NCBI GenBank assembly: GCA_038061795.1
Contig: JBBTYL010000003.1
Span: 64,041-128,040 of the forward strand
DNA: 64,000 nt
Direction: 5' to 3'
DNA from: Patescibacteria group bacterium
Lineage (GTDB): Bacteria; Patescibacteriota; Minisyncoccia; Phycocordibacterales; PALSA-1337
Both the position numbers and the translations under genes were made by a program. The notes beneath the pieces are model-generated. The model ran no database searches. It was not told the DNA's origin and saw only the letters and a list, made by a program, of their open reading frames with translations. Below, piece by piece: positions 1 through 64,000 of the stretch; positions within the stretch are counted from its first letter, which is position 1, and each line of letters begins with the position of its first letter.

Positions 1-120
1 GACCCACTCGATTTCGACACCATCGAGCACTGCGGCTCGACTTACGATTCGTGTTGCCTGCGCCATCATTTCAGGGGCAGATCCGTCACCAGCGACCAGA
101 GCAATTTTAGTATTTTTCAT
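1..120 (-). CDS. 5' end (40 codons) of an isocitrate/isopropylmalate dehydrogenase-family gene, cut by the window edge
   Basis: Reverse-strand translation from ATG at 120 gives MKNTKIALVAGDGSAPEMMAQATRIVSRAAVLDGVEIEWV. The KIAxxxGDGxxPE N-terminus is typical of this family. Confidence 0.45.
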   Translation of the reverse strand, partial: MKNTKIALVAGDGSAPEMMAQATRIVSRAAVLDGVEIEWV

Positions 121-409
121 GCAGTAATCTTCTGTTTGTGGTTCGTGTTGAGTTAACGATCATTGTTGATCTGTACTAAATACAACCATAAAATGAGCTT
201 TCGGTCAATAAAAACGTTTTTGCCTTACGTTGAAATGTAGAGAGTACTGTCTCTTTTGTCTCATTTTGACCCCGACCACGACGGGTCTATTCACCTCAAC
301 TAAAAGTGCTACAATACTCTTACAGGGTCTAATCTCATATGGTTCCATACTGGGGAACACAGCAATTTAGTTTTTTGTAAATCACCCTGAAAAGTTATAA
401 AATGAAGCT

Positions 410-892
410 ATGAACACAATACCAAAAAATACAATTTGTCTCTGGTTCGATAAGGACGCGGAAGCTGCAGCGAAGTTTTATGCCGCTACTTTTCCGGACA
501 GCAAGCTTACTAATGTTTTCCGTGCGCCAAGTGACTTCCCAAGCGGCAAGGCTGGCGACGTGCTAACGGTGGAGTTCACGGTTTGTGGAACTCGTTGTAT
601 CGGCCTGAATGGCGGACCTATTTTCAAACAAAGCGAGGCTTTTTCTTTCCAGATCGCAACTGATGATCAGGAAGAAACGGACCGCTATTGGAATGCTATC
701 GTTGGGAACGGCGGCCAGGAAAGCGAATGCGGATGGTGCAAAGATCGCTGGGGGGTATCATGGCAGATTACACCGCGTACATTGATCGAAGCGCTTGCAG
801 TCGGTGGCGAAGAAGCAAAGCGCGCTTTCGGAGCGATGATGACCATGAGGAAGATCGACGTTGCTACTATTGATGCTGCGCGAAAGGGTTAA
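410..892 (+). CDS. VOC/PhnB-like protein (3-demethylubiquinone-9 3-methyltransferase-domain family)
   Basis: 160-aa ORF. Contains ICLWFDxxAEEAAxFY and CGWCKDRWGVSWQI motifs characteristic of the PhnB/YjdN-like glyoxalase-fold family. Confidence 0.7.
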   Translation: MNTIPKNTICLWFDKDAEAAAKFYAATFPDSKLTNVFRAPSDFPSGKAGDVLTVEFTVCGTRCIGLNGGPIFKQSEAFSFQIATDDQEETDRYWNAIVGNGGQESECGWCKDRWGVSWQITPRTLIEALAVGGEEAKRAFGAMMTMRKIDVATIDAARKG

Positions 893-906
893 ATAGGGAT
901 CAACCA

Positions 907-1863
907 GTGAAAAAAATAGTAACTATTGGGGGAGGGGGTGGACATTCTCAAGTGCTAAAAGCACTCATGGATATTCCTAATATCCAAATCACTGGCATTT
1001 GCCCTAGCACAGACTCAGGCGGATCAACTGGTGTACTACAAAAGGAATATAATGGGAGCGGATACACCGGCGATCTCACAAAGTGCATCTTGACACTCTG
1101 CAAAGACGATATTCTCAAAAAGGCGCTTTCATACCGCTATGAGAACGGTCCTTTACATACTCATTCTGTGAAAAATCTTCTCTTTCATGCTTTGGAAAAA
1201 GTAAGTGATCCGATGCAATCGCTCGAAATGATGTGGAAAGTATGTGGACTTGGAAAGCACCGCGTAATACCCGTCACCAACGAAAAGACAGAACTTTGTG
1301 CTTCTCTTAGCATCGGCAACACTATTTCCGGAGAGACGAATATCGACACGATCGCCAAGAACCCTCTTTGGAATCCTGATGTCCATTCGATTTCAAACAT
1401 CTATCTGAAACCTGAAGTCAAAGCTTCAAAATTGGCGCTCGACGCAATCAAAGAAGCCGATTACATTATTATCTGCCCTGGAGACCTCTATTCAAGCATC
1501 ATCCCTACCCTATTACCAAAAGGAATTAAAAAGACAATCTCAAATTCGTCAGCAAAAATAGTGTTAATCCTCAATATCATGACAAAAAAGGGGGAAACGG
1601 ATAACTACACTGCCATGGATTTTGTAAGAAGAATCGAGGGTCGGCTTGGGAGGAAGACTGATCACATCCTTTATAACAACAAGCCGATTCCTAAAAAAAT
1701 ACTTCTCAAATACTCGCTTGAACAGAAAGTCGAACTTGGAATGCTTAGGGATTCGAAAGATTCGAGAATAATTTCGATCCCTCTTGCAAGGATTTCAGAG
1801 TCGAATCAGATTTACAGCGATCCTTATGCAATAATGAAAGCCGTAAAATCACTTATAAGATAA
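907..1863 (+). CDS. YvcK/CofD-family protein (UPF0052, gluconeogenesis factor-like)
   Basis: GTG start. N-terminal IGGGGGHSQVLKAL and STDSGGSTG motifs match the family. Confidence 0.75.
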   Translation: MKKIVTIGGGGGHSQVLKALMDIPNIQITGICPSTDSGGSTGVLQKEYNGSGYTGDLTKCILTLCKDDILKKALSYRYENGPLHTHSVKNLLFHALEKVSDPMQSLEMMWKVCGLGKHRVIPVTNEKTELCASLSIGNTISGETNIDTIAKNPLWNPDVHSISNIYLKPEVKASKLALDAIKEADYIIICPGDLYSSIIPTLLPKGIKKTISNSSAKIVLILNIMTKKGETDNYTAMDFVRRIEGRLGRKTDHILYNNKPIPKKILLKYSLEQKVELGMLRDSKDSRIISIPLARISESNQIYSDPYAIMKAVKSLIR

Positions 1864-1864
1864 G

Positions 1865-2344
1865 ATGGGAGATCGAATACAAAAAGTGATCATATACGAC
1901 CTTGATGACACGCTTTTCGATTCTACTGGGCAACCAAAGGATGACGGAAAAAACTGGTCAATAAAATTGTTTGATGGATTGCAAGAAATGCTTGATTCAA
2001 AAAAACATCTTAACATTCTTGTAACGCGTGGAAACAAGGAATTGCAGGACAGGAAAATTGACGTGCTTGGCTTGAGAAAAAATTTTTTATCCATATACAT
2101 AGTTGAATCTGATAGACACAAGCATGAACAATTCAAAAAAATAATGATTGATTTTCCGGATAAGGAAATTGTAATTGTCGGGAATCGCATAGACTGCGAG
2201 ATAAGATACGGCAATCAGCTCGGCCTAAAAACAATCCACATACGGCATGGCAAATATATGGAATTAAAGCCAAGGGATCAATTTGAAATTCCATCAGAAT
2301 CACTTGGCTTGGGAGATCTGAATAATCTTGAAGGTTATTTATAA
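1865..2344 (+). CDS. HAD-superfamily hydrolase
   Basis: IIYDLDDTLFDS (DxDxT motif I) at the N-terminus. Starts 1 nt after the upstream stop. Confidence 0.55.
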   Translation: MGDRIQKVIIYDLDDTLFDSTGQPKDDGKNWSIKLFDGLQEMLDSKKHLNILVTRGNKELQDRKIDVLGLRKNFLSIYIVESDRHKHEQFKKIMIDFPDKEIVIVGNRIDCEIRYGNQLGLKTIHIRHGKYMELKPRDQFEIPSESLGLGDLNNLEGYL

Positions 2345-2365
2345 GTAATTTGATATAATTAACTC

Positions 2366-2818
2366 ATGCAAAAAATACATTTTTCAATACAAATTAATGC
2401 ACCAAAAGAGAAAGTTTGGGACACTATGCTCGGAGATGCGACCTATCGTGAATGGACAACACCGTTCCACGAAGGCTCATATTACAAGGGAGATTGGAGC
2501 GAAGGATCAAAAATGCTTTTTCTCGGTCCAGATGAAGCCAGCAAGAAAGATGGTGGCATGGTAAGTCGCATAAAGAAAAACCGTAAATATGAATTCATTT
2601 CCATTGAGCACCTAGGAATGGTCATGGGTGGCGTTGTTGATACGACAAGCGATGAGGTAAAGAAATGGACTCCAGCATTCGAGAATTACACGTTCACAGA
2701 GAAGGATGGCGGTACGGAAATATCTGTTGAGATCGATATTAATGAAGAATATAAAGCAATGTTCGAGGACATGTGGCCCAAGGCGCTCAGGGTACTGAAG
2801 GAGGTTGCAGAAAGATAA
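2366..2818 (+). CDS. SRPBCC/AHSA1-like domain protein
   Basis: 150 aa. The pattern INAPKEKVWDTM...YREW is typical of the Aha1/START-like fold. Confidence 0.6.
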   Translation: MQKIHFSIQINAPKEKVWDTMLGDATYREWTTPFHEGSYYKGDWSEGSKMLFLGPDEASKKDGGMVSRIKKNRKYEFISIEHLGMVMGGVVDTTSDEVKKWTPAFENYTFTEKDGGTEISVEIDINEEYKAMFEDMWPKALRVLKEVAER

Positions 2819-2894
2819 TTCAGTGAGGAAAAAATGGCTGTCTTAAATGCTAAGAATGTTTAGGAGGATATAAAATAAATTTTAATTTCTGATT

Positions 2895-3725
2895 TTACTT
2901 AAACAACTTCCCAAACTCCCCCATCGGCATATCGTAGTTGAACCCCGCCTCGCGTTCCTGCAACCGGCCCTGCTTATCCTTGTCATATCTCGGAGTGTTC
3001 TTGAGTTGAATGAAACAAACAGCAGAGTATCTTCCACCAATAGCTGTCTCTAGAGTCGCAATGACTCGATGACACAACGCATTCAGTTTTCCCTCAGAAC
3101 GAAGCTGCAGCTGCATCGAAGGAATGATATCTGTCTCGCCAGCAGATATTGAGGCATCCCTCCAAACCTTGCTGGAATCAAGATATTGAAGTCCTGGCGC
3201 GCTTTCAAAAAGATGCAAAGTAAATCCTGATTGGTCCACGTGAGCACTTGCAGTTTCGTCTCCCACATTTCGTTCACCAAAATAGTGAATGAAGCGCACA
3301 AAGAATGCAGATTCGCTGTCTGCAACTTCTTGTTTGAAGCCTTTCAGACTATATGTTTTTTCAACTTGCTCAGCAAAATCAAGAACAAGCGGCTTGAGTA
3401 AACCGACAAGATCCGTAGATTGAACTGCAAAGTTAAGAGCAGCAATGCTTTCAATCTTTTGTGCGTTAACTTTGACCCATCCTTTACCAGCAAGTGTGAC
3501 ATCAAAGTTTTCTTTTCTGTCAGCATTCTTCCCAACCCCGTCCTTGAACTCGTAGCCAACACCCGTCCCTCCATTGCTATACGGCAACCCTTTCTTTGTC
3601 TCAGTTGGCAATGCACAGAATCTTTTCCATGACTTCACCGCGTTTTCTACCGGTCCGCGAAGCGATTCCGGATACTTCATAGTTACGAAGCCTTTTGTCT
3701 TCAAGTCATTGATAGGTGTTTTCAT
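2895..3725 (-). CDS. 2-oxoglutarate/Fe(II)-dependent oxygenase
   Basis: HxD...H facial triad context: AHVDQSGFTLHLFESAPGLQYLD ... CHRV ... GGRYSAVCF, isopenicillin-N-synthase-like. Confidence 0.7.
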   Translation of the reverse strand: MKTPINDLKTKGFVTMKYPESLRGPVENAVKSWKRFCALPTETKKGLPYSNGGTGVGYEFKDGVGKNADRKENFDVTLAGKGWVKVNAQKIESIAALNFAVQSTDLVGLLKPLVLDFAEQVEKTYSLKGFKQEVADSESAFFVRFIHYFGERNVGDETASAHVDQSGFTLHLFESAPGLQYLDSSKVWRDASISAGETDIIPSMQLQLRSEGKLNALCHRVIATLETAIGGRYSAVCFIQLKNTPRYDKDKQGRLQEREAGFNYDMPMGEFGKLFK

Positions 3726-3832
3726 AGTTTTCTTAAGGAGCTGATTATTTGCTCCAATAAAAGAATATGAAATTGAGAAAAATTAAAAAAGAGAGGACAT
3801 CCTCGGTAGATTTAATCAAACGAGTTTAATAT

Positions 3833-3867
3833 AAAAAACCACTTTTATCCAAGTTGGATGAAAGTGG
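3833..3867 (-). terminator. Intrinsic terminator of the 3879-4370 gene
   Basis: Minus-sense hairpin CCACTTT..ATCCAActTGGAT..AAAGTGG followed by TTTTTT. Confidence 0.6.
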
Positions 3868-3878
3868 CTCTGAACTGC

Positions 3879-4370
3879 TCAGATTTGCAAGATAACGTCC
3901 TTTTTGCCGAAAAAAGTATGACTTCGATGACGTGTCAAAATCATCATTTTCCCCTTTTCCTCATACTTTTCTCCTCCCAAATGGAATACACCCGAGGACT
4001 CGACCAATTTTTCCTGGTTTTCGAAATCCTTTCCACCCAGTTTTACCATCAACGTCTTAATTATCGTGAAAGTGAAGGAAACTACCTCGGGCAGTGCTTT
4101 TTGTGCAATTTCTTGAGGTTTTAGAGCACCCTCAAATTCCTTAGTGTAGGAATCATGCATTCCTTGCCAAAGGACGCGATATTTTACGACTGTCTTAATT
4201 TTCTCTTCCATCTTTTTCCTTTCCACACAAGACTGAGAAAGAAGAAACTGCTCGTTCAAAAAATCCAGAGCCTCCTCAGGCTTGTAGCTAAAAACCAAAT
4301 TACTCTGTGGTCTTCGCTTCCTTCTGACTGCTTTTTTCTTATTAGTTTTATTCTTTGTTTTTTTGCTCAT
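3879..4370 (-). CDS. Hypothetical protein with a highly basic N-terminus
   Basis: 163-aa ORF starting MSKKTKNKTNKKKAVRRKRRPQ. Has its own terminator. No family recognised. Confidence 0.5.
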   Translation of the reverse strand: MSKKTKNKTNKKKAVRRKRRPQSNLVFSYKPEEALDFLNEQFLLSQSCVERKKMEEKIKTVVKYRVLWQGMHDSYTKEFEGALKPQEIAQKALPEVVSFTFTIIKTLMVKLGGKDFENQEKLVESSGVFHLGGEKYEEKGKMMILTRHRSHTFFGKKDVILQI

Positions 4371-4437
4371 AGTTCACCTTTCCAAAAAGAAGTATATGCG
4401 TCAGCAAAAACAATGATAGTGAGGAATACCTCGGTAA

Positions 4438-5151
4438 TTAAATTTTGTCGCTCTTTATGACCTCCTCCATAAAAAATGGTAATTTATCTATTGAGCCGTC
4501 ACGAATCGCCTTTAAAACTGTAGTGATGCCTTTAATTGAATCAAACTCATCTGATTCGTTCTTAATTGCCTCATCAATTGGCACCCACATATTATGTCCA
4601 AAATCGCTATCCTCAATAAGGTCTCCAAAATATTCATCGGCATAGGCTATTGGGAACATCAAATCAGAAAAAAGTTCTCCAGATTTATACATTATTCGCC
4701 GCTCACACCCAATCAATCTAAAATCGGCATCAAGGCCAGTTTCCTGTTTCAGTTTTCTCTTTGCTGCTGGCTCTATAAGCTCACCCTTCAGGACAACACC
4801 TCCCATAACGCCAATCTTTCCATATGATGGGTTTGATTTCCTTATTTGATTAAGTATCTCTATTTTTTTGTTATTAATCCTCGAAACGATCGTAATCACA
4901 TTTATTTTAAAGAGACTCGTGATCGCATCATTGGTGGGATACGGATCTGCAACATGCTTGATGCCTATTTCAGAAAGAGAATATCCCTCGCCGGATTTCA
5001 AGATAAAACCTTTTTTGACCAAAAACTGCAGATGATAGTTATAGAGGTCATTCGGGATCTTTTCAGGCTGCATATCGCTATAGCGCAGGGATTTAGCGTT
5101 TTTGAGTTTGGAAAGTATGTGGTTCTGGATGGAAGATAGATTGCGAAGCAT
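4438..5151 (-). CDS. Winged-helix + Nudix-fold protein with a degenerate Nudix box
   Basis: N-terminal HTH-like region (LYNYHLQFLVKKGFI). The Nudix-box-like segment GVVLKGELIEPAAKRKLKQETGL has RK in place of RE and QE in place of EE. Confidence 0.55.
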   Translation of the reverse strand: MLRNLSSIQNHILSKLKNAKSLRYSDMQPEKIPNDLYNYHLQFLVKKGFILKSGEGYSLSEIGIKHVADPYPTNDAITSLFKINVITIVSRINNKKIEILNQIRKSNPSYGKIGVMGGVVLKGELIEPAAKRKLKQETGLDADFRLIGCERRIMYKSGELFSDLMFPIAYADEYFGDLIEDSDFGHNMWVPIDEAIKNESDEFDSIKGITTVLKAIRDGSIDKLPFFMEEVIKSDKI

Positions 5152-5251
5152 GCTGGGATACTATCTTGATTTGAGAAATTTGACAAGTAATAAAAAAATA
5201 GTACAGTATCGAAAGGACTTTTCAACCGCAACCACAAACCCCGATTGAATC

Positions 5252-5821
5252 ATGCTCATTAACTTTATCGACGATTACCTGATCGAATTCTGGTTTCAGC
5301 CCTTAGCGCACAAATTCCAAAGGCTTACAGGAAAAGACAATTTTTTCTTGACTAGGTTTTGTTTTATTTTGCATTGGCTTTCATCAATATCAGCAGGTTA
5401 TCTCCAATCAAAAAAATCCTCAGAAATTTACGGGTGGTCAACCTTCCTCATAATCATACTTTTGCTTTGGACTTACTCAAGCCAAAGAAATTATAGGGAT
5501 GCAAGCGGGAACAGCCCGCTACGTGCTATGAACCCTCAAAGGTGGTATCCATTAAACAAAGGATTGCGAACAATCATCGTCGTGTTCGCAATTCAAATAA
5601 TCTTCTGTGTTCATATTCCTCACATTCTTGATGATGGAACTCAACTGTTAGGGTGCGTAGGTTTAACTTCTGAATTAAGTCTTTCATCAGGATATTATCT
5701 AATTGCCTGCACCCCCCTTCCGCCGGGAACTGGATTGTTCAGGAAATGGCTCGATTCTGCCGTTGGATTCATCAAGAGTCTTGGCTCAAACGCTAGCCAG
5801 CCGATGCCTGTACCAGGCTGA
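5252..5821 (+). CDS. Hypothetical multi-pass membrane protein
   Basis: 189-aa ORF with several hydrophobic segments. A TTGACA-N17-TACAGT promoter-like motif lies upstream and a terminator downstream. Confidence 0.5.
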   Translation: MLINFIDDYLIEFWFQPLAHKFQRLTGKDNFFLTRFCFILHWLSSISAGYLQSKKSSEIYGWSTFLIIILLLWTYSSQRNYRDASGNSPLRAMNPQRWYPLNKGLRTIIVVFAIQIIFCVHIPHILDDGTQLLGCVGLTSELSLSSGYYLIACTPLPPGTGLFRKWLDSAVGFIKSLGSNASQPMPVPG

Positions 5822-5840
5822 TTAGTAGCTTAAATTTCAA

Positions 5841-5871
5841 CCGCGAAGGGTTTACTCTTCGCGGCTTTTTT
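5841..5871 (+). terminator. Intrinsic terminator
   Basis: CCGCGAAG-loop-CTTCGCGG followed by CTTTTTT. Confidence 0.7.
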
Positions 5872-5917
5872 ATGTTAAAATTGCATTAGAATTTAACTAA
5901 TTTAACCTAAACAAAAT

Positions 5918-6817
5918 ATGAAAAAAATAATAACAATTATCATCGTCATACTTGCGATTATCGCTGTGTATTTTATCGGCAAAAAGTCATCGAATGACAC
6001 TCCCCCAACGCCGACTCCGGTTGCAAATGACACCAATACTCCCGCGACCTCAACCCAGACCGGAACAGTTACCGACACTACCAAAGAAGTCATTGGCAAA
6101 TCAGTTGAGGGTCGTGACATCTTCGCGTACCATTACGGTACAGGGTCGACAGAAGTCCTCTTTGTCGGAGGCATCCACGGCGGATACGGATGGAATACTG
6201 CCCTCGTAGCTTACCAACTTTCCGATTACTTGAAGGCGAACCCGACTCTCGTCCCTGAAAAGGTAAAAGTCACTGTCATTCCTGTTTTAAATCCTGACGG
6301 TCTCTACAAAATCGTAGGAACTACGACGGGCAATTTCACAAAAGCAAATGCTGCGGCCGATACTGTGCCTGGACGTTTCAATGCGCGTACTGTAGATCTC
6401 AACAGGAATTTCGATTGCGATTGGAAAAAGGACGGCGTATGGCAAAACAAGACAGTCAGCGGAGGAACAGCGGCATTTTCAGAACCTGAAAGCCAAGCCA
6501 TAAGAGATTATGTCGAAACAAATGATCCCGCTGCTGTCGTTGTCTGGTACAGTTCAGCTGGCGGAGTATTCGCATCAAATTGCCACGGCGGGGTCTTGTC
6601 AGAAACAACTGAAATAATGAAAGCTTACGCCGAAGCATCAGGATACCCAGCTTCTAATAGCTTTGATTTTTACACGACCACAGGTGATTTGACGAACTGG
6701 CTCGCAAGAAACATCACGCCCGCAATCAGCGTGCTTCTTACAAACCACACAGATACTGAATGGACGAAAAACCTGGCTGGGGTTGAGGCATTGCTTGAAT
6801 TCTATTCAAATAAATAA
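5918..6817 (+). CDS. Secreted M14-like zinc carboxypeptidase, paralog 1
   Basis: Signal anchor, then VEGRDI..GGIHGGYGWN..NPDG..DLNRNFDCDW. The expected HxxE reads HGGYG. Confidence 0.7.
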   Translation: MKKIITIIIVILAIIAVYFIGKKSSNDTPPTPTPVANDTNTPATSTQTGTVTDTTKEVIGKSVEGRDIFAYHYGTGSTEVLFVGGIHGGYGWNTALVAYQLSDYLKANPTLVPEKVKVTVIPVLNPDGLYKIVGTTTGNFTKANAAADTVPGRFNARTVDLNRNFDCDWKKDGVWQNKTVSGGTAAFSEPESQAIRDYVETNDPAAVVVWYSSAGGVFASNCHGGVLSETTEIMKAYAEASGYPASNSFDFYTTTGDLTNWLARNITPAISVLLTNHTDTEWTKNLAGVEALLEFYSNK

Positions 6818-7689
6818 TGCAGCCCGCTTTTAAAAAGACAGCGGTCATTGTCGCGATTATTGCTGTTGCAATCACTGCCTTCGTCATGCTTCGCAAGCAG
6901 GCGGAGCCTGCAAAAGTAATTGAACAATCGAGACCTGTTGAGGCGGCATATGAGATTATCGGCACTTCTGTACAGGGCAGAAAAATAGAAAGCTACACTT
7001 ATGGGACCAGCACGAAAAAACTTGTTTTTGTCGGCGGCGTCCATGGCGGGTACGAGTGGAACAGCATACTTCTCGCCTATCAATTCAAAGATTACTTGGA
7101 CCAAAATCCTACATCAATCCCTGCGGGCCTTTCCGTCATAGTCATTCCAAACCTGAATCCTGACGGTGTATTCCGCGTAACCAAAAAAGAGGGGCGATTT
7201 GCTATCGCCGATGTTTCAACAAGTACCTTGATTCAAGAGTCGGGACGATTCAACGCAAACAGCGTCGATCTCAACAGGAACTTCGATTGCAAGTGGCAGC
7301 CGAAAAGCACTTGGAGATCAAAGGAAGTCGATGCAGGAACAGCGGCATTCTCCGAACCGGAAGCTTCTGCTTTCCGAAACTTCATTTCAGTTGCAAAGCC
7401 TTCAGCTGTCGTCTTTTGGCATAGCCAATCAAATACAGTATACGCCTCGCAGTGCAACAACGGCATTCTTCCACAGACGCTCGATATCATGAACGCATAT
7501 TCCCAGGCATCCCTCTACCCCGCTGTCCAGACATTTGATGCCTATGTCACCACCGGCGCTGCAGATGATTGGTTGGCTTCAATAAATATTCCGGCAATCA
7601 CAGTCGAGCTCAAGACTCATGAGACAGTTGAATTCGAACGTAATCTTGCTGGAGTAAAGGCTTTGTTTGAATATTTTAAAGTGAAATAG
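6817..7689 (+). CDS. Secreted M14-like zinc carboxypeptidase, paralog 2
   Basis: Collinear with paralog 1 (VQGRKI..GGVHGGYEWN..NPDG..DLNRNFDCKW). Its ATG overlaps the upstream stop (TAATG). Confidence 0.7.
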   Translation: MQPAFKKTAVIVAIIAVAITAFVMLRKQAEPAKVIEQSRPVEAAYEIIGTSVQGRKIESYTYGTSTKKLVFVGGVHGGYEWNSILLAYQFKDYLDQNPTSIPAGLSVIVIPNLNPDGVFRVTKKEGRFAIADVSTSTLIQESGRFNANSVDLNRNFDCKWQPKSTWRSKEVDAGTAAFSEPEASAFRNFISVAKPSAVVFWHSQSNTVYASQCNNGILPQTLDIMNAYSQASLYPAVQTFDAYVTTGAADDWLASINIPAITVELKTHETVEFERNLAGVKALFEYFKVK

Positions 7690-7713
7690 GGTTTGCTAGT
7701 ATAAATTAAGATC

Positions 7714-8442
7714 ATGTTTTCTCTAGAGAAATATAACTTGCAAGAAAATCTAGACGAACCAGCCATTCGTCAATATTCAGCTTTTAAATTAGGAGATGTG
7801 GATGCAATTAAATATTATTCTGAACTGTTAATAGATCGATTAAAATCTATTCTAAACCCTAACGAGAAATATATTCTTTATACGACAAATAAAAGTCCGA
7901 CAAACAATTTTTGTAAAAAGAACTCACTGTTGGCTCTGGAGAGAGCTTCTAGTTATTTCAACATACCCTTAGTCATTGGTGAATATACCTTTTCATATAG
8001 TCCAGAGACTTTTTACGACAACAATATCTCAAGAAAAACAATTCATATACCCTACCTCAAAAAAGCGGATGAACTTAAAATTCTTGGACACAATGTCATT
8101 TTTTTTGATGATTCTATTGTAAGTGGGCTTGCTCTAAAAACCTCGTGTGATATTTTGAAAGGGTTAACAACTAAAATACTTTTCTTTTCTGGAATTGATC
8201 TAACAAAAGGTCCATATATTGAAAAAGATTTTAACAATTACTACTTTGAAACAGAGGGTGTGGCTGGACTAGTAAAAATTATTGGACAACAAGAATATGT
8301 CTTTACGACCCAAATGATGAGAACGATGGGTGCCCTGCAATCCGAACACATTCAAGAAATTTTTGAAAAAATATCTAGCGACAAAAAAGATAATTTCCTG
8401 AAAGCTTATGCACTGTATTTCGGATATCCATACAATTTATAG
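7714..8442 (+). CDS. Hypothetical protein with a phosphoribosyltransferase-like PRPP loop
   Basis: 242 aa in an AT-rich segment. NVIFFDDSIVSGLAL resembles the PRTase motif (hydrophobic run-DD-x-x-S/T-G). This is a weak assignment. Confidence 0.35.
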   Translation: MFSLEKYNLQENLDEPAIRQYSAFKLGDVDAIKYYSELLIDRLKSILNPNEKYILYTTNKSPTNNFCKKNSLLALERASSYFNIPLVIGEYTFSYSPETFYDNNISRKTIHIPYLKKADELKILGHNVIFFDDSIVSGLALKTSCDILKGLTTKILFFSGIDLTKGPYIEKDFNNYYFETEGVAGLVKIIGQQEYVFTTQMMRTMGALQSEHIQEIFEKISSDKKDNFLKAYALYFGYPYNL

Positions 8443-8490
8443 TCGAGCAGCAGATTTCTCCGCTAAACGAAGTTCTTTCTTCACGGTTTT

Positions 8491-9255
8491 TTATTCGTAA
8501 GTAATTATCGAACCCACAATCTCATCCATTAAATCAATCATTACTGGATTAATTGAAGTATTTTCTTTAATTCTGAATGAGATTTCGTAACGGCTCGTAT
8601 CAATATGATACGGAACTATACAACTATGATCTTGCTTTGTTATGAAGCAAAATCCGTAGAAAGAATCTCGGCTCATTTCATAGCCATGTGTCTCCTTTCC
8701 CCGCACCAAAGGTGTGTTATCTACAAGGATTTCATAATATTCCGCCTGATCGCAAACTAGACTTCCTCCCGTCTCGTATTCATCATATACACCATCCATC
8801 CTTTGGATAGTTAGAAAATAACCCTCATTTTCAAGCTCGATAAGATTCTTATCATTCTTTATTTTCCAATTTGCGGGATATTGAAAGGAGAAACCATACT
8901 CAGGGCTTGAGAATCGCTTCCATTCCGCCTTATTAAGCTTTTGAACATTTTTTGGTTCAGGCTTACTTCGCAAAAAATCCTCTTCGCATGCAGTGTAGGG
9001 ATTGCTTATTGAATCGGTCGTACCAGAAACAACCCCAAAAGAACCTGTCATCGAATGATTATAAGTCTTGTGACCTTCATATGTCGTAACGACAGTGGAA
9101 TAGATAATCTGGTCCTCATCAGGAAGCAATGATGGGGTCTCATTGTTGTGGAGCTGCGCGGAATAGGTATCCACTGGCTGTTTGAAGATCTTAAGAACGA
9201 TAGCTAATGCAACAATAAATACAAATATAGCGATTAGAAAATAATTTTTCTTCAC
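8491..9255 (-). CDS. Hypothetical membrane-anchored protein
   Basis: 254-aa ORF with an N-terminal TM helix (YFLIAIFVFIVALAIVL). No family recognised. Confidence 0.5.
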   Translation of the reverse strand: MKKNYFLIAIFVFIVALAIVLKIFKQPVDTYSAQLHNNETPSLLPDEDQIIYSTVVTTYEGHKTYNHSMTGSFGVVSGTTDSISNPYTACEEDFLRSKPEPKNVQKLNKAEWKRFSSPEYGFSFQYPANWKIKNDKNLIELENEGYFLTIQRMDGVYDEYETGGSLVCDQAEYYEILVDNTPLVRGKETHGYEMSRDSFYGFCFITKQDHSCIVPYHIDTSRYEISFRIKENTSINPVMIDLMDEIVGSIITYE

Positions 9256-9305
9256 GCGTTCATAGTATCAAAAGTAATCCATCTTTTCAATAAAAACGAA
9301 AGGGT

Positions 9306-10328
9306 TTAGACACAAATCGCAATGACAGCCAACTCAAGCGGCAACGACTCTATATAAGCTTTTCCTGTTGCATCATAAGATTTAAGAAGCTCCACAAGCA
9401 TCTTTGAATTCACAAGAGTTTTTTCTTCTTTAGCCAGAGCAGACAGTACTTTCCAATCATCCTCTGAAACGTGTTGTTGCAAGTCTGTTGCATTTGTCAG
9501 ATTCTTTAGCAAGAGAAGAATGCGCACTTTTTCAAGTACAAGCGCTATGAAAGTCTTTATTGAAATATTTCCTTCCTGTACTTTTCCGACCAAATCGAGA
9601 GCCTTTTCTTTTTCTCCATGAGCGAGCGCAGAGATAAAATCATTTACCAGACTCCCCTTTGGCGCGCCTGTAATAGCTTCAACCTCCTTTATTGAAACCT
9701 TATCGCCTTTCGTGGAACTCAGAACTTTCTGCAGGATTCCTAAAGTATCTCTGAAAGATCCGTCGCCAAGCAATGCAATCAAATCGGAGGTGCCAGTTTC
9801 CAAAGCAAATCCCTCTTTTTTCGCCACCTTCGTCACAAGCGTCTTCAGAATCTCCCGATTCGGCTTCTTAAAAGTGAAGACTTGGCAACGTGATACAACC
9901 GTCTCTGGAATTTTGTCAGTCTCAGTCGTAGCAAGAATAAAAAGCGCATGAGAAGGCGGTTCCTCAAGCGTTTTCAAAAGCGCATTGAACGCCTCTTTCG
10001 TAAGCATGTGCACCTCATCGATTATGTAAACTTTATATTTGGATTCGAAAGGAAGCACGCTGACGCCGTTGCGGATTTCTCGAATATCATCGATTCCTCG
10101 ATTCGAAGCCGCATCGATTTCATATATATCATTTTCACTGACATCAAGAGCTCGAGCAAAAATACGCGCAATGGAAGTCTTGCCAGTTCCTCGGCTTCCT
10201 GAAAAAAGATACGCATGCGACACCTTGTCGAGCTTTATAGAGCCTTCCAGCACGCTTGTAACGTGATCTTGGCCGATGACATCAGACCAGCTGGCAGGAC
10301 GATATTTGCGATAGAGTACATTGGACAT
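9306..10328 (-). CDS. dnaX: DNA polymerase III subunit gamma/tau (short form)
   Basis: YRKYRPxxWSDVIGQ, Walker A GSRGTGKTS, and DEVHML. Confidence 0.9.
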   Translation of the reverse strand: MSNVLYRKYRPASWSDVIGQDHVTSVLEGSIKLDKVSHAYLFSGSRGTGKTSIARIFARALDVSENDIYEIDAASNRGIDDIREIRNGVSVLPFESKYKVYIIDEVHMLTKEAFNALLKTLEEPPSHALFILATTETDKIPETVVSRCQVFTFKKPNREILKTLVTKVAKKEGFALETGTSDLIALLGDGSFRDTLGILQKVLSSTKGDKVSIKEVEAITGAPKGSLVNDFISALAHGEKEKALDLVGKVQEGNISIKTFIALVLEKVRILLLLKNLTNATDLQQHVSEDDWKVLSALAKEEKTLVNSKMLVELLKSYDATGKAYIESLPLELAVIAICV

Positions 10329-10332
10329 GTGC

Positions 10333-11301
10333 CTATTTTAGCACCTTGAGATAGTCTTTCACAATCTTCGTCACATCCTCCAATCCATTCGTTTCCATGA
10401 GCTTTACGCGAAGTTCCTTTGCACCATCCCAGCCGGAAACGTATGCTTTGAAATGCTTTTTCATGATGGCAAAGTTCTTTACATCGCCGAGCAGCTTGTC
10501 GAATGCCTTTGCGTGATCTAGCATGGCCTTGAGGCGTTCAGCTGTAGGAATATCAGTAACAATTTTTCCAGAAAAAAACCATGGGTTTCCAAAAATCCCT
10601 CTGCCTATCATTACGCCATCGCAGCCGCTTTCGGAAATTTTCCTTCGCGCATCCTCCATGCTATCAACATCCCCGTTTCCGAGAATCAAAGTCTCGGGCG
10701 CAAGCTTGTCTCGCAAAGCTACAATCTGCGGCATGAGATTCCATTGTGCCGGAACATCCGACATTTCCTTGCGCGTTCTCAGATGCACGGTCAGAGCCGG
10801 CAAATTTAGCTTAAGCAAAAATTCAATCCAAGATAAATCAATCTTGTTGTAACCAATCCTCGTCTTAACAGAAATTGGCAGCTTTGGCGCACCAGCTCGC
10901 GCGGCTTCGATGACCTTTTTCGCAGTCTCTGAATCCTTTATATGCGCAGCGCCTGCTCCCTGCTTTTCGACAGAACGATCAGGGCATCCCATATTTATAT
11001 CGATTCCATCAAAACCAAGCTTCTGGACAAGTTTCGCCGCCTCAAACATCTTTTCTGGATGAGACGTGAAAAGCTGTGCGACGATTGGTTTCTCTTTCTT
11101 TGAAAATTCAAGATCTGGCAGGAGCATTTTCCTTCCAGGCGAACAGAGTCCGTCTGCGGAAACGAATTCGGTCCACATCACATCTGGCTTGCCATATTTA
11201 GCGAACATGGAACGGAAAGCTGCGTCAGTGACATTGGCCATTGGCGCTATGACAAATATAGGCTTTTTGAGCTCCTTCCAGAAATTCTTCATAGGAATCA
11301 C
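10333..11301 (-). CDS. dus: tRNA-dihydrouridine synthase
   Basis: APMANVTD, DINMGCP and ALTVHLRTR motifs of the Dus family. Confidence 0.9.
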   Translation of the reverse strand: MIPMKNFWKELKKPIFVIAPMANVTDAAFRSMFAKYGKPDVMWTEFVSADGLCSPGRKMLLPDLEFSKKEKPIVAQLFTSHPEKMFEAAKLVQKLGFDGIDINMGCPDRSVEKQGAGAAHIKDSETAKKVIEAARAGAPKLPISVKTRIGYNKIDLSWIEFLLKLNLPALTVHLRTRKEMSDVPAQWNLMPQIVALRDKLAPETLILGNGDVDSMEDARRKISESGCDGVMIGRGIFGNPWFFSGKIVTDIPTAERLKAMLDHAKAFDKLLGDVKNFAIMKKHFKAYVSGWDGAKELRVKLMETNGLEDVTKIVKDYLKVLK

Positions 11302-11307
11302 ATACTA

Positions 11308-12315
11308 CTACCTCACAGCCTCCTCAAGCAAGTCAAGGATATCGCTGTCGCGGGCCGAACTGCCTAATAGCATGACGCCATAAACCCGCTTCTGTTTGCC
11401 TAATTCAAAAAGAGAAACGCTTGTTCTATCCGCTTCAGGAGTATATCCGTTCTTTCCGCCAGCATACGAAGCGAGATTGAGGAAATGAGTCGGATTGGTC
11501 CAGGTATGCGTGCGAATCGTCTTTGCCTTAGCAAGAGTGATGTCAAAGATTTCCGGCTCGTTCTTAAGCATCCATTGCGCAATGATGGAAAGATCGTGGG
11601 CAGTCGAAACGTTTTGAGACGAAAGGCCTGATGGATCAGCGAAATACGTGCGATACGCGCCGATGCTATTTACCCAAGCATTCATTTCTTTGAGAAAATT
11701 CTTGCGCCCGTAGGCCTGCGCCAAGACTTCAGAAGAGTCATTGCTCGAAACCATTAGCAACGGATACAGAAGCTCACCGACGCGCATTTTTTCGCCTTCG
11801 CGGAGGCGTGCCTCGTTTCCATAGGCCGCAAGCGCCTGCTTTGTGATTGTTATGGACTGATCCTCATCAAGAAGCTTCTTGGCGACGACTGCAGTGACAA
11901 GCTTCGTCACGGAGGCTATTGGCAAAAGCTTATCGGCGTTCTTTTCGAGAACGACGGCATTGCGATCAAGATCGATGACGACATATGCGGGCGCAGTGAC
12001 CTTTACTTTTCCCGTCGAAGGCAGTGAATTCTTCGCGCTTTCGATGACTTCCATGCCATCATCCGCAGAATAAATGAACACGCGTGAGAATCGCGAGACA
12101 AATGACGGGTCCTGATCGCTTTCTTCGAGCAAGGCGGTGTCTACGTAAGCTTCCTCATTCTGCTCAGCCAAGACTGTCGTCGCCGTATTCTGAATCGAAG
12201 GAAAAAAATGATTATTGACGAAACGAAAAGCGAAAATTCCCGCCATTGCGAAAGCCCCTCCAGTTGCGCAGGCCGTGAATATCGAGAAAAAAAGTGCGGT
12301 AAGATGTCGTGGCAT
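11308..12315 (-). CDS. D-alanyl-D-alanine carboxypeptidase (peptidase S11, PBP5-like)
   Basis: SxxK (ASVTK) and SxN (SSND) motifs plus a signal anchor. I chose the start at 12315 (MPRHL), 4 nt after the ftsQ-like stop; the track's start at 12351 would overlap that gene. Confidence 0.8.
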   Translation of the reverse strand: MPRHLTALFFSIFTACATGGAFAMAGIFAFRFVNNHFFPSIQNTATTVLAEQNEEAYVDTALLEESDQDPSFVSRFSRVFIYSADDGMEVIESAKNSLPSTGKVKVTAPAYVVIDLDRNAVVLEKNADKLLPIASVTKLVTAVVAKKLLDEDQSITITKQALAAYGNEARLREGEKMRVGELLYPLLMVSSNDSSEVLAQAYGRKNFLKEMNAWVNSIGAYRTYFADPSGLSSQNVSTAHDLSIIAQWMLKNEPEIFDITLAKAKTIRTHTWTNPTHFLNLASYAGGKNGYTPEADRTSVSLFELGKQKRVYGVMLLGSSARDSDILDLLEEAVR

Positions 12316-12319
12316 GATT

Positions 12320-13159
12320 TTATTTGAAGCTATAGAAGACGTTATTTCCAAAGCGTAGATTGATGTAATCGAAATTTCCTTTGGCCTTGGTATTATCCCA
12401 GAAAGCTATGAGATTGGACATAGTGTCGTCTAAAGGAATCCTGTCATCGAAATAGACAACTGCCGTGCTTTGGTCCATATTTTTTATATAGAGCTCATAG
12501 CTGCCGGCACTACCTATGAGCATGCCTAGCGTCGAGATGCCGTTTGCCCTAATGCCGCTGACAAAGGCTTGCAATGCCCTGAATCCTGCCTGGTCTATGA
12601 AATTCGTGCCAAGAGCAAGCTTATTCGAATCCGAATTCACATAGTATCTTGAATAAACGCCGTCAGAGAATCCTGGTGATTCGGTAAAAATGAACCCGTC
12701 CTTGTCAGCAAAGAAGCATTCGTCAAGCTCATCTTCCTCCCTGAATCCTTCGCAGACAATGGCTTCAGGGACACGCTCGGATACGGTGATTTCGAGAGTT
12801 GAAAAGCTTTTTCGTACAATTCTCATCGAATCGATCTTCTTATAGGCATCCATCACCGCAACTGTCATGTCGTCTTTTGGATAGAGAAAAGAGAACGATC
12901 GCGGAATAACATATAGATAATTGCCTTTTGTGGCGGCAAGAGCTTTTGCCTCAAGCTCTCCAGCCGGCAGGCTTCCTGGCTTCTCGAGCTTCACCGTCGT
13001 TATTTGAAAGAACGGAAGCCTCAAGAATAATACGAAAGCCGTAATAACAAAAAGTATACATACTACTGACAAAAAGACCTTTATTGTGGTCTTTTTGCGC
13101 TTCTTCTGGAGATATTTCGGTGATTGTAATGTGCGTGTTCGTCTGCTTATCATGAACAT
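12320..13159 (-). CDS. ftsQ: FtsQ-like cell-division protein (POTRA domain)
   Basis: Basic N-terminus, one TM helix, then a POTRA-like pattern (ITTVKLE..LEITVSERVPEAIV). Confidence 0.65.
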   Translation of the reverse strand: MFMISRRTRTLQSPKYLQKKRKKTTIKVFLSVVCILFVITAFVLFLRLPFFQITTVKLEKPGSLPAGELEAKALAATKGNYLYVIPRSFSFLYPKDDMTVAVMDAYKKIDSMRIVRKSFSTLEITVSERVPEAIVCEGFREEDELDECFFADKDGFIFTESPGFSDGVYSRYYVNSDSNKLALGTNFIDQAGFRALQAFVSGIRANGISTLGMLIGSAGSYELYIKNMDQSTAVVYFDDRIPLDDTMSNLIAFWDNTKAKGNFDYINLRFGNNVFYSFK

Positions 13160-13162
13160 TGA

Positions 13163-14422
13163 TTACGAAATGATGCTCTTCCCCATGTATTTCTGAAGTG
13201 CTTCCGGAATCCTGATCGTGCCATCTGCCTGCTGAAAATTCTCAACGAGGGAAACAAGGATTCGGGGGGTTGGAATAGCCGTACAGTTCAATGAGTGCGC
13301 ATAGCGAAGCTTTCCTTCAGCGTCCTTATAGCGGATATTTAGTCGGCGCGTCTGGAAATCGTGGAAGTATGAAGCTGAAGATATTTCGCGATATGTGTTC
13401 TCTTTCGGGACCCAGAGCTCGATGTCATATTTCTTGACCTGCCCAAGTCCTAGATCAGCTCCGCAATTCAAAACGGTATGATACGGAATCCCGAGAGACT
13501 CTATGAACTCTTCCGTGTTTCTGTTGATCTCTTCATGTACCGCGACAGAAGTTTCATGGCTTGCTTCGCAAAGAACAAGCTGTTCGAATTTATAGAATTC
13601 ATGAACGCGAATAAGACCCTTCACATCCTTGCTGTGCGCGCCAGCCTCTCGGCGATAACATGGAGAGAATCCGAGGTAACGCTTTGGAAGCTCAGCGATA
13701 TCAAGAACTTCCTCGCTGTGCATGCCCATAAGTGGAACTTCTGCGGTACCAACAAGGTAATCATTATCCTGCGTCTTATACAAATCCTCTTCTCCGTCAG
13801 GAAGATATCCTGTACCGTACATCGTTGGTCTACGAACAATAACAGGCGGAATGACTGGGATGAATTTCTTGTTGCTGAAGAATTCCATCGCGTACTGCCA
13901 GATAGCAAAAGAGAGGCGAGCGCCGTCGCCAGTCAAAAAGTATCCACGAAAGCCATGAACCTTTGATCCTCGTTCAAAATCCACCATCGCGAGCTTCGTC
14001 ATAAGCTCGACGTGATCCTTCGCTTCGAAATCAAATTTCGGCTTTTCTCCCCATTCTTTTATTTCCTTATTGTCCTTATCACTATCACCTTCCGGAACAG
14101 ACATATCTGGAATATTTGGCACGCGGAGCATCATATCCTGCCATGATTTCATAACCTCCTTGAGGCTGTCCTCTTCTTTCTGGAGAGCCTCTTTGACTAC
14201 TTTCATATCATTGATCATCTTCTGACGGTCTTCTGCAGAGGCAGTGGGAATTTTCTCGCTGATAGCGTTCTGTTCAGCCCGTTTCTTTTCTATGGAGGTG
14301 AGGGTCTCCTTGCGCTTGTCGTCAACAGCAATAAGTTCGGCAATGTCTATCTTTACATGCTTCTTCTGCGCGCCTGCCTGTACGATATCCTTATTTTCCC
14401 GGATGAATTTGATGTCTAACAT
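13163..14422 (-). CDS. serS: Seryl-tRNA synthetase
   Basis: MLDIKFIREN N-terminal coiled-coil arm and class II motifs (FRREAG-like CYRREAGAH, GTAIPTPR-like). I chose the second ATG at 14422. Confidence 0.95.
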   Translation of the reverse strand: MLDIKFIRENKDIVQAGAQKKHVKIDIAELIAVDDKRKETLTSIEKKRAEQNAISEKIPTASAEDRQKMINDMKVVKEALQKEEDSLKEVMKSWQDMMLRVPNIPDMSVPEGDSDKDNKEIKEWGEKPKFDFEAKDHVELMTKLAMVDFERGSKVHGFRGYFLTGDGARLSFAIWQYAMEFFSNKKFIPVIPPVIVRRPTMYGTGYLPDGEEDLYKTQDNDYLVGTAEVPLMGMHSEEVLDIAELPKRYLGFSPCYRREAGAHSKDVKGLIRVHEFYKFEQLVLCEASHETSVAVHEEINRNTEEFIESLGIPYHTVLNCGADLGLGQVKKYDIELWVPKENTYREISSASYFHDFQTRRLNIRYKDAEGKLRYAHSLNCTAIPTPRILVSLVENFQQADGTIRIPEALQKYMGKSIIS

Positions 14423-14491
14423 GAGTACTATCATACATTAAATGGGCTAATCAGTAAAATTCATAAGAATTTCATTTCAATTTATTAAACT

Positions 14492-15364
14492 ATGGTGATG
14501 GATGATATTTATTTATTAAAAGACAATCAAATTCCCTTTCCCTTAACTCAAATACCGCAGCCACCTAAGAAACTGTATATAAAAGGTATGTTGCCTAAAG
14601 AAGGCTCAAAGGTGCTCTGTATCGTAGGCTCAAGGAAGCACTCGAGTTATGGCGAGGGGGCTTGTCGAAAGCTTATCGCAGGCCTCAAGGGATACAATAT
14701 ATGTATAGTATCCGGTTTGGCCATTGGAATTGATGGAGTCGCGCATCGGGCAGCACTTGATGCTGGTTTACAAACCATCGCTTTTCCGGGATCAGGACTT
14801 GATGAAAAAATTCTTTATCCCTTACAACACTCTCGACTCGCTAAAGAAATACTCTTTGCAGGAGGCGGTCTGATTTCTGAATTCGAGATGAATCAAACTG
14901 GCGCTCATTGGACCTTCCCTCAACGCAATCGTCTGATGGCTGGGATTTCTGAAGCCACGCTGGTAATTGAAGCAGCGCACAAATCGGGCACTCTCATAAC
15001 CTCCAGGCTGGCGCTCGATTACAATCGTACGGTCTCGGCAGTTCCTGGTCCGATTACCTCTCGACTTTCCGAAGGACCGAACAGGCTAATTCGAGAAGGC
15101 GCGACTCCGATCACCTGCTCAGAAGATATTCTCGAAATGCTTGGATTCAATCGGCCAGAAAATGGAGCGGTTCAGAAAGAGCTTCCTCTCGATTTAAGCG
15201 AGAACGAAAGAAAAATCGTCCAGCTTCTTAAGATCGAACCTGTAACCATCGAAATGCTGATAATGAAAACGGGCCTGCCGGTACAAGAGGTGCAACAGGC
15301 CGTTTCCTTGCTCGAAATCCAAAACTTGATTTCTACTTCTTCTTCGAAACTTTCTTTGCTTTGA
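14492..15364 (+). CDS. dprA: DNA-processing protein DprA (Smf)
   Basis: IVSGLAxGIDxxAHRAAL and TLVIEAxxKSGTLITSRLA motifs. Confidence 0.9.
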   Translation: MVMDDIYLLKDNQIPFPLTQIPQPPKKLYIKGMLPKEGSKVLCIVGSRKHSSYGEGACRKLIAGLKGYNICIVSGLAIGIDGVAHRAALDAGLQTIAFPGSGLDEKILYPLQHSRLAKEILFAGGGLISEFEMNQTGAHWTFPQRNRLMAGISEATLVIEAAHKSGTLITSRLALDYNRTVSAVPGPITSRLSEGPNRLIREGATPITCSEDILEMLGFNRPENGAVQKELPLDLSENERKIVQLLKIEPVTIEMLIMKTGLPVQEVQQAVSLLEIQNLISTSSSKLSLL

Positions 15365-15785
15365 CTTCTTCTACAGGTTTTGGAGTTTCCTTTGATTCGT
15401 CCGTGACTTCCTTGAGAGCGCCTTTGAGCACAAGCTCCTGAACTGCAGTTACGAGTTTGTCGAGCTTTACGTTCATAGCTTCAATCTGTTTCCTTAGATC
15501 GGAATTATTAGCTGGGGCTGATTGAGGTGCGAATGAAGAAGTAAATGTTCGCGGATCTTTCCTGAAGGACCTGTCTCCGCCCATTGCGCTTCGTCCTGCG
15601 AAACAATCACGGCAGTATACCGGCTTTCCATCAGACGGTCGGAAAGGCACTTCGCATGTCTTGCCACAGCTTGCGCAAGTTGCCTTATGCATCGTCACTG
15701 GCCCTCGATCCTCCCTATTGCCTCCCTTATTGAATCGTCCTTTGAAGCTACCTCTTCGATCCCCTCCTCTTGAAAAGTTTTCCAT
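15333..15785 (-). CDS. CxxC-x17-CxxC zinc-ribbon protein with an RGG-rich N-terminus
   Basis: CASC-GKTCEVPFRPSDGKPVY (17 residues)-CRDC. Its 3' end overlaps dprA by 32 nt (convergent). Confidence 0.75.
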   Translation of the reverse strand: MENFSRGGDRRGSFKGRFNKGGNREDRGPVTMHKATCASCGKTCEVPFRPSDGKPVYCRDCFAGRSAMGGDRSFRKDPRTFTSSFAPQSAPANNSDLRKQIEAMNVKLDKLVTAVQELVLKGALKEVTDESKETPKPVEEVKAKKVSKKK

Positions 15786-15904
15786 ATGTTTTTATTAGCC
15801 TCTACCATATCACAGTAATATGAAACTTGTCAATGTTTCACCTTTTCTTTCATCAGCGAAAATTTGCCAATACTTTCACTCTCGTGTAATACTTATCCAA
15901 ACAT

Positions 15905-18190
15905 ATGAAATTACTTATCGTCGAGTCACCAGCAAAAGCAAAAACAATTTCCAAATATTTGGATGGCAAATACACTGTGAAGGCTTCCGTCGGACACATC
16001 CGCGACCTTCCGAAAAGCAACAAGAAAGCCATCGACATCGAGGGTGGCTTCATTCCGCACTACGTCGTCTCTCCAGGAAAGGAGCATGTGTTGCAGGAAA
16101 TAAAGGATCTCGCTGACAAAGCAGATGAGGTCATCCTCGCAACCGACCCCGATCGTGAAGGAGAAGCTATTGCTTGGCATATCGCCGAGGCGGCAGGTCT
16201 CAAGGATCCGAAGCGCGTCGTCTTCCATGAAATCACCAAGGAAGCGGTCATAGAAGCCATGGAACATCCACGCAAGATTGATGAGAATCTCCGCATGGCG
16301 CAGGAAGCACGGCGAGTGCTTGACCGACTTGTTGGCTACGATCTCTCCGGACTTATCTGGAAAAAGGTGCGTTACGGGCTTTCTGCCGGACGCGTGCAGT
16401 CACCCGCCCTTCGAATAATCATGGAACGCGAACGAGAGATCCGCGCATTCAAGTCTCACGCCTTCTGGGTCATTACGGCTGACACAACTACAAAAAACAA
16501 AACTCCTCTTCTTTTGACTTGTTCAGAAGAACCTACGGAATTCAAAGAAGTCGAGAGAATACTTAAACTTGGAAAAGAAAATGCCTGGGAAATATTGGGC
16601 GTGGAAGAAAGCACTATGAAGCGTTCTCCGAAAGCGCCTTTCATCACCTCTACTCTTCAGCAAGCTGCAAGCTCACGTCTCGGTTTCGCCCCTTCCCGCA
16701 CCATGCAAATCGCCCAGCGCCTCTACGAAGCCGGACATATCACCTACATGCGTACCGACAGCACGAACTTGAGCAAGGTTGCACTCGCTGAAATCGCAAA
16801 AGCCGTTGAGAAGAACTATGGAAAGGAATTTCTCCAGTTCCGAACTTATGCAAAGAAAAGCAAGAATGCGCAGGAAGCTCACGAAGCCATCCGACCTTCG
16901 CATATTGCAGATGAAACTGCTGGAATTAACGAGGAACAGAAAAAACTCTACAGGCTGATCTGGGAACGAACGGTTGCATCACAGATGACGGATGCGGAGC
17001 TTCTCAGGACAAAGATTGTTGCAAATATAAAAGGAATGGCTGAAGTCATTCCTGATTTTCACGCGAACGGCTCACGAGTGATCTCGCATGGCTGGCTCAA
17101 GGCGGATCCAGAAGCGCGAGGGGAAGATGTTGAACTTCCAAGGCTCTCTCAAGGCGAGGCTCTTGATCTCAAGGAAATAAAGAGCGAAGAAAAGGCAACG
17201 CAGCCACCAGGAAGATACAGCGAGGCAGGACTTATAAAGGAGCTCGAAAAGCGAGGGATCGGACGACCTTCAACCTATGCTTCCATTATCCGTACTATAG
17301 AAGAACGAGGCTATGTAGAAAAGGAAAACAAGGCTCTCAAACCGACTGACACCGGCGATGTTGTTTCAACATTCCTTGAGACGAATTTCATGAACTATAT
17401 CAACGATTCCTTTACCGCTGAAATGGAAGACTCTCTCGATGATATCGCGAATGGCGACAAACAATACTTGAAAACGCTCAAGGATTTCTATATCCCCTTT
17501 CTGAAAGAAGTTAAATTGATGGAAAAAGAGGCGAAGATCACCAACCTAGGCGATGCAGATGCAAAGTATAAATGCCCTAAATGTGGGTCAGACATGATCA
17601 TCAAGCTCGGGCGAAACGGCAAGTTCCTTTCTTGCTCGAAGTACCCTGACTGCGAAGGCGCGCTCATGATGGATGGAACAGAGATCAAGAAAGATGAACC
17701 GATCGGTATCGATCCGACAACAAACCTCCCCATCTTCGTTCTTGTCGGAAAGTATGGACCGTATGTCCAGCTTGGAAATTATGAGCCTAAGGTTAAAAAG
17801 GTTCCAGGAGAAAAGAAACCGCGAAGAAAGAAGGGTGATCCGATTGTGCCTAAACCTCCTAAGCCGCCAAAGCCACGCATGGCCTCGATTCCTAAAGGCA
17901 TGGATCTCACCAATATCAGCATGGAGAATGCATTGAAATATTTGAGTCTTCCGAAAGTTCTTGGTGTCTACCCACCAACGGGCAAGAACATCACAGTAAA
18001 CATTGGCCGTTTCGGTCCCTATATAGTGCATGATGCTGACTTCCGATCCCTTAAGGCAAAAGATGGTGATGATCCATATACCATCACTCTTGAACGAGCG
18101 ATTGCTATTCTCAATGTTCCAAAGGTATTTAGAAAAGGAAGGTTTGCGAAGAAGGCAATAGCAGCTCCTACGACTGAAGAGAAGAAATAG
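15905..18190 (+). CDS. topA: DNA topoisomerase I
   Basis: Toprim N-terminus (MKLLIVESPAKAKTI), the active-site region ITYMRTDS, and a C-terminal zinc ribbon (CPKCGS..CSKYPDCEG). Confidence 0.95.
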   Translation: MKLLIVESPAKAKTISKYLDGKYTVKASVGHIRDLPKSNKKAIDIEGGFIPHYVVSPGKEHVLQEIKDLADKADEVILATDPDREGEAIAWHIAEAAGLKDPKRVVFHEITKEAVIEAMEHPRKIDENLRMAQEARRVLDRLVGYDLSGLIWKKVRYGLSAGRVQSPALRIIMEREREIRAFKSHAFWVITADTTTKNKTPLLLTCSEEPTEFKEVERILKLGKENAWEILGVEESTMKRSPKAPFITSTLQQAASSRLGFAPSRTMQIAQRLYEAGHITYMRTDSTNLSKVALAEIAKAVEKNYGKEFLQFRTYAKKSKNAQEAHEAIRPSHIADETAGINEEQKKLYRLIWERTVASQMTDAELLRTKIVANIKGMAEVIPDFHANGSRVISHGWLKADPEARGEDVELPRLSQGEALDLKEIKSEEKATQPPGRYSEAGLIKELEKRGIGRPSTYASIIRTIEERGYVEKENKALKPTDTGDVVSTFLETNFMNYINDSFTAEMEDSLDDIANGDKQYLKTLKDFYIPFLKEVKLMEKEAKITNLGDADAKYKCPKCGSDMIIKLGRNGKFLSCSKYPDCEGALMMDGTEIKKDEPIGIDPTTNLPIFVLVGKYGPYVQLGNYEPKVKKVPGEKKPRRKKGDPIVPKPPKPPKPRMASIPKGMDLTNISMENALKYLSLPKVLGVYPPTGKNITVNIGRFGPYIVHDADFRSLKAKDGDDPYTITLERAIAILNVPKVFRKGRFAKKAIAAPTTEEKK

Positions 18191-18203
18191 TAGTGGTGAA
18201 GAT

Positions 18204-18887
18204 TTAAATCGCCGATTTTTCTTCTGCTTTTACAACAATCGGTTGGTCAACTTCTAATTTTAACTTTTCTTCCTCTTCTTTTTTCTTTCTTTCTTGATAT
18301 GGCTTTATTCTCCTATCATAGAAATTCTTTAAAACTTCGACTTCTGGTTGCATGAAATAAGTAGGCAGATAGACGACTCCTTTCCTGGTCTCATATTCGA
18401 TGATATATCTAACTTCTCTCAATTCTGAGAAAAATGGTGCGGGATAATCAGATATATTTGTTGTATATATAACTGAACCTGTTCCAAAAGCAGTCGCAGC
18501 TATTATTTTGTCGGCAAGTGAAATCTGATGATCTTCGATTTTCATTTCTTTATAAAAACATCCGAGTCTTGCAGCTGCTCTCAATATCGAATTATCAGCT
18601 TCAAACGTCTTAAGACCTCTCAAAGCATCTTCCGTTTTTAACTCCTCATCAAGAGTAGATCCTTCTATAAGTTCATAATTTGTAACGGAAGATATTGCAA
18701 TATTCCATTCACCTTCTGATTTCGAAAATAAGTCTTGTAGATATGTAACCATATCATTTGCAACCTTCTCCTCAATTGGTCTTGTAGCACCTCGACACAT
18801 CGACAATCTTGATATGATATTCGTATCAAGAATTAAATAATTTATTTTTACTTCTTCCTTACTCGTTTCTGTTTTCTGTGCGTCCAT
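18204..18887 (-). CDS. PIN-domain (VapC-like) nuclease with a K/E-rich C-terminal extension
   Basis: YLILDTNIIS, NYELIEG and SLADKIIAATA..TTNISDY match the PIN acidic residues and the VapC D-x-x-IAATA motif. The start could be 18887 or 18923. Confidence 0.65.
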   Translation of the reverse strand: MDAQKTETSKEEVKINYLILDTNIISRLSMCRGATRPIEEKVANDMVTYLQDLFSKSEGEWNIAISSVTNYELIEGSTLDEELKTEDALRGLKTFEADNSILRAAARLGCFYKEMKIEDHQISLADKIIAATAFGTGSVIYTTNISDYPAPFFSELREVRYIIEYETRKGVVYLPTYFMQPEVEVLKNFYDRRIKPYQERKKKEEEEKLKLEVDQPIVVKAEEKSAI

Positions 18888-19062
18888 TTTCGGTAGAATA
18901 AAAAGCACCGCTTGTAATAGCATTTCTTAAAACCTCCAGCGACTCCTCGGTAGAAAGCTTTTTCTGATGCCTTCCGTTTACTTTTGAAGATTTACCGGAT
19001 CTATTTAATTCAAACTTTCCTTCTTTTAGAGTTGGTAACCCAATGGTGTTTGTTTTACTCAT
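18859..19062 (-). CDS. Small ORF upstream of and overlapping the PIN gene (possible antitoxin)
   Basis: 67-aa ORF in antitoxin position, overlapping the PIN gene by at least 29 nt. No family recognised. Confidence 0.35.
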   Translation of the reverse strand: MSKTNTIGLPTLKEGKFELNRSGKSSKVNGRHQKKLSTEESLEVLRNAITSGAFYSTENGRTENRNE

Positions 19063-19092
19063 AGTATATACACTATAGCAGAATCAATCGTT

Positions 19093-19120
19093 AGATTTTA
19101 TATTTACATATATAAAATCT
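19093..19120. promoter_or_regulatory. Perfect 11-bp inverted repeat (candidate operator)
   Basis: AGATTTTATAT-ttacat-ATATAAAATCT, about 30 nt upstream of the small ORF/PIN pair, next to a TATAGT -10-like hexamer (minus sense). Confidence 0.4.
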
Positions 19121-19157
19121 GTGTCATAGTTTTATTTAAAATCACTGTAGATGCAAA

Positions 19158-20141
19158 TTATACCCCGAAATTCTTTACCGAATAAAGATCCTCCGTATTT
19201 TCTTCTGCCACAATCTCCGCCGGAGTACGGTCATCAAGCGTGTCTGCTGAAACCTGTATCGGCGTAGCTTCTGATATTTTTGCTGCGCTCGTATCTGCAA
19301 CAACTGCAGCTTGCTGCGAAAGCCTCTGTAAAAGATTCTGGATATCCTGATTATCAAAGAAATCGATCATGATTCTTCCTCCATTTTCTTTCTTTTCTAT
19401 ATACACTTTTGTACCAAGAGTATCCTTAAATTTCTGTTCAAGTTCAGCAAGTGCGGGGTCGATAAGAGACTTCTTGCGCACACGATCCTTCGCAGTATTT
19501 CGAGCAAAAGCCTCTGCTTCTCGCACTGTAATCCTCTTTAGGACAATTTCTTTAAATAGAACCATTTGCTCCTCCTTTCTATCTGTAAGCATAAGAAGTG
19601 GACGAGTATGCCCTTCTGACAATTTTCCTTCAGAAAGCGCAGTAAGGATTTCTTCAGGCAAATCGAGGATTCGCAAAGTGTTCGAAACATATTCGCGGCT
19701 CTTTCCGACTTTTTCTGCAATCTGAACATGCTTCATGCCGAATTCGCTCGCAAGACGAGAGAAGGCACGTGCACGATCAACAGAATTGATATCCTCTCTC
19801 TGAAGATTCTCGATGATAGCAAGCTCAAGCTTCATCTTATCGCTCTGGTCGCCGCTGCGGATGAGAGCTGGTACTTGCTGAAGGCCGGCAAGCTTGGAAG
19901 CACGTAGGCGTCGTTCTCCGGCAATGAGCTCATATTCAACTGCAAGGCCTCCATCGTCTTTCGTGAACTCCCTGCGAGTCACTACGAGCGGCTGGAGCAC
20001 GCCGTACATGCGGATGGACTCCGAAAGGTCCTTGAGGCGAGCTTCGTCGAAATCGCGACGAGGCTGGTAGGGATTGGGCTTTATCTTCTCAACTTCAATC
20101 CAAAAAATTGAATCCTCGAAGTAATGTTGGGGTGATGACAT
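19158..20141 (-). CDS. parB: ParB/Spo0J partition protein
   Basis: KIKPNPYQPRRDFD, GVLQPLVV and the HTH region. No parA is adjacent. Confidence 0.9.
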   Translation of the reverse strand: MSSPQHYFEDSIFWIEVEKIKPNPYQPRRDFDEARLKDLSESIRMYGVLQPLVVTRREFTKDDGGLAVEYELIAGERRLRASKLAGLQQVPALIRSGDQSDKMKLELAIIENLQREDINSVDRARAFSRLASEFGMKHVQIAEKVGKSREYVSNTLRILDLPEEILTALSEGKLSEGHTRPLLMLTDRKEEQMVLFKEIVLKRITVREAEAFARNTAKDRVRKKSLIDPALAELEQKFKDTLGTKVYIEKKENGGRIMIDFFDNQDIQNLLQRLSQQAAVVADTSAAKISEATPIQVSADTLDDRTPAEIVAEENTEDLYSVKNFGV

Positions 20142-20199
20142 AAGGCTATTTTAGCACTGCAATTGATTTTGTACAAAAATCTAGTAGACTGAACATATT

Positions 20200-20281
20200 G
20201 CCGAAGTGGCGGAATTGGTATACGCACACGACTCAAAATCGTGCGGGGTAACCCATGAGAGTTCAAGTCTCTCCTTCGGCA
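20200..20281 (+). tRNA. tRNA-Leu(CAA), no encoded CCA
   Basis: Hand fold: acceptor GCCGAAG/CTTCGGC, anticodon arm CACGA-CTCAAAA-TCGTG, long variable arm, T arm GAGAG-TTCAAGT-CTCTC. Confidence 0.9.
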
Positions 20282-20282
20282 C

Positions 20283-21119
20283 ATGAAGACTAATATAGCA
20301 GTGATTGTCGGCCCTACAGCTGTGGGCAAAAGCGACTTTGCCGTTGACTACGCACTCAAGAACAACGGCGAAATAATCTCAGCGGATTCAAGGCAGGTCT
20401 ATAAGGGTCTCGATATAGGTACAGGAAAAATAACAAAGGAAGAAATGAGGGGCGTGCCTCATCACCTTCTCGATGTAGCCAATCCTATCGAAAATTTTAA
20501 TGTTGGGAAATTCAAAGAACTTGCAGAGAAGGCTATAGCTGATATTTCTTCTCGCGGGAAATTGCCGATCATCTGCGGAGGCACTGGCTTCTATATTGAT
20601 GCGGTGGTAAACAACATTACTTACCCCGATGTGCCTCATAATAGAAAACTGCGAGAGGAACTGGAGGAAAAATCGGCATCAGCGCTATTCGAAATATTAA
20701 AAAAACTCGACGCTGATTATGCCATTTCCTTGAATAATTCGGAACAAAATAATCACCAGCGCCTTATTCGCTCTATTGAGATAGCGACGGCTCTCGGCAA
20801 GGTACCAAAAATAGTTGAGAATGAGTCTCATTATGAAATTAAATGGATAAAACTCGAGCTTCCTCCTGAGGAATTGAAACAAAGAATTCACATTCGCCTC
20901 GCTAAGCGTCTCGAAAATGGCATGATTGAGGAAGTGAAAAACCTCCACAAAAACGGCTTGTCGTGGGAACGCATGGAAGAGCTCGGCCTTGAATACAGGT
21001 ACGTCTCGCGATTCCTGCGCAGGCACATTACGAAAGAAGAAATGATAGAACAATTGCAGAACGAAATATGGCATTATGCGAAACGGCAAATTTTGTGGTT
21101 CAAAAAGATACGAAATTGA
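20283..21119 (+). CDS. miaA: tRNA dimethylallyltransferase
   Basis: P-loop IVGPTAVGKS, SADSRQVYKGLDIGT, and HHLLD. Confidence 0.9.
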   Translation: MKTNIAVIVGPTAVGKSDFAVDYALKNNGEIISADSRQVYKGLDIGTGKITKEEMRGVPHHLLDVANPIENFNVGKFKELAEKAIADISSRGKLPIICGGTGFYIDAVVNNITYPDVPHNRKLREELEEKSASALFEILKKLDADYAISLNNSEQNNHQRLIRSIEIATALGKVPKIVENESHYEIKWIKLELPPEELKQRIHIRLAKRLENGMIEEVKNLHKNGLSWERMEELGLEYRYVSRFLRRHITKEEMIEQLQNEIWHYAKRQILWFKKIRN

Positions 21120-21192
21120 CGGAAAGGCTTTTAGTGATAGTATGGTTGGCAGGCGGATTAACCGCAGCGAACACCAAAAACCAGACAAAATA

Positions 21193-21684
21193 ATGAAAGC
21201 TACATTCTTGCGAGAGATTACGGCTGCAGATTCAAACTTACTCAGCCCTGTCGGGTCATCACACGAACCTTTACAAAAAGGCATGTCTGTGGTCAGTGCC
21301 CTTATCTGGCTCAACGAAAAGAAAACGGCCAACTCGCTTAGCATTGCCGATACAAGCAATCATATCGAAGGGGCCGCAATCAAAGCCGAAGAAATCAGCG
21401 CTTTTGACCAAAGGCTTGGCGCGCTTGCCGAGGCCTACATCTTCTGCGTAGACAAGGCACAGAAAGACAAACTCGTGGTGCTTGAAAAAGCAATCCTTGA
21501 TCAGATCCGACTTGTTGACGAATCGGAGGAGGAATTTTCCGACTGGCTCATCACGCTCTTCCATTCTCACATGAGATTTACTGAGGCCATCCGTAGCGCT
21601 ACAGGAAAAAAACTCTGGCAGATTATCGGCTACAAACCAGCATACGTTCAGCCAGCACTTCCGAGCGCCGCAGCGCTTGCCTGA
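21193..21684 (+). CDS. Hypothetical protein (GC-richer segment)
   Basis: ORF taken from the internal ATG at 21193 (MKATFLREI), downstream of the miaA stop. No family recognised. Confidence 0.45.
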   Translation: MKATFLREITAADSNLLSPVGSSHEPLQKGMSVVSALIWLNEKKTANSLSIADTSNHIEGAAIKAEEISAFDQRLGALAEAYIFCVDKAQKDKLVVLEKAILDQIRLVDESEEEFSDWLITLFHSHMRFTEAIRSATGKKLWQIIGYKPAYVQPALPSAAALA

Positions 21685-21713
21685 CCTGCAGATTATCAGT
21701 CTGCTTTCACCTC

Positions 21714-21750
21714 GCCCCTTTCGGATTTCTGGAAGGGGCTTGTCTTTTTA
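21714..21750 (+). terminator. Intrinsic terminator
   Basis: GCCCCTT-loop-AAGGGGC followed by a T-rich tract. Confidence 0.55.
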
Positions 21751-21752
21751 TG

Positions 21753-21788
21753 CAAAACAAAACGCCCCGGTTTGATCCAAGGGCGTCC
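21753..21788 (-). terminator. Intrinsic terminator of the 21808-22488 gene
   Basis: Minus-sense GACGCCC-loop-GGGCGT followed by TTTGTTTT. Confidence 0.55.
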
Positions 21789-21807
21789 TGTTTGAGAGAA
21801 TAATTAA

Positions 21808-22488
21808 TTATTTATTGTCCTCCTTCTCTAGTGCGCTGTATGCGCTAGCTGTGTTCATATACTTGTTAGAGTTTACGACCGCGAGGCTTGAAGCTGTGAC
21901 TGCGGATCGGCAGGCCTTGGTAGTATCCTTGCATCCGATTTCAATGAAGACATTGTTTCCAATATCAGACTTCGCCGGGATCCATGTGGCTACTCCATCA
22001 TTGAGAGTCTTATCGCTGACAGATCGCACAAGCTCGTATCGATTCGGATTGCTTGAAACTTTCTTGATGACATTAACCTTAACGTTGTCAGAAGAGTAGT
22101 TTGATGCAGTCCATTTCAATGCCTGCTTGTTTCCGACTTCGATCGTCTCGCCTCCCTTGTGGCTGGTGAGAGAAAGAAGCGCGTCAGCTGACTTCGAATT
22201 GACTGCAGCCCGAGTCATAGGACCAAAGTATCCCGTAGGGTTGATCTTATTTGACTTCTGGAAAGACTTTACAGCCTCTGAAGTAGCATTGAAGTAATTT
22301 CCTGTAATTTCGCCCTTGAAGTACCCTTCCTGGGAAAGGAACTGCTGGAGATTCTTCACATCGGCAGAATTCCTAGTACCAAACGACAAATCCTTGCTGA
22401 ATTTCGTTGCTGCATGGGCCGTTACTGTGACTGAAAGTCCGAGTACAAGCGCTGCGGCAAGAAAAGCAATCTGTTTTCGTGTATTCAT
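21808..22488 (-). CDS. Secreted protein with a peptidoglycan-binding (PG_binding_1-like) domain
   Basis: Signal peptide, then DVKNLQQFLSQEGYF...SEAVKSFQKSNKINPTGYFGPMT. Confidence 0.7.
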   Translation of the reverse strand: MNTRKQIAFLAAALVLGLSVTVTAHAATKFSKDLSFGTRNSADVKNLQQFLSQEGYFKGEITGNYFNATSEAVKSFQKSNKINPTGYFGPMTRAAVNSKSADALLSLTSHKGGETIEVGNKQALKWTASNYSSDNVKVNVIKKVSSNPNRYELVRSVSDKTLNDGVATWIPAKSDIGNNVFIEIGCKDTTKACRSAVTASSLAVVNSNKYMNTASAYSALEKEDNK

Positions 22489-22520
22489 ACGTATAATTAA
22501 TTATTTTTATTAATAGGCGT

Positions 22521-22548
22521 ATTATACCAGATATAAATATAATGTCAA
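22521..22548 (-). promoter_or_regulatory. Sigma70-type promoter (minus strand)
   Basis: Minus sense reads TTGACA (22548-22543), a 16-nt spacer, then TATAAT (22526-22521). Confidence 0.6.
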
Positions 22549-22605
22549 GTAATCTATTGACATAGGAAAAAAGCGTTGTATTTACTACACGGAATGTGCT
22601 TGTAC

Positions 22606-23412
22606 TTACATTCTCTTCATCCGACAATATTCACTCTTTTCTGTACACAAAACTGAGAAATAATCACTCTCATCTTTAATATTTGAGATCAATAACTTAT
22701 ATGTCTTCAGCTTCTGATCATATGTAAACTCACTAAATTTCCAATTCTCAGGAAGTTTTGGCCAGTCACCAAAATAATTTTCACATATGCGTCCCTGTGA
22801 TACTGGGGTCAATATTTTACTACCATCTTTAACGCACAAAGCAAAAATATGCATTGAGTAATCAAGACTTCTTGCTATGCCAACTGCTCTAGCCTCATCA
22901 GAAAGAAATCTCAAACTATATTCTTCAGGAACACTGGTAGTATTGTTGTCACATTTATTAAAATAATAACCATCAAGGTTTATTTTTTCACAATGGTCAA
23001 CAAGAAATTGAGCTTTAACCTTATTATCAGCCTCTGCAATCTCTTTTCCAATTTGGGCTGTAATAGTAGATAATCCAAAAGCAATTAATATCGATAGAAG
23101 AATTGCAATAGCCGCAGCTCCAAATGCTGAACTATTTTTTATTACCTTAGAAGCAATATATCCGCACAAAGCTCCAACTACTCCCCAAAAAATTATTCCC
23201 ACTATGAATCCAGGACCTTGTGGGTATGTAACAAACATATCTATGCGAAGAAACATCTTATAATCACCCAAAAGATAACCGACAATGATAAGTGGGCGAA
23301 TATAAAATCCCATTATAATCCAACCAACAATAGGAATAATCCCAATGAGTACTGGCACGATTCCAATTAGAAAAAAATTCAAAACGCACCTCTTGAGCAT
23401 TTCATTTTTCAT
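22606..23412 (-). CDS. Hypothetical multi-pass membrane protein (AT-rich)
   Basis: Start moved to 23412 (MKNEMLKR) because the track's N-terminal extension runs through tRNA-Trp. Confidence 0.5.
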   Translation of the reverse strand: MKNEMLKRCVLNFFLIGIVPVLIGIIPIVGWIIMGFYIRPLIIVGYLLGDYKMFLRIDMFVTYPQGPGFIVGIIFWGVVGALCGYIASKVIKNSSAFGAAAIAILLSILIAFGLSTITAQIGKEIAEADNKVKAQFLVDHCEKINLDGYYFNKCDNNTTSVPEEYSLRFLSDEARAVGIARSLDYSMHIFALCVKDGSKILTPVSQGRICENYFGDWPKLPENWKFSEFTYDQKLKTYKLLISNIKDESDYFSVLCTEKSEYCRMKRM

Positions 23413-23457
23413 AACAGAATTATAACACCATTTCTTACTAACAAAACCAAATGTGTG

Positions 23458-23528
23458 CGGGGGATAGAGGAATCGAACCCCTGTCAGAGATTTTGGAGAT
23501 CCCTGTTTTACCACTAAACTAATCCCCC
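23458..23528 (-). tRNA. tRNA-Trp(CCA), no encoded 3' CCA
   Basis: Hand fold: acceptor GGGGGAT/ATCCCCC, anticodon arm GGGAT-CTCCAAA-ATCTC, T arm AGGGG-TTCGATT-CCTCT. Confidence 0.9.
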
Positions 23529-23534
23529 GTAGGG

Positions 23535-24185
23535 CTAAATATAAAGCCTAATGAAGTTTTTAGCAAATGAAAGAATGACTCGGGATAGATGTGAATCAAA
23601 GTATGAAATTCTTGCACAACCTTTATACCCCTCATGAGAATATTTATGTTCACTTTTCTTCATATAAACTGAAAATTGACCTCTGGGCAGATTAATCGCG
23701 TCCGACCATAAATCAAGCGATTCTGACTTATCATGATAATCATGCAAGTGAAGGCATACTTGAAATCTTTTTTTGTCAATCTTAAAGACCTCGCCCAGCA
23801 TGCGTATAAATGCTTTAATCAGTTCAGGATCAGAATTTGTAAATGCAATACCATTATCCTTTTTAAGTCCTTCGCATCTGTACATCATGGTCAATGCGAT
23901 GATTGCGGTATTTTTATCGATTATGATTTTTTCTAAAAGTTTATTTGCCTCCTTTTCAGCAAGAATGAGTCTGTCTAATTTCTTCTTATGGAGTATGTCG
24001 TGACCTCTCGACCTACTTGCTTTTGCCAATGTTTCGATACGATTTTTAGCTTTTACATCTAAAAGTACATGCTTCGTCCATAGAGATACAGTACTTTTTG
24101 AAATACCTAGTTTTTTGGATATTTCACCCAACGAATATCCTAACCCTCTCAATTTGATTGCTTTTTCTTTTTCTACTTTTTTCAT
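23535..24185 (-). CDS. HTH + LAGLIDADG-like (single-motif homing-endonuclease-like) protein, paralog 1
   Basis: N-terminal HTH (GYSLGEISKKLGISKSTVSLW). C-terminal MMYRCEGLKK..IAFTNSDPELIKAFIRMLGEVF resembles the LAGLIDADG_3 layout. Collinear with 28491-29132. Confidence 0.55.
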   Translation of the reverse strand: MKKVEKEKAIKLRGLGYSLGEISKKLGISKSTVSLWTKHVLLDVKAKNRIETLAKASRSRGHDILHKKKLDRLILAEKEANKLLEKIIIDKNTAIIALTMMYRCEGLKKDNGIAFTNSDPELIKAFIRMLGEVFKIDKKRFQVCLHLHDYHDKSESLDLWSDAINLPRGQFSVYMKKSEHKYSHEGYKGCARISYFDSHLSRVILSFAKNFIRLYI

Positions 24186-24265
24186 TGTTTTTCAAATAAG
24201 CTGATAACGCTAAAAAGCCCAGGGTCACCTGAGCAATTTATACATGATTTAGAACAAATTTTTTC

Positions 24266-24421
24266 CTATTTCTTGGCTTCCTTGAAGGTTACGTGCTTTC
24301 GGAGGGCCTTGCTGAATTTCTTGAGCTCGATTTTTCGCTCGACTTTTTTCTTGTTCTTTCGGGTCCAGTATGTTTCGCCCGTTTCCTTGTTCTTAAGCTG
24401 TATAAGTTGAATCTGTGACAT
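24266..24421 (-). CDS. rpmG: 50S ribosomal protein L33
   Basis: 51-aa ORF, below the track cutoff: MSQIQLIQLKNKETGETYWTRKNKKKVERKIELKKFSKALRKHVTFKEAKK. Confidence 0.85.
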   Translation of the reverse strand: MSQIQLIQLKNKETGETYWTRKNKKKVERKIELKKFSKALRKHVTFKEAKK

Positions 24422-24471
24422 AGTTCAGACACTATATCCTATCTTATTTAAAAACGCAAACACGCTTCAGG

Positions 24472-24509
24472 CAAAAGAAAACTGCAGATCCATGGCTAGG
24501 CATCTGCAG
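24472..24509 (-). terminator. Intrinsic terminator of the 24537-25688 gene
   Basis: Minus-sense CTGCAGAT-loop-ATCTGCAG followed by TTTTCTTTT. Confidence 0.6.
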
Positions 24510-24536
24510 TTCGTGATTTTACGAGTTCATGTTGGT

Positions 24537-25688
24537 TTACGGCGTCGCTGCATCATCGCTGCCGTCGAAGGTCTCAGAAGTCTCAGGGATAATGCCTTTG
24601 GGGCCGTCCTGGAAGATCCAAGGATAATCCGAGCGATAGAGATTCAGCGCGATCCCAGATACTGGGCTTGATGCCGCACCAATCACTATGACCTTGTATG
24701 TTTGATAGCCAGTGAGGTTCTCAACCCTGATGCTGTCCGGCGGGGTGCTAGGAACCTTTTTCATGATCAGTTGTGTCATGACGCCGTCGGTTCCAAGTCC
24801 GTGAACTTCAATCCAAGATCCGCCAGCCAAGCCGTAACCGAAGACCTGGACATAATCCTCGCTCTTGGAAACGTGAAGCAAAACGGTTTTTGCATTCTTG
24901 TCGTGGTTGAAGCGCGGGATTACCTGATCAAGCTTGAGCGGACTGAATGTGACCATCCAGTCTTTTTCCGTCATCACCGTCTCGAATGTGCGGTTCGGAA
25001 GCTCAAGGGAGATCCCGATTCCGTCATTCTGGGGCGGATTCGTGCCCGGCGTCGTGCCACTGAACGGAAGCCATCCGAAGATAGTGTTGTTACGCGTATC
25101 AATGAGGTTGAAGCCGGTAGGAGGGCGAAGCGGATCAAATCCGATGATGAATACTCCAAGGCCGGAATCATACCAACCGCTGTAATTTCCATCTTCGCTT
25201 TGGATTTGAGTGTTGTTCGCTGTATGCCCTCCCGTCAATGCGTAAGGGATTTTGGCGTACACGTAGCTCAGGTTGATCATGATCTTTATGTCATCGGTGA
25301 TTTTGAGGACATCCGCACCGAAGTATCCGTAGCGCTTCTGCTGTCCGTCCGCACCATATCCCTCTGCCCGAAGCCAGGCATCTTTCACGGTGCCGGCATA
25401 CGATGGCAGTACTGCGAGCGGGTGGCCGGCATCAATGATGATTTCTTGACCGTTAATACGGAGCTGGGTAATTGCCCAGCGACCGTTGTGGGGCTCAAGG
25501 ATGAATTCCTCCAGAACTTCATTGGTGCCGTCTCCGGTAAACCGGTAATAGACAGACCACATCGTGACGGGCGCCTTCGCGAAGGCGTCATCAGTCTGTT
25601 CAGAGGTAAGATCCGCCGCCTTGAGGACAGAGATTTGGAGTCCGAGCGTGAACAGGGCGAGGAGTGCGAATTGCTTGATGGTTTTCAT
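24537..25688 (-). CDS. Secreted hypothetical protein (GC-rich island)
   Basis: 383 aa with a signal peptide (MKTIKQFALLALFTLGLQISVLKA). No family recognised. A long antisense shadow ORF overlaps it. Confidence 0.6.
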   Translation of the reverse strand: MKTIKQFALLALFTLGLQISVLKAADLTSEQTDDAFAKAPVTMWSVYYRFTGDGTNEVLEEFILEPHNGRWAITQLRINGQEIIIDAGHPLAVLPSYAGTVKDAWLRAEGYGADGQQKRYGYFGADVLKITDDIKIMINLSYVYAKIPYALTGGHTANNTQIQSEDGNYSGWYDSGLGVFIIGFDPLRPPTGFNLIDTRNNTIFGWLPFSGTTPGTNPPQNDGIGISLELPNRTFETVMTEKDWMVTFSPLKLDQVIPRFNHDKNAKTVLLHVSKSEDYVQVFGYGLAGGSWIEVHGLGTDGVMTQLIMKKVPSTPPDSIRVENLTGYQTYKVIVIGAASSPVSGIALNLYRSDYPWIFQDGPKGIIPETSETFDGSDDAATP

Positions 25689-25727
25689 TTTTATTTTCTG
25701 CGTGTAGGTTTCTTTTGTTGTTCGTTG

Positions 25728-26003
25728 TTACTTGTTTTGGGACATTGACGAAGTGTAGTTTACCGAGATTCTGTGGCCGGCTGCAGGATCGAAGCCCATT
25801 TCACTGAGCTGGAGATTCCGAGCCTCCTTCGCAGGATCAGCGTTCGTGGATTCTTCAATCGCGCGAACTGGTTGATTCGTGCTAGCAACTCTGCTGGCGT
25901 CAGTTGGTTTCGCAGCATTCGGCTTCAAACCGGATTTGACGGTAAGCAAACATGCAAAAACTGTGATGATCAGAAGTGCCTTGAGAACGATTTTAGCTTT
26001 CAT
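25728..26003 (-). CDS. Small secreted or membrane-anchored hypothetical protein
   Basis: Taken from the internal ATG at 26003 (MKAKIVLKALLIITVFACLL). Same strand and composition as the downstream 383-aa gene. Confidence 0.45.
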   Translation of the reverse strand: MKAKIVLKALLIITVFACLLTVKSGLKPNAAKPTDASRVASTNQPVRAIEESTNADPAKEARNLQLSEMGFDPAAGHRISVNYTSSMSQNK

Positions 26004-26195
26004 AACTGTATTTTCTGTATTTCCCGCATTCTCCCATTCTCCAACAATCAAGAGACCTCGCACACGCGAGATTCAACATGAACTTGTCAAAGAACGGAAA
26101 GGAGCCTTATCGGCCCAGTTGTTTTAATTCGTTTTGCATACTAACATATTTATATATAAAAGTCAATACGCTGTAAACCGCAAACAGAGTAGAAT

Positions 26196-27323
26196 ATGAT
26201 CATGAAAATAAGGCTCAAGAAACTGCTAAAAAGGCTCGTCCGCGAGGAAACTGACCCCCTCATCACCGTTAAAATTTCAAGAGACGCCCTGCTTCATAAC
26301 CTAGCCCAATTTCAGAAGATCAAGCCTGAAAATAAGATGGCGCCAGTGCTCAAGAGCAATGCCTATGGTCATGGGCTGTTAGAGGTCGCAAGTATCCTTG
26401 AGAACAGGGCTGATTTTTTCGTAATTGATTCTTATTTCGAGGCTCAAGCCTTGCGTAATGAGGGAATCAAGACTCCCCTTCTTATCATCGGATATGTAAG
26501 ACCTGAAACCATTGCCTCTTCAAGACTAAAAAACATATCTTATGCGATTAGTTCTCTTGATACGCTTTTTGCAATAAAATCTCCATGCATAATCCATCTG
26601 AAGATAGATACGGGGATGCATCGGCAAGGAATCCTGCCGGATGAGCTTGATCAAGCCATTGCACACGTGAAGAAAAATCGGAATATTGGGCTTGAGGGGA
26701 TTTGTTCTCATCTTGCAGATGCAGATTCTGCAAACAGCGCATATACGGAAAAACAAATCAGCCTTTGGAACTCAGTTGTTGAAAAAACGAAGAAAGAATT
26801 CCCTTCGATTAAATACGTTCATTTAAGCAACAGCCACGGAAACGCCTTTGCAAAAAAGATTTCAGCGAATGTTTCCCGCCTCGGCATCGGATTGTACGGA
26901 CTTGCCGACATGAAAGATCTGGATCTGAAGCCTGTTTTGGAAATGAGAACGATTCTCACTAACGTGAAACGAATTAAAAAAGGAGATCCTGTCGGCTACA
27001 ACAATACGTTCATTGCACCAAAGGATATGACGCTTGCCACCATCCCTATCGGCTACTACGAGGGGCTCGATCGAAGGCTTTCGAATAAGGGCTGGGTAAA
27101 AATAAAGGGCACTGAGGTACCAATCGTCGGCAGAATAAGCATGAACATTACGACGCTTGATGTCAGCGCAATAAAAGATGCCAAAATCGGCGACGAAGTG
27201 CAGGTCATAAGCCCGATTCAAACGGACAAGAATTCAATCTGCTCTATGACAAGAATCGTGGACGCAATATCCTACGAGATGGTAGTCAGCATACCGAAGG
27301 AAATAAAACGGGAAATAATTTAG
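26196..27323 (+). CDS. alr: Alanine racemase
   Basis: PLP-lysine motif APVLKSNAYGHG and a C-terminal domain containing ISYE. Confidence 0.9.
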   Translation: MIMKIRLKKLLKRLVREETDPLITVKISRDALLHNLAQFQKIKPENKMAPVLKSNAYGHGLLEVASILENRADFFVIDSYFEAQALRNEGIKTPLLIIGYVRPETIASSRLKNISYAISSLDTLFAIKSPCIIHLKIDTGMHRQGILPDELDQAIAHVKKNRNIGLEGICSHLADADSANSAYTEKQISLWNSVVEKTKKEFPSIKYVHLSNSHGNAFAKKISANVSRLGIGLYGLADMKDLDLKPVLEMRTILTNVKRIKKGDPVGYNNTFIAPKDMTLATIPIGYYEGLDRRLSNKGWVKIKGTEVPIVGRISMNITTLDVSAIKDAKIGDEVQVISPIQTDKNSICSMTRIVDAISYEMVVSIPKEIKREII

Positions 27324-28060
27324 TCTTCAATAAGCACTTTAGCAGTAATGCCCTTGCTCATGGATAACCAAAATACAAAGGGGTTGCTTTCTGCTGGTGC
27401 GGCAGCTGTAATTGGATCGTAGTTATAAAAATACCACTGATAACTGCTGAAATCATAATTACACTTTGCCGTGAAACCGGCATTGCAAACTGCATACCAG
27501 TTATTGAATGGGCGGGACCAATTAATAATGTTTCCGTTAGAAACGTCGTATGATGGATACATCATCTCATGAGAAATGAGAACGGTCGGCAAAAAAGGAA
27601 TTTGTGTGCCATTCGACGCGTTACCGTATGCAGTAATTTCACAGCCATCAGAATCACTGCAAAGCGTAGTCGCATCAATTCTCAAGGCGTTGTTGGTCGT
27701 ATTGGATTTAGTTTTCTGACTATCAGAAAGGGTGAATATTTCGTCTGAACTTTCGATGTTTTGCGCAACCCACTTTACCTTGCCGGTATTTGTCCCATCA
27801 GCAACAAGAATCGATCCATTTGCCACTGTCGCACCCACGCTTGGCAGGAATGTGAAGTTCCCGACTATTCCGAGACCGCCGACTGTCAACGGGCCAGACT
27901 TTATCTGAGGAGTGCTGCTTGCATTGATAGGCGCATCAGCGTTGCAGCCAGGAGGCGCACAGGATGGGCCAGAAAAACCAGCTACTGCATATCCCATGCC
28001 GATGGTGATGATGAGACCGAGGATTATTGCTTTTAAATTTTGGATTATTTTTGTTTTCAT
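27320..28060 (-). CDS. Secreted hypothetical protein
   Basis: 246 aa. N-terminal TM helix, then GPSCAPPGCNADAPINASSTPQIKSGPLTVGG and a Cys/aromatic-rich C-terminus. Confidence 0.55.
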   Translation of the reverse strand: MKTKIIQNLKAIILGLIITIGMGYAVAGFSGPSCAPPGCNADAPINASSTPQIKSGPLTVGGLGIVGNFTFLPSVGATVANGSILVADGTNTGKVKWVAQNIESSDEIFTLSDSQKTKSNTTNNALRIDATTLCSDSDGCEITAYGNASNGTQIPFLPTVLISHEMMYPSYDVSNGNIINWSRPFNNWYAVCNAGFTAKCNYDFSSYQWYFYNYDPITAAAPAESNPFVFWLSMSKGITAKVLIED

Positions 28061-28064
28061 ATTG

Positions 28065-28361
28065 TTATTGATTTAATGATTTCGATACTTGCTCTAATAT
28101 TGCTTCGAACTGAGGGGTTTGTGGCTGTACCGTGAGACTTTCTGAAACCTCTGCCAACTTCCTCGCCTTCGCTTGAATCAATTCGTTCGGATCCTCTTCC
28201 GACACAGCGGCCTGCTGTGGTTTTTCTGCCTTATTGACTTGATACAAGGTTACCGATCCGGCAGCCAAGACAAAAGCAAGGATAGACAAAAGCACATGCA
28301 ATCTGAGATGCGGATGCTCCGGCAGAAACATTTTCTTGAAATTATCCGATGAGCTTGCCAT
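28065..28361 (-). CDS. Small membrane-anchored hypothetical protein
   Basis: 98 aa with one TM helix (LHVLLSILAFVLAAGSV). Lies 4 nt upstream of the 246-aa gene. Confidence 0.45.
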   Translation of the reverse strand: MASSSDNFKKMFLPEHPHLRLHVLLSILAFVLAAGSVTLYQVNKAEKPQQAAVSEEDPNELIQAKARKLAEVSESLTVQPQTPQFEAILEQVSKSLNQ

Positions 28362-28422
28362 TGCATTAAGTATAGCAAGAAACGAGCCTGTGAAGGCCCG
28401 TCTCTTGTGGATAAACTATTTG

Positions 28423-28505
28423 TGCGCCGTGCTGGACTCGAACCAGCGATGCTTTAAAAGCCGGGGATTTACAGTCCCCTGGTATAGCCGCTAACCGAAC
28501 GGCGC
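28423..28505 (-). tRNA. tRNA-Tyr(GTA), long variable arm, no encoded CCA
   Basis: Hand fold: acceptor GCGCCGT/ACGGCGC, anticodon arm GGGGA-CTGTAAA-TCCCC, T arm GCTGG-TTCGAGT-CCAGC. Confidence 0.9.
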
Positions 28506-29132
28506 ATGCCGTTGAATATATTTGACCTTGTATGAGTTTATCAGCTTTTTGATTTCTAGCAAGAGCTTCTTATCATGGTATCTGATGTGTACAACTCCAT
28601 ACTTCATCTTTCGGGAGCCTACTTTGAAATCACTTCTAACATACGGCTTAGAAAATAATTTTTTCGGTATTTTAGTCAGTTTGCTCCAAAAATCAATTAG
28701 CTTAGGTACATCCTGATCACCATAACAATATAACAACACACGAAATCTACTTTCGTCCAAAACAAAGATTTCTCTTAGAAATTTAAGAAAAAGTTCAATC
28801 ATGTCTGCATCACTATTTGTAAAATCAACTTGATGAGCCGGATTCTCGACGCTTCCCTTATATCCCTCACCCCAATACAGCATCGCGCCAATTGCTTTCA
28901 GATCTTCTGTTGTTTTGCTTTTCTGTCTTATGCCAAATGAAGGTATTTTATTTTCAAATCGTAATTTCTGTTCTTCTTTAAGCGTTCTCCTCTTTAAATT
29001 ATTCTTACGCATAAAATAGGCTACACAATCCAAAGAGACTCCGAGCTTTTCACCTACGACTTTCATGCTATATTTTTTGACATAGTAAAGGTTTTTTACT
29101 TTTTCAAGTTTTGATTGAGGTATCTTGGCCAT
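28491..29132 (-). CDS. HTH + LAGLIDADG-like protein, paralog 2
   Basis: HTH (KYSMKVVGEKLGVSLDCVAYF), then MLYWGEGYKG..VDFTNSDADMIELFLKFLREIF. The last 5 codons and stop lie inside tRNA-Tyr. Confidence 0.55.
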   Translation of the reverse strand: MAKIPQSKLEKVKNLYYVKKYSMKVVGEKLGVSLDCVAYFMRKNNLKRRTLKEEQKLRFENKIPSFGIRQKSKTTEDLKAIGAMLYWGEGYKGSVENPAHQVDFTNSDADMIELFLKFLREIFVLDESRFRVLLYCYGDQDVPKLIDFWSKLTKIPKKLFSKPYVRSDFKVGSRKMKYGVVHIRYHDKKLLLEIKKLINSYKVKYIQRHAPFG

Positions 29133-29195
29133 GACACAATCTTATTTCCTTAAAAGAATTAAGTCAATGGCAATAGTACCAAAAACTACTAAGAT

Positions 29196-31874
29196 TTACT
29201 TCTGCATTTCCACCCCTGGCATGACGATGGGGCTCTCGCCTTTCTTCTTTTTCTTCACGTCAAATGTGAATTCGCCGTTCTTGAGGCCGACGGTTATCGT
29301 GCCTCCCCTTATTACCCCCTGTGAAATCATGAGGCCTGCGACAGGAGTCAGGATCTTGTTTTGGATGAGACGCTTGAGCGGTCGTGCTCCGTATTGAGGA
29401 TTGTAGCCTTCAGTCGCGAGATATTTCATGACGTCGTCTGAAATGACGAGGTTTATGTCCTTGCTCTTGAGGCGCTCAATGACGATGCCGGTCTGGATCT
29501 TCACGATCTTTTCGATTGATTCCTTGCCAAGTATGTCAAAGAGAAGAATGTCATCCACTCGGTTGAGGAACTCCGGTCGGAAATAATCCTTAAGAGATCC
29601 CATAACCTTGTCCTTCACGTCATCATAATTTCGCTTTTCCTGATTGCTCTCGTTATTTACAAAGCCGATCTTTTCCATCTTCTCGATGAATTGGGCACCA
29701 ATGTTCGATGTCATGATGATGACGGTGTTCTTGAAATTCACCGTCCTTCCCTTCGCATCAGTAAGTCGTCCATTATCAAGCACCTGTAGAAGTATATTGA
29801 AGACCTCTGGATGTGCCTTTTCAATTTCATCAAAGAGAATGACGGCATATGGGCGTCGTCGAACAAGTTCTGTGAGACCTCCTCCCTCGTCATGACCGAC
29901 ATAGCCTGGAGGCGCGCCGATCAATTTTGAAACCGCATGCTTCTCCATGAATTCAGACATGTCGACACGAATAAGAGCCTTCTCGTCATTAAAAAGAAGT
30001 TCTGCAAGAGCCTTCGTGAGTTCTGTCTTTCCGACTCCAGTAGGACCAAGGAAAATAAATGAGCCGATCGGTCGCTGAGGATCTGCAATACCTGCTCGTG
30101 AACGCTTGATAGTATCAGCAATTTTCTTCACTGCTTCATCCTGACCGACGATTCGCATCTTAAGGTCGTCTTCCATTCGAGCAAGCTTGCGAGCTTCCTC
30201 TTCCATCATTCGAGTAACAGGAATTCCCGTCCATCGCGCGACGACTTCAGCGATATCCTGCTCTGTGATTTCTTCCTTAAGGATTCTTCGGGATGACTGG
30301 AGCTTCTTCAGACGTCTGCCCTTCGTCTCGAGTTCTTTTTCAAGGTCGGGAATCCGACCATAACGAATTTCTGCAGCCTTTGAGAGGTCTGCACGCGCCT
30401 CCGCAGCTTCTGCCTCTATTCGCAAAGTTTCAAGATCCTTCTTGATCTTCTTGATATCAGTGATTGTATCCTTCTCGTTTGTCCACTTGAGCTCAAGTTC
30501 GGATGTTCCCTCCTTCAGATCGGCAATTTCCTTTTCAATCTTGTGCATCCGAGCCTTTGATTCCTTGCTTGTCTCTTTCTTCAAGGCTTCACGCTCAATT
30601 TCAAGCCGCATGATCTTTCGGCGAGTTTCTTCAAGCTGAGGTGGCATGTTTTCAAGAGAAATCTTCAAAGCGGAAGCTGCCTCATCGACAAGGTCAACGA
30701 CTTTGTCTGGCAGAAATCGGTCCGAAATATACCGACTTGAAAGATTTACTGCTGCAACAATTGCATCATCTGTAATTCTTACGCCATGAAAAAGCTCGTA
30801 TTTTTCCTTGAGGCCGCGGAGGATCGCAACCGCATCTTCTACTGAAGGCTCATTTACATAAACAGGTTGGAATCGTCGCGTAAGCGCAGGATCCTTCTCG
30901 ATATGCTTCTGATATTCGCGAAGCGTCGTCGCGCCGATAGCGCGCAGTTCGCCGCGAGAAAGCGCCGGCTTGAGCATGTTCGAAGCGTCCATCGATCCTT
31001 CAGAGGCTCCGGCACCGACAATCGTATGGATCTCGTCGATAAAGAGAATTATTTTGCCTTCTGCCCGCTCAACCTCCTTCAGAATGTTTTTGAGCCGTTC
31101 TTCGAATTCCCCTCGGTATTTCGTACCAGCGATAAGGGAACCGAGATCGAGAGAAACAAGCTCCTTGTCCTTCAAAGATTCTGGGATATCGCCTTGTGAC
31201 ATGCGGATAGCAAGGCCCTCGATGATTGCGGTCTTTCCGACTCCGGCTTCTCCGATTAAGATAGGATTATTCTTCGTTCGTCGAGAAAGAATTTGGATGA
31301 CACGGAGGATTTCATTATCACGTCCGATAACAGGATCGAGTTTGTTTTCCTTCGCAAGCTTCGTGAGGCTTCGCGCGTATTTTGAAAGAGTACGGTACTG
31401 CTTCGGCTTCTCGTCTCCTACAGTGTCAGAAGACTTGAGCTCCTCGATGATCTGCAAAACATTGGCCCGCTCGATTTTGAATCTGGCAAGGATGTCCTTT
31501 GCCTGTCCCTGCACATCAAAGAATGCGACGAAAAGATGCTCGGTTGAGATGAACTCGTCCTTGAGCTGTGCAGCGACTTTTACGGCATGTTCTAGAACCG
31601 CTGCGAGTTCCGGGGTGATATAGACCTGATATGAGGGAGAGAGCGTTCGCCCGGCTTCAGGAGCCTCAAGCTGTTCAAGAATAAGATCGGTAAGAAGCAC
31701 CGTGTCAATCTCAAGCTTATCGAGTATGGACGTCACCATGCTTTCTTCCTGCAGGATAAGAGCGCACATCAGATGAAGCGGATTCACATGATTAATACCG
31801 CGCTCAATAGCCAATTCGTGAGAACGGCGCAGTGCTTCCTTTGCTTTGGTTGTGAAATTTGTTAGCGGCGGCAT
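29196..31874 (-). CDS. clpB: ATP-dependent chaperone ClpB
   Basis: Clp N domain, two AAA+ modules (GEAGVGKT and GPTGVGKT), and a long coiled-coil middle domain. Confidence 0.95.
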
Positions 31875-31896
31875 AATTTATTGTATTTATTGTGTA

Positions 31897-32952
31897 TTAT
31901 ACAATCTTTTTGATAATTTTCAAGGTTTTTTTGAGTTGCTTTTTTGTCGTTTTTCTTCCAAAAGAAAACCTGACCGAGGTCTTCGAACTCGCTCCGATTG
32001 CTTTCAATACATATGACTCATCTTCATCCCGCAGACAGGCGCTTTTTGTAGAGCATTCAATCCCTTTCGCATCGAGCTGAAGGACAAAAAATTCGCCGTC
32101 GATGCTCGGAATAGAGATATTCATGATGCTTGGCACGGAATTTTCTATCGAACCATTTATTTTAATTCCTGAATTTATTTTTTTCAATTCTTCAAAAAAG
32201 AAATTCTTCAGTTTCGAGATCCGTGCGGTTTCTTTTTCTCGATTCTTTTCAGCAAGCTCAAGGGCGAGAGCGAATCCTATGATCCCTGGGATATTATGCG
32301 TACCTGCGCGAGTACAAGCAATGGTCCCCCTTCGTATATACAAAGCACCTACACCTCTAGGGCCGTAAATTTTTGCACCATCCAAAGTAAGCACATCGAT
32401 GCCGAGCTTTTCAACATAGAGCGACAGATGAATTGCAGCCTGACATGCATCAGTGTGCAAAATAATTTCAGTTCCAAAAGCTTTACGCGCATCACGCACA
32501 ATTTTCGCAATATCTTGAATCGGCTGAATAGACCCGATTTCATTATTAACCATCATAACTGAAACAAGTGAAGTTTCTGCTGTGATTGATTTCTTTAAAA
32601 GATCAAGATCGGCAAGTCCGCGGGAATCCACAGGAATATGTGTCACTTCAACGTTCCTTAATATAGACGAGTGTTCTATGGAACTTATTACAATTTTTTT
32701 TCCTTTGAATTGATTGAGAACAAGTTGGTTCGACTCTGTACCACCAGAAGTGAAGATGATTTCATCTGCATGAGCATGTAGCACTTTTGCAACCCGCGTC
32801 TTTGAGTCTTCAAGAGTTTTTTTCGCTTTTACTGCAGATGCATAAAGAGCAGAAGGATTCGTATAATCCCCCGTTGAATATTTCTTCATTTCCCGCAGAA
32901 CCTTCTTATCAATAGGCGTCAGCGAGGCATAATCTAGATATATTCGCTTCAT
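31897..32952 (-). CDS. Cysteine desulfurase (class V aminotransferase, NifS/IscS-like)
   Basis: IYLDYASLTP, a PLP-lysine context DGAKIYGPRGVGALY, and an active-site Cys context STKSACL. Start taken at MKRIYLDY. Confidence 0.85.
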   Translation of the reverse strand: MKRIYLDYASLTPIDKKVLREMKKYSTGDYTNPSALYASAVKAKKTLEDSKTRVAKVLHAHADEIIFTSGGTESNQLVLNQFKGKKIVISSIEHSSILRNVEVTHIPVDSRGLADLDLLKKSITAETSLVSVMMVNNEIGSIQPIQDIAKIVRDARKAFGTEIILHTDACQAAIHLSLYVEKLGIDVLTLDGAKIYGPRGVGALYIRRGTIACTRAGTHNIPGIIGFALALELAEKNREKETARISKLKNFFFEELKKINSGIKINGSIENSVPSIMNISIPSIDGEFFVLQLDAKGIECSTKSACLRDEDESYVLKAIGASSKTSVRFSFGRKTTKKQLKKTLKIIKKIV

Positions 32953-32997
32953 GTGATGAATATACCTGAAAAAAACAAAATAGTATATAATCACCCC

Positions 32998-33474
32998 ATG
33001 AACTTCCCCATCAATGTCACAACTATCGCTCTTGCCGTACTGGTCGTCCTCGTAATTGTATTGATCGTCTTTATAATTAGCCTCAATAATAAATTAAAAA
33101 AATTCCTCATAGGCAAATCATCAAGCAATCTCGATGAATCAATCGAATCAGTGAATACATCATTAAGAGAACTTAACTCTTTCAGGACAGAGCTTGAAAG
33201 CTATCTGGCTACTGTTGAAAAGCGCCTCAAGAAAAGCATACAAGCTGTGCACACAGTCCGCTTCAATCCTTTCAAAGGCACCGGATCAGGAAGCAACCAG
33301 AGCTTCTCTACAACATTCCTTAATGAAGAAAAAGATGGCGTAATAATTTCGAGCCTCTATTCTCGAGAACATGTCAGCGTTTATTCAAAGCCAGTGAAGA
33401 AAGGGACTTCAGAATACGAGCTTTCTGACGAAGAAAAACAAGGACTTGAGACAGCGAAAGAGTTGGTGAAGTAA
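32998..33474 (+). CDS. DUF4446-like membrane-anchored protein
   Basis: N-terminal TM helix, then VHTVRFNPFKGTGSGSNQSFS..VIISSLYSRE. A TATAAT at 32984-32989 sits only 8 nt upstream. GTG 32953 is an alternative start. Confidence 0.6.
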   Translation: MNFPINVTTIALAVLVVLVIVLIVFIISLNNKLKKFLIGKSSSNLDESIESVNTSLRELNSFRTELESYLATVEKRLKKSIQAVHTVRFNPFKGTGSGSNQSFSTTFLNEEKDGVIISSLYSREHVSVYSKPVKKGTSEYELSDEEKQGLETAKELVK

Positions 33475-33519
33475 TTTGGTGAGTATCTTAAACTCTATCG
33501 CACCACCATCTTCCTAAAC

Positions 33520-33549
33520 TTGACATTATAGTACTAGTGATGCTATAAT
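33520..33549 (+). promoter_or_regulatory. Sigma70-type promoter P1
   Basis: TTGACA (33520-33525), an 18-nt spacer, TATAAT (33544-33549). An AAGGA RBS precedes ATG 33574. Confidence 0.6.
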
Positions 33550-33573
33550 GTTAACTAAGAAAGGATAGCAATT

Positions 33574-33840
33574 ATGAAAGAGTTCCTTGAGTTGGTTTTG
33601 GGAGTTTCAGTGTTGTGGTGCTTTTTGGGATTCGGCCTCTGGCTGTTTCCCTTGAGCCAAGGTCTCATTCACCTCAAAAAGAATGTTTGGTGGAATCTGA
33701 AACGGCATAAGTTCAAATTCAATCTCTGGAAGTCGTTTGACGACGCAGGGATATTTGAAAACATTGTCTGGATCAGTTTTCCACTCAGTCCCATTCCCGC
33801 AACATTGGCACTTACCCTCCTCGTAACCTTGGGTTACTGA
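33574..33840 (+). CDS. Small hydrophobic Trp-rich hypothetical protein
   Basis: 88-aa ORF bracketed by promoter P1 with an RBS and a strong terminator. Confidence 0.45.
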   Translation: MKEFLELVLGVSVLWCFLGFGLWLFPLSQGLIHLKKNVWWNLKRHKFKFNLWKSFDDAGIFENIVWISFPLSPIPATLALTLLVTLGY

Positions 33841-33856
33841 GGTAAAATCGGTTTCG

Positions 33857-33885
33857 GCGGCGATCAGCAATGGTCGCCGCTTTTT
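33857..33885 (+). terminator. Intrinsic terminator
   Basis: GCGGCGA-loop-TCGCCGC followed by TTTTT. Confidence 0.7.
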
Positions 33886-33926
33886 CCTACACCTTAAACT
33901 CTATAAAGCCACCGTCTTTGTCATAC

Positions 33927-33955
33927 TTGACAAATTCTGACAAATTTGCTATGAT
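33927..33955 (+). promoter_or_regulatory. Sigma70-type promoter P2
   Basis: TTGACA (33927-33932), a 17-nt spacer, TATGAT (33950-33955). No ORF follows. Confidence 0.6.
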
Positions 33956-33961
33956 ATTCCT

Positions 33962-34099
33962 AGAACAATCAACTCATGTCGCGTAGTGAAAACTATCGCC
34001 TGAATGAGTCCAGTGCCCTTGCGAGGGGCCTTTCAAGGACGAAACAGGAGTTAAGTTGTTCTGCCCAATCAAGACCCTGGGATTAGTGGGTCTTTTTTT
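33962..34099 (+). ncRNA. Hammerhead-like (type III topology) self-cleaving ribozyme candidate within a ~135-nt non-coding transcript
   Basis: GUC triplet at 33978-33980; stem I 33981-33986/33993-33999; core CUGAAUGA 34000-34007; stem II GUCC/GGAC 34008-34011/34037-34040 with an inner GCCC/GGGC helix; GAA 34041-34043; stem III 34044-34052/33971-33979 (8 of 9 pairs). There is one extra nucleotide relative to CUGANGA. Confidence 0.6.
34072..34099 (+). terminator. Intrinsic terminator of the ribozyme-like RNA
   Basis: AGACCC-loop-GGGTCT followed by T7. Confidence 0.75.
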
Positions 34100-34346
34100 C
34101 TTGCCTAAATTTTAAACTTTACCACATGCTCGTCTCATACTTTTTTACACTAAAGTTTTAAATGCAACTCACTTGCATCTAGATTCAAAAATACTCATAT
34201 TCTTCCTTGAGCCAATTGCAACTAATTTGCATTTACAAAAAGTTACATAGAAAAAGAAGTCTGTATTCTATATCTTTTACTCAAATCCATATTTCTAGCC
34301 ATTTTCCATATTTTGTGATACAGTGAAAACCTGTTAATTTCGCTAT

Positions 34347-35861
34347 ATGCCTAAAAAAACCATAGAAAAAGCTGCATCCCAGCTCATATCGCGTCCCCCT
34401 GTGGTCGTTATCATGGGCCATATTGACCATGGAAAATCTACGCTTCTTGATTACATTCGAAAAACGAATGTCGTAGGGGGCGAAGCTGGAGGAATAACTC
34501 AGCATCTTGGCGCCTATGAAGTCGTTCACGGTAATGGATCCATCACCTTCCTAGACACCCCAGGCCATGAGGCATTCTGCAGCATCCGTGAACGAGGAGC
34601 TCGCGTAGCTGACATCGCAGTGCTTGTCGTATCAGCAGAAGACGGCGTAAAGCCGCAGACGCTTGAGGCTCTGAAGTGCATCCTTGCAGAAAAGATCCCT
34701 TACATAGTCGCAATCAGCAAAATCGACAAGCCTGGAGCAAATATAGAAGTCACCAAGGCAAGCCTCGCGGAAAACGAGGTCTATGTCGAGGGATTCGGCG
34801 GCGATGTCCCAGTCGTACCGATTTCCGCGCTCAAAGGAACAGGGGTCCCCGATCTTCTAGACATGATCATGCTTGTTGCGGACCTCCAAGCCCTCAAGGC
34901 AGACAAGGATATGCTTGCTGAAGGCGCAATCATCGAATCATACCGGGACAGCAAGAAGGGAATTTCTGCCACGCTTCTCATCAAGAACGGAACTCTCAAA
35001 AGCGGAATGTATGTAGTCGCTGAAGATGCCGTTTCCCCTGTTCGAATTCTTGAGGATAATCAGGGCAAGGCTATCAAAGAAGCAAGCTTCTCAAGCCCTG
35101 TGAAAGTCATAGGCTTCAACAAAATTCCAACTGTCGGAGCTATGTTTACTACATGTGCCAACAAGCGCGAAGCAGAAGAGCTTGCGCAGGCCTATAGAAT
35201 GAAGGCGGGTTCAAGCAAGAGCCTTCCAACTCGAGAAAATCCAAACGATACAACGGTCATGATCCCCATCATCATCAAAGCTGACGTTATCGGCAGCCTT
35301 GAGGGCATCAAGCACGAACTCTCAAAGATCAAGAACGATAAGGTAAAGCTCAAGATCGTTTCTGAAAGCATCGGGGATATCAATGAAAATGACATCAAAG
35401 CGACTCAGGGGGATCCGAACATCATTATCGTTGCCTTCAACAGCAAGCCAGATGCAAAGACGGCAACGCTCATCGAACGGTCAACTGTTCAGGTGAAGTC
35501 TTTCGACATTATCTACAACCTCGTAGAATTCCTCAAGCAGACTGTCTTATCCAAGGTTCCAAAGGAATATATTGATCAGGCTTCAGGAACAGCAAAGATC
35601 ATGGCGATCTTCAGCAAGAACAAGGACAAGCAGATTCTTGGAGGGAAAGTGCAGGAGGGATCGCTTTCAGTTGGATCAGAAATAAAGATCCTTCGACGCG
35701 ATGCTGAAATAGGAAGAGGAAAAATAAAAGAGCTTCAGAAGCAGAAAGTAAAGACTGATGAAGTTGCGGAAGGATTTGAATTCGGCTGCATGATCGAATC
35801 AAAGACGGAAATAGCTCAAGGCGATAAAATACAAGGATTCATAACAGTAGAGAAAATATGA
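34347..35861 (+). CDS. infB: Translation initiation factor IF-2 (short form lacking the N-terminal domains)
   Basis: The G domain starts near residue 20 ([28 protein letters not shown]), followed by the C-terminal IF-2 domains. Confidence 0.95.
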
Positions 35862-36190
35862 CAGGAAATCGCGATCAAAAATTGAAGGACGTTATTCGCG
35901 AGGCTGCTGCCGAGTTCCTTCAGCGCGAATCAAACTATACTTCCATTCTTACGGTGACCGATGTTTCCCTCTCTGACCGAGGAAATCAGTCGACGATCTT
36001 TTTTACCGTCTTGCCAGAGGATAAAGAAAAAGCTGCTCTTGATTTCGTAAAGCGAAAACGTGCAGAGTTCCGTGAATTCTTCAAAGGCAAAGCGCGCATG
36101 CGAGCCCTTCCCTTCTTTGACTTCGAAATCGACCGCGGCGAGAAAAACCGCCAGAAGATAGACGAAATAGCGAGAAATGTTATAGAATAG
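35858..36190 (+). CDS. rbfA: Ribosome-binding factor A
   Basis: 110 aa with an RbfA-like pattern (ILTVTDVSLSDRGNQSTIFF). Overlaps infB by ATGA. Confidence 0.85.
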   Translation: MTGNRDQKLKDVIREAAAEFLQRESNYTSILTVTDVSLSDRGNQSTIFFTVLPEDKEKAALDFVKRKRAEFREFFKGKARMRALPFFDFEIDRGEKNRQKIDEIARNVIE

Positions 36191-36207
36191 CCGGAGTAGG
36201 AACATAA

Positions 36208-36284
36208 GGCGTAGTGGCGAAGTTGGTTAACGCAGCAGTTTGCAAAACTGCCATTCACCGGTTCGATCCCGGTCTACGCCTCCA
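36208..36284 (+). tRNA. tRNA-Cys(GCA), CCA encoded
   Basis: Acceptor GGCGTAG/CTACGCC, anticodon arm GCAGT-TTGCAAA-ACTGC, discriminator U, then CCA. Confidence 0.9.
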
Positions 36285-36285
36285 C

Positions 36286-36370
36286 GCTCGGGTGGTGGAA
36301 TTGGTTTACACAGCAGACTTAAAATTTGCCGCCGCAAGGCATGTGGGTTCGAGTCCCACCCCGAGCACCA
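36286..36370 (+). tRNA. tRNA-Leu(TAA), CCA encoded
   Basis: Acceptor GCTCGGG/CCCGAGC, anticodon arm GCAGA-CTTAAAA-TTTGC, long variable arm. Starts 1 nt after tRNA-Cys. Confidence 0.9.
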
Positions 36371-36444
36371 TTGAGGACACCTGCGTTCGTTGCTAATTTA
36401 CAATATTTCTGTTATATTTTTTGCACCTGTAAAAGACAGTGAAT

Positions 36445-36517
36445 GCGCCCATAGCTCAGCTGGTAGAGCAGATCCCTCTTAAGGATAAGGTCGTAGGTTC
36501 GATCCCTACTGGGCGCA
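36445..36517 (+). tRNA. tRNA-Lys(CTT), no encoded CCA
   Basis: Acceptor GCGCCCA/TGGGCGC, anticodon loop CTCTTAA, T arm GTAGG-TTCGATC-CCTAC. Confidence 0.9.
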
Positions 36518-36636
36518 CAAGTACGGAGTACTTGTGCGAGGCGGAGGCACGAAGGTGCCGAGCCAGGGTCGGGCAAGTTTTCAGCAGAAAACTATGCCTG
36601 ACCACAAGTGAAGTACTAATGGTTTTAATGACACAT

Positions 36637-36721
36637 GCCCGGGTGGTGAAATTGGTAGACACGTCAGTCTTAGGAACTGATGGAGCAATCCTTGGAGGTT
36701 CGAGTCCTCTCCCGGGCACCA
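36637..36721 (+). tRNA. tRNA-Leu(TAG), CCA encoded
   Basis: Acceptor GCCCGGG/CCCGGGC, anticodon arm TCAGT-CTTAGGA-ACTGA, long variable arm. Confidence 0.9.
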
Positions 36722-36758
36722 GAAAGAAGTTTTAAGCCTTATTTTCTATACAATATAC

Positions 36759-36786
36759 TTGACAAGATGTCTAAAATGTGTATAAT
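36759..36786 (+). promoter_or_regulatory. Sigma70-type promoter P3
   Basis: ACTTGACA, a 16-nt spacer, then TATAAT. Confidence 0.6.
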
Positions 36787-36824
36787 CGTACACAGGTGCA
36801 GTTTGTGTTTTTGCACATCGAAAT

Positions 36825-38456
36825 TTGAATAACCCTCAACCCCCAATGCCTATGGACCCCAAAAAAAATCCGGAACCTTCTGGAGGGGGAACCCCTCCGG
36901 TGAAACTACAGTACGATCCGCATGGAAGACGCCTTACATGGATTACTTCGTCAGCAAACGCAGACGAGACACCTTGTACACTCAAAATCGCCTGCGAAGA
37001 AATGGGATTATCGTGGTCAACCAAGATCACGGGTGGCCAGGAATTCAGCCTCGCCAGCTTCTTCAGAGCCAAGATTAATATCGCTGGCTATGAACCGAAA
37101 GCTGGTATGAAGGCTACTGCCTATGTTGTCTATGGCGATGGTGACAGGATGTCGGACAGCGGAGATCCTCTGGAATTCACACTCCCTGAAATCCCGCCCG
37201 AATCGCAACCGCAAACCCAGCAACAACCCAAAAAGAAAAGCTGGTTTGTTCGAGCGAAACTCAAATGTGAGGAACTTCTCGAAGATTGGTCGCAAGCATG
37301 GAAACATTGGCGCTCACAGCCAAAACCTGTGAAGCCGCCACGCAAGCCATTCAAGTGGCCCTCCTTCCTCAAATTCAAACTGAAACGGAAAGATCCTCAG
37401 CCTTCATCACTTCAACCTGTCAGTTCGGATGAACCACGGAAAAAAATAACCGCCGTGATTGTCAGCTTTTTCAAGCGACAGCCTCGGCAACAACCCCAAA
37501 CAGAACAGAAAGCTACGGAAATTATGAAAACATCTATTCGTCCATGCGTGATGATGTGCCAATTGGTACATCGAGTCTGGCAATACTTTTGCGAAAAGAT
37601 CTTGCCCTTCATTGGAGCAGTTGCAGTCATCTTGATCCTCGGAACCCTTGCTGTGATGGGATACAAGAAGTTCGTCGGATCGGGCAACGGAACGGTTGCG
37701 GTCGCAACGCAAGTCACGACTCCAGCATTCGTGCCTGTTAGCAACACGATTGCGGCAAGTCCACAGATCGTGTACGTAATGGCAGCAACGCAGATGTTTG
37801 CCCTGACGAATCAGCCTACCGTGGTGAATAACGTCACAGGCTCAAACATCACCATTACGGTGGCAGGACGTGACAACGTGTTCCACCAGTACTCAACGAA
37901 TGCGCCGTATTCAGTGCCAGCGGTTTCAAACCCGCCAGTCTGCCTTCCGACGCAACCAATCATGGCGCCCACAAACGCCGCGCCTGCAGTACAACAACGG
38001 CAACCGACGGTTGTCGTGCCTGTGGATGATGACCCCCCAGTCACAAATCCAGCGCCGGCCATACTGCCTGCGCAACCTGCCGTCCAGCCAGCACTCCCGC
38101 AGGCAACAGCCACTAAGCTGTTCCCTCAGGACTACAAGTTGGATGACGTAGTGCCTCTCAAGCCGACTGGAGATTACTGTGTGCTTGAGAAAATCCTTCC
38201 AGTGGGAAAATTCTACGCATACCACGTGCCCAGTGGATGGACAGTCATCATGGAAACCGACACGCCATTCAAGTATGGCTATCGCCAGTCCATTGGAGGC
38301 GAGGAGGTTGCCTATGGGGAGCACCGGTTTGGCAATTCGCTGGAATACCTCAACACGTGGAACAAGGATGTGGTCATCACATTCAAATGCACAAGAAATC
38401 CACCGCCAGTTGAAATTCAGCCGTGCGACACAGGAGGGTTCTTCACCTACAGATGA
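36825..38456 (+). CDS. Large Pro/Gln-rich single-pass membrane protein, hypothetical (GC-rich)
   Basis: 543-aa ORF (TTG at 36825, or ATG at 36846). Central TM helix ILPFIGAVAVILILGTLAVMGY, P/A/V/Q-rich linker, Cys-containing C-terminal domain. Has its own promoter and terminator. Confidence 0.6.
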   Translation: MNNPQPPMPMDPKKNPEPSGGGTPPVKLQYDPHGRRLTWITSSANADETPCTLKIACEEMGLSWSTKITGGQEFSLASFFRAKINIAGYEPKAGMKATAYVVYGDGDRMSDSGDPLEFTLPEIPPESQPQTQQQPKKKSWFVRAKLKCEELLEDWSQAWKHWRSQPKPVKPPRKPFKWPSFLKFKLKRKDPQPSSLQPVSSDEPRKKITAVIVSFFKRQPRQQPQTEQKATEIMKTSIRPCVMMCQLVHRVWQYFCEKILPFIGAVAVILILGTLAVMGYKKFVGSGNGTVAVATQVTTPAFVPVSNTIAASPQIVYVMAATQMFALTNQPTVVNNVTGSNITITVAGRDNVFHQYSTNAPYSVPAVSNPPVCLPTQPIMAPTNAAPAVQQRQPTVVVPVDDDPPVTNPAPAILPAQPAVQPALPQATATKLFPQDYKLDDVVPLKPTGDYCVLEKILPVGKFYAYHVPSGWTVIMETDTPFKYGYRQSIGGEEVAYGEHRFGNSLEYLNTWNKDVVITFKCTRNPPPVEIQPCDTGGFFTYR

Positions 38457-38470
38457 CGGAAAAACGCAAC

Positions 38471-38502
38471 AGAGCGGGACGACCATGTCCCGCTCTTTTT
38501 TA
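38471..38502. terminator. Strong hairpin terminator between convergent genes
   Basis: AGAGCGGGAC-loop-GTCCCGCTCT followed by T6. There is also a partial U-tract on the opposite strand. Confidence 0.75.
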
Positions 38503-38525
38503 TTGCTTTATTTTCTTCAAAAAAC

Positions 38526-38834
38526 CTAGAAACCAAGGACTGAGGTTTGACCTACTGAAGCTGCCACAAGACGGATTATCCCATAAACCGAAACCATGAT
38601 TGCCATGCCGATAGTACCGTAAAGAATATGTTTCTGACCCGTTGTTCGCGCTTCAGAATCTTCGCCGTTCTTGAAAAATCCGATAAGACCCCAAATGAAT
38701 ACTAGAATCGCGAGCGCAAAAATAAGCTGGATGATCGGCATGACAATATTGTCTACGATCCTTGGAACGATTGAATTCACGACATCCGCGCTACTTGCAG
38801 CGTGTGCAATTTTAGGCAGAAGATTCATAATCAT
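38526..38834 (-). CDS. VirB2/TrbC-like (T4SS-pilin-like) small membrane protein, paralog 1
   Basis: Two TM helices flanking a charged loop (KNGEDSEARTTGQKH). Its ATG overlaps the upstream stop (TAATG). Confidence 0.6.
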   Translation of the reverse strand: MIMNLLPKIAHAASSADVVNSIVPRIVDNIVMPIIQLIFALAILVFIWGLIGFFKNGEDSEARTTGQKHILYGTIGMAIMVSVYGIIRLVAASVGQTSVLGF

Positions 38835-39187
38835 TAGAAAGCTGGAGGAGGAATAACCGTTGGGAACTTCTCTCGAGGAACGTTGTTGTTCGTTGAGAAT
38901 GTGTTCGTAAGAATCGCTACGAGGCCCCAGATGGAGAGAATGACGAAGAGGCCGACGACTCCCCAAAGGATTGAAAGGCCTCCCTTCTTTCGTCCATCTT
39001 CGCTGTCAGCTATGAGATAGCGTACGACATTGAAAATGATGTAAATGACAGAAAATGAAATAAGGAGGACAACAACCGTGTTTCCGATATTCGTAATCTT
39101 CGTAGTAAGGCTATTTGCGTCAGTAATCTGCTGTGCGAAGACAGAAACTGGAGCGAGCGAAAGTGCCAATGCGATTAATTTTTTCAT
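38834..39187 (-). CDS. VirB2/TrbC-like pilin-like protein, paralog 2
   Basis: Signal peptide ending VFAQQ, then two TM helices around DSEDGRKKGG. Confidence 0.65.
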   Translation of the reverse strand: MKKLIALALSLAPVSVFAQQITDANSLTTKITNIGNTVVVLLISFSVIYIIFNVVRYLIADSEDGRKKGGLSILWGVVGLFVILSIWGLVAILTNTFSTNNNVPREKFPTVIPPPAF

Positions 39188-39334
39188 GATAAATTATTAT
39201 AACTTCTTAGTAGTGCTGATAATTGTAACAGATACGCCCATATACACAAACGAAGCTGTGGAAAGCTAATATATAATCCCCCACAAGGTTCTCAAGAAAC
39301 CCTTGCCGCTGCCGCTTGAAGACGGGTTGGTTAT

Positions 39335-39406
39335 GCCAGAACTTCCGTTATTGGTGACTCCAGAGCTCCCGTTGTTCGTCACGCCAGAGCTTCCATTATT
39401 TGTCAC
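39335..39406. repeat. Tandem repeat, 3 x 24 bp
   Basis: Units at 39335-39358, 39359-39382 and 39383-39406 (GCCAGAACTTCCGTTATTGGTGAC-like). The last unit spans the stop codon of the 39403-39795 gene. Confidence 0.85.
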
Positions 39407-39795
39407 TCCGCGCTGAAAGGACTCGGACCTCCTCCACCAGATCCCCCGAAATTACCGAAGAATCCAGAAGGTGCAGTGCTATCAAGCCTGAATGTATTCG
39501 TCAGGATATTGACTATGCCCCAGAACGAAAGTATCACGAAGAATCCGACGACGCTCCAAAGGACGTATTGTCCTGCTTCTTTTTTTGCAGTGATGTCATC
39601 TCCGCCCTTGATGAAGTACTTGAAGATATTCCACACAAACATTACAGTCGCTAAACCAATAGTAAGATACACGGCAACATTGAAATACTTTACTATAAGC
39701 GCAACGATGTACGAAAGATCCTTCTGCTGAGCGAACGCAAGTGCTGGAAGAAACGCTATTGAAACGATGCCTAATTTTGTGATTGTTTTTTTCAT
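39403..39795 (-). CDS. VirB2/TrbC-like pilin-like protein, paralog 3 (Gly-rich tail)
   Basis: Start taken at MKKTITKLG. Signal peptide ending AFAQQ, two TM helices around KGGDDITAKKEAG, tail GNFGGSGGGGPSPFSAE. Confidence 0.65.
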   Translation of the reverse strand: MKKTITKLGIVSIAFLPALAFAQQKDLSYIVALIVKYFNVAVYLTIGLATVMFVWNIFKYFIKGGDDITAKKEAGQYVLWSVVGFFVILSFWGIVNILTNTFRLDSTAPSGFFGNFGGSGGGGPSPFSAE

Positions 39796-39811
39796 ATTAT
39801 TATAATGATAG

Positions 39812-40243
39812 TTACGATTCAATGCCTGGAGTATAGCTTGCATCTATATTGTCTCCTTTCTTGATTGGGGCCGACTGGAAGTTGTCGCTTCCATTAAGAA
39901 ACCCTTCATTGACCACTCCCGACTTCACGAGCGTGTTTTTCACTATTTCAACAATAACCTTTGCACTTATAAGCACGGCAAGTCCGACGATAATCCACAT
40001 GAACCATTCCTTGGCTTTAGTAATCTCTTCGGGCTTTCCCTGGGCCATGACGAACTTGAATCCTACGAAAATAATCGCGAGGATGGCAAAAGAGACTCCG
40101 ACATATACCATTATATCAACAGCGAGAAGTATCACTGCCTCAATCGAATCTACCTTGAGGGGATTCTGGAGCTTTGATTGGGCATAAGTAAATCCGAAGC
40201 TTGTCAGAAAGAGAAATAGAGCGATAGTAATGATTTTTTTCAT
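39812..40243 (-). CDS. VirB2/TrbC-like pilin-like protein, paralog 4
   Basis: Signal peptide ending TYAQS, then two TM helices around AQGKPEEITKAKE. Confidence 0.65.
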   Translation of the reverse strand: MKKIITIALFLFLTSFGFTYAQSKLQNPLKVDSIEAVILLAVDIMVYVGVSFAILAIIFVGFKFVMAQGKPEEITKAKEWFMWIIVGLAVLISAKVIVEIVKNTLVKSGVVNEGFLNGSDNFQSAPIKKGDNIDASYTPGIES

Positions 40244-40253
40244 AGTTTAAAAA

Positions 40254-40661
40254 TTATTCAAGCAGCGAGCTGGCAGTTCCCTTGAACGAATCGCTGACAA
40301 TCCAGCTGAGCAAGGTACTGACCATGAACCATGCAACTAACATGATAACAAATCCCTTGAGTGCCGCCCAGAGCATCTTGTTAGACTTTTCCCTGTTGCC
40401 TGGGCTCGGAGTCATATAAAGGAACCCAGCGTAAGCAAAGAGACCGATAAAAACAGGTATCGAGAGCATGAATATCCATTTTATTATGGAATTCACCGTA
40501 CCTATAAGGTCTTGAAAATCACATTCGTTGTTGCGTGCGGGTTCGTTTGGATCGACCACACCATCACATTTGACTAACCCTCCATAATCAAGCGCGGCAT
40601 ATACTGGAACCGCCGATCCAATAGCAAGGAACAAGCTACAAATTACAAGTATCTTTTTCAT
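40254..40661 (-). CDS. VirB2/TrbC-like pilin-like protein, paralog 5 (Cys pair)
   Basis: Signal peptide ending VYAAL, a CDG..NECD pair, and two TM helices around TPSPGNREKSNK. Confidence 0.6.
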   Translation of the reverse strand: MKKILVICSLFLAIGSAVPVYAALDYGGLVKCDGVVDPNEPARNNECDFQDLIGTVNSIIKWIFMLSIPVFIGLFAYAGFLYMTPSPGNREKSNKMLWAALKGFVIMLVAWFMVSTLLSWIVSDSFKGTASSLLE

Positions 40662-41956
40662 ATGTCTTTTAGTGATAAATCAAGTTCATCGCTTCCATCT
40701 TGAAGCGCTTGTGAAGCGTTTTTCTTGCCGCTTGTCACTGATTCGACGATGTCTTGGAAAATTCTGTAGGATTCTGCCTTATTCGTATCAAGCCATCCTT
40801 TTGAAATAAGTGCTGAGTCATAAAAAATAGAAAGGTATGGATCGCTTGAACCGCTTGCTATCATATCCCTTCGTACTGGAGGCAAATACGACATCGTAAC
40901 CATTTCAGAAAGAGAGCTTGGGGTAAGTAATTCGCTCAAGACTGCAAAAGCAGAGTTGGCGTCAGCAGAACTTCGCACGATAGAGAAGCCATACATTGTT
41001 CCGAAAGTCGCCTTGTTCTGCCCGCCGCGAGCCTGAGGCAAAGGGGCCACATCAAAGTCGATATTCGGATTCTTCTGTCGGATATCCAAGAGTTCGGAGG
41101 CGAAGCCTATATACGTCGCAAGGTTTCCAGAAAGAAAGAAACTTTTGGAATTCGGAAGGGAGCGGTTCCATGAATAATCAGGGTTTCTCGGGTCAGAGAA
41201 TTTCGTAAAGAAATTGAGAGCGGGAAGAGAACTTGTCAGGCCGACATACCCCCTGCTACCGAGCGCACTCGCCATGGCCAAGCTATCGCTTTCACGGTAT
41301 GTCACAGGGTTACCAGCTTGCAGGAAAAGCACACCAAGAACTTCGCGCGCATGGGCGAGATTGTTGAATTCACCGAGAGAAATCACTGTTTTTCTGACAT
41401 TTGAATTGACGTCTTTTTGGTTTATACGCTGGCCAATGGCGGAAAATTCATCCCAGAACCTCGGGAAAACCGCCACGCCGGCATTAGTGAACGTATCGCG
41501 ATTCCAATACATCACAAGCGGATCCAGCATGAAAGGCAGAGCAAGGACCCCTGTAGAATGAAGATACAGCTCCGCCTGCGAAACAAAAGTATTTTGGAAA
41601 TCTCTCTGGCTCAGCACCGAATACGGAATCGGAACGACTTTGTCTTCGTGCTTATGAAGCAAATCCTGCGACACGAGAATCGCATCGGGACCAAGCCCGC
41701 GAGCAAGAGCCTCTATGAAAGCCTTGTCGAAATTCACCTCTGATATCTGGGTATATTCGATTTTAAGTGGGACCGGACGAGTGATATTGAGCTTGGTCAC
41801 GTATTTCGTCAGCAATGATTCTGGAAACGTGCCCCAAACGGTGATGGAAGGAAGAGTTGTCTGGCTGTCTCCGCCTTTGTATGTAGCAAAAAGTATTACG
41901 CCGATTATGATGAAGAGCACGAATATCGAAGTGAGGATTATCTGGAACTTGCTCAT
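40658..41956 (-). CDS. Membrane-anchored extracellular solute-binding-protein-like protein (SBP family 1-like)
   Basis: N-terminal TM helix, then ITVWGTFPE.., PDAILVSQDLL and LALPFMLDPLVMYWNRDTFTNAGV resemble ABC sugar-binding proteins. ATGA overlaps at both ends. Confidence 0.55.
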   Translation of the reverse strand: MSKFQIILTSIFVLFIIIGVILFATYKGGDSQTTLPSITVWGTFPESLLTKYVTKLNITRPVPLKIEYTQISEVNFDKAFIEALARGLGPDAILVSQDLLHKHEDKVVPIPYSVLSQRDFQNTFVSQAELYLHSTGVLALPFMLDPLVMYWNRDTFTNAGVAVFPRFWDEFSAIGQRINQKDVNSNVRKTVISLGEFNNLAHAREVLGVLFLQAGNPVTYRESDSLAMASALGSRGYVGLTSSLPALNFFTKFSDPRNPDYSWNRSLPNSKSFFLSGNLATYIGFASELLDIRQKNPNIDFDVAPLPQARGGQNKATFGTMYGFSIVRSSADANSAFAVLSELLTPSSLSEMVTMSYLPPVRRDMIASGSSDPYLSIFYDSALISKGWLDTNKAESYRIFQDIVESVTSGKKNASQALQDGSDELDLSLKDI

Positions 41957-42477
41957 GGCCTTTTGAAGATAATGCCGTAGTGATGATCGCCGGCGTCAAA
42001 AACTTTTTCAATCTGGAATCCTGCCTTCTGAAAAATGCTCTCTGCAAGCATCTGCGGAACCACGGTTTTAGGGCTTAATGGGCCTCCGCCAATCCAATCG
42101 ACCACAAGAAGCTTTCCTCCCGACTTTAAGAGCCTTTTGGCCTCAAGGGCAAGATTATCCCTGTCTTCAATGGCGATCTGAAATAGCGTATTTGAAAGAA
42201 TAATCCTGTCAGCGACAGCTTCTCGAAGCTTGGTTCCGCCGATTTTCTCTATGTTTCCCCAGATGACTTCGATATTGTGAAGACCTACCAAGCCGGCTGA
42301 GTTCTTTATCTTATTGAGAAGATCCTGCTGGACATCCACCGCATAGACCGTCCCTCTGGCGCCGACTTTCTTTGCAGCTTCTATCGTATAAAAACCTGAG
42401 CCAGCGCCAAGGTCGACGACTTTCATGCCGTCGGCAATGTTAAGTTCTGCAATATTTTTCTGCGGGTCGGAGAACAT
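41953..42477 (-). CDS. Class I SAM-dependent methyltransferase
   Basis: Motif I VVDLGAGSGFYT; 174 aa. Confidence 0.7.
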   Translation of the reverse strand: MFSDPQKNIAELNIADGMKVVDLGAGSGFYTIEAAKKVGARGTVYAVDVQQDLLNKIKNSAGLVGLHNIEVIWGNIEKIGGTKLREAVADRIILSNTLFQIAIEDRDNLALEAKRLLKSGGKLLVVDWIGGGPLSPKTVVPQMLAESIFQKAGFQIEKVFDAGDHHYGIIFKRP

Positions 42478-42507
42478 GCTATAATTATAACCTATAGTAA
42501 TACAAAT

Positions 42508-42738
42508 ATGAAACCAGTCATCTTTGCACAGATTGTTGATATCATGAACGGCGTTGCAGTATTCATCCTGTCAGTCGCTCTTCTCTGGATTGCTGCCAAC
42601 ATCGTCAGATTTTTCGCTGCCGGAAACTATTATGACAAAGACAGAGGCGGCAGTGGCATACTCAAGGGCTGCATAACTCTTTATGCGACGCTTGTAATCT
42701 GGGGAATATTGACCCTCATAAAAGAATATTACTTTTAG
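42508..42738 (+). CDS. Small two-TM pilin-like protein (divergent sixth copy)
   Basis: 76 aa with two TM helices around [12 protein letters not shown]. Its stop overlaps the gyrA stop (TTAG). Confidence 0.5.
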
Positions 42739-45206
42739 AGACAGATAAGCGAGGCAAGAGAATCTCCATCCCGAAGTTTCATCACGCGCACTCCCTGAGT
42801 AGAACGTCCAAGAGTTGGAATTTCTTTTAGATCGACTCGGATGACCTGGCTCTTCTTTGACATGGCCACCATTTCCTCGATATCGTCAGTAACTACCTTT
42901 GCAGCAATCAACGGACCGGTCTTGTCAGTCACATTCATCGTGAGTATTCCTGAACCGCCTCGGTTCTGAACTTTATATTCTCCGAGCTTCGTCTTCTTTC
43001 CATATCCATGAGAACCCATGACGAACAACGTAGGATTCTTTGCATCCTTTGACACGATATCTGCGCTGATGACTGCATCGTCCTTTCCAAGCTTGATGAC
43101 ACGTACGCCGGTAGCATTTCGTCCCATTTCTCGGACATCTGCTTCTTCAAAGCGGATAGACTGGCCGTCCTGAGTTGCAATAACGATGTTATCGCCCTTT
43201 GTCACGAATGAAGCCGACATGAGCTCATCTCCAGAATCAAGCGTGATAGCGATAAGTCCTGATCGGCGTACGTCGTGGAAATGCTTTGCTGAGCTCTTCT
43301 TACCTGTTCCGTTCTTCGTAACCATCATGAGAGCAAGGCCGTCTGCTTCTTTTTTATTCTTTGGCATCGGCAAAATAGAGGTGATCTTCTCTCCCTCTGC
43401 AAGAGAAAGGAAATTCATAACTGACTTTCCACGAGTAGCTCGCTTTCCTTCTGGAAGATCATACATCTTTATCTGATAGGCCTTTCCTTTATCTGTGAAG
43501 AAAAGAAGATCGTTGTGAGCGCTTGCATAGACAAGATGCGTGATGAAATCCTCTTCTTTCGTATCGAGATCGACAACCCCAACTCCGCCGCGCTTCTGCT
43601 TTCGGTATTCGTCAGGATTTGTTCGCTTGATATAGCCTCCCTTCGTGAGGACAAGCACGCTTTCCTCGTCTGGAATGACATCCTCAGGATTGAAATCCTT
43701 AAGCCCGTGCTTGATAAGCTTCGTTCGTCGATCATCGCCGTATTTCGCCTTGATTTCAGCAAGTTCGTCCTTGATGATGCCCCGAACCTTCTTTTCGCTG
43801 CCAAGGATTTCCTTGAGAGCTTCGATGAGAGCCTGAACTTCTTTGAGCTCATCGAGAACTTTCTTTCGTTCAAGACCTGCAAGCTTCTGGAGTCGCATTT
43901 CGAGAATGGCTGTCGCCTGTCGTTCAGAAAACTTGAACTTCTTCATCAAATTCGCATGCGCTTCTACAGCATCTTTTGAGGCGCGGATAAGAGTGATGAT
44001 TTCATCAATATGATCGAGTGCTTTTTTGAGACCGAGAAGGATATGTTCTCGCTCTTCTGCCTTATTCAAATCAAACTTCGTTCGTCGTCGGATGACTTCG
44101 ACTCGGTGAGCGACGAATTCTTGTAAAATAGATTTCAAAGAAAGTGTCTGCGGCACGCCATTCACGAGCGCAACGATGTTAACATGGAAAGTATCCTCAA
44201 GCTGGGTGTGCTTGTAGATATAGTTGAGGACCTTTTCTGGATGGGCACCGTTCTTGAGGTCAATAACGATTCGCATCTCCTTGTCAGACTCATCTCGGAG
44301 GCCTTTGATGCCCTCGATGGCCTTCTCTCGCACGAGATCAGCGATCTTTACGATGAGATCAGACTTGTTGACTCGGTATGGAATAGAAGAAATGACGATC
44401 TGGTACTGCCCTTTCTTGTCTTCGACAATCTCAGCTTCTCCTCGAACAACAATTCCTCCGCGTCCAGTAGAATACGCATGGTGAATATCCTTTTCACCAT
44501 ACATGATTCCTCCTGTCGGAAAATCAGGACCCTTTATGAATTTCAAAAGGTCTTCGTTCGTAGCGTCCTTGTCTTCAATAAGATGCGTTGTTGCATCAAT
44601 TACTTCATTTAAATTGTGAGGGGCGATGTTTGTCGCCATACCCACGGCAATACCGAGCGTTCCATTCAAAAGAAGGTTTGGAACCGCTGTCGGAAGCACG
44701 CTTGGCTCCTTACGAGTACCATCATAGTTCGGTCGAAAATCAACAGTATCCTTTTCAATATCTCGAAGAAGCTCTGCTGCCGTTCGTGACATTCGAGCCT
44801 CGGTGTATCGCATGGCAGCCGCAGAGTCGCCGTCGATGTTTCCGAAGTTTCCCTGACCTTGAATGAGCTGGTAGCGCATCTTGAAGTCCTGCGCCATACC
44901 GACCATAGAGTCATACACCGCTACGTCGCCGTGCGGATGATAGTTACCGAGTACGTCTCCCACGACCACGGCTGACTTTCGGAACTTTGCAGAGGCAGTG
45001 AGTCCCTTTTCATGCATGGCGTAGAGGATTCGTCGGTGCACAGGCTTAAGCCCGTCGCGCACGTCAGGCAACGCTCGGTCCGTGATAACCGACATGGCGT
45101 AATCAAGAAATGACTCTCTCATTTCTGTCGTGATGTTTCGTGCTACGATGCCTAGCTTTGGATCTCGTGCTTCCGGTTCTGTAATTTCTGGTTCTTTTTT
45201 AGCCAT
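42735..45206 (-). CDS. gyrA: DNA gyrase subunit A
   Basis: [12 protein letters not shown], the active-site region AAMRYTE, and C-terminal beta-pinwheel repeats. Confidence 0.95.
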
Positions 45207-45437
45207 GGTTTAAGGGAATTCTTGATAATTTTCTAACGTTTTTATTCGAATATTGTAGCAAAAAAGAGCTGATTTGTCTTGCGGAATAAGAGTTGACTTT
45301 TATATAATAGATGATATAATCATGCCAGTTTTGGACTTTGAAAGTTTGAGAATTTTTGACTGTAACAAAGAGCGAATCAAGAGATGATTTGTTGTTTGTT
45401 GCAGTTAAAAACAATTAAAACCAAGAAAAGGAATTCT

Positions 45438-46127
45438 ATGAGCAATACGCTCTTTCTGACTCGGACGGCGGACCTCAAAGAGGTGCCTATCGGTTACACC
45501 TGGCAATCCAAACCCATGAAAGCTGGTTTGTGGAGATTGATGCTTTATGCAATCTCAAGCGGCGACTGGAATCCAGTTCACATCAATCCATTCACTGCTT
45601 GGCTCTACAAATCAAACCTCGGCGGACTCACTTACTGCGCCGATCTGGTTCTGGCGATCACCAAGGCCGGATTCCAGCGCATGATCAAGTTCAAGGAGCA
45701 ACCGGAAACGATTGCGACTGGGTACGAGAACGTCAAGTTCGATGGACCAATCAATGTGGGTATGAAGTTTTACTATCGCTTCACCCTTGAAAGCCGAGAG
45801 CTTCGTGGCAGAGGTAATGCAAAATGCACCTGGAAATTCGAGGTCATCGAGTACAAGACTGACAAGGTACTATACTCGGGACAATGGGTTGCCTGGTACA
45901 TGCTCGTGAAGCGATCGGTTCAAGGACAGATCGTCTCTGGCGAACATCAATTGGTGAAACTGGGGTTAGAATATGTGAGAAGCAGGTACCAAACTGCGTG
46001 TGTGTATACGAAACTTGCTTTTGAATACACCATGACGGCTTGTGGATTACTTCTTCTTGCAGCTCTTCCGTTCTCCTGGCTGTTCTATCGGCCAATGAAC
46101 GACTATTGCTACCCATTTGCACCTTAA
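45438..46127 (+). CDS. MaoC-like (hot-dog fold) dehydratase-domain protein with a hydrophobic C-terminal tail
   Basis: SGDWNPVHINP matches the MaoC motif. ATG 45438 is preceded by AAAGGA. GC-richer than its neighbours. Confidence 0.55.
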   Translation: MSNTLFLTRTADLKEVPIGYTWQSKPMKAGLWRLMLYAISSGDWNPVHINPFTAWLYKSNLGGLTYCADLVLAITKAGFQRMIKFKEQPETIATGYENVKFDGPINVGMKFYYRFTLESRELRGRGNAKCTWKFEVIEYKTDKVLYSGQWVAWYMLVKRSVQGQIVSGEHQLVKLGLEYVRSRYQTACVYTKLAFEYTMTACGLLLLAALPFSWLFYRPMNDYCYPFAP

Positions 46128-46215
46128 TCAATATCCCCGCATCACAGTCCGACTGTGCTCTGCGGGTGATTTTTTTATTTATTTTTATAGACATAATCAT
46201 GCGAACCGATATTGA

Positions 46216-47031
46216 TCAGGATTTAAAATCAGAATAAACCTCTCCTAATTTCTTTTCAAGTGATAATACTTCATCATGTATTTTGCCTTCTATGAGATTA
46301 TTTTCATACAAATCTTTTATATAAGCTACACAAATACCAATAGCGTCAACGACGCACGTTTTCCCGATAGTACCTTCATCAAATTTATAAGCCTTATTTC
46401 CGTCAGTGCGAATTATTGTATTGATACTTTCGATATTCAAATGGGCAACGGGTGAAAGATATCTGTATATTACAGTATACATCCGCTCAAAATGTCCTTT
46501 CTCAATATTTTTGTTTTCCTCATCACATTTTCTCGCCTTTTCTTCCATATTCAGTGCCTTATCTTTTTCAGCGATGTCATTTCCATTTAAAATCCCTTGC
46601 CTTTGTTTATTTACATCCTGTCTTATATCTTCCAAGTATTTTTTGCTCAAAAGAGCCCGTGGATCTTGAGATTCCAGATTGGAATATTTGCGTATCAATT
46701 CACCAAGCTTATTTATCACCGTAAGCCTACTATCAGCACTTTCTTTTGCTGACAACGCCAACTTTTTATTTGTATCACCTAATTGATGGTAAACAATGTT
46801 TATATGACCCTCTACCACACTTCTCAAAAGAACACTGGCGGCATGAAATTTATTTTCTCTATAGAGAATGATGATTGATTCCGTAAAAGAAAACAGCAAA
46901 TAATGCATGAAGTAGAGATAATTCTGTAGATAGTTGTAGCTATCGGTATTTTTATGGATAAGGGGTTTAGTTTTTTCGATTATGGCCGAAAAATCAGTAA
47001 TAATCGAGTTTATTTCAGCTTCAGATTTCAT
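46216..47031 (-). CDS. Hypothetical helical protein (AT-rich)
   Basis: 271-aa ORF. No family confidently recognised. Confidence 0.5.
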   Translation of the reverse strand: MKSEAEINSIITDFSAIIEKTKPLIHKNTDSYNYLQNYLYFMHYLLFSFTESIIILYRENKFHAASVLLRSVVEGHINIVYHQLGDTNKKLALSAKESADSRLTVINKLGELIRKYSNLESQDPRALLSKKYLEDIRQDVNKQRQGILNGNDIAEKDKALNMEEKARKCDEENKNIEKGHFERMYTVIYRYLSPVAHLNIESINTIIRTDGNKAYKFDEGTIGKTCVVDAIGICVAYIKDLYENNLIEGKIHDEVLSLEKKLGEVYSDFKS

Positions 47032-47095
47032 AACATTTTATGCGATTGACTTTTCAGGAACCTTTATGCTATTATACAGATATTACGACGAAAGA

Positions 47096-47130
47096 GGTTC
47101 CGAACGGCTCGCTGCCTAAGGAGCCTTTTT
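47096..47130. terminator. Conserved hairpin + U-tract element at the NYN-A stop codon
   Basis: GGTTCC-18 nt-GGAGCC-TTTTT on the plus strand; on the minus strand the stem is followed by UCUUUCGU. A paralogous copy lies at 49603-49637. Confidence 0.6.
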
Positions 47131-47646
47131 CATTACCCTAATCTTGGCTCGTACGCCTGTATCATCCAAGGCAGCAAAATAGGTTGCCCCTATTTTCTTA
47201 TAAAGTGAAGATGCCCTATCCCTATCGGGAAACAATATTTTCTCAAATTTCTTTTCTTCAATCAAGAAATCAACCATTCGCTTATAGTCGCCATCACCCG
47301 ATACGAGCACAACTTTTTCAAAGTCTTCCTTCTTATAGAGCTTTTTCATTACATTAAAAATGATGTCAGAATCTACATTGCCCTTCTTGGTCCCGAGCAT
47401 CGCAGGGTTATGTTCTCTGAAAAGAAGTACGAAGCCAGCTCTTTGGATTCCCTCATAGATGTCATTGTTTTCTTCCTGAACAAAGCCAAGGAAGTAATAG
47501 GCTTTGGTTGCATGATATTTTTGTTCAAGATAAATACGAAAACGAACAAGGTCAACATCCCAAGGATTAACCTCTCTTTTTGAAGTGGCCATGTAAAGAT
47601 TCTGGCCGTCTATGAAAGCGATGTTTTTATCTTTCTCATTTTGCAT
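47116..47646 (-). CDS. NYN-domain (LabA/PIN-like) ribonuclease-family protein, paralog A
   Basis: IAFIDGQNLY, GNVDSDIIF and VLVSGDGDY motifs; 176 aa. Confidence 0.75.
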   Translation of the reverse strand: MQNEKDKNIAFIDGQNLYMATSKREVNPWDVDLVRFRIYLEQKYHATKAYYFLGFVQEENNDIYEGIQRAGFVLLFREHNPAMLGTKKGNVDSDIIFNVMKKLYKKEDFEKVVLVSGDGDYKRMVDFLIEEKKFEKILFPDRDRASSLYKKIGATYFAALDDTGVRAKIRVMKKAP

Positions 47647-47801
47647 AGTATGTTTGAAGTATGCGTCTTGACTTTGCCCTCAAGAGCTTCATCAAAACTC
47701 AAATAGGTCTCAATGAGAAAGCGATTATGTTCAACAAGACGGGCAGCTTTTTCTGCCTGTAAAGCCAATTTCTTGATTTTAATCATCTGCTTGGTAGTCA
47801 T
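47610..47801 (-). CDS. Small helical ORF overlapping the NYN-A start
   Basis: 63-aa ORF that fills the gap in a tightly packed minus-strand operon. Overlaps the NYN gene by 37 nt, out of frame. Confidence 0.4.
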   Translation of the reverse strand: MTTKQMIKIKKLALQAEKAARLVEHNRFLIETYLSFDEALEGKVKTHTSNILCKMRKIKTSLS

Positions 47802-47810
47802 AGATATATT

Positions 47811-48101
47811 TTACCTCTTCCCTCCTGTAACTTCAATAAAATCACCGCTGTATTCAACCTTATTTGATCCAAAAATAATATTCTTCACATCCTCATAAGC
47901 CCCTTTTACAGACGCAGTAAGCGTAGATACAGGCGCATCTACAGTACTATCCTTATCTGCTAGGACCGGGGATGATTTGAGGCCATATGAAGCCATCCAT
48001 CCAGCAAAGACAATAAAAGTAAATGAAAATGCTACCATGAATGCAAAGCGCTTGCGCACATGCTCGGGCTTCTGCTTGAGATTTTCTATATAGTCGTTCA
48101 T
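47811..48101 (-). CDS. Small membrane-anchored hypothetical protein
   Basis: 96 aa with the TM helix FAFMVAFSFTFIVFAGWMA. Overlaps the upstream gene by ATGA. Confidence 0.5.
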   Translation of the reverse strand: MNDYIENLKQKPEHVRKRFAFMVAFSFTFIVFAGWMASYGLKSSPVLADKDSTVDAPVSTLTASVKGAYEDVKNIIFGSNKVEYSGDFIEVTGGKR

Positions 48102-48748
48102 TCTTTTGATGAGTCAAGAACTATTATATCACCTTCTTTGCCTTCAAGGTCTTTCTTCTTAAGAGTCAGCTTGGCTTCTGGCTTTGGGTTCTCTCCTGCT
48201 TCCTTCAAGAACACCTTGAGCGCGTCTTTTGTGCCAATATCATCGTAATGCATCGGGATAATGATCTTCGGCTGCAATGAAACTGCAAGCTTGTAGGCCT
48301 TTGCAGGATCGAGAACTCCCTCTCCGCCGATTGGAACAAAAAGTATGTCGATTTCATCGAGAGCTTCAATCGTTTCTGTCTTCAATTCTGTGTTATTGAT
48401 TGCTCCAAGGAAACAAATGTTCATATTCTCGAGAGATACCGTATATATAGTATTGATAAGATCCTTTCCTCCGTATTTTGATTCTGATGGAAGTCCCTTG
48501 ATGAAGACTCCTCCGACTTCATATTCTCCGGGACCCTCGATAACGAATGGCTGCTTGTCTCCTCGGCCTACTTGGTCAACTCCATTGAAGTCGACGTGAT
48601 GTGTTGTAGAGAGTACTATATCGGCTCCGAAACGGCTTCCCTTGAGCTTTGATTCGCTTGAGATAGGGTTAAAGGCAAGCGTCGTATCGCCGAACTGCAC
48701 TTTAAAGAATTCGCCTCCAAGGTATGTGATTATCATAAGTAATGGCAT
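48098..48748 (-). CDS. MBL-fold (beta-lactamase-like) hydrolase-family protein
   Basis: ITYLGGEFFKV..LAFNP.. has the UPF0173-like layout. The metal motif is degenerate (TTHHVDFNG). Confidence 0.5.
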   Translation of the reverse strand: MPLLMIITYLGGEFFKVQFGDTTLAFNPISSESKLKGSRFGADIVLSTTHHVDFNGVDQVGRGDKQPFVIEGPGEYEVGGVFIKGLPSESKYGGKDLINTIYTVSLENMNICFLGAINNTELKTETIEALDEIDILFVPIGGEGVLDPAKAYKLAVSLQPKIIIPMHYDDIGTKDALKVFLKEAGENPKPEAKLTLKKKDLEGKEGDIIVLDSSKE

Positions 48749-48778
48749 TATAGCAGAACATCATGCTATCGTTAAGAG

Positions 48779-49456
48779 ATGCAGGAACACATATGGGAAA
48801 AGGAGTATCAGGACCCGAAACTCGTCACTTTGAGCAACGAACCAGCGCAGTCTTTCAAGGATTTCGTGCGTTTTCTTCGTAAAAATCAGAAATTAGAACT
48901 ATCGAATCTCTCGATTCTTGATCTTGGCTGCGGAAATGCAAAGAATAGCTTTTATCTTGCTGAACAAGGTGTGAATAACAAAATTGTAGGTGTGGAAATC
49001 TCTGAAACCGCTTTAAAACATGCAAAACAGCTTGCGCCGACTGGTAAGTTTCTCAAACAAAGCATTGGTAGACCTCTTCCTTTTGAAGATATAGCTTTCC
49101 ATATTATTATCGACTCAACCTCATCCAATTCCCTTTCAGAATCAGAACGAGAAGTTTATTTAAAAGAAATTCAGCGACTTCTCAAGCCGAGCGGTTACCT
49201 TTTTATCCGTGCTCTCTGCAAGGATGGCGACAAGAATGCACAAAACTTGCTCAAGGAGTTCCCTGGCAAAGAAACAGATACTTATATAATGCCTGACCTT
49301 GGACTTACAGAAAGAGTTTTTTCAAAAGAGGATTTACTTACGACGTATTCAGTATTCGGTCAGCCGCTTTATTTAGACAAGGAGACGCACTACACGAAAT
49401 TTAATGGAAGATCGTATAAGAGAAACTTTTGGATTGGGTGTTGGAGGAAGAATTAA
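48779..49456 (+). CDS. Class I SAM-dependent methyltransferase
   Basis: Motif I ILDLGCGNAKNS. Confidence 0.7.
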   Translation: MQEHIWEKEYQDPKLVTLSNEPAQSFKDFVRFLRKNQKLELSNLSILDLGCGNAKNSFYLAEQGVNNKIVGVEISETALKHAKQLAPTGKFLKQSIGRPLPFEDIAFHIIIDSTSSNSLSESEREVYLKEIQRLLKPSGYLFIRALCKDGDKNAQNLLKEFPGKETDTYIMPDLGLTERVFSKEDLLTTYSVFGQPLYLDKETHYTKFNGRSYKRNFWIGCWRKN

Positions 49457-49515
49457 AAATTGACTTTCTCTCTATAGTTGATAATATTATGCATGTATTT
49501 GGCATTTGCCACGTC

Positions 49516-49547
49516 CACCCGCCCCGCAAGAGGCGGGTGATTTGTTT
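49516..49547 (+). terminator. Intrinsic terminator
   Basis: CACCCGCC-loop-GGCGGGTG followed by ATTTGTTT. Confidence 0.6.
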
Positions 49548-49602
49548 ATATTGCTTTTTTATATAATTTGCTCTATTATTTATATTGTACTAATACGAAA
49601 AA

Positions 49603-49637
49603 GGACCCGAGCGGTGCGATACCTAAGGGGCCTTTTT
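49603..49637. terminator. Conserved hairpin + U-tract element at the NYN-B stop codon
   Basis: GGACCC-18 nt-GGGGCC-TTTTT. Paralogous to 47096-47130, with one compensatory pair change. Confidence 0.6.
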
Positions 49638-50153
49638 CTTTTCTGGAGAAACTTTATTTATATGAATGTATTCAATTTTTGCCCTAACATCCTTCTCTTC
49701 TAGATAGCTGAAGAATTCACCTCCGAGTGCCATATATAGTGAGGATGCAAATTTTCTATTAGGAAATAAGATTTTGCCAAACTTACCCTTTTTAATTAAA
49801 AAATCAACCATCTTTTTATAATCACCGTCTCCAGAAATAACAAATATCTTATCAAAAGGGTCATTTTCAATAATTTTCTTCATAACTGAAAAAATAATAT
49901 CAGAATCGACATTTCCTTTCTTATTACTTTTTAACTCCAAAGGATGTTCTCTAAAACTCAGAATAAATCCTGCTTTCTGTAATCGATCATATAGATCCTT
50001 TTCTGCAGTCGATACAAATCCTAGAAAATAATGAGCTTCGGAAACCCGGTATTTTTCCTTCAGATAAATTCTCAATTTCACATGATCAACCGACCAGCCG
50101 CAGTTTTTGGTGCCTAGGTGTAGGTTCTGTCCATCAATAAAAGCTATGTTCAT
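49623..50153 (-). CDS. NYN-domain ribonuclease-family protein, paralog B
   Basis: Start taken at MNIAFIDGQNLH. GNVDSDIIF and VISGDGDY motifs; 176 aa. Confidence 0.75.
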   Translation of the reverse strand: MNIAFIDGQNLHLGTKNCGWSVDHVKLRIYLKEKYRVSEAHYFLGFVSTAEKDLYDRLQKAGFILSFREHPLELKSNKKGNVDSDIIFSVMKKIIENDPFDKIFVISGDGDYKKMVDFLIKKGKFGKILFPNRKFASSLYMALGGEFFSYLEEKDVRAKIEYIHINKVSPEKKKAP

Positions 50154-50323
50154 GTGCAAAATATAGCAAACCAAAATGAAGAAATGATGAAGTTGTGTAT
50201 TAAAGCTTAACAAGCCTCGACAAATCCCCCTTTTTATACTATAGTACCCCCGTTACCAACAGCACGTGCTAAACCCGCAAATCATCATTATTAATTAAAA
50301 AGCGGACCACGGGCATATAAAAA

Positions 50324-51502
50324 ATGTTAAAGAAAATTAAGGATGCGGTATTAGGTGAAAAGGTAGAGGCGGCAGGTACGGAAACGACAGCAGCGCCAAA
50401 GAAAGTTAAAAAGGAAAAAGCTGTCGTAGAGCCAAAGCTCGACACAGTCATGGACCGAATCGTTCATGAGTCAGCAACGCCGGCTCTCGTAGGAGACCTC
50501 GTCGAAGGACCGGTTATCAATATAGAAAAGTCAGCGGTATATATCGATCTTGCTCCATTCGGAACAGGTATCATTTTCGGCCGTGAATATCTCACAGCCC
50601 GAGATATCATCAAGAAGATTAATATCGGCGATGTCATCGCAGCCAAGGTTGTCGAGACAGACAACAAGGATGGCTACATCGAGCTCTCTCTCAAGGAGGC
50701 ACGACAGGCCCTCATCTGGAGCGAAGCGGAAGCAGCTATCAATAACAAGACGACTCTTGAGCTTCCTATCATCGAAGCAAACAAGGGAGGACTTATCATT
50801 CAGTGGCAAGGAATTTCAGGATTCCTTCCTGCATCTCAGCTCAAGACTGAACACTACCCTCGCGTAGCTGACGGTGACAAGGACAAGATCCTTGAAGAAC
50901 TCAAGAAGCTCGTCGGAACAAAGATTTCAGTATCTATCATTTCTGCTATCCCAAAGGAAGGCAAGCTCATTTTCTCTGAAAAGAGCCCTGAACTTAAGGA
51001 CAAGGAGCGAATCATCGGCAAGTACAAGGTTGGCGATACAGTCGACGGAACAGTCACTGGCATCGTAGACTTCGGAGTATTCGTGAAGCTTGAAGATGGA
51101 CTTGAAGGTCTCGTTCATATCTCAGAAATCGATTGGTCACTTGTCGAAGATCCTCGAGCCCTCTTTAAGGTAGGTCAGAAGATCAAGGTCAAGGTCATCG
51201 AAATCAAGGAAGGAAAGGTTTCTCTTTCTCTCAAGGCTCTCAAGGAAAATCCTTGGGTTGAAGCTGGAAAGAAGTACAAGAAGGACCAGCAGGTCCAGGG
51301 CGTCGTCATCAAGTTCAACAAGCATGGCGCGCTCGCATCTATCGAGGAAGGTATCGCAGGTCTTGTCCACATCTCTGAATTCGGTTCAGAAGAGAAGCTC
51401 CGAAAGAACCTCGAGCTTGGAAAGTCATATGACTTCAAGATCACCCTCTTCGATATCAAGGAACAGAAGATGGCGTTGTCTTTCACAGGAGAGAAGAAGT
51501 AA
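50324..51502 (+). CDS. rpsA: 30S ribosomal protein S1
   Basis: Repeated S1 domains (G..V.G.V..I......V.L..G..G..H.SE). Confidence 0.85.
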   Translation: MLKKIKDAVLGEKVEAAGTETTAAPKKVKKEKAVVEPKLDTVMDRIVHESATPALVGDLVEGPVINIEKSAVYIDLAPFGTGIIFGREYLTARDIIKKINIGDVIAAKVVETDNKDGYIELSLKEARQALIWSEAEAAINNKTTLELPIIEANKGGLIIQWQGISGFLPASQLKTEHYPRVADGDKDKILEELKKLVGTKISVSIISAIPKEGKLIFSEKSPELKDKERIIGKYKVGDTVDGTVTGIVDFGVFVKLEDGLEGLVHISEIDWSLVEDPRALFKVGQKIKVKVIEIKEGKVSLSLKALKENPWVEAGKKYKKDQQVQGVVIKFNKHGALASIEEGIAGLVHISEFGSEEKLRKNLELGKSYDFKITLFDIKEQKMALSFTGEKK

Positions 51503-51519
51503 ATTTTACTCAAAGAAAA

Positions 51520-51545
51520 AACCACTCATCTCGGGTGGTTTTTTC
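51520..51545. terminator. Bidirectional intrinsic terminator (rpsA / pth)
   Basis: A-run, AACCAC-loop-GTGGTT, then T-run. Confidence 0.65.
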
Positions 51546-51554
51546 ATGCTTTTA

Positions 51555-52139
51555 TTACCCCGCGTTATAGATGCTCATCGCCTTTTCCTTCCCTTCCTTC
51601 ACTAGAACCTCAAGAGCTTCTGCCACAATCTTCGCTGTCTTCTTTAAAACTTTCATTTCATCATCCTTTAATTTCCCAAGAATAAATTTTTCGATCTTTT
51701 CATCTCCATGAGGAACTTTAGCGGTTCCCTTCGCAGTTTCTGGAGCAACGCCGATTCGGATTCTCAAAAACGCTTCTGTCTTCACTGCTTTAATGATTGA
51801 TTCAAGACCATTGTGTCCGCCCGAGCTTCTGTTAAAAGAAATTCGAATCTTTCCCATCGGCAAATTGAAATCATCGTAGATGACAATCAATTTTTCTGCT
51901 GCCTTGATGCTCTTCACGACTGTCGCGATCGATTTTCCAGAATTATTCATAAATGTCTCCGGCGCAATCAATTTTATTTTCTCTTTACCTATCTTCATTT
52001 CAGAAACAAGTGCGTTATTCTTCTTTTCAAAAGAAAAATCATCATCAGTGAGCGACTGAAGTATGATTCTACCTGTATTGTGACGAGTATTTTCATACTC
52101 CTGTCCTGGATTTCCCAAACCTGCGATTATGTATGCCAT
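51555..52139 (-). CDS. pth: Peptidyl-tRNA hydrolase
   Basis: IIAGLGNPGQEYENTRHNTG and GGHNGL motifs. Start taken at MAYII. Confidence 0.9.
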   Translation of the reverse strand: MAYIIAGLGNPGQEYENTRHNTGRIILQSLTDDDFSFEKKNNALVSEMKIGKEKIKLIAPETFMNNSGKSIATVVKSIKAAEKLIVIYDDFNLPMGKIRISFNRSSGGHNGLESIIKAVKTEAFLRIRIGVAPETAKGTAKVPHGDEKIEKFILGKLKDDEMKVLKKTAKIVAEALEVLVKEGKEKAMSIYNAG

Positions 52140-52202
52140 ATGAACAGTATGACACAAGTAAAAATCTTGTGTCAAACGAGTATAGGCAGTACAATTACTG
52201 CA

Positions 52203-52751
52203 ATGAATCCTCCAAAGAAAGAAAATTTCGTAAAAGAAATCATAAAATTCACCCTGATTGCACTCGCAATCGTCATTCCAGTCCGAGCTTATGTGGCTCA
52301 GCCGTTCATCGTTAGCGGCGCATCCATGGATCCGACATTCTCAACAGGACAATACCTCATCGTCGACCAGTTAAGCTATCATTTCGAAAATCCAAAACGC
52401 GGAGAAGTAATCATTTTCAAATATCCTCGAGATCCTGAGACATTTTTCATAAAAAGAATCATTGGGCTTCCTGGGGAAACTATATCCCTTGAGAACGGCA
52501 AAGTGACGATCATCAACGTGGAGCATCCAGATGGGATTTTGATTGATGAGACATACATAACAAAGGACCACAAAACCTCAGATACGTTCACCACCACTCT
52601 CGGCCACAATGAATACTTCGTCATGGGAGACAATCGTCCGCAAAGTTCGGATTCAAGAGCTTGGGGTCCGCTCGAAGACAAGTATATTGTCGGCAGACCT
52701 TTCGTCCGTCTTCTTCCCCTGACGAAAATTTCAGTATTTCCCGGCAGATAG
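52203..52751 (+). CDS. lepB: Signal peptidase I
   Basis: Catalytic SGASMDPTF, plus RIIGLPGE and GDNRPQSSDSR. Start taken at MNPPKKE; the track's extension is antisense to pth. Confidence 0.9.
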   Translation: MNPPKKENFVKEIIKFTLIALAIVIPVRAYVAQPFIVSGASMDPTFSTGQYLIVDQLSYHFENPKRGEVIIFKYPRDPETFFIKRIIGLPGETISLENGKVTIINVEHPDGILIDETYITKDHKTSDTFTTTLGHNEYFVMGDNRPQSSDSRAWGPLEDKYIVGRPFVRLLPLTKISVFPGR

Positions 52752-52754
52752 ACC

Positions 52755-53975
52755 ATGAAGAAAAATCACGAAAATAAATTCATAGCTTATGAAAATTTGG
52801 ATAAGATAGGCGAGATTCCTATCTATTACGGCTTCTTTCCGCACAAGAGTCCGGAGATAAAGAGGGCCGACCTTGATCATGCCAAGCTCCTGCTCGATGG
52901 CGATTTCATAGAAGACGAAGAAAATGGCAGAGCGCGCCTGCCGCTTCACGTCGAGGAGAAAATCGCGCTACTAAGAATGTATGCGGAAGATGATATGCAT
53001 GCGCTGCCACAGCCTGTCATGTTCTATTTCAAGGAACCTTTCAGGGGATCGATAAAGAAGAGCTCTCATGCCTATCACCGTTATTGCGACCTTGAAATCA
53101 TGGGCGGCACAAAAAGCATCGCCGAAGCCCTTCTCATCCAGACGGCTCGCGCAATCCTGAAAGAAGAGGGTTATGAGAATATCTGCGTCGAGATCAACAG
53201 TATTGGAGACAGAGAATCCATCAACCGCTTTGCCCGCGATCTCTCTAACTATTACCGCAAGCACATCAATGACATGCATGCCGAGTGCCGTCAGTTGCTC
53301 AAGAAGGATCCTTTCGATCTCTTGAGCTGCACGAACGACAAATGCCGAAAAATTAACGACGACGCGCCGCGATCGATGGATTTTCTTTCCGAATCTAGCA
53401 GGACTCATTTCCAAGAGGTGCTTGAGTATCTCGAGGCGCTCGGAGTCCCGTATAGGATTAATAACCATCTCATTGGAAACAGAAAATACTGCACTGAGAC
53501 CATATTCGCAATCACCGATGCGGACCATGACAAGAAAAGCAGCAATCCTAAAACTCTGGCGATCGGCGTGCGTTATGACGGACTGGCGAAGAAGATGGGA
53601 CTAAAAAAGGAGATCCAGGGCGTCGGAATCTCATTGCTCATAAAGAACAGCAAAACTGAACTTCGCAAGGAAATCAAGAAGTTCAAGAAGCCATTCGCCT
53701 CATTCGTGCAGCTCGGCTTCGAGTCAAAGCTCTTAAGCCTTTCCATCATCGAGGAACTCCGCCATGCCAGAATCCCTCTTTACCTTTCTCTCGCCCGCGA
53801 CCGCCTCGGTGCCCAGGTTTCTGTCGTCGAAAAGCACCATATTCCATATGCGCTCATCATGGGGAAGAAAGAGGCTGTCGAGAGGACCGTGATCGTCCGA
53901 AACAATGATACGCATGCCCAGGAAATCATCTCCATCGACAAATTGTCAGGCTATATGAAAAAGCTTGAAAAGTAA
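52755..53975 (+). CDS. Histidyl-tRNA-synthetase-like protein with degenerate catalytic motifs
   Basis: Class II HisRS/HisZ-like core (YGF..P, HRYCDLEIMG, GVRYDGL) and a HGTP-anticodon-like C-terminus (IPYALIMGKKE..TVIVRN). The canonical RPE, FRYERPQ and RQF residues are substituted. Confidence 0.5.
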   Translation: MKKNHENKFIAYENLDKIGEIPIYYGFFPHKSPEIKRADLDHAKLLLDGDFIEDEENGRARLPLHVEEKIALLRMYAEDDMHALPQPVMFYFKEPFRGSIKKSSHAYHRYCDLEIMGGTKSIAEALLIQTARAILKEEGYENICVEINSIGDRESINRFARDLSNYYRKHINDMHAECRQLLKKDPFDLLSCTNDKCRKINDDAPRSMDFLSESSRTHFQEVLEYLEALGVPYRINNHLIGNRKYCTETIFAITDADHDKKSSNPKTLAIGVRYDGLAKKMGLKKEIQGVGISLLIKNSKTELRKEIKKFKKPFASFVQLGFESKLLSLSIIEELRHARIPLYLSLARDRLGAQVSVVEKHHIPYALIMGKKEAVERTVIVRNNDTHAQEIISIDKLSGYMKKLEK

Positions 53976-54002
53976 TCGAATGTATAGTACTATAGTCTGA
54001 CT

Positions 54003-54251
54003 ATGGCAACAAATGTAGAAATAACAAGGAACGGCACCGAAAACAGCATGGGTGTCCTTCGACGATTTACCAAGAAGGTCCAGGGCGCCGGCATACTCCC
54101 TAGAGTACGAAGCCTCCGATACAACCAGCGGATTCTCTCCTCATACAAGACGAAAATGAAGACGCTGAAGTCGCTCAAGAGGAAAGCTGAAGTCCAGGAA
54201 CTTATCAAGATGGGCAAAATGCAGGAAAAGACCTCACGATACTCAAAGTAA
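54003..54251 (+). CDS. rpsU: 30S ribosomal protein S21
   Basis: 82 aa; SMGVLRRFTKKVQGAGILPRVRSLRYNQ resembles the S21 core. Confidence 0.7.
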   Translation: MATNVEITRNGTENSMGVLRRFTKKVQGAGILPRVRSLRYNQRILSSYKTKMKTLKSLKRKAEVQELIKMGKMQEKTSRYSK

Positions 54252-54252
54252 G

Positions 54253-54639
54253 ATGTCAGAACCGTCATTCACAATGACTAACACCACAAAAGCCAAGCTT
54301 CCCCGCTTGGCTTTTGCCGATATGAAAGACGCGGTTTTGGGCAAAAAATACGAACTGTCGGTAATCATAGTCGGGAAGAAAGAAATCCAGAAGCTCAACA
54401 AAGAGTATCGGGATATCAATAAGCCGACAGACATCTTGAGCTTCCCTCTCTCGGATAATTTTGGAGAAATTTATATTAATCCTGAAATGACGAAGCTTGA
54501 AGCGAAAAAATTCAATCGTAATTATGAAAATTTCTTCGGTTTTTTGTTTATCCACGGTTTGACGCATTTGAAAGGATTCGATCATGGTAGTACAATGGAG
54601 AGCATAGAGGCTCGTTTCCGAAAGAAATTCGGCATTTGA
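54253..54639 (+). CDS. ybeY: rRNA maturation endoribonuclease YbeY
   Basis: HGLTHLKGFDH (HxxxHxxGxxH zinc motif). Confidence 0.85.
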   Translation: MSEPSFTMTNTTKAKLPRLAFADMKDAVLGKKYELSVIIVGKKEIQKLNKEYRDINKPTDILSFPLSDNFGEIYINPEMTKLEAKKFNRNYENFFGFLFIHGLTHLKGFDHGSTMESIEARFRKKFGI

Positions 54640-54652
54640 GGCTCTCCTCTCA

Positions 54653-55837
54653 ATGTCACGATCAATCATTACCGGGATAGATATCGGAACTCACCATGTC
54701 AAGGCGGTTATTGCTGATTCACAAGAACGGAATGAAAAGGGATTTCCAAAAATACTTGCTATCGCGATGATAGAGTCTAGAGGGCTTCGCCATGGCTATA
54801 TCGTGAATATACAGGATGTCGTAGCCTGCATACGCCAAGCCGTAAACGAAGCCGAGAAAAGAGCCGATGTCAAAGTCAGGAAGGCCTTCGTCTCCATCGG
54901 AGGCATCGGGCTCGGAAGCATGACCTCGACAAGCTCGATGATCATCTCACGTGCAGATCTCGAAATCACATCTTTGGATATAAAAAAACTGCAAGAACAG
55001 TGCGAGAAGGACATCCCGGCTGCCGCGTCGCTCAACAAGAAAATCATCCATAGCATTCCGATCCAATACAAAATCGATGGCAAGGCGGTCCTTGGAAAGC
55101 CCGAGGGCATGAAAGGTAGCAAATTTGAAATAAAGACGCTGTACATAACATGTCTCGAACATCATCTGAACGACATCATCCAGGCTGTAGAGGAAGCTGG
55201 GGTAAGCGTCCAGGACGTCATGGCTTCGCCGATCGCTGCAAGCCTAGTGACGCTCACAAAATCGCAAAAAATCGCAGGCTGCGTGCTTGCAAACATCGGG
55301 GCAGAAACTGTTTCAATTGCCGTGTTTGAAAACAACATTCCTGTTTCGCTTGAGGTATTCCCTATCGGCTCGACGGATATTACGAACGACATCGCTCTCG
55401 GACTCAAGGTTCCGCTAGAAGAAGCTGAGCAAATAAAAATTGGTGCAATCACTGGCAGCTCATATCCGCGCAAAAAGCTTGAGGAAATAATATCTGCCAG
55501 ACTTTCGGATATTTTCGAGCTTATAGAGGCTCATTTGAAAAAGATCGGACGGAACGGCCTCCTGCCTGCCGGCATCATCATCACTGGAGGAGGATCAGGG
55601 CTTTCAGGAATAGAGGAAATGGCAAAGTCAGCCCTCCGCCTTCCTTCCCGCATCGGGCTTGTGGGCCTCGGAATACCAGACAAGCAGATTTTCAAGGATT
55701 CAGCCTGGGCTGTATCCTATGGCCTCTGCATCCTCGGCGTGCATGCTGAAGAAGACATGCCAATCGACAGCAGCACGAGGATATTCGAGCACTCAAAAAG
55801 GACAGTTATCGCCTGGTTGAAACAGTTTTTGCCATAA
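54653..55837 (+). CDS. ftsA: Cell-division protein FtsA
   Basis: Actin-like ATPase motifs (GIDIGTHHVK, ANIGAETVS, ITGGGSGL). Confidence 0.85.
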   Translation: MSRSIITGIDIGTHHVKAVIADSQERNEKGFPKILAIAMIESRGLRHGYIVNIQDVVACIRQAVNEAEKRADVKVRKAFVSIGGIGLGSMTSTSSMIISRADLEITSLDIKKLQEQCEKDIPAAASLNKKIIHSIPIQYKIDGKAVLGKPEGMKGSKFEIKTLYITCLEHHLNDIIQAVEEAGVSVQDVMASPIAASLVTLTKSQKIAGCVLANIGAETVSIAVFENNIPVSLEVFPIGSTDITNDIALGLKVPLEEAEQIKIGAITGSSYPRKKLEEIISARLSDIFELIEAHLKKIGRNGLLPAGIIITGGGSGLSGIEEMAKSALRLPSRIGLVGLGIPDKQIFKDSAWAVSYGLCILGVHAEEDMPIDSSTRIFEHSKRTVIAWLKQFLP

Positions 55838-55877
55838 TTGTCAATCCTTTTCTTTTTTCATTCCAGTCTGATATTAT

Positions 55878-57071
55878 GTGCCCATGCCCAACATCACCCC
55901 AGACATCGAAGCATTCGCCCGCATCAAGGTCATAGGCGTCGGCGGATCAGGAAAGAATGCCGTAAACCACATGATCAATTCTAAGGTTAAGGGGGTTGAT
56001 TTTATTTCCATAAATACCGATGCGCAGGATTTGCATCACTCTCTCGCGAAGAAACGCATACATATAGGGAAGAACCTCACTCGAGGACTCGGAACAGGAA
56101 TGAATCCCGAAATGGGAAAACGCGCCATTGAAGAGACAAAGGAGGACGTTCAGGAGGCTCTTAAGGGCGCTGACATGGTCTTTGTGGCATGCGGACTAGG
56201 CGGAGGTACAGGAAGCGGTGCAAGCCCTATCGTAGCTCGTACAGCTAAGGAGCTTGGAGCGCTCACGGTTGCCGTAGTCACCAAGCCATTCTTCTTCGAG
56301 GGACAACAGCGATCAAAGATAGCCGAGGTGGCGCTTGATGAACTACGAAAGGAAGTCGATGCGATCATCGTAATCCCTAACGACAGGCTTCTCACAACTA
56401 TCGACAAGAGCACGACCGTAAAGAACGCCTTTTCGATTTGCGATGAAATCCTCCGGCAGGCAGTCGAGGGGATTTCAGATCTCATCACGACGCCAGGACT
56501 CATCAACATCGACTTTGCCGACATTAGGACGGTCATGGAAAGCGCCGGATCTGCCCTTATGGGCATCGGGTCCGCAATCGGAGACAACCGAGCCGTTGAA
56601 GCCGCGAAAATGGCAATCAACTCTCCCCTTCTCGATGTCTCCATCACTGGCGCAAAGGGCGTTCTTTTCTCCATAGCTGGAGGCGAAGATCTTACCATGT
56701 TCGAAATCCAGGATGCTGCAAAAATCATCACGGAATCAGTCGATCCGAATGCCAAAGTCATTTTCGGTACTGTACGAGATGACAAACTCAAGAAGAACGA
56801 GGTCAAGATTACTGTCATTGCAGCAGGATTCCCTGAAGGAACGATAGGCATGCCTTCAGAGCAGGCTAAGCCACAGGGATTCTCAATGGCCGAGGCTCGA
56901 CCAGCACCCAAGGAAGAATCCCGAGGAAGAATCTTCAATTCAATCCCTGCACAGCAGCCTCCTAAGATTGAGAAAGTCGAGGAACGTAAAGACCTTAAGA
57001 ACGAAGTCCAAAACGACGATGATGACTGGGGTGCAGTTCCAGCTTTCCTACGACGTTCAAAGTTGAAATAA
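55878..57071 (+). CDS. ftsZ: Cell-division GTPase FtsZ
   Basis: IKVIGVGGSGKNAV and GLGGGTGSGASPIVA (tubulin signature). GTG at 55878, or ATG at 55884. Confidence 0.95.
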   Translation: MPMPNITPDIEAFARIKVIGVGGSGKNAVNHMINSKVKGVDFISINTDAQDLHHSLAKKRIHIGKNLTRGLGTGMNPEMGKRAIEETKEDVQEALKGADMVFVACGLGGGTGSGASPIVARTAKELGALTVAVVTKPFFFEGQQRSKIAEVALDELRKEVDAIIVIPNDRLLTTIDKSTTVKNAFSICDEILRQAVEGISDLITTPGLINIDFADIRTVMESAGSALMGIGSAIGDNRAVEAAKMAINSPLLDVSITGAKGVLFSIAGGEDLTMFEIQDAAKIITESVDPNAKVIFGTVRDDKLKKNEVKITVIAAGFPEGTIGMPSEQAKPQGFSMAEARPAPKEESRGRIFNSIPAQQPPKIEKVEERKDLKNEVQNDDDDWGAVPAFLRRSKLK

Positions 57072-57089
57072 TTTTGCTATAATCATCTG

Positions 57090-58010
57090 ATGTACGATTT
57101 AACAATAATTGGCGGAGGACCTGCCGGCGTTGCTGCGGGCGTTTATGCTGCACGCAAGGAGCTTAAAACCCTTTTCATAACGAAGGATTGGAACAGCCAA
57201 AGCGCGGTTTCAGAAGGAATCGAGAACTGGATCGGTACTGTCAAGATTTCCGGGGCTGATTTTGCAAAAAGCCTTGAAAAACACCTTCGTGCATATGCAA
57301 AAGACTCTGTCGATATACATACCAACGAGTCTGTTGAAAAAATCGAAAAAAATGCTGAAGGATTTAAGATAACTACTCCAAAAGGCTCATATGAATCAAA
57401 AACCGTCCTTATAACTGCTGGAAGCTTCAGAAAGAAGCTTGAAGCAAAAGGCGCTGATTTTTTTGAACACAAAGGACTCACCTACTGTGCCTCCTGCGAT
57501 GGTCCACTTTTTTCTGGACAAGACGTCGTAGTCATTGGAGGAGGAAATGCAGCTTTCGAAAGCGCGGCTCAGCTTCTTGCGTATTGCAAAAGCGTAACCC
57601 TGATCAATCGAACTGATAAATTCCGCGCTGATCCTGTTACCATTGAAGCAGTTTCCAGGAATCCTCATTTTAAGATAATAACTAATGCCATTTCAAAGGA
57701 GGTTAAGGGAAACAAATTCGTAAATGCTTACGTATACACTGATACGAAGACCGGAAAAGATACCGAATTGTCTGTTGCAGCTATTTTCGTAGAAATCGGA
57801 TCTGTCCCGACAACTTATTTTGCAAAAGATCTGGTCAAGACTACCGAGTACGGTCAGATAGTCGTCGATCCTCGAAATCAGCGCGCATCAGTCGATGGAA
57901 TCTGGGCTGCGGGAGACTGCACCGATGGCCTATACCATCAGAACAACATTGCCGCTGGGGACGCAGTGAAGGCTCTCGAAGATATTTATCTTTTCATCAA
58001 GGCTAAATAG
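57090..58010 (+). CDS. trxB: Thioredoxin-disulfide reductase-like flavoprotein
   Basis: IIGGGPAG, redox CASCDG, VIGGGNAAFE, and GDCTD. Confidence 0.8.
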   Translation: MYDLTIIGGGPAGVAAGVYAARKELKTLFITKDWNSQSAVSEGIENWIGTVKISGADFAKSLEKHLRAYAKDSVDIHTNESVEKIEKNAEGFKITTPKGSYESKTVLITAGSFRKKLEAKGADFFEHKGLTYCASCDGPLFSGQDVVVIGGGNAAFESAAQLLAYCKSVTLINRTDKFRADPVTIEAVSRNPHFKIITNAISKEVKGNKFVNAYVYTDTKTGKDTELSVAAIFVEIGSVPTTYFAKDLVKTTEYGQIVVDPRNQRASVDGIWAAGDCTDGLYHQNNIAAGDAVKALEDIYLFIKAK

Positions 58011-58014
58011 GTCG

Positions 58015-58749
58015 CTAGATCAGGCTCTCTGCGTAAGCTATCTCTTCCCTGCTATTCAGGCCCATGGCCTCAAATGGCTCGACGGAAATCTCGCCGATCG
58101 TTTGACCGTCATCTTGTGCAATTTTTATAATATCAGTCAGATAATATTCCCCCTGAGCGTTATTCGGACGTATTTTTTCAAGTGCAGTCCTAAGCCAATC
58201 AACACGGACAGCATAAAAGCCGGGGTTTACTTTCGATAGCACTCTCGTTGCCTCATCAGCATCCTTATATTCAGTCACTTTTTCGATTGAGCCAGATTCT
58301 GAATATATAATTCTCCCCCAGTGCTTGAAAATCGATTTCCAGCCACTAAAGTCGCCTCCATCGAGCGTCGCAAGGCCTATCGTATTATCCTCAAGGCACG
58401 AAAGAAGCCTGGCAACGGTATCTCCGGAAACGAAAGGATGATCGGCGTAAAGAATCACGACATTCTTCGTTGTCGGCAGAATGGCTCGGAGAGCAGTCTG
58501 GGCCGCATGAGCGGTTCCTTTCTGCTCTATCTGTCTCGCATATCTTGCGCGATCGCCAAGGTAGTTTTCGATGACCTCAGCCTTGTGGCCAGTGACTAGA
58601 AGAGGCTTGTTGACTAGGGCTTTTTTAAGATTGGCAAGCAGACGCTCTATTATCGGCACCCCCTTTACTGGCACGAGGCATTTCGGAATATCAGCGCCCA
58701 TCCTCGTCCCTTTTCCAGCGGCCAATATGATGATTTCGGTATTTTCCAT
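58015..58749 (-). CDS. Sugar-phosphate nucleotidyltransferase (GlmU N-terminal-domain-like)
   Basis: ILAAGKGTRMGADIPKCL signature. Start taken at MENTEI. Confidence 0.7.
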   Translation of the reverse strand: MENTEIIILAAGKGTRMGADIPKCLVPVKGVPIIERLLANLKKALVNKPLLVTGHKAEVIENYLGDRARYARQIEQKGTAHAAQTALRAILPTTKNVVILYADHPFVSGDTVARLLSCLEDNTIGLATLDGGDFSGWKSIFKHWGRIIYSESGSIEKVTEYKDADEATRVLSKVNPGFYAVRVDWLRTALEKIRPNNAQGEYYLTDIIKIAQDDGQTIGEISVEPFEAMGLNSREEIAYAESLI

Positions 58750-58767
58750 AGAAAAGAATTGTATCAT

Positions 58768-59289
58768 TTATTCGCATTTTTTCCATAATCCGAGCTTCGT
58801 ATCCTTAGATAGCTTTTCTACTTTCCTGAATTCCTTTTGCAACGAATATGCCTTGCCGTATGTATATTCCCGTGCAAAGCCGTTTTCCAAAAGGAACCTG
58901 TTCATGAACAATCCGTCATCCCGATAAGCATAAGCAAGCAACCTGCCGAACTTGTCGACATTCGATTTGTTTTTGTCGATCTTAAGCATCACTGATCGTC
59001 CGGAAAGCATGCTTTTCGTCATTTCGGATGCCTCCTTGCCGAAGCACTGCACCGGCTTCCTTGGATCGACAGTTTCCGGTGTATCGATACCGATCATGCG
59101 CACCGTCTCCGTTATTTTTCCCATCCTTATATCGAACGTATCTCCGTCGAGGATGTTTGTGACTTGGTATTTTTCATCAGGATCTATCTTGGAAATCTTC
59201 CTATCGTATTTCGATCTGGGAGCCGAAGAATATGATGCGTAGGCACAGGAAAAAGCAATAAGCGCGATTAAAATAATCTTATATCTCAT
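58768..59289 (-). CDS. Secreted thermonuclease (staphylococcal-nuclease-like)
   Basis: Signal peptide, then DGDTFDI...VRMIGIDTPE...GRLLAY. Confidence 0.75.
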   Translation of the reverse strand: MRYKIILIALIAFSCAYASYSSAPRSKYDRKISKIDPDEKYQVTNILDGDTFDIRMGKITETVRMIGIDTPETVDPRKPVQCFGKEASEMTKSMLSGRSVMLKIDKNKSNVDKFGRLLAYAYRDDGLFMNRFLLENGFAREYTYGKAYSLQKEFRKVEKLSKDTKLGLWKKCE

Positions 59290-59332
59290 TCTTCAACCAT
59301 ATCAAACAAAAATGAAGAAAAACCTAATTTTG

Positions 59333-59404
59333 TGACCCTACAGGGAGTCGAACCCTGCTTACCGCCTTGAAAAGGCGATGTCCTAGCCGATAGACGATAG
59401 GGCC
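59333..59404 (-). tRNA. tRNA-Glu(TTC), no encoded CCA
   Basis: Acceptor GGCCCTA/TAGGGTC, anticodon arm TCGCC-TTTTCAA-GGCGG, T arm CAGGG-TTCGACT-CCCTG. Confidence 0.85.
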
Positions 59405-59465
59405 ATATAACAAGGCCTATACTAACATATTTTTAAAAAATGGTAAAAGATGCTACAATTTTGGT

Positions 59466-59768
59466 ATGAAAGGATTCATCGAATTTATTCGTACACAGGG
59501 CGTAGTAGGTCTGGCAGTGGGATTCGTTCTTGGCAAGGCGGTTTCCGATGTCGTTGCTTCTATCGTTAATGATCTCATAAATCCGATAATCGGCATTGCA
59601 CTAGGAAGATTCGGGGACTTATCATTGATTTCTGCACATGTGCTTTCGGCAAATATAACGTACGGAAAATTCATTAGCGTCATAATCAATTTCATCATAA
59701 TTGCTTTCGTTGTCTACTTCGGGGTAAAAAAGCTTGACCTTGATAAGCTCGATAAGCCCAAGGAATAA
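59466..59768 (+). CDS. mscL: Large-conductance mechanosensitive channel
   Basis: FIEFIRTQGVVGLAVGFVLGKA...LINPIIG. Confidence 0.8.
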   Translation: MKGFIEFIRTQGVVGLAVGFVLGKAVSDVVASIVNDLINPIIGIALGRFGDLSLISAHVLSANITYGKFISVIINFIIIAFVVYFGVKKLDLDKLDKPKE

Positions 59769-59777
59769 ATAAAAATA

Positions 59778-60404
59778 ATGATCGAGTACGTCGCAGGATT
59801 GTCGTGGGGTACGCTTGTCGGATTTGCCATCGCTGTCCCTGTTGGGCCAGTGGGTCTCATTTGTATCCAAAGAACTCTTTCAAGAAATAGGAAATCCGGC
59901 CTCGTTTCCGGCCTTGGGGCAGCGGTCGCTGATGTGCTTCTCGCATCAATTGGCGCTTTCAGCATTACGATAGTCTTCTCGTTCATATCGGGACATAAGT
60001 CTTTTTTGGGAATTATCGGCGGTTTCCTTCTGCTTTTTCTCGGAATAATGTCGCTTATATCAAAGCCAAAGGAAAGAGCGGTCGAACCCGACACCGCCCT
60101 AGATTATGTCGATGAATTCCTCTCTGCTTTCGTCCTGACGATTACCAACCCATTCTCCGCATTTTCTTTTTTTGTGGCATTCGGCGCGGTGAGCAGCAAG
60201 ATTGGAGACGGATTGAGCTTTGCAATAACTTTCGTCGTCGGCGTATTTATCGGATCATGCCTATGGTGGATCCTCCTTACCTATGTAACTGATAGGATTG
60301 CTCACAGGATCACTCCGGAACATATCAAAACCACAAACAAGGTTTTTGCCTGCATCATCGCCATTTTGGGCGCGACCATACTTTTGGGTGTACTTTTCAA
60401 GTAA
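59778..60404 (+). CDS. LysE/RhtB-family amino-acid exporter
   Basis: 208 aa, about six TM helices, N-terminal AIAVPVGPVGLICIQRTL pattern. Confidence 0.6.
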   Translation: MIEYVAGLSWGTLVGFAIAVPVGPVGLICIQRTLSRNRKSGLVSGLGAAVADVLLASIGAFSITIVFSFISGHKSFLGIIGGFLLLFLGIMSLISKPKERAVEPDTALDYVDEFLSAFVLTITNPFSAFSFFVAFGAVSSKIGDGLSFAITFVVGVFIGSCLWWILLTYVTDRIAHRITPEHIKTTNKVFACIIAILGATILLGVLFK

Positions 60405-60425
60405 TTTTGGTATAGTAAAACGCAT

Positions 60426-60498
60426 GCGCGGTTAGCTCAGTTGGTAGAGCATCCCCTTGACGTGGGGAGGGTCACAGGTTCGAATCCTGTATCGCGCA
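60426..60498 (+). tRNA. tRNA-Val(GAC), no encoded CCA
   Basis: Acceptor GCGCGGT/ATCGCGC, anticodon arm TCCCC-TTGACGT-GGGGA, T arm ACAGG-TTCGAAT-CCTGT. Confidence 0.9.
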
Positions 60499-60507
60499 CA
60501 TTTAGGC

Positions 60508-60545
60508 AAGATAAAAGGGACTGGCGCAGGGTTTGCACCAGTCCC
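60508..60545 (-). terminator. Intrinsic terminator of the 60571-60789 ORF
   Basis: Minus-sense GGGACTGG-loop-CCAGTCCC followed by TTTTATCTT. Confidence 0.7.
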
Positions 60546-60570
60546 GATTGGGGTTAAAAATAGATTGGGG

Positions 60571-60789
60571 TTATGTTGAACTGAACTGGTGCGGATGAAT
60601 CTTGTTGCGGTTGTGTCGAGCTCCGATTGGCCTGAAGCCTCCGCCGTGAAGCGAGAAGCTATCCTGGTCGGTCGTGAGTAGCCTTGACAGCTTCGGGCTT
60701 CCTCCGCCCTGTGGCGTACCGGACTTAAGGCATTCGGCAATTTGTGCTTCGCTCAATACTCCTTCTTGGGATTTTTCTGCGTGTGCCAT
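60571..60789 (-). CDS. Small GC-rich hypothetical protein
   Basis: 72-aa ORF with an RBS (GAGAAGGAAAAAC-ATG) and a strong terminator. Contains GGG-containing low-complexity stretches. Confidence 0.5.
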   Translation of the reverse strand: MAHAEKSQEGVLSEAQIAECLKSGTPQGGGSPKLSRLLTTDQDSFSLHGGGFRPIGARHNRNKIHPHQFSST

Positions 60790-60917
60790 GTTTTTCCTTC
60801 TCTATTTTGGGGTTCTAACAGGAACGTCATGCTCCCGTAGCAGACTGTATTATATACCACATAAACACCAAAGTCAATAGCCTCTTTTCCACATTTAACC
60901 TTATAATCAAAGGCATT

Positions 60918-61964
60918 ATGATTACCTTGGGAATTGAAACAAGCTGTGATGAAACAGCTATTTGCTTGCTTGAAACTAAGGAAAATCAGTACCGCATCCT
61001 TGGAAACATCGTTCATTCGCAGATTGAATCGCATAGAGAATTTGGTGGTGTCGTTCCTATGCTTGCCAAGCGAGAACACATAAAGAATCTTCCTATCCTT
61101 TATGAAAAAATTATTAAGGAATCAGGGGTTTCGGAAAGCATGATTGACCGGGTAGCGGTCACTCAAGGACCTGGTCTCGAACCTGCTTTATGGACCGGAA
61201 TCCTTTTTGCACAAGAACTCGGAAAGAAATTAGATGTACCCGTTATTCCCATGAATCATATGGAGGGGCACATTGTCGCTTCCCTGCTTTCTCAATCGAA
61301 ATCGCACAGTGAATTTCAAACCTTAAAAGAACTTTCTCTGCCCGCACTCGCCGTACTTATCAGCGGAGGCCACACAGAAATAGTAAAAATAGAAAAGCTG
61401 GGATCGTATAAAGTCCTTGGAAGCACTGTTGACGATGCTGTCGGAGAGGCTTTCGATAAAGTTGCACGCATGCTTCAGCTTCCCTACCCAGGCGGACCAG
61501 AAATTTCAAAATTAGCAGAAAAGGCGCGAAGGGAAAGTATTCCGAACAAGATCAAATTGCCTCGGCCGATGATTCATTCAAAAAACCTTACGTTCTCTTT
61601 TTCAGGTTTAAAAACCGCTGCTTTGTACGCATTAAGAGAAATCGGAACGCCAACCACCGAACAAGTCATGGGTATCGCCCGCGAATTCGAAGATGCTGTG
61701 ACCGAGGTACTTATTTCAAAGACGCAACAAGCACTCGAGGAACATGAAGCTCAGACTCTCATAGTCGGTGGTGGTGTAATTGCCAATATTCACATCCGTG
61801 AAGCATTTGAGAATCTTGCTAACAAGTATTCTATCCCTCTTTATTTGCCCGCTACAGGCCTTTCTGGCGACAATGCGCTTATGATTGCCCTCTGCGGCTC
61901 CTTTGCAGATGCAAAAAAGCCCTCGAGCGAGGGCTTTAAAGCAAGTGGTAACTTATCACTCTAA
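60918..61964 (+). CDS. tsaD: tRNA N6-adenosine threonylcarbamoyltransferase
   Basis: LGIETSCDET, HMEGH and ISGGHTE motifs of the Kae1/TsaD family. Confidence 0.9.
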   Translation: MITLGIETSCDETAICLLETKENQYRILGNIVHSQIESHREFGGVVPMLAKREHIKNLPILYEKIIKESGVSESMIDRVAVTQGPGLEPALWTGILFAQELGKKLDVPVIPMNHMEGHIVASLLSQSKSHSEFQTLKELSLPALAVLISGGHTEIVKIEKLGSYKVLGSTVDDAVGEAFDKVARMLQLPYPGGPEISKLAEKARRESIPNKIKLPRPMIHSKNLTFSFSGLKTAALYALREIGTPTTEQVMGIAREFEDAVTEVLISKTQQALEEHEAQTLIVGGGVIANIHIREAFENLANKYSIPLYLPATGLSGDNALMIALCGSFADAKKPSSEGFKASGNLSL

Positions 61965-61977
61965 CTGTTTCTTTGGA

Positions 61978-62856
61978 TTAGTATCCGAAGAGCCACTTGA
62001 TGAAGTTCCAAATCCTTGTTCCGAATCCTGCAACCGATGCCGTCTGTGAGCTATCAGCTGATCCTACTTCAGGAATAAGCGGAATCGTGCCAGTAGCGTT
62101 TATCTCAGAACCGTTAGCATCGACTGTGATAGTTCCATCAGCAAGGCCCTTTCGATATGCCTCGATCTGAGCGATCTGGGCTGGAGTCAAAGCAAATGTA
62201 GACTTACAATAAATTTCGTTGATCTTCTTCTTTGTCGTGTAGAAAACCTGGCCTGTCGGAGTTGTTACACCCCATGGAGCCATGATTTCGTCCACATACT
62301 TTGCCTGGAATGCCTTTACAGCATCGACAGTCTTCTGATCAAACTTTCCATTGATATCAACATCAAGTTTCTCAGTATTCTTCAGGAATGTCTGGAGCTT
62401 TGTAACCTCAGCTGTGTTGTTTGTTCCATCAAGCTTCATGTAGTCGTTGATGTATGAGCAGCTTCCGAGATTCGTAAGAAGTGGAAGGGTTGTAGTAGCT
62501 GATAATTTAGCCTTCCTAGAAGATGATCCGGAAGCCCCGTTTCCACCTCCATTGTCTGTAGGATCAGGATTAGAAGGAGTGTTGTTATCAGTTCCTCCTA
62601 CCTCGTCGTTGTTAGCACCGCTGCCGTTTGGAATAATACCTGCACCCTCATTCTCATCTGAACCCTGACCACCAGGGATAAGACCTGAACCTTCAGAGTC
62701 GTTTGTGCCCTGACCAGAAGGAGTTGCTTCTTCAGAGGCGTTCGCTCCGACGACAGAAGGAGCTGCCTCCTGTGCTTGTACAACTGAGATCGTCAAAAAT
62801 AGCCCAATCAGAGCCACAAGAACGATCGCAGAAAGTGTTATTTTATTGGTATTCAT
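61978..62856 (-). CDS. Secreted protein with a G/S/N-rich region and a PG_binding_1-like domain
   Basis: Signal peptide, low-complexity region, then VTKLQTFLKN...DQKTVDAVKAFQAKY. Confidence 0.6.
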   Translation of the reverse strand: MNTNKITLSAIVLVALIGLFLTISVVQAQEAAPSVVGANASEEATPSGQGTNDSEGSGLIPGGQGSDENEGAGIIPNGSGANNDEVGGTDNNTPSNPDPTDNGGGNGASGSSSRKAKLSATTTLPLLTNLGSCSYINDYMKLDGTNNTAEVTKLQTFLKNTEKLDVDINGKFDQKTVDAVKAFQAKYVDEIMAPWGVTTPTGQVFYTTKKKINEIYCKSTFALTPAQIAQIEAYRKGLADGTITVDANGSEINATGTIPLIPEVGSADSSQTASVAGFGTRIWNFIKWLFGY

Positions 62857-62946
62857 GACTATTTATGAATTAATCTGCTGTTAATATAAGAAATAATGTA
62901 TTCGATAATACAGCGTGTACCCTATCATGCCTATGTAAAAATGTCA

Positions 62947-62979
62947 ATAAAAAAGCCCCTCCGCGAATTTGGGAGGGGC
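62947..62979 (-). terminator. Intrinsic terminator of the 63002-64000 gene
   Basis: Minus-sense GCCCCTCC-loop-GGAGGGGC followed by TTTTTTATT. Confidence 0.7.
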
Positions 62980-63001
62980 TTGTGGAAACCGTGGGAACTG
63001 A

Positions 63002-64000
63002 CTATTCGATACCGTTGTACACCTGTACAGACGGGACGAATTTGGAGTCAACGGGTGCCGAGAACGACGCAAGTGACGTGACCGGCACCTGCACAGCTCG
63101 ATAGAAACAATGGGCAGTGAAGTTCGTATCCGTGAAGTATCCTTCGGGAGACGGAGCACTAATCGTTTCCCAAGCATTCGTTGAATTGAGGTGTTCCTTG
63201 CGTTGCAGCTGGTATGAAATACCGCTGAGACGGCGCTGACCTTCGATATCCACGATCGCCATGCCCAATGCGACACTTGCCTGAACTTCAGGCCGGCAAT
63301 GCGGGTGCGTAGTGATGTTGTTCGTGTTCGCTGCAACGATGTTACCACTGCCATCCTTGGCGTAAACCGCGAAGGAATTCGTGAAGTACAGCAAGCGATT
63401 CTTGATGTAGTTCAAGTTGTTCCCAACAACAGTCATGTCCGACACCTGGAAGCCGACGCGAACCGAAGCGATGACACGATTGACTGGATGACCAGCAATC
63501 GTTTCACCGCTCCTGTAGGTCGTGATTACGACACCGTTCGTTCCAACAACTTGACCACGGAGCGTTTCTGAGAAAAACAGTGCGTTGTTAGGCGCCGCTG
63601 TATTCGTGCCAGTATTTCCAGAGTACGCGAGTACCCTGGAAAGGTCGGAGGAGTCAGAAGCGAAGTAAAGGTCCGAAGCCAAGAAGGGCGTCGTAAGATC
63701 TTCCGCAACATAAATCCAACAGAACCGCGTTCCGCCCTGGTTGGTGAAAACCCCAGTAGGAGCCGCACTGTCGTAGAGCTTGAATGCAGGCAGCGTGGTG
63801 TAGTTCAGTTCGGAAGCACGCAAAACGCCTGGGGAGTACACCGTCGTAGGACTGGTAGGCCGCGTACTGACGTCAATGTATCCGCCGGTGCCGGTGATCA
63901 GGTTTTCAGTATAGTCGTACATGTTCTGCAAGCACTGACTGTTGTCAGGGCTCACCGCAGCGGTCACAATATGGAACCGCGAATACAACTTGATCGTTGC
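63002..64000 (-). CDS. GC-rich hypothetical protein, 5' end probably beyond the window edge
   Basis: The reading frame stays open to position 64000, and the track start is a TTG. No family recognised. Confidence 0.5.
   Translation of the reverse strand, partial: ATIKLYSRFHIVTAAVSPDNSQCLQNMYDYTENLITGTGGYIDVSTRPTSPTTVYSPGVLRASELNYTTLPAFKLYDSAAPTGVFTNQGGTRFCWIYVAEDLTTPFLASDLYFASDSSDLSRVLAYSGNTGTNTAAPNNALFFSETLRGQVVGTNGVVITTYRSGETIAGHPVNRVIASVRVGFQVSDMTVVGNNLNYIKNRLLYFTNSFAVYAKDGSGNIVAANTNNITTHPHCRPEVQASVALGMAIVDIEGQRRLSGISYQLQRKEHLNSTNAWETISAPSPEGYFTDTNFTAHCFYRAVQVPVTSLASFSAPVDSKFVPSVQVYNGIE

Follow-up and report, generated by a model that had tools for sequence, protein, structure and literature searches.

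We found a small RNA gene on the forward strand of a 64,000-nt stretch of Patescibacteria DNA (the window), and we hold with high confidence that it is both a real gene and derived from a hammerhead ribozyme. Our preferred reading, to which we give roughly even credence, is that it encodes a type III hammerhead-derived RNA that would be a slow self-cleaver at most, carried as the payload of an orphan cassette. Its membership of the hammerhead class is unproven, and we put the chance that the RNA cleaves at a biologically relevant rate at about one in three.

Transcription unit and hammerhead-like fold

The gene gives a predicted ORF-free transcript of about 138 nt (window 33962-34099, + strand). 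The initial annotation had described it as a stand-alone unit of promoter, RNA and terminator, and this description held up in each of its parts (Table 1). The promoter was recovered by our promoter scan, no ORF of at least 40 amino acids overlaps positions 33871-34280 on either strand, and the terminator hairpin (GACCC..GGGTC followed by T7, at 34073-34099) is formed in the minimum free energy (MFE) fold; it is missing from our terminator scan because its loop is 10 nt long and the scan accepts a maximum of 8. The unit as a whole is further borne out by the independently located copy described below.

Table 1. Coordinates in the window of the RNA gene, its structural elements and the neighbouring cassette features.
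Feature	Position	Strand	Basis or remark
DR1, left boundary repeat	33486..33512	.	Degenerate copy of ychF 3' end; repeat search, 0 expected by chance
Cassette 1 promoter TTGACA-18-TATAAT	33520..33549	+	Promoter scan 12/12, TG
ORF88, cassette 1 payload	33574..33840	+	88-aa hydrophobic orphan protein
Cassette 1 intrinsic terminator	33856..33885	+	Terminator scan; conserved in L080
DR2, repeat between cassettes	33892..33918	.	Reverse complement ..FVKYDKDGGFIEFKV(stop), like YchF C-terminus
RNA-gene promoter TTGACA-17-TATGAT	33927..33955	+	Promoter scan 11/12, TG before -10
Stem III / P1 (closing helix), 5' strand	33962..33979	+	Begins at predicted transcription start; stem III proper 33971-33979, extension 33962-33969
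C17, predicted cleavage position (scission 33980/33981)	33980	+	Place in motif
Stem I hairpin GCGUAGU-GAAA-ACUA(U)CGC	33981..33999	+	MFE fold, motif coordinates
Core strand CUGAAUGA (CTGAATGA as DNA)	34000..34007	+	8 nt
Stem II: GUCC/GGAC, internal loop, GCCC/GGGC helix	34008..34040	+	MFE and constrained fold
Core strand G12 A13 A14 (GAA)	34041..34043	+	Motif coordinates
Stem III / P1, 3' strand, first A15.1 C15.2	34044..34062	+	Folds; stem III proper 34044-34052, extension 34055-34062
Spacer GCCCAAUCAA and intrinsic terminator GACCC..GGGUC-U7	34063..34099	+	Sequence, MFE fold
DR3, right boundary repeat	34101..34121	.	Reverse complement ..VVKFKI(stop)

Folded without constraints, the region 33962-34099 forms the terminator and, ahead of it, a long closing helix that contains two hairpins (MFE -43.1 kcal/mol, with a z-score of only -2.0). 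The closing helix, stem III, comprises 17 bp from the predicted +1 and encloses stems I and II, leaving the junction strands C, CUGAAUGA and GAA between the stems. For the window copy, the MFE fold, a constrained fold and a motif descriptor concur on a three-way junction in which stem III is open and stems I and II are capped by loops; the strict hammerhead pairing takes 19% of the ensemble, at an energy 0.4 kcal/mol above the MFE. All of the helices are interrupted near the core: stem I consists of 3 bp, a bulged U and 4 bp; stem II has 4 bp and then its internal loop; and in stem III an A.G mismatch follows the first 3 bp and a bulge separates the next 5 bp from a further 8 bp. A tertiary contact could be made between the GAAA loop of stem I and the internal loop of stem II.

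This junction has 11 of the 11 consensus core nucleotides, among them C3 U4 G5 A6 .. G8 A9 and G12 A13 A14. H17 is C33980, the A15.1-U16.1 pair is formed by A34044 with U33979, and the core is closed by the G-C pairs G34008-C34040 (10.1-11.1) and G33981-C33999 (1.1-2.1). The earlier description of the RNA as hammerhead-like with type III topology is therefore upheld by the core nucleotides, C17, the A15.1-U16.1 pair and the closing pairs, all of which are there. We estimate that the chance of finding all 11 core nucleotides, H17 and the three closing pairs in an unrelated junction with strands of 1, 8 and 3 nt is about 1e-5. The one departure is in the first core strand: CUGAAUGA is 8 nt long, where its 7-nt counterpart would be CTGANGAG, and it retains the six fixed bases with one nucleotide inserted between A6 and G8.

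A strict descriptor of the type III motif (perfect stems of at least 3, 4 and 3 bp and a CTGA..GA core) has the RNA locus as its sole site in the window, as compared with 0.03 sites per shuffled window, and it has no site in 1.02 Mb of related loci. The descriptor alone is not decisive, because single core deviations in any topology turn up far more often. We take the motif not to be due to chance because it exactly fills the unit from promoter to terminator and because a homologue exists.

Searches with Rfam models gave a different answer. At the gathering threshold the whole window yields tRNAs only and no hammerhead. The cmsearch proposed in the initial annotation found no hammerhead or other family match above noise even when run at E <= 10 on the 481 nt from 33880 to 34360, and the same search on the second copy likewise returned only noise and no hammerhead. 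As a control for sensitivity we used the genome of phage PaP3, which has an active core-variant hammerhead according to Perreault et al. (2011; PMC3088659). Rfam found no hammerhead there at E <= 1, a threshold far stricter than the one used for the window. With a loose descriptor, PaP3 has one plausible type I site near 44106 (- strand) among many false matches, which makes it a weak control.

A second copy and the cassettes that carry the RNA

A scan of metagenomes with the pattern CTGAATGAGNCC-N15-40-GGNCGAAAC found at least 118 stretches with both core strands. Among the matches listed, only one stretch also has the three stems, and it is the sole homologue of the RNA (contig Ga0265338_10000264, hereafter L177; nhmmer E = 1.6e-22, 92% identity over 155 nt), which brings the known members of the family to two. 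L177 is a Paceibacteria-like metagenome contig, unrelated to that of the window, and it has the RNA at a different locus, where the gene is convergent to an intact ychF gene and directly abuts the ychF stop codon. We regard the RNA as a real gene because of this independently located second copy.

The transcription signals are shared by the two copies. L177 has a perfect -35 box, which is conserved together with the ATAC ahead of the promoter, and a weaker extended -10 region (TG-n-TACTGT); its promoter is absent from the promoter-scan list. It has the same +1 sequence (AGAACAA) and terminator as the window, with 3 of 37 positions of the spacer and terminator differing from 34063-34099. The stem I hairpins are identical except for the loop, which is GAAU in L177 and GAAA in the window, and stem II of L177 has a deletion of one G and a change from U to G.

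Differences between the copies are concentrated in the outer closing helix (10 of 30 columns), as compared with the interior, where there are 3 differences in the 53 columns that lie outside the search pattern (Fisher p = 0.0015). The conservation of the interior above that of the outer helix is an independent sign of constraint. Conservation of the core in L177 is not independent evidence, because the search pattern fixed both core strands. The closing helix remains paired in L177 despite its sequence changes (93.8% of cells). The covariation check proposed earlier gave no information on stems I and II, which do not vary between these two copies, and in a MAFFT alignment stem III has four one-sided changes, two breaks and no double changes. 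The inner fold also differs between the copies: the hammerhead fold of L177 accounts for about 0.1% of the ensemble, at 3.1 kcal/mol above the MFE, and a competing UGAAUG/CGUUCA helix gains strength from the U-to-G change.

The surroundings of the RNA point to a small mobile unit. In the window its cassette measures about 210 bp and is the second of a tandem pair, each consisting of a promoter, a payload and a terminator; three direct repeats, which are degenerate ychF 3' ends, mark the boundaries of the block and the junction between the cassettes (Table 1). When the reverse strand is translated, the repeats look like the last YchF codons (..DGGFIEFKV(stop) and ..VVKFKI(stop)), as judged against the listed native ychF 3' ends; the window itself contains no ychF gene. 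DR1 overlaps the ORF88 promoter at its -35 box, and the same repeat is also found 5' of an ORF88 cassette in another locus, L080. DR3 is identical to the L177 junction with intact ychF. Against locus L206, which has a YchF of 95% identity, L177 carries an insert of about 420 nt at TCTTA^AACTC. Of the two units in this insert, the first runs from a TCGACA-17-TACTAT promoter through a GC-rich transcript (about 175 nt) to a terminator, and the second is the hammerhead-like RNA unit.

ORF88, the payload of the first cassette in the window, is found in only two clusters, with a single non-identical relative, among 5.8 billion proteins and has no match to a Pfam family. That relative is the L080 copy, which is 86% identical; the frame is kept, and 8, 6 and 13 of the 27 differences affect codon positions 1, 2 and 3; on these sequences ORF88 looks real. 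In L080 the ORF88 cassette stands alone at the 3' end of ychF, with the same repeats and without the RNA, which a search with covariation model R1 also did not find in that locus. We saw no recombinase near the cassettes and no integrase within the region studied. The picture suggested by these comparisons is that the 3' end of ychF gains and loses small promoter-payload-terminator units, and that a block of two units was probably relocated to its place before infB. The RNA cassette would spread or be lost as a unit.

The RNA is absent from the corresponding loci of relatives, where the initial annotation had proposed to look for covariation of the three stems. In the window the gene order is ClpB, cysteine desulfurase, a DUF4446 protein, ORF88, the RNA, a short IF2, RbfA and tRNAs. 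We searched 79 infB loci of relatives by nhmmer, blastn and covariation model R1 and found the RNA in none of them, so that it is not a leader or regulator conserved with the infB operon. L001 is the closest relative: its flanks have about 80% nucleotide identity, and window positions 33477-34140 are replaced there by about 86 unrelated nucleotides (a 3'-UTR and terminator). The block 33477-34140 is absent from L002, L003 and others too, and the small genes or tRNAs that lie upstream of infB vary from one relative to another. A stretch of L001 at 2630-2660 (GGACGAAcCA...GTTCTaCCC) is similar to the last third of the RNA, and with no blastn match it was taken as a chance likeness. Ten close YchF relatives of L177 gave 15 ychF loci, representing 11 distinct places, and model R1 found the RNA in none of these places, which include those of relatives whose YchF is 95, 94, 91 and 90% identical and of six more. 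The nearest relatives of both carriers thus lack the RNA. The position 5' of infB, which the initial annotation had pointed out, is incidental, because the RNA sits on a sporadic cassette in an insertion or replacement block, absent from relatives, and lies beside ychF in L177.

Wider searches were also negative. Phage and plasmid collections gave no blastn match to the RNA, a pattern of repeat plus promoter had no match in viral contigs, and the core pattern had only four chance matches in viral contigs, in GC-rich coding DNA. Six-frame peptides from the RNA, compared with 5.8 billion proteins so as to catch spurious ORFs called over homologues, had no match, and the ORF that overlaps the RNA in L177 is absent from the same collection. 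Contigs identical to that of the window come from well H41 of the Hainich groundwater.

The extra core nucleotide and the prospects for cleavage

The RNA has the topology of the type III hammerheads of plant satellite RNAs (sTRSV/sLTSV; Rfam Hammerhead_3) and of the laboratory hammerhead or RiboJ that derive from them: its stem III is open and loops cap the other two stems. It has in common with them the GUC triplet and the CUGA..GA and GAA strands. The context GAGUCC...GGACGAAACAG is identical to that in the literature sequence of the laboratory hammerhead, CTGATGAGTCCGTGAGGACGAAAC, which has its origin in sTRSV. Unlike the satellite hammerheads, the RNA has a core strand of 8 rather than 7 nt, a much longer stem II with an internal loop and a stem III of 17 bp, it has no Rfam score, and it is a stand-alone bacterial gene with promoter and terminator, whereas they are parts of a circular RNA replicon. 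Natural single insertions in the core occur also in the CChMVd(+), saltern G2a/C2b and U13a hammerheads, at positions that differ from that in our RNA; in CChMVd(+) an extra A reportedly lies between A9 and G10.1. Such expanded cores can allow activity that is reduced or condition-dependent.

The initial annotation knew of no described active class with an insertion at this place. One is in fact on record: Perreault et al. (2011, PLoS Comput Biol 7:e1002031, PMC3088659) described A6a, a natural hammerhead insertion after A6, with low activity. They attributed its weakness to the loss of a hydrogen bond from U4 to the phosphate linking A6 and N7, and reported reduced or condition-dependent activity for the further core insertions U13a and G2a/C2b; by their own criterion, any change in the core disqualified a match (PMC3088659). 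Perreault et al. cite De la Pena and Flores (2001) for a viroid hammerhead that has an additional nucleotide. In our RNA the extra nucleotide has the same place, between A6 and N7, and the strand CUGA-A-UGA reads naturally as A6a plus U7, by which CUGAAUGA is assigned as C3 U4 G5 A6 A6a U7 G8 A9. Because the core deviation matches the described A6a, a disturbed contact between U4 and the phosphate, and with it slowed catalysis, is to be expected.

The genomic settings can be compared too. The contexts given for the A6a hammerhead of Perreault et al. (2011) are phage or mobile regions of cultured bacteria, whereas ours is an orphan small-RNA gene in Patescibacteria. The bacterial hammerheads of integrase and prophage regions, mostly of type II (Perreault et al. 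2011), resemble it in being located in variable or mobile DNA; they are found inside longer transcripts beside protein genes, whereas our RNA is monocistronic, about 138 nt long and on a cassette of about 210 bp.

These features suggest the following course for the RNA. A sigma70-type promoter and an intrinsic terminator would yield a monocistronic small RNA, which is predicted to fold as a hammerhead core with one extra nucleotide, A6a. Self-cleavage, if there is any, would take place after C33980 and would be slow or reversible. Its products would be a 5' piece of 19 nt, bearing a 2',3'-cyclic phosphate and held annealed by the long stem III, and a body about 119 nt long that carries a 5'-OH. 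Because the 17-bp stem III would block product release, the practical outcome would be a changed chemistry of the 5' end, or an equilibrium of cleavage and ligation, rather than the release of a fragment.

A structured small RNA without catalysis, which might bind a protein or act in regulation, is a serious competitor to this slow self-cleaver, and we consider it somewhat unlikely. In that case the junction would be either a hammerhead relic, inactivated and put to new use as a scaffold, or the product of convergence on a three-way junction that contains a U-turn and tandem G.A pairs. The lack of an Rfam hammerhead match in both the window and L177 speaks for it, as do the detrimental type of the core insertion (PMC3088659), the competing inner fold favoured in L177, and a stem III so long that cleavage would serve no purpose in freeing the product. 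Stems I and II, moreover, are kept in sequence and not in structure alone, which fits a sequence-specific partner. Against this, our analysis identified no partner protein or target, the complementarity to the ORF88 mRNA next to it is no better than that of shuffled RNA, and for the convergent version the complete core, H17 and closing pairs are very unlikely to have arisen together, by the estimate given above. The initial annotation had named three outcomes that would count against a ribozyme, and two of them were found in part: no Rfam hammerhead model scores, and related genomes lack the RNA at their homologous loci, while the two copies show no covariation in stems I and II.

At the other end of the range, the RNA may be an actively cleaving A6a hammerhead maintained by selection, on a miniature cassette of a kind not described before, with a small RNA or small ORF between promoter and terminator, that is bounded by ychF 3' ends and travels among Paceibacteria loci without a recombinase of its own. 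Processing, by 5'-OH formation or by cleavage and ligation, would then belong to the function of the RNA or of the cassette. We regard this as improbable.

Less probable origins, and what the RNA may mean for CPR bacteria

The possibility of a chance motif in non-functional spacer DNA left by a rearrangement is encouraged by the fold z-score of only -2.0, by the variability of the region upstream of infB among relatives, and by the many false matches that loose hammerhead descriptors give, as in the PaP3 scan. We consider it very unlikely: the L177 copy keeps the promoter, the +1 and the terminator at another locus, the interior is significantly better conserved than the outer helix, the motif exactly fills the transcription unit, and the strict descriptor has an expectation of only 0.03 per window. 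The least credible reading, and one to which we give hardly any weight, makes the RNA an antitoxin or antisense regulator of ORF88 in the manner of a type I toxin-antitoxin system, as its place in tandem directly downstream of this small hydrophobic protein gene with its own strong promoter, and a 10-of-11 complementarity between RNA positions 34001-34011 and ORF88 positions 33661-33671, might suggest; we reject it because the two units occur apart (ORF88 without the RNA in L080, the RNA without ORF88 in L177) and the complementarity is at chance level, with a 10-of-11 match expected about 0.3 times by our estimate, the complementary stretch altered at two positions in L080, and a duplex of the RNA with the ORF88 mRNA (-54.6) no better than those of shuffled sequences (-55.6 +/- 4.0).

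Hammerheads are widespread and the A6a insertion has already been described; what is unusual is an orphan gene made up of promoter, ribozyme and terminator on a miniature cassette. Our literature searches found no report of hammerheads in Patescibacteria. If the hammerhead-derived RNA does cleave, it would be the first documented hammerhead of this group, an unusual case of a ribozyme that is a whole gene rather than a processing signal within a longer transcript, and a natural test bed for how well the core tolerates the A6a insertion. If it does not, it would be an orphan small RNA of an ordinary kind, one that contains a hammerhead-like relic. Catalysis aside, these reduced genomes appear to acquire and lose tiny promoter-payload-terminator units at the ychF 3' end, and such cassettes may offer CPR bacteria a cheap route to orphan small RNAs and micro-proteins.

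The infB leader

Two copies of the inverted repeat TGCAAC-N5-TTGCA, spaced 54 nt apart, lie in the infB leader. The pair is kept in L001, the closest relative at this locus, and the copies are probably operator sites for a regulator. A promoter-like motif, cTAGCCAaat..tttttcTGATAcAGTaaaa, is strongly conserved across relatives, and all sequence upstream of it is divergent. Unlike L001, the window has no tRNA gene between the infB leader and infB.

Coordinates of features in the window, related loci and phage PaP3
Feature	Locus	Position	Strand	Remark
ORF88, 88-aa hydrophobic orphan ORF	window	33574-33840	+	own terminator
ORF88 promoter	window	33520-33549		perfect sigma70
Degenerate ychF 3' ends (boundary repeats)	window	33486-33512, 33892-33918, 34101-34121		
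Degenerate ychF 3' ends (boundary repeats)	L080	3911-3950, 4300-4340		
Degenerate ychF 3' ends (boundary repeats)	L177	4255-4275, 4650-4680		
TGCAAC-N5-TTGCA pair	window; L001	34156-34238; 2685-2770		
infB promoter-like motif	window	34295-34335		
infB promoter-like motif	about 20 loci (L002-L039)	40-80 nt upstream of infB		
tRNA gene	L001	2826-2902		GAT in anticodon loop; between infB leader and infB
ORF-free unit	L217/L218	about 2600-2817	opposite to ychF	
ORF-free unit	L207; L209	about 3830-4010; about 2330-2520		conserved
ORF-free unit	L177	4272-4470	+	GC-rich, ~175 nt
Type I hammerhead candidate	L219 (phage PaP3)	about 44030-44106	-	loose descriptor

Resemblances to the hammerhead-like RNA

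At the syntenic position in L001, nucleotides 2630-2660 read GGACGAAcCA...GTTCTaCCC, a weak resemblance to GGACGAAaCA...GTTCTgCCC in the 3' third of the window RNA. The match is not significant by BLASTN, and the likeness could be due to chance or could be a remnant of an older copy. As a sensitivity control, albeit a weak one, we used the genome of phage PaP3, for which an active hammerhead has been reported (Perreault 2011, PMC3088659). A loose descriptor found a type I candidate with a canonical core in its orf66-orf67 intergenic region; an Rfam scan of the genome at E<=1 listed no hammerhead.

Units at the 3' end of ychF

ORF88 proteins form only two clusters among 5.8 billion proteins, and the second copy of the gene, 86% identical, is a lone cassette adjoining ychF in L080. 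Downstream of ychF, this hot spot also holds other units with a promoter and a terminator and no ORF (in L217/L218, L207/L209 and the metagenome contig L177), none of which has a match in Rfam. The L217 unit, with an RNA of ~145 nt, abuts the ychF stop codon, and the unit common to L207 and L209 is convergent with a 73-aa gene. Three independent contigs (L215, L217 and L218) each end 217-219 nt past the ychF stop codon, a pattern consistent with assemblies breaking at a hot spot that is variable or repeated.

We saw no recombinase near the cassettes. The last ~10 codons of ychF (..DG.IEFKI*) recur as degenerate copies at the cassette boundaries in the window, L080 and L177, and the V-K codons of YchF, read antisense, correspond to the -35 element TTGACA of the cassette promoters. 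Together, these sequence features suggest that the 3' end of ychF may be the integration target of the cassette units, or may be duplicated by them.
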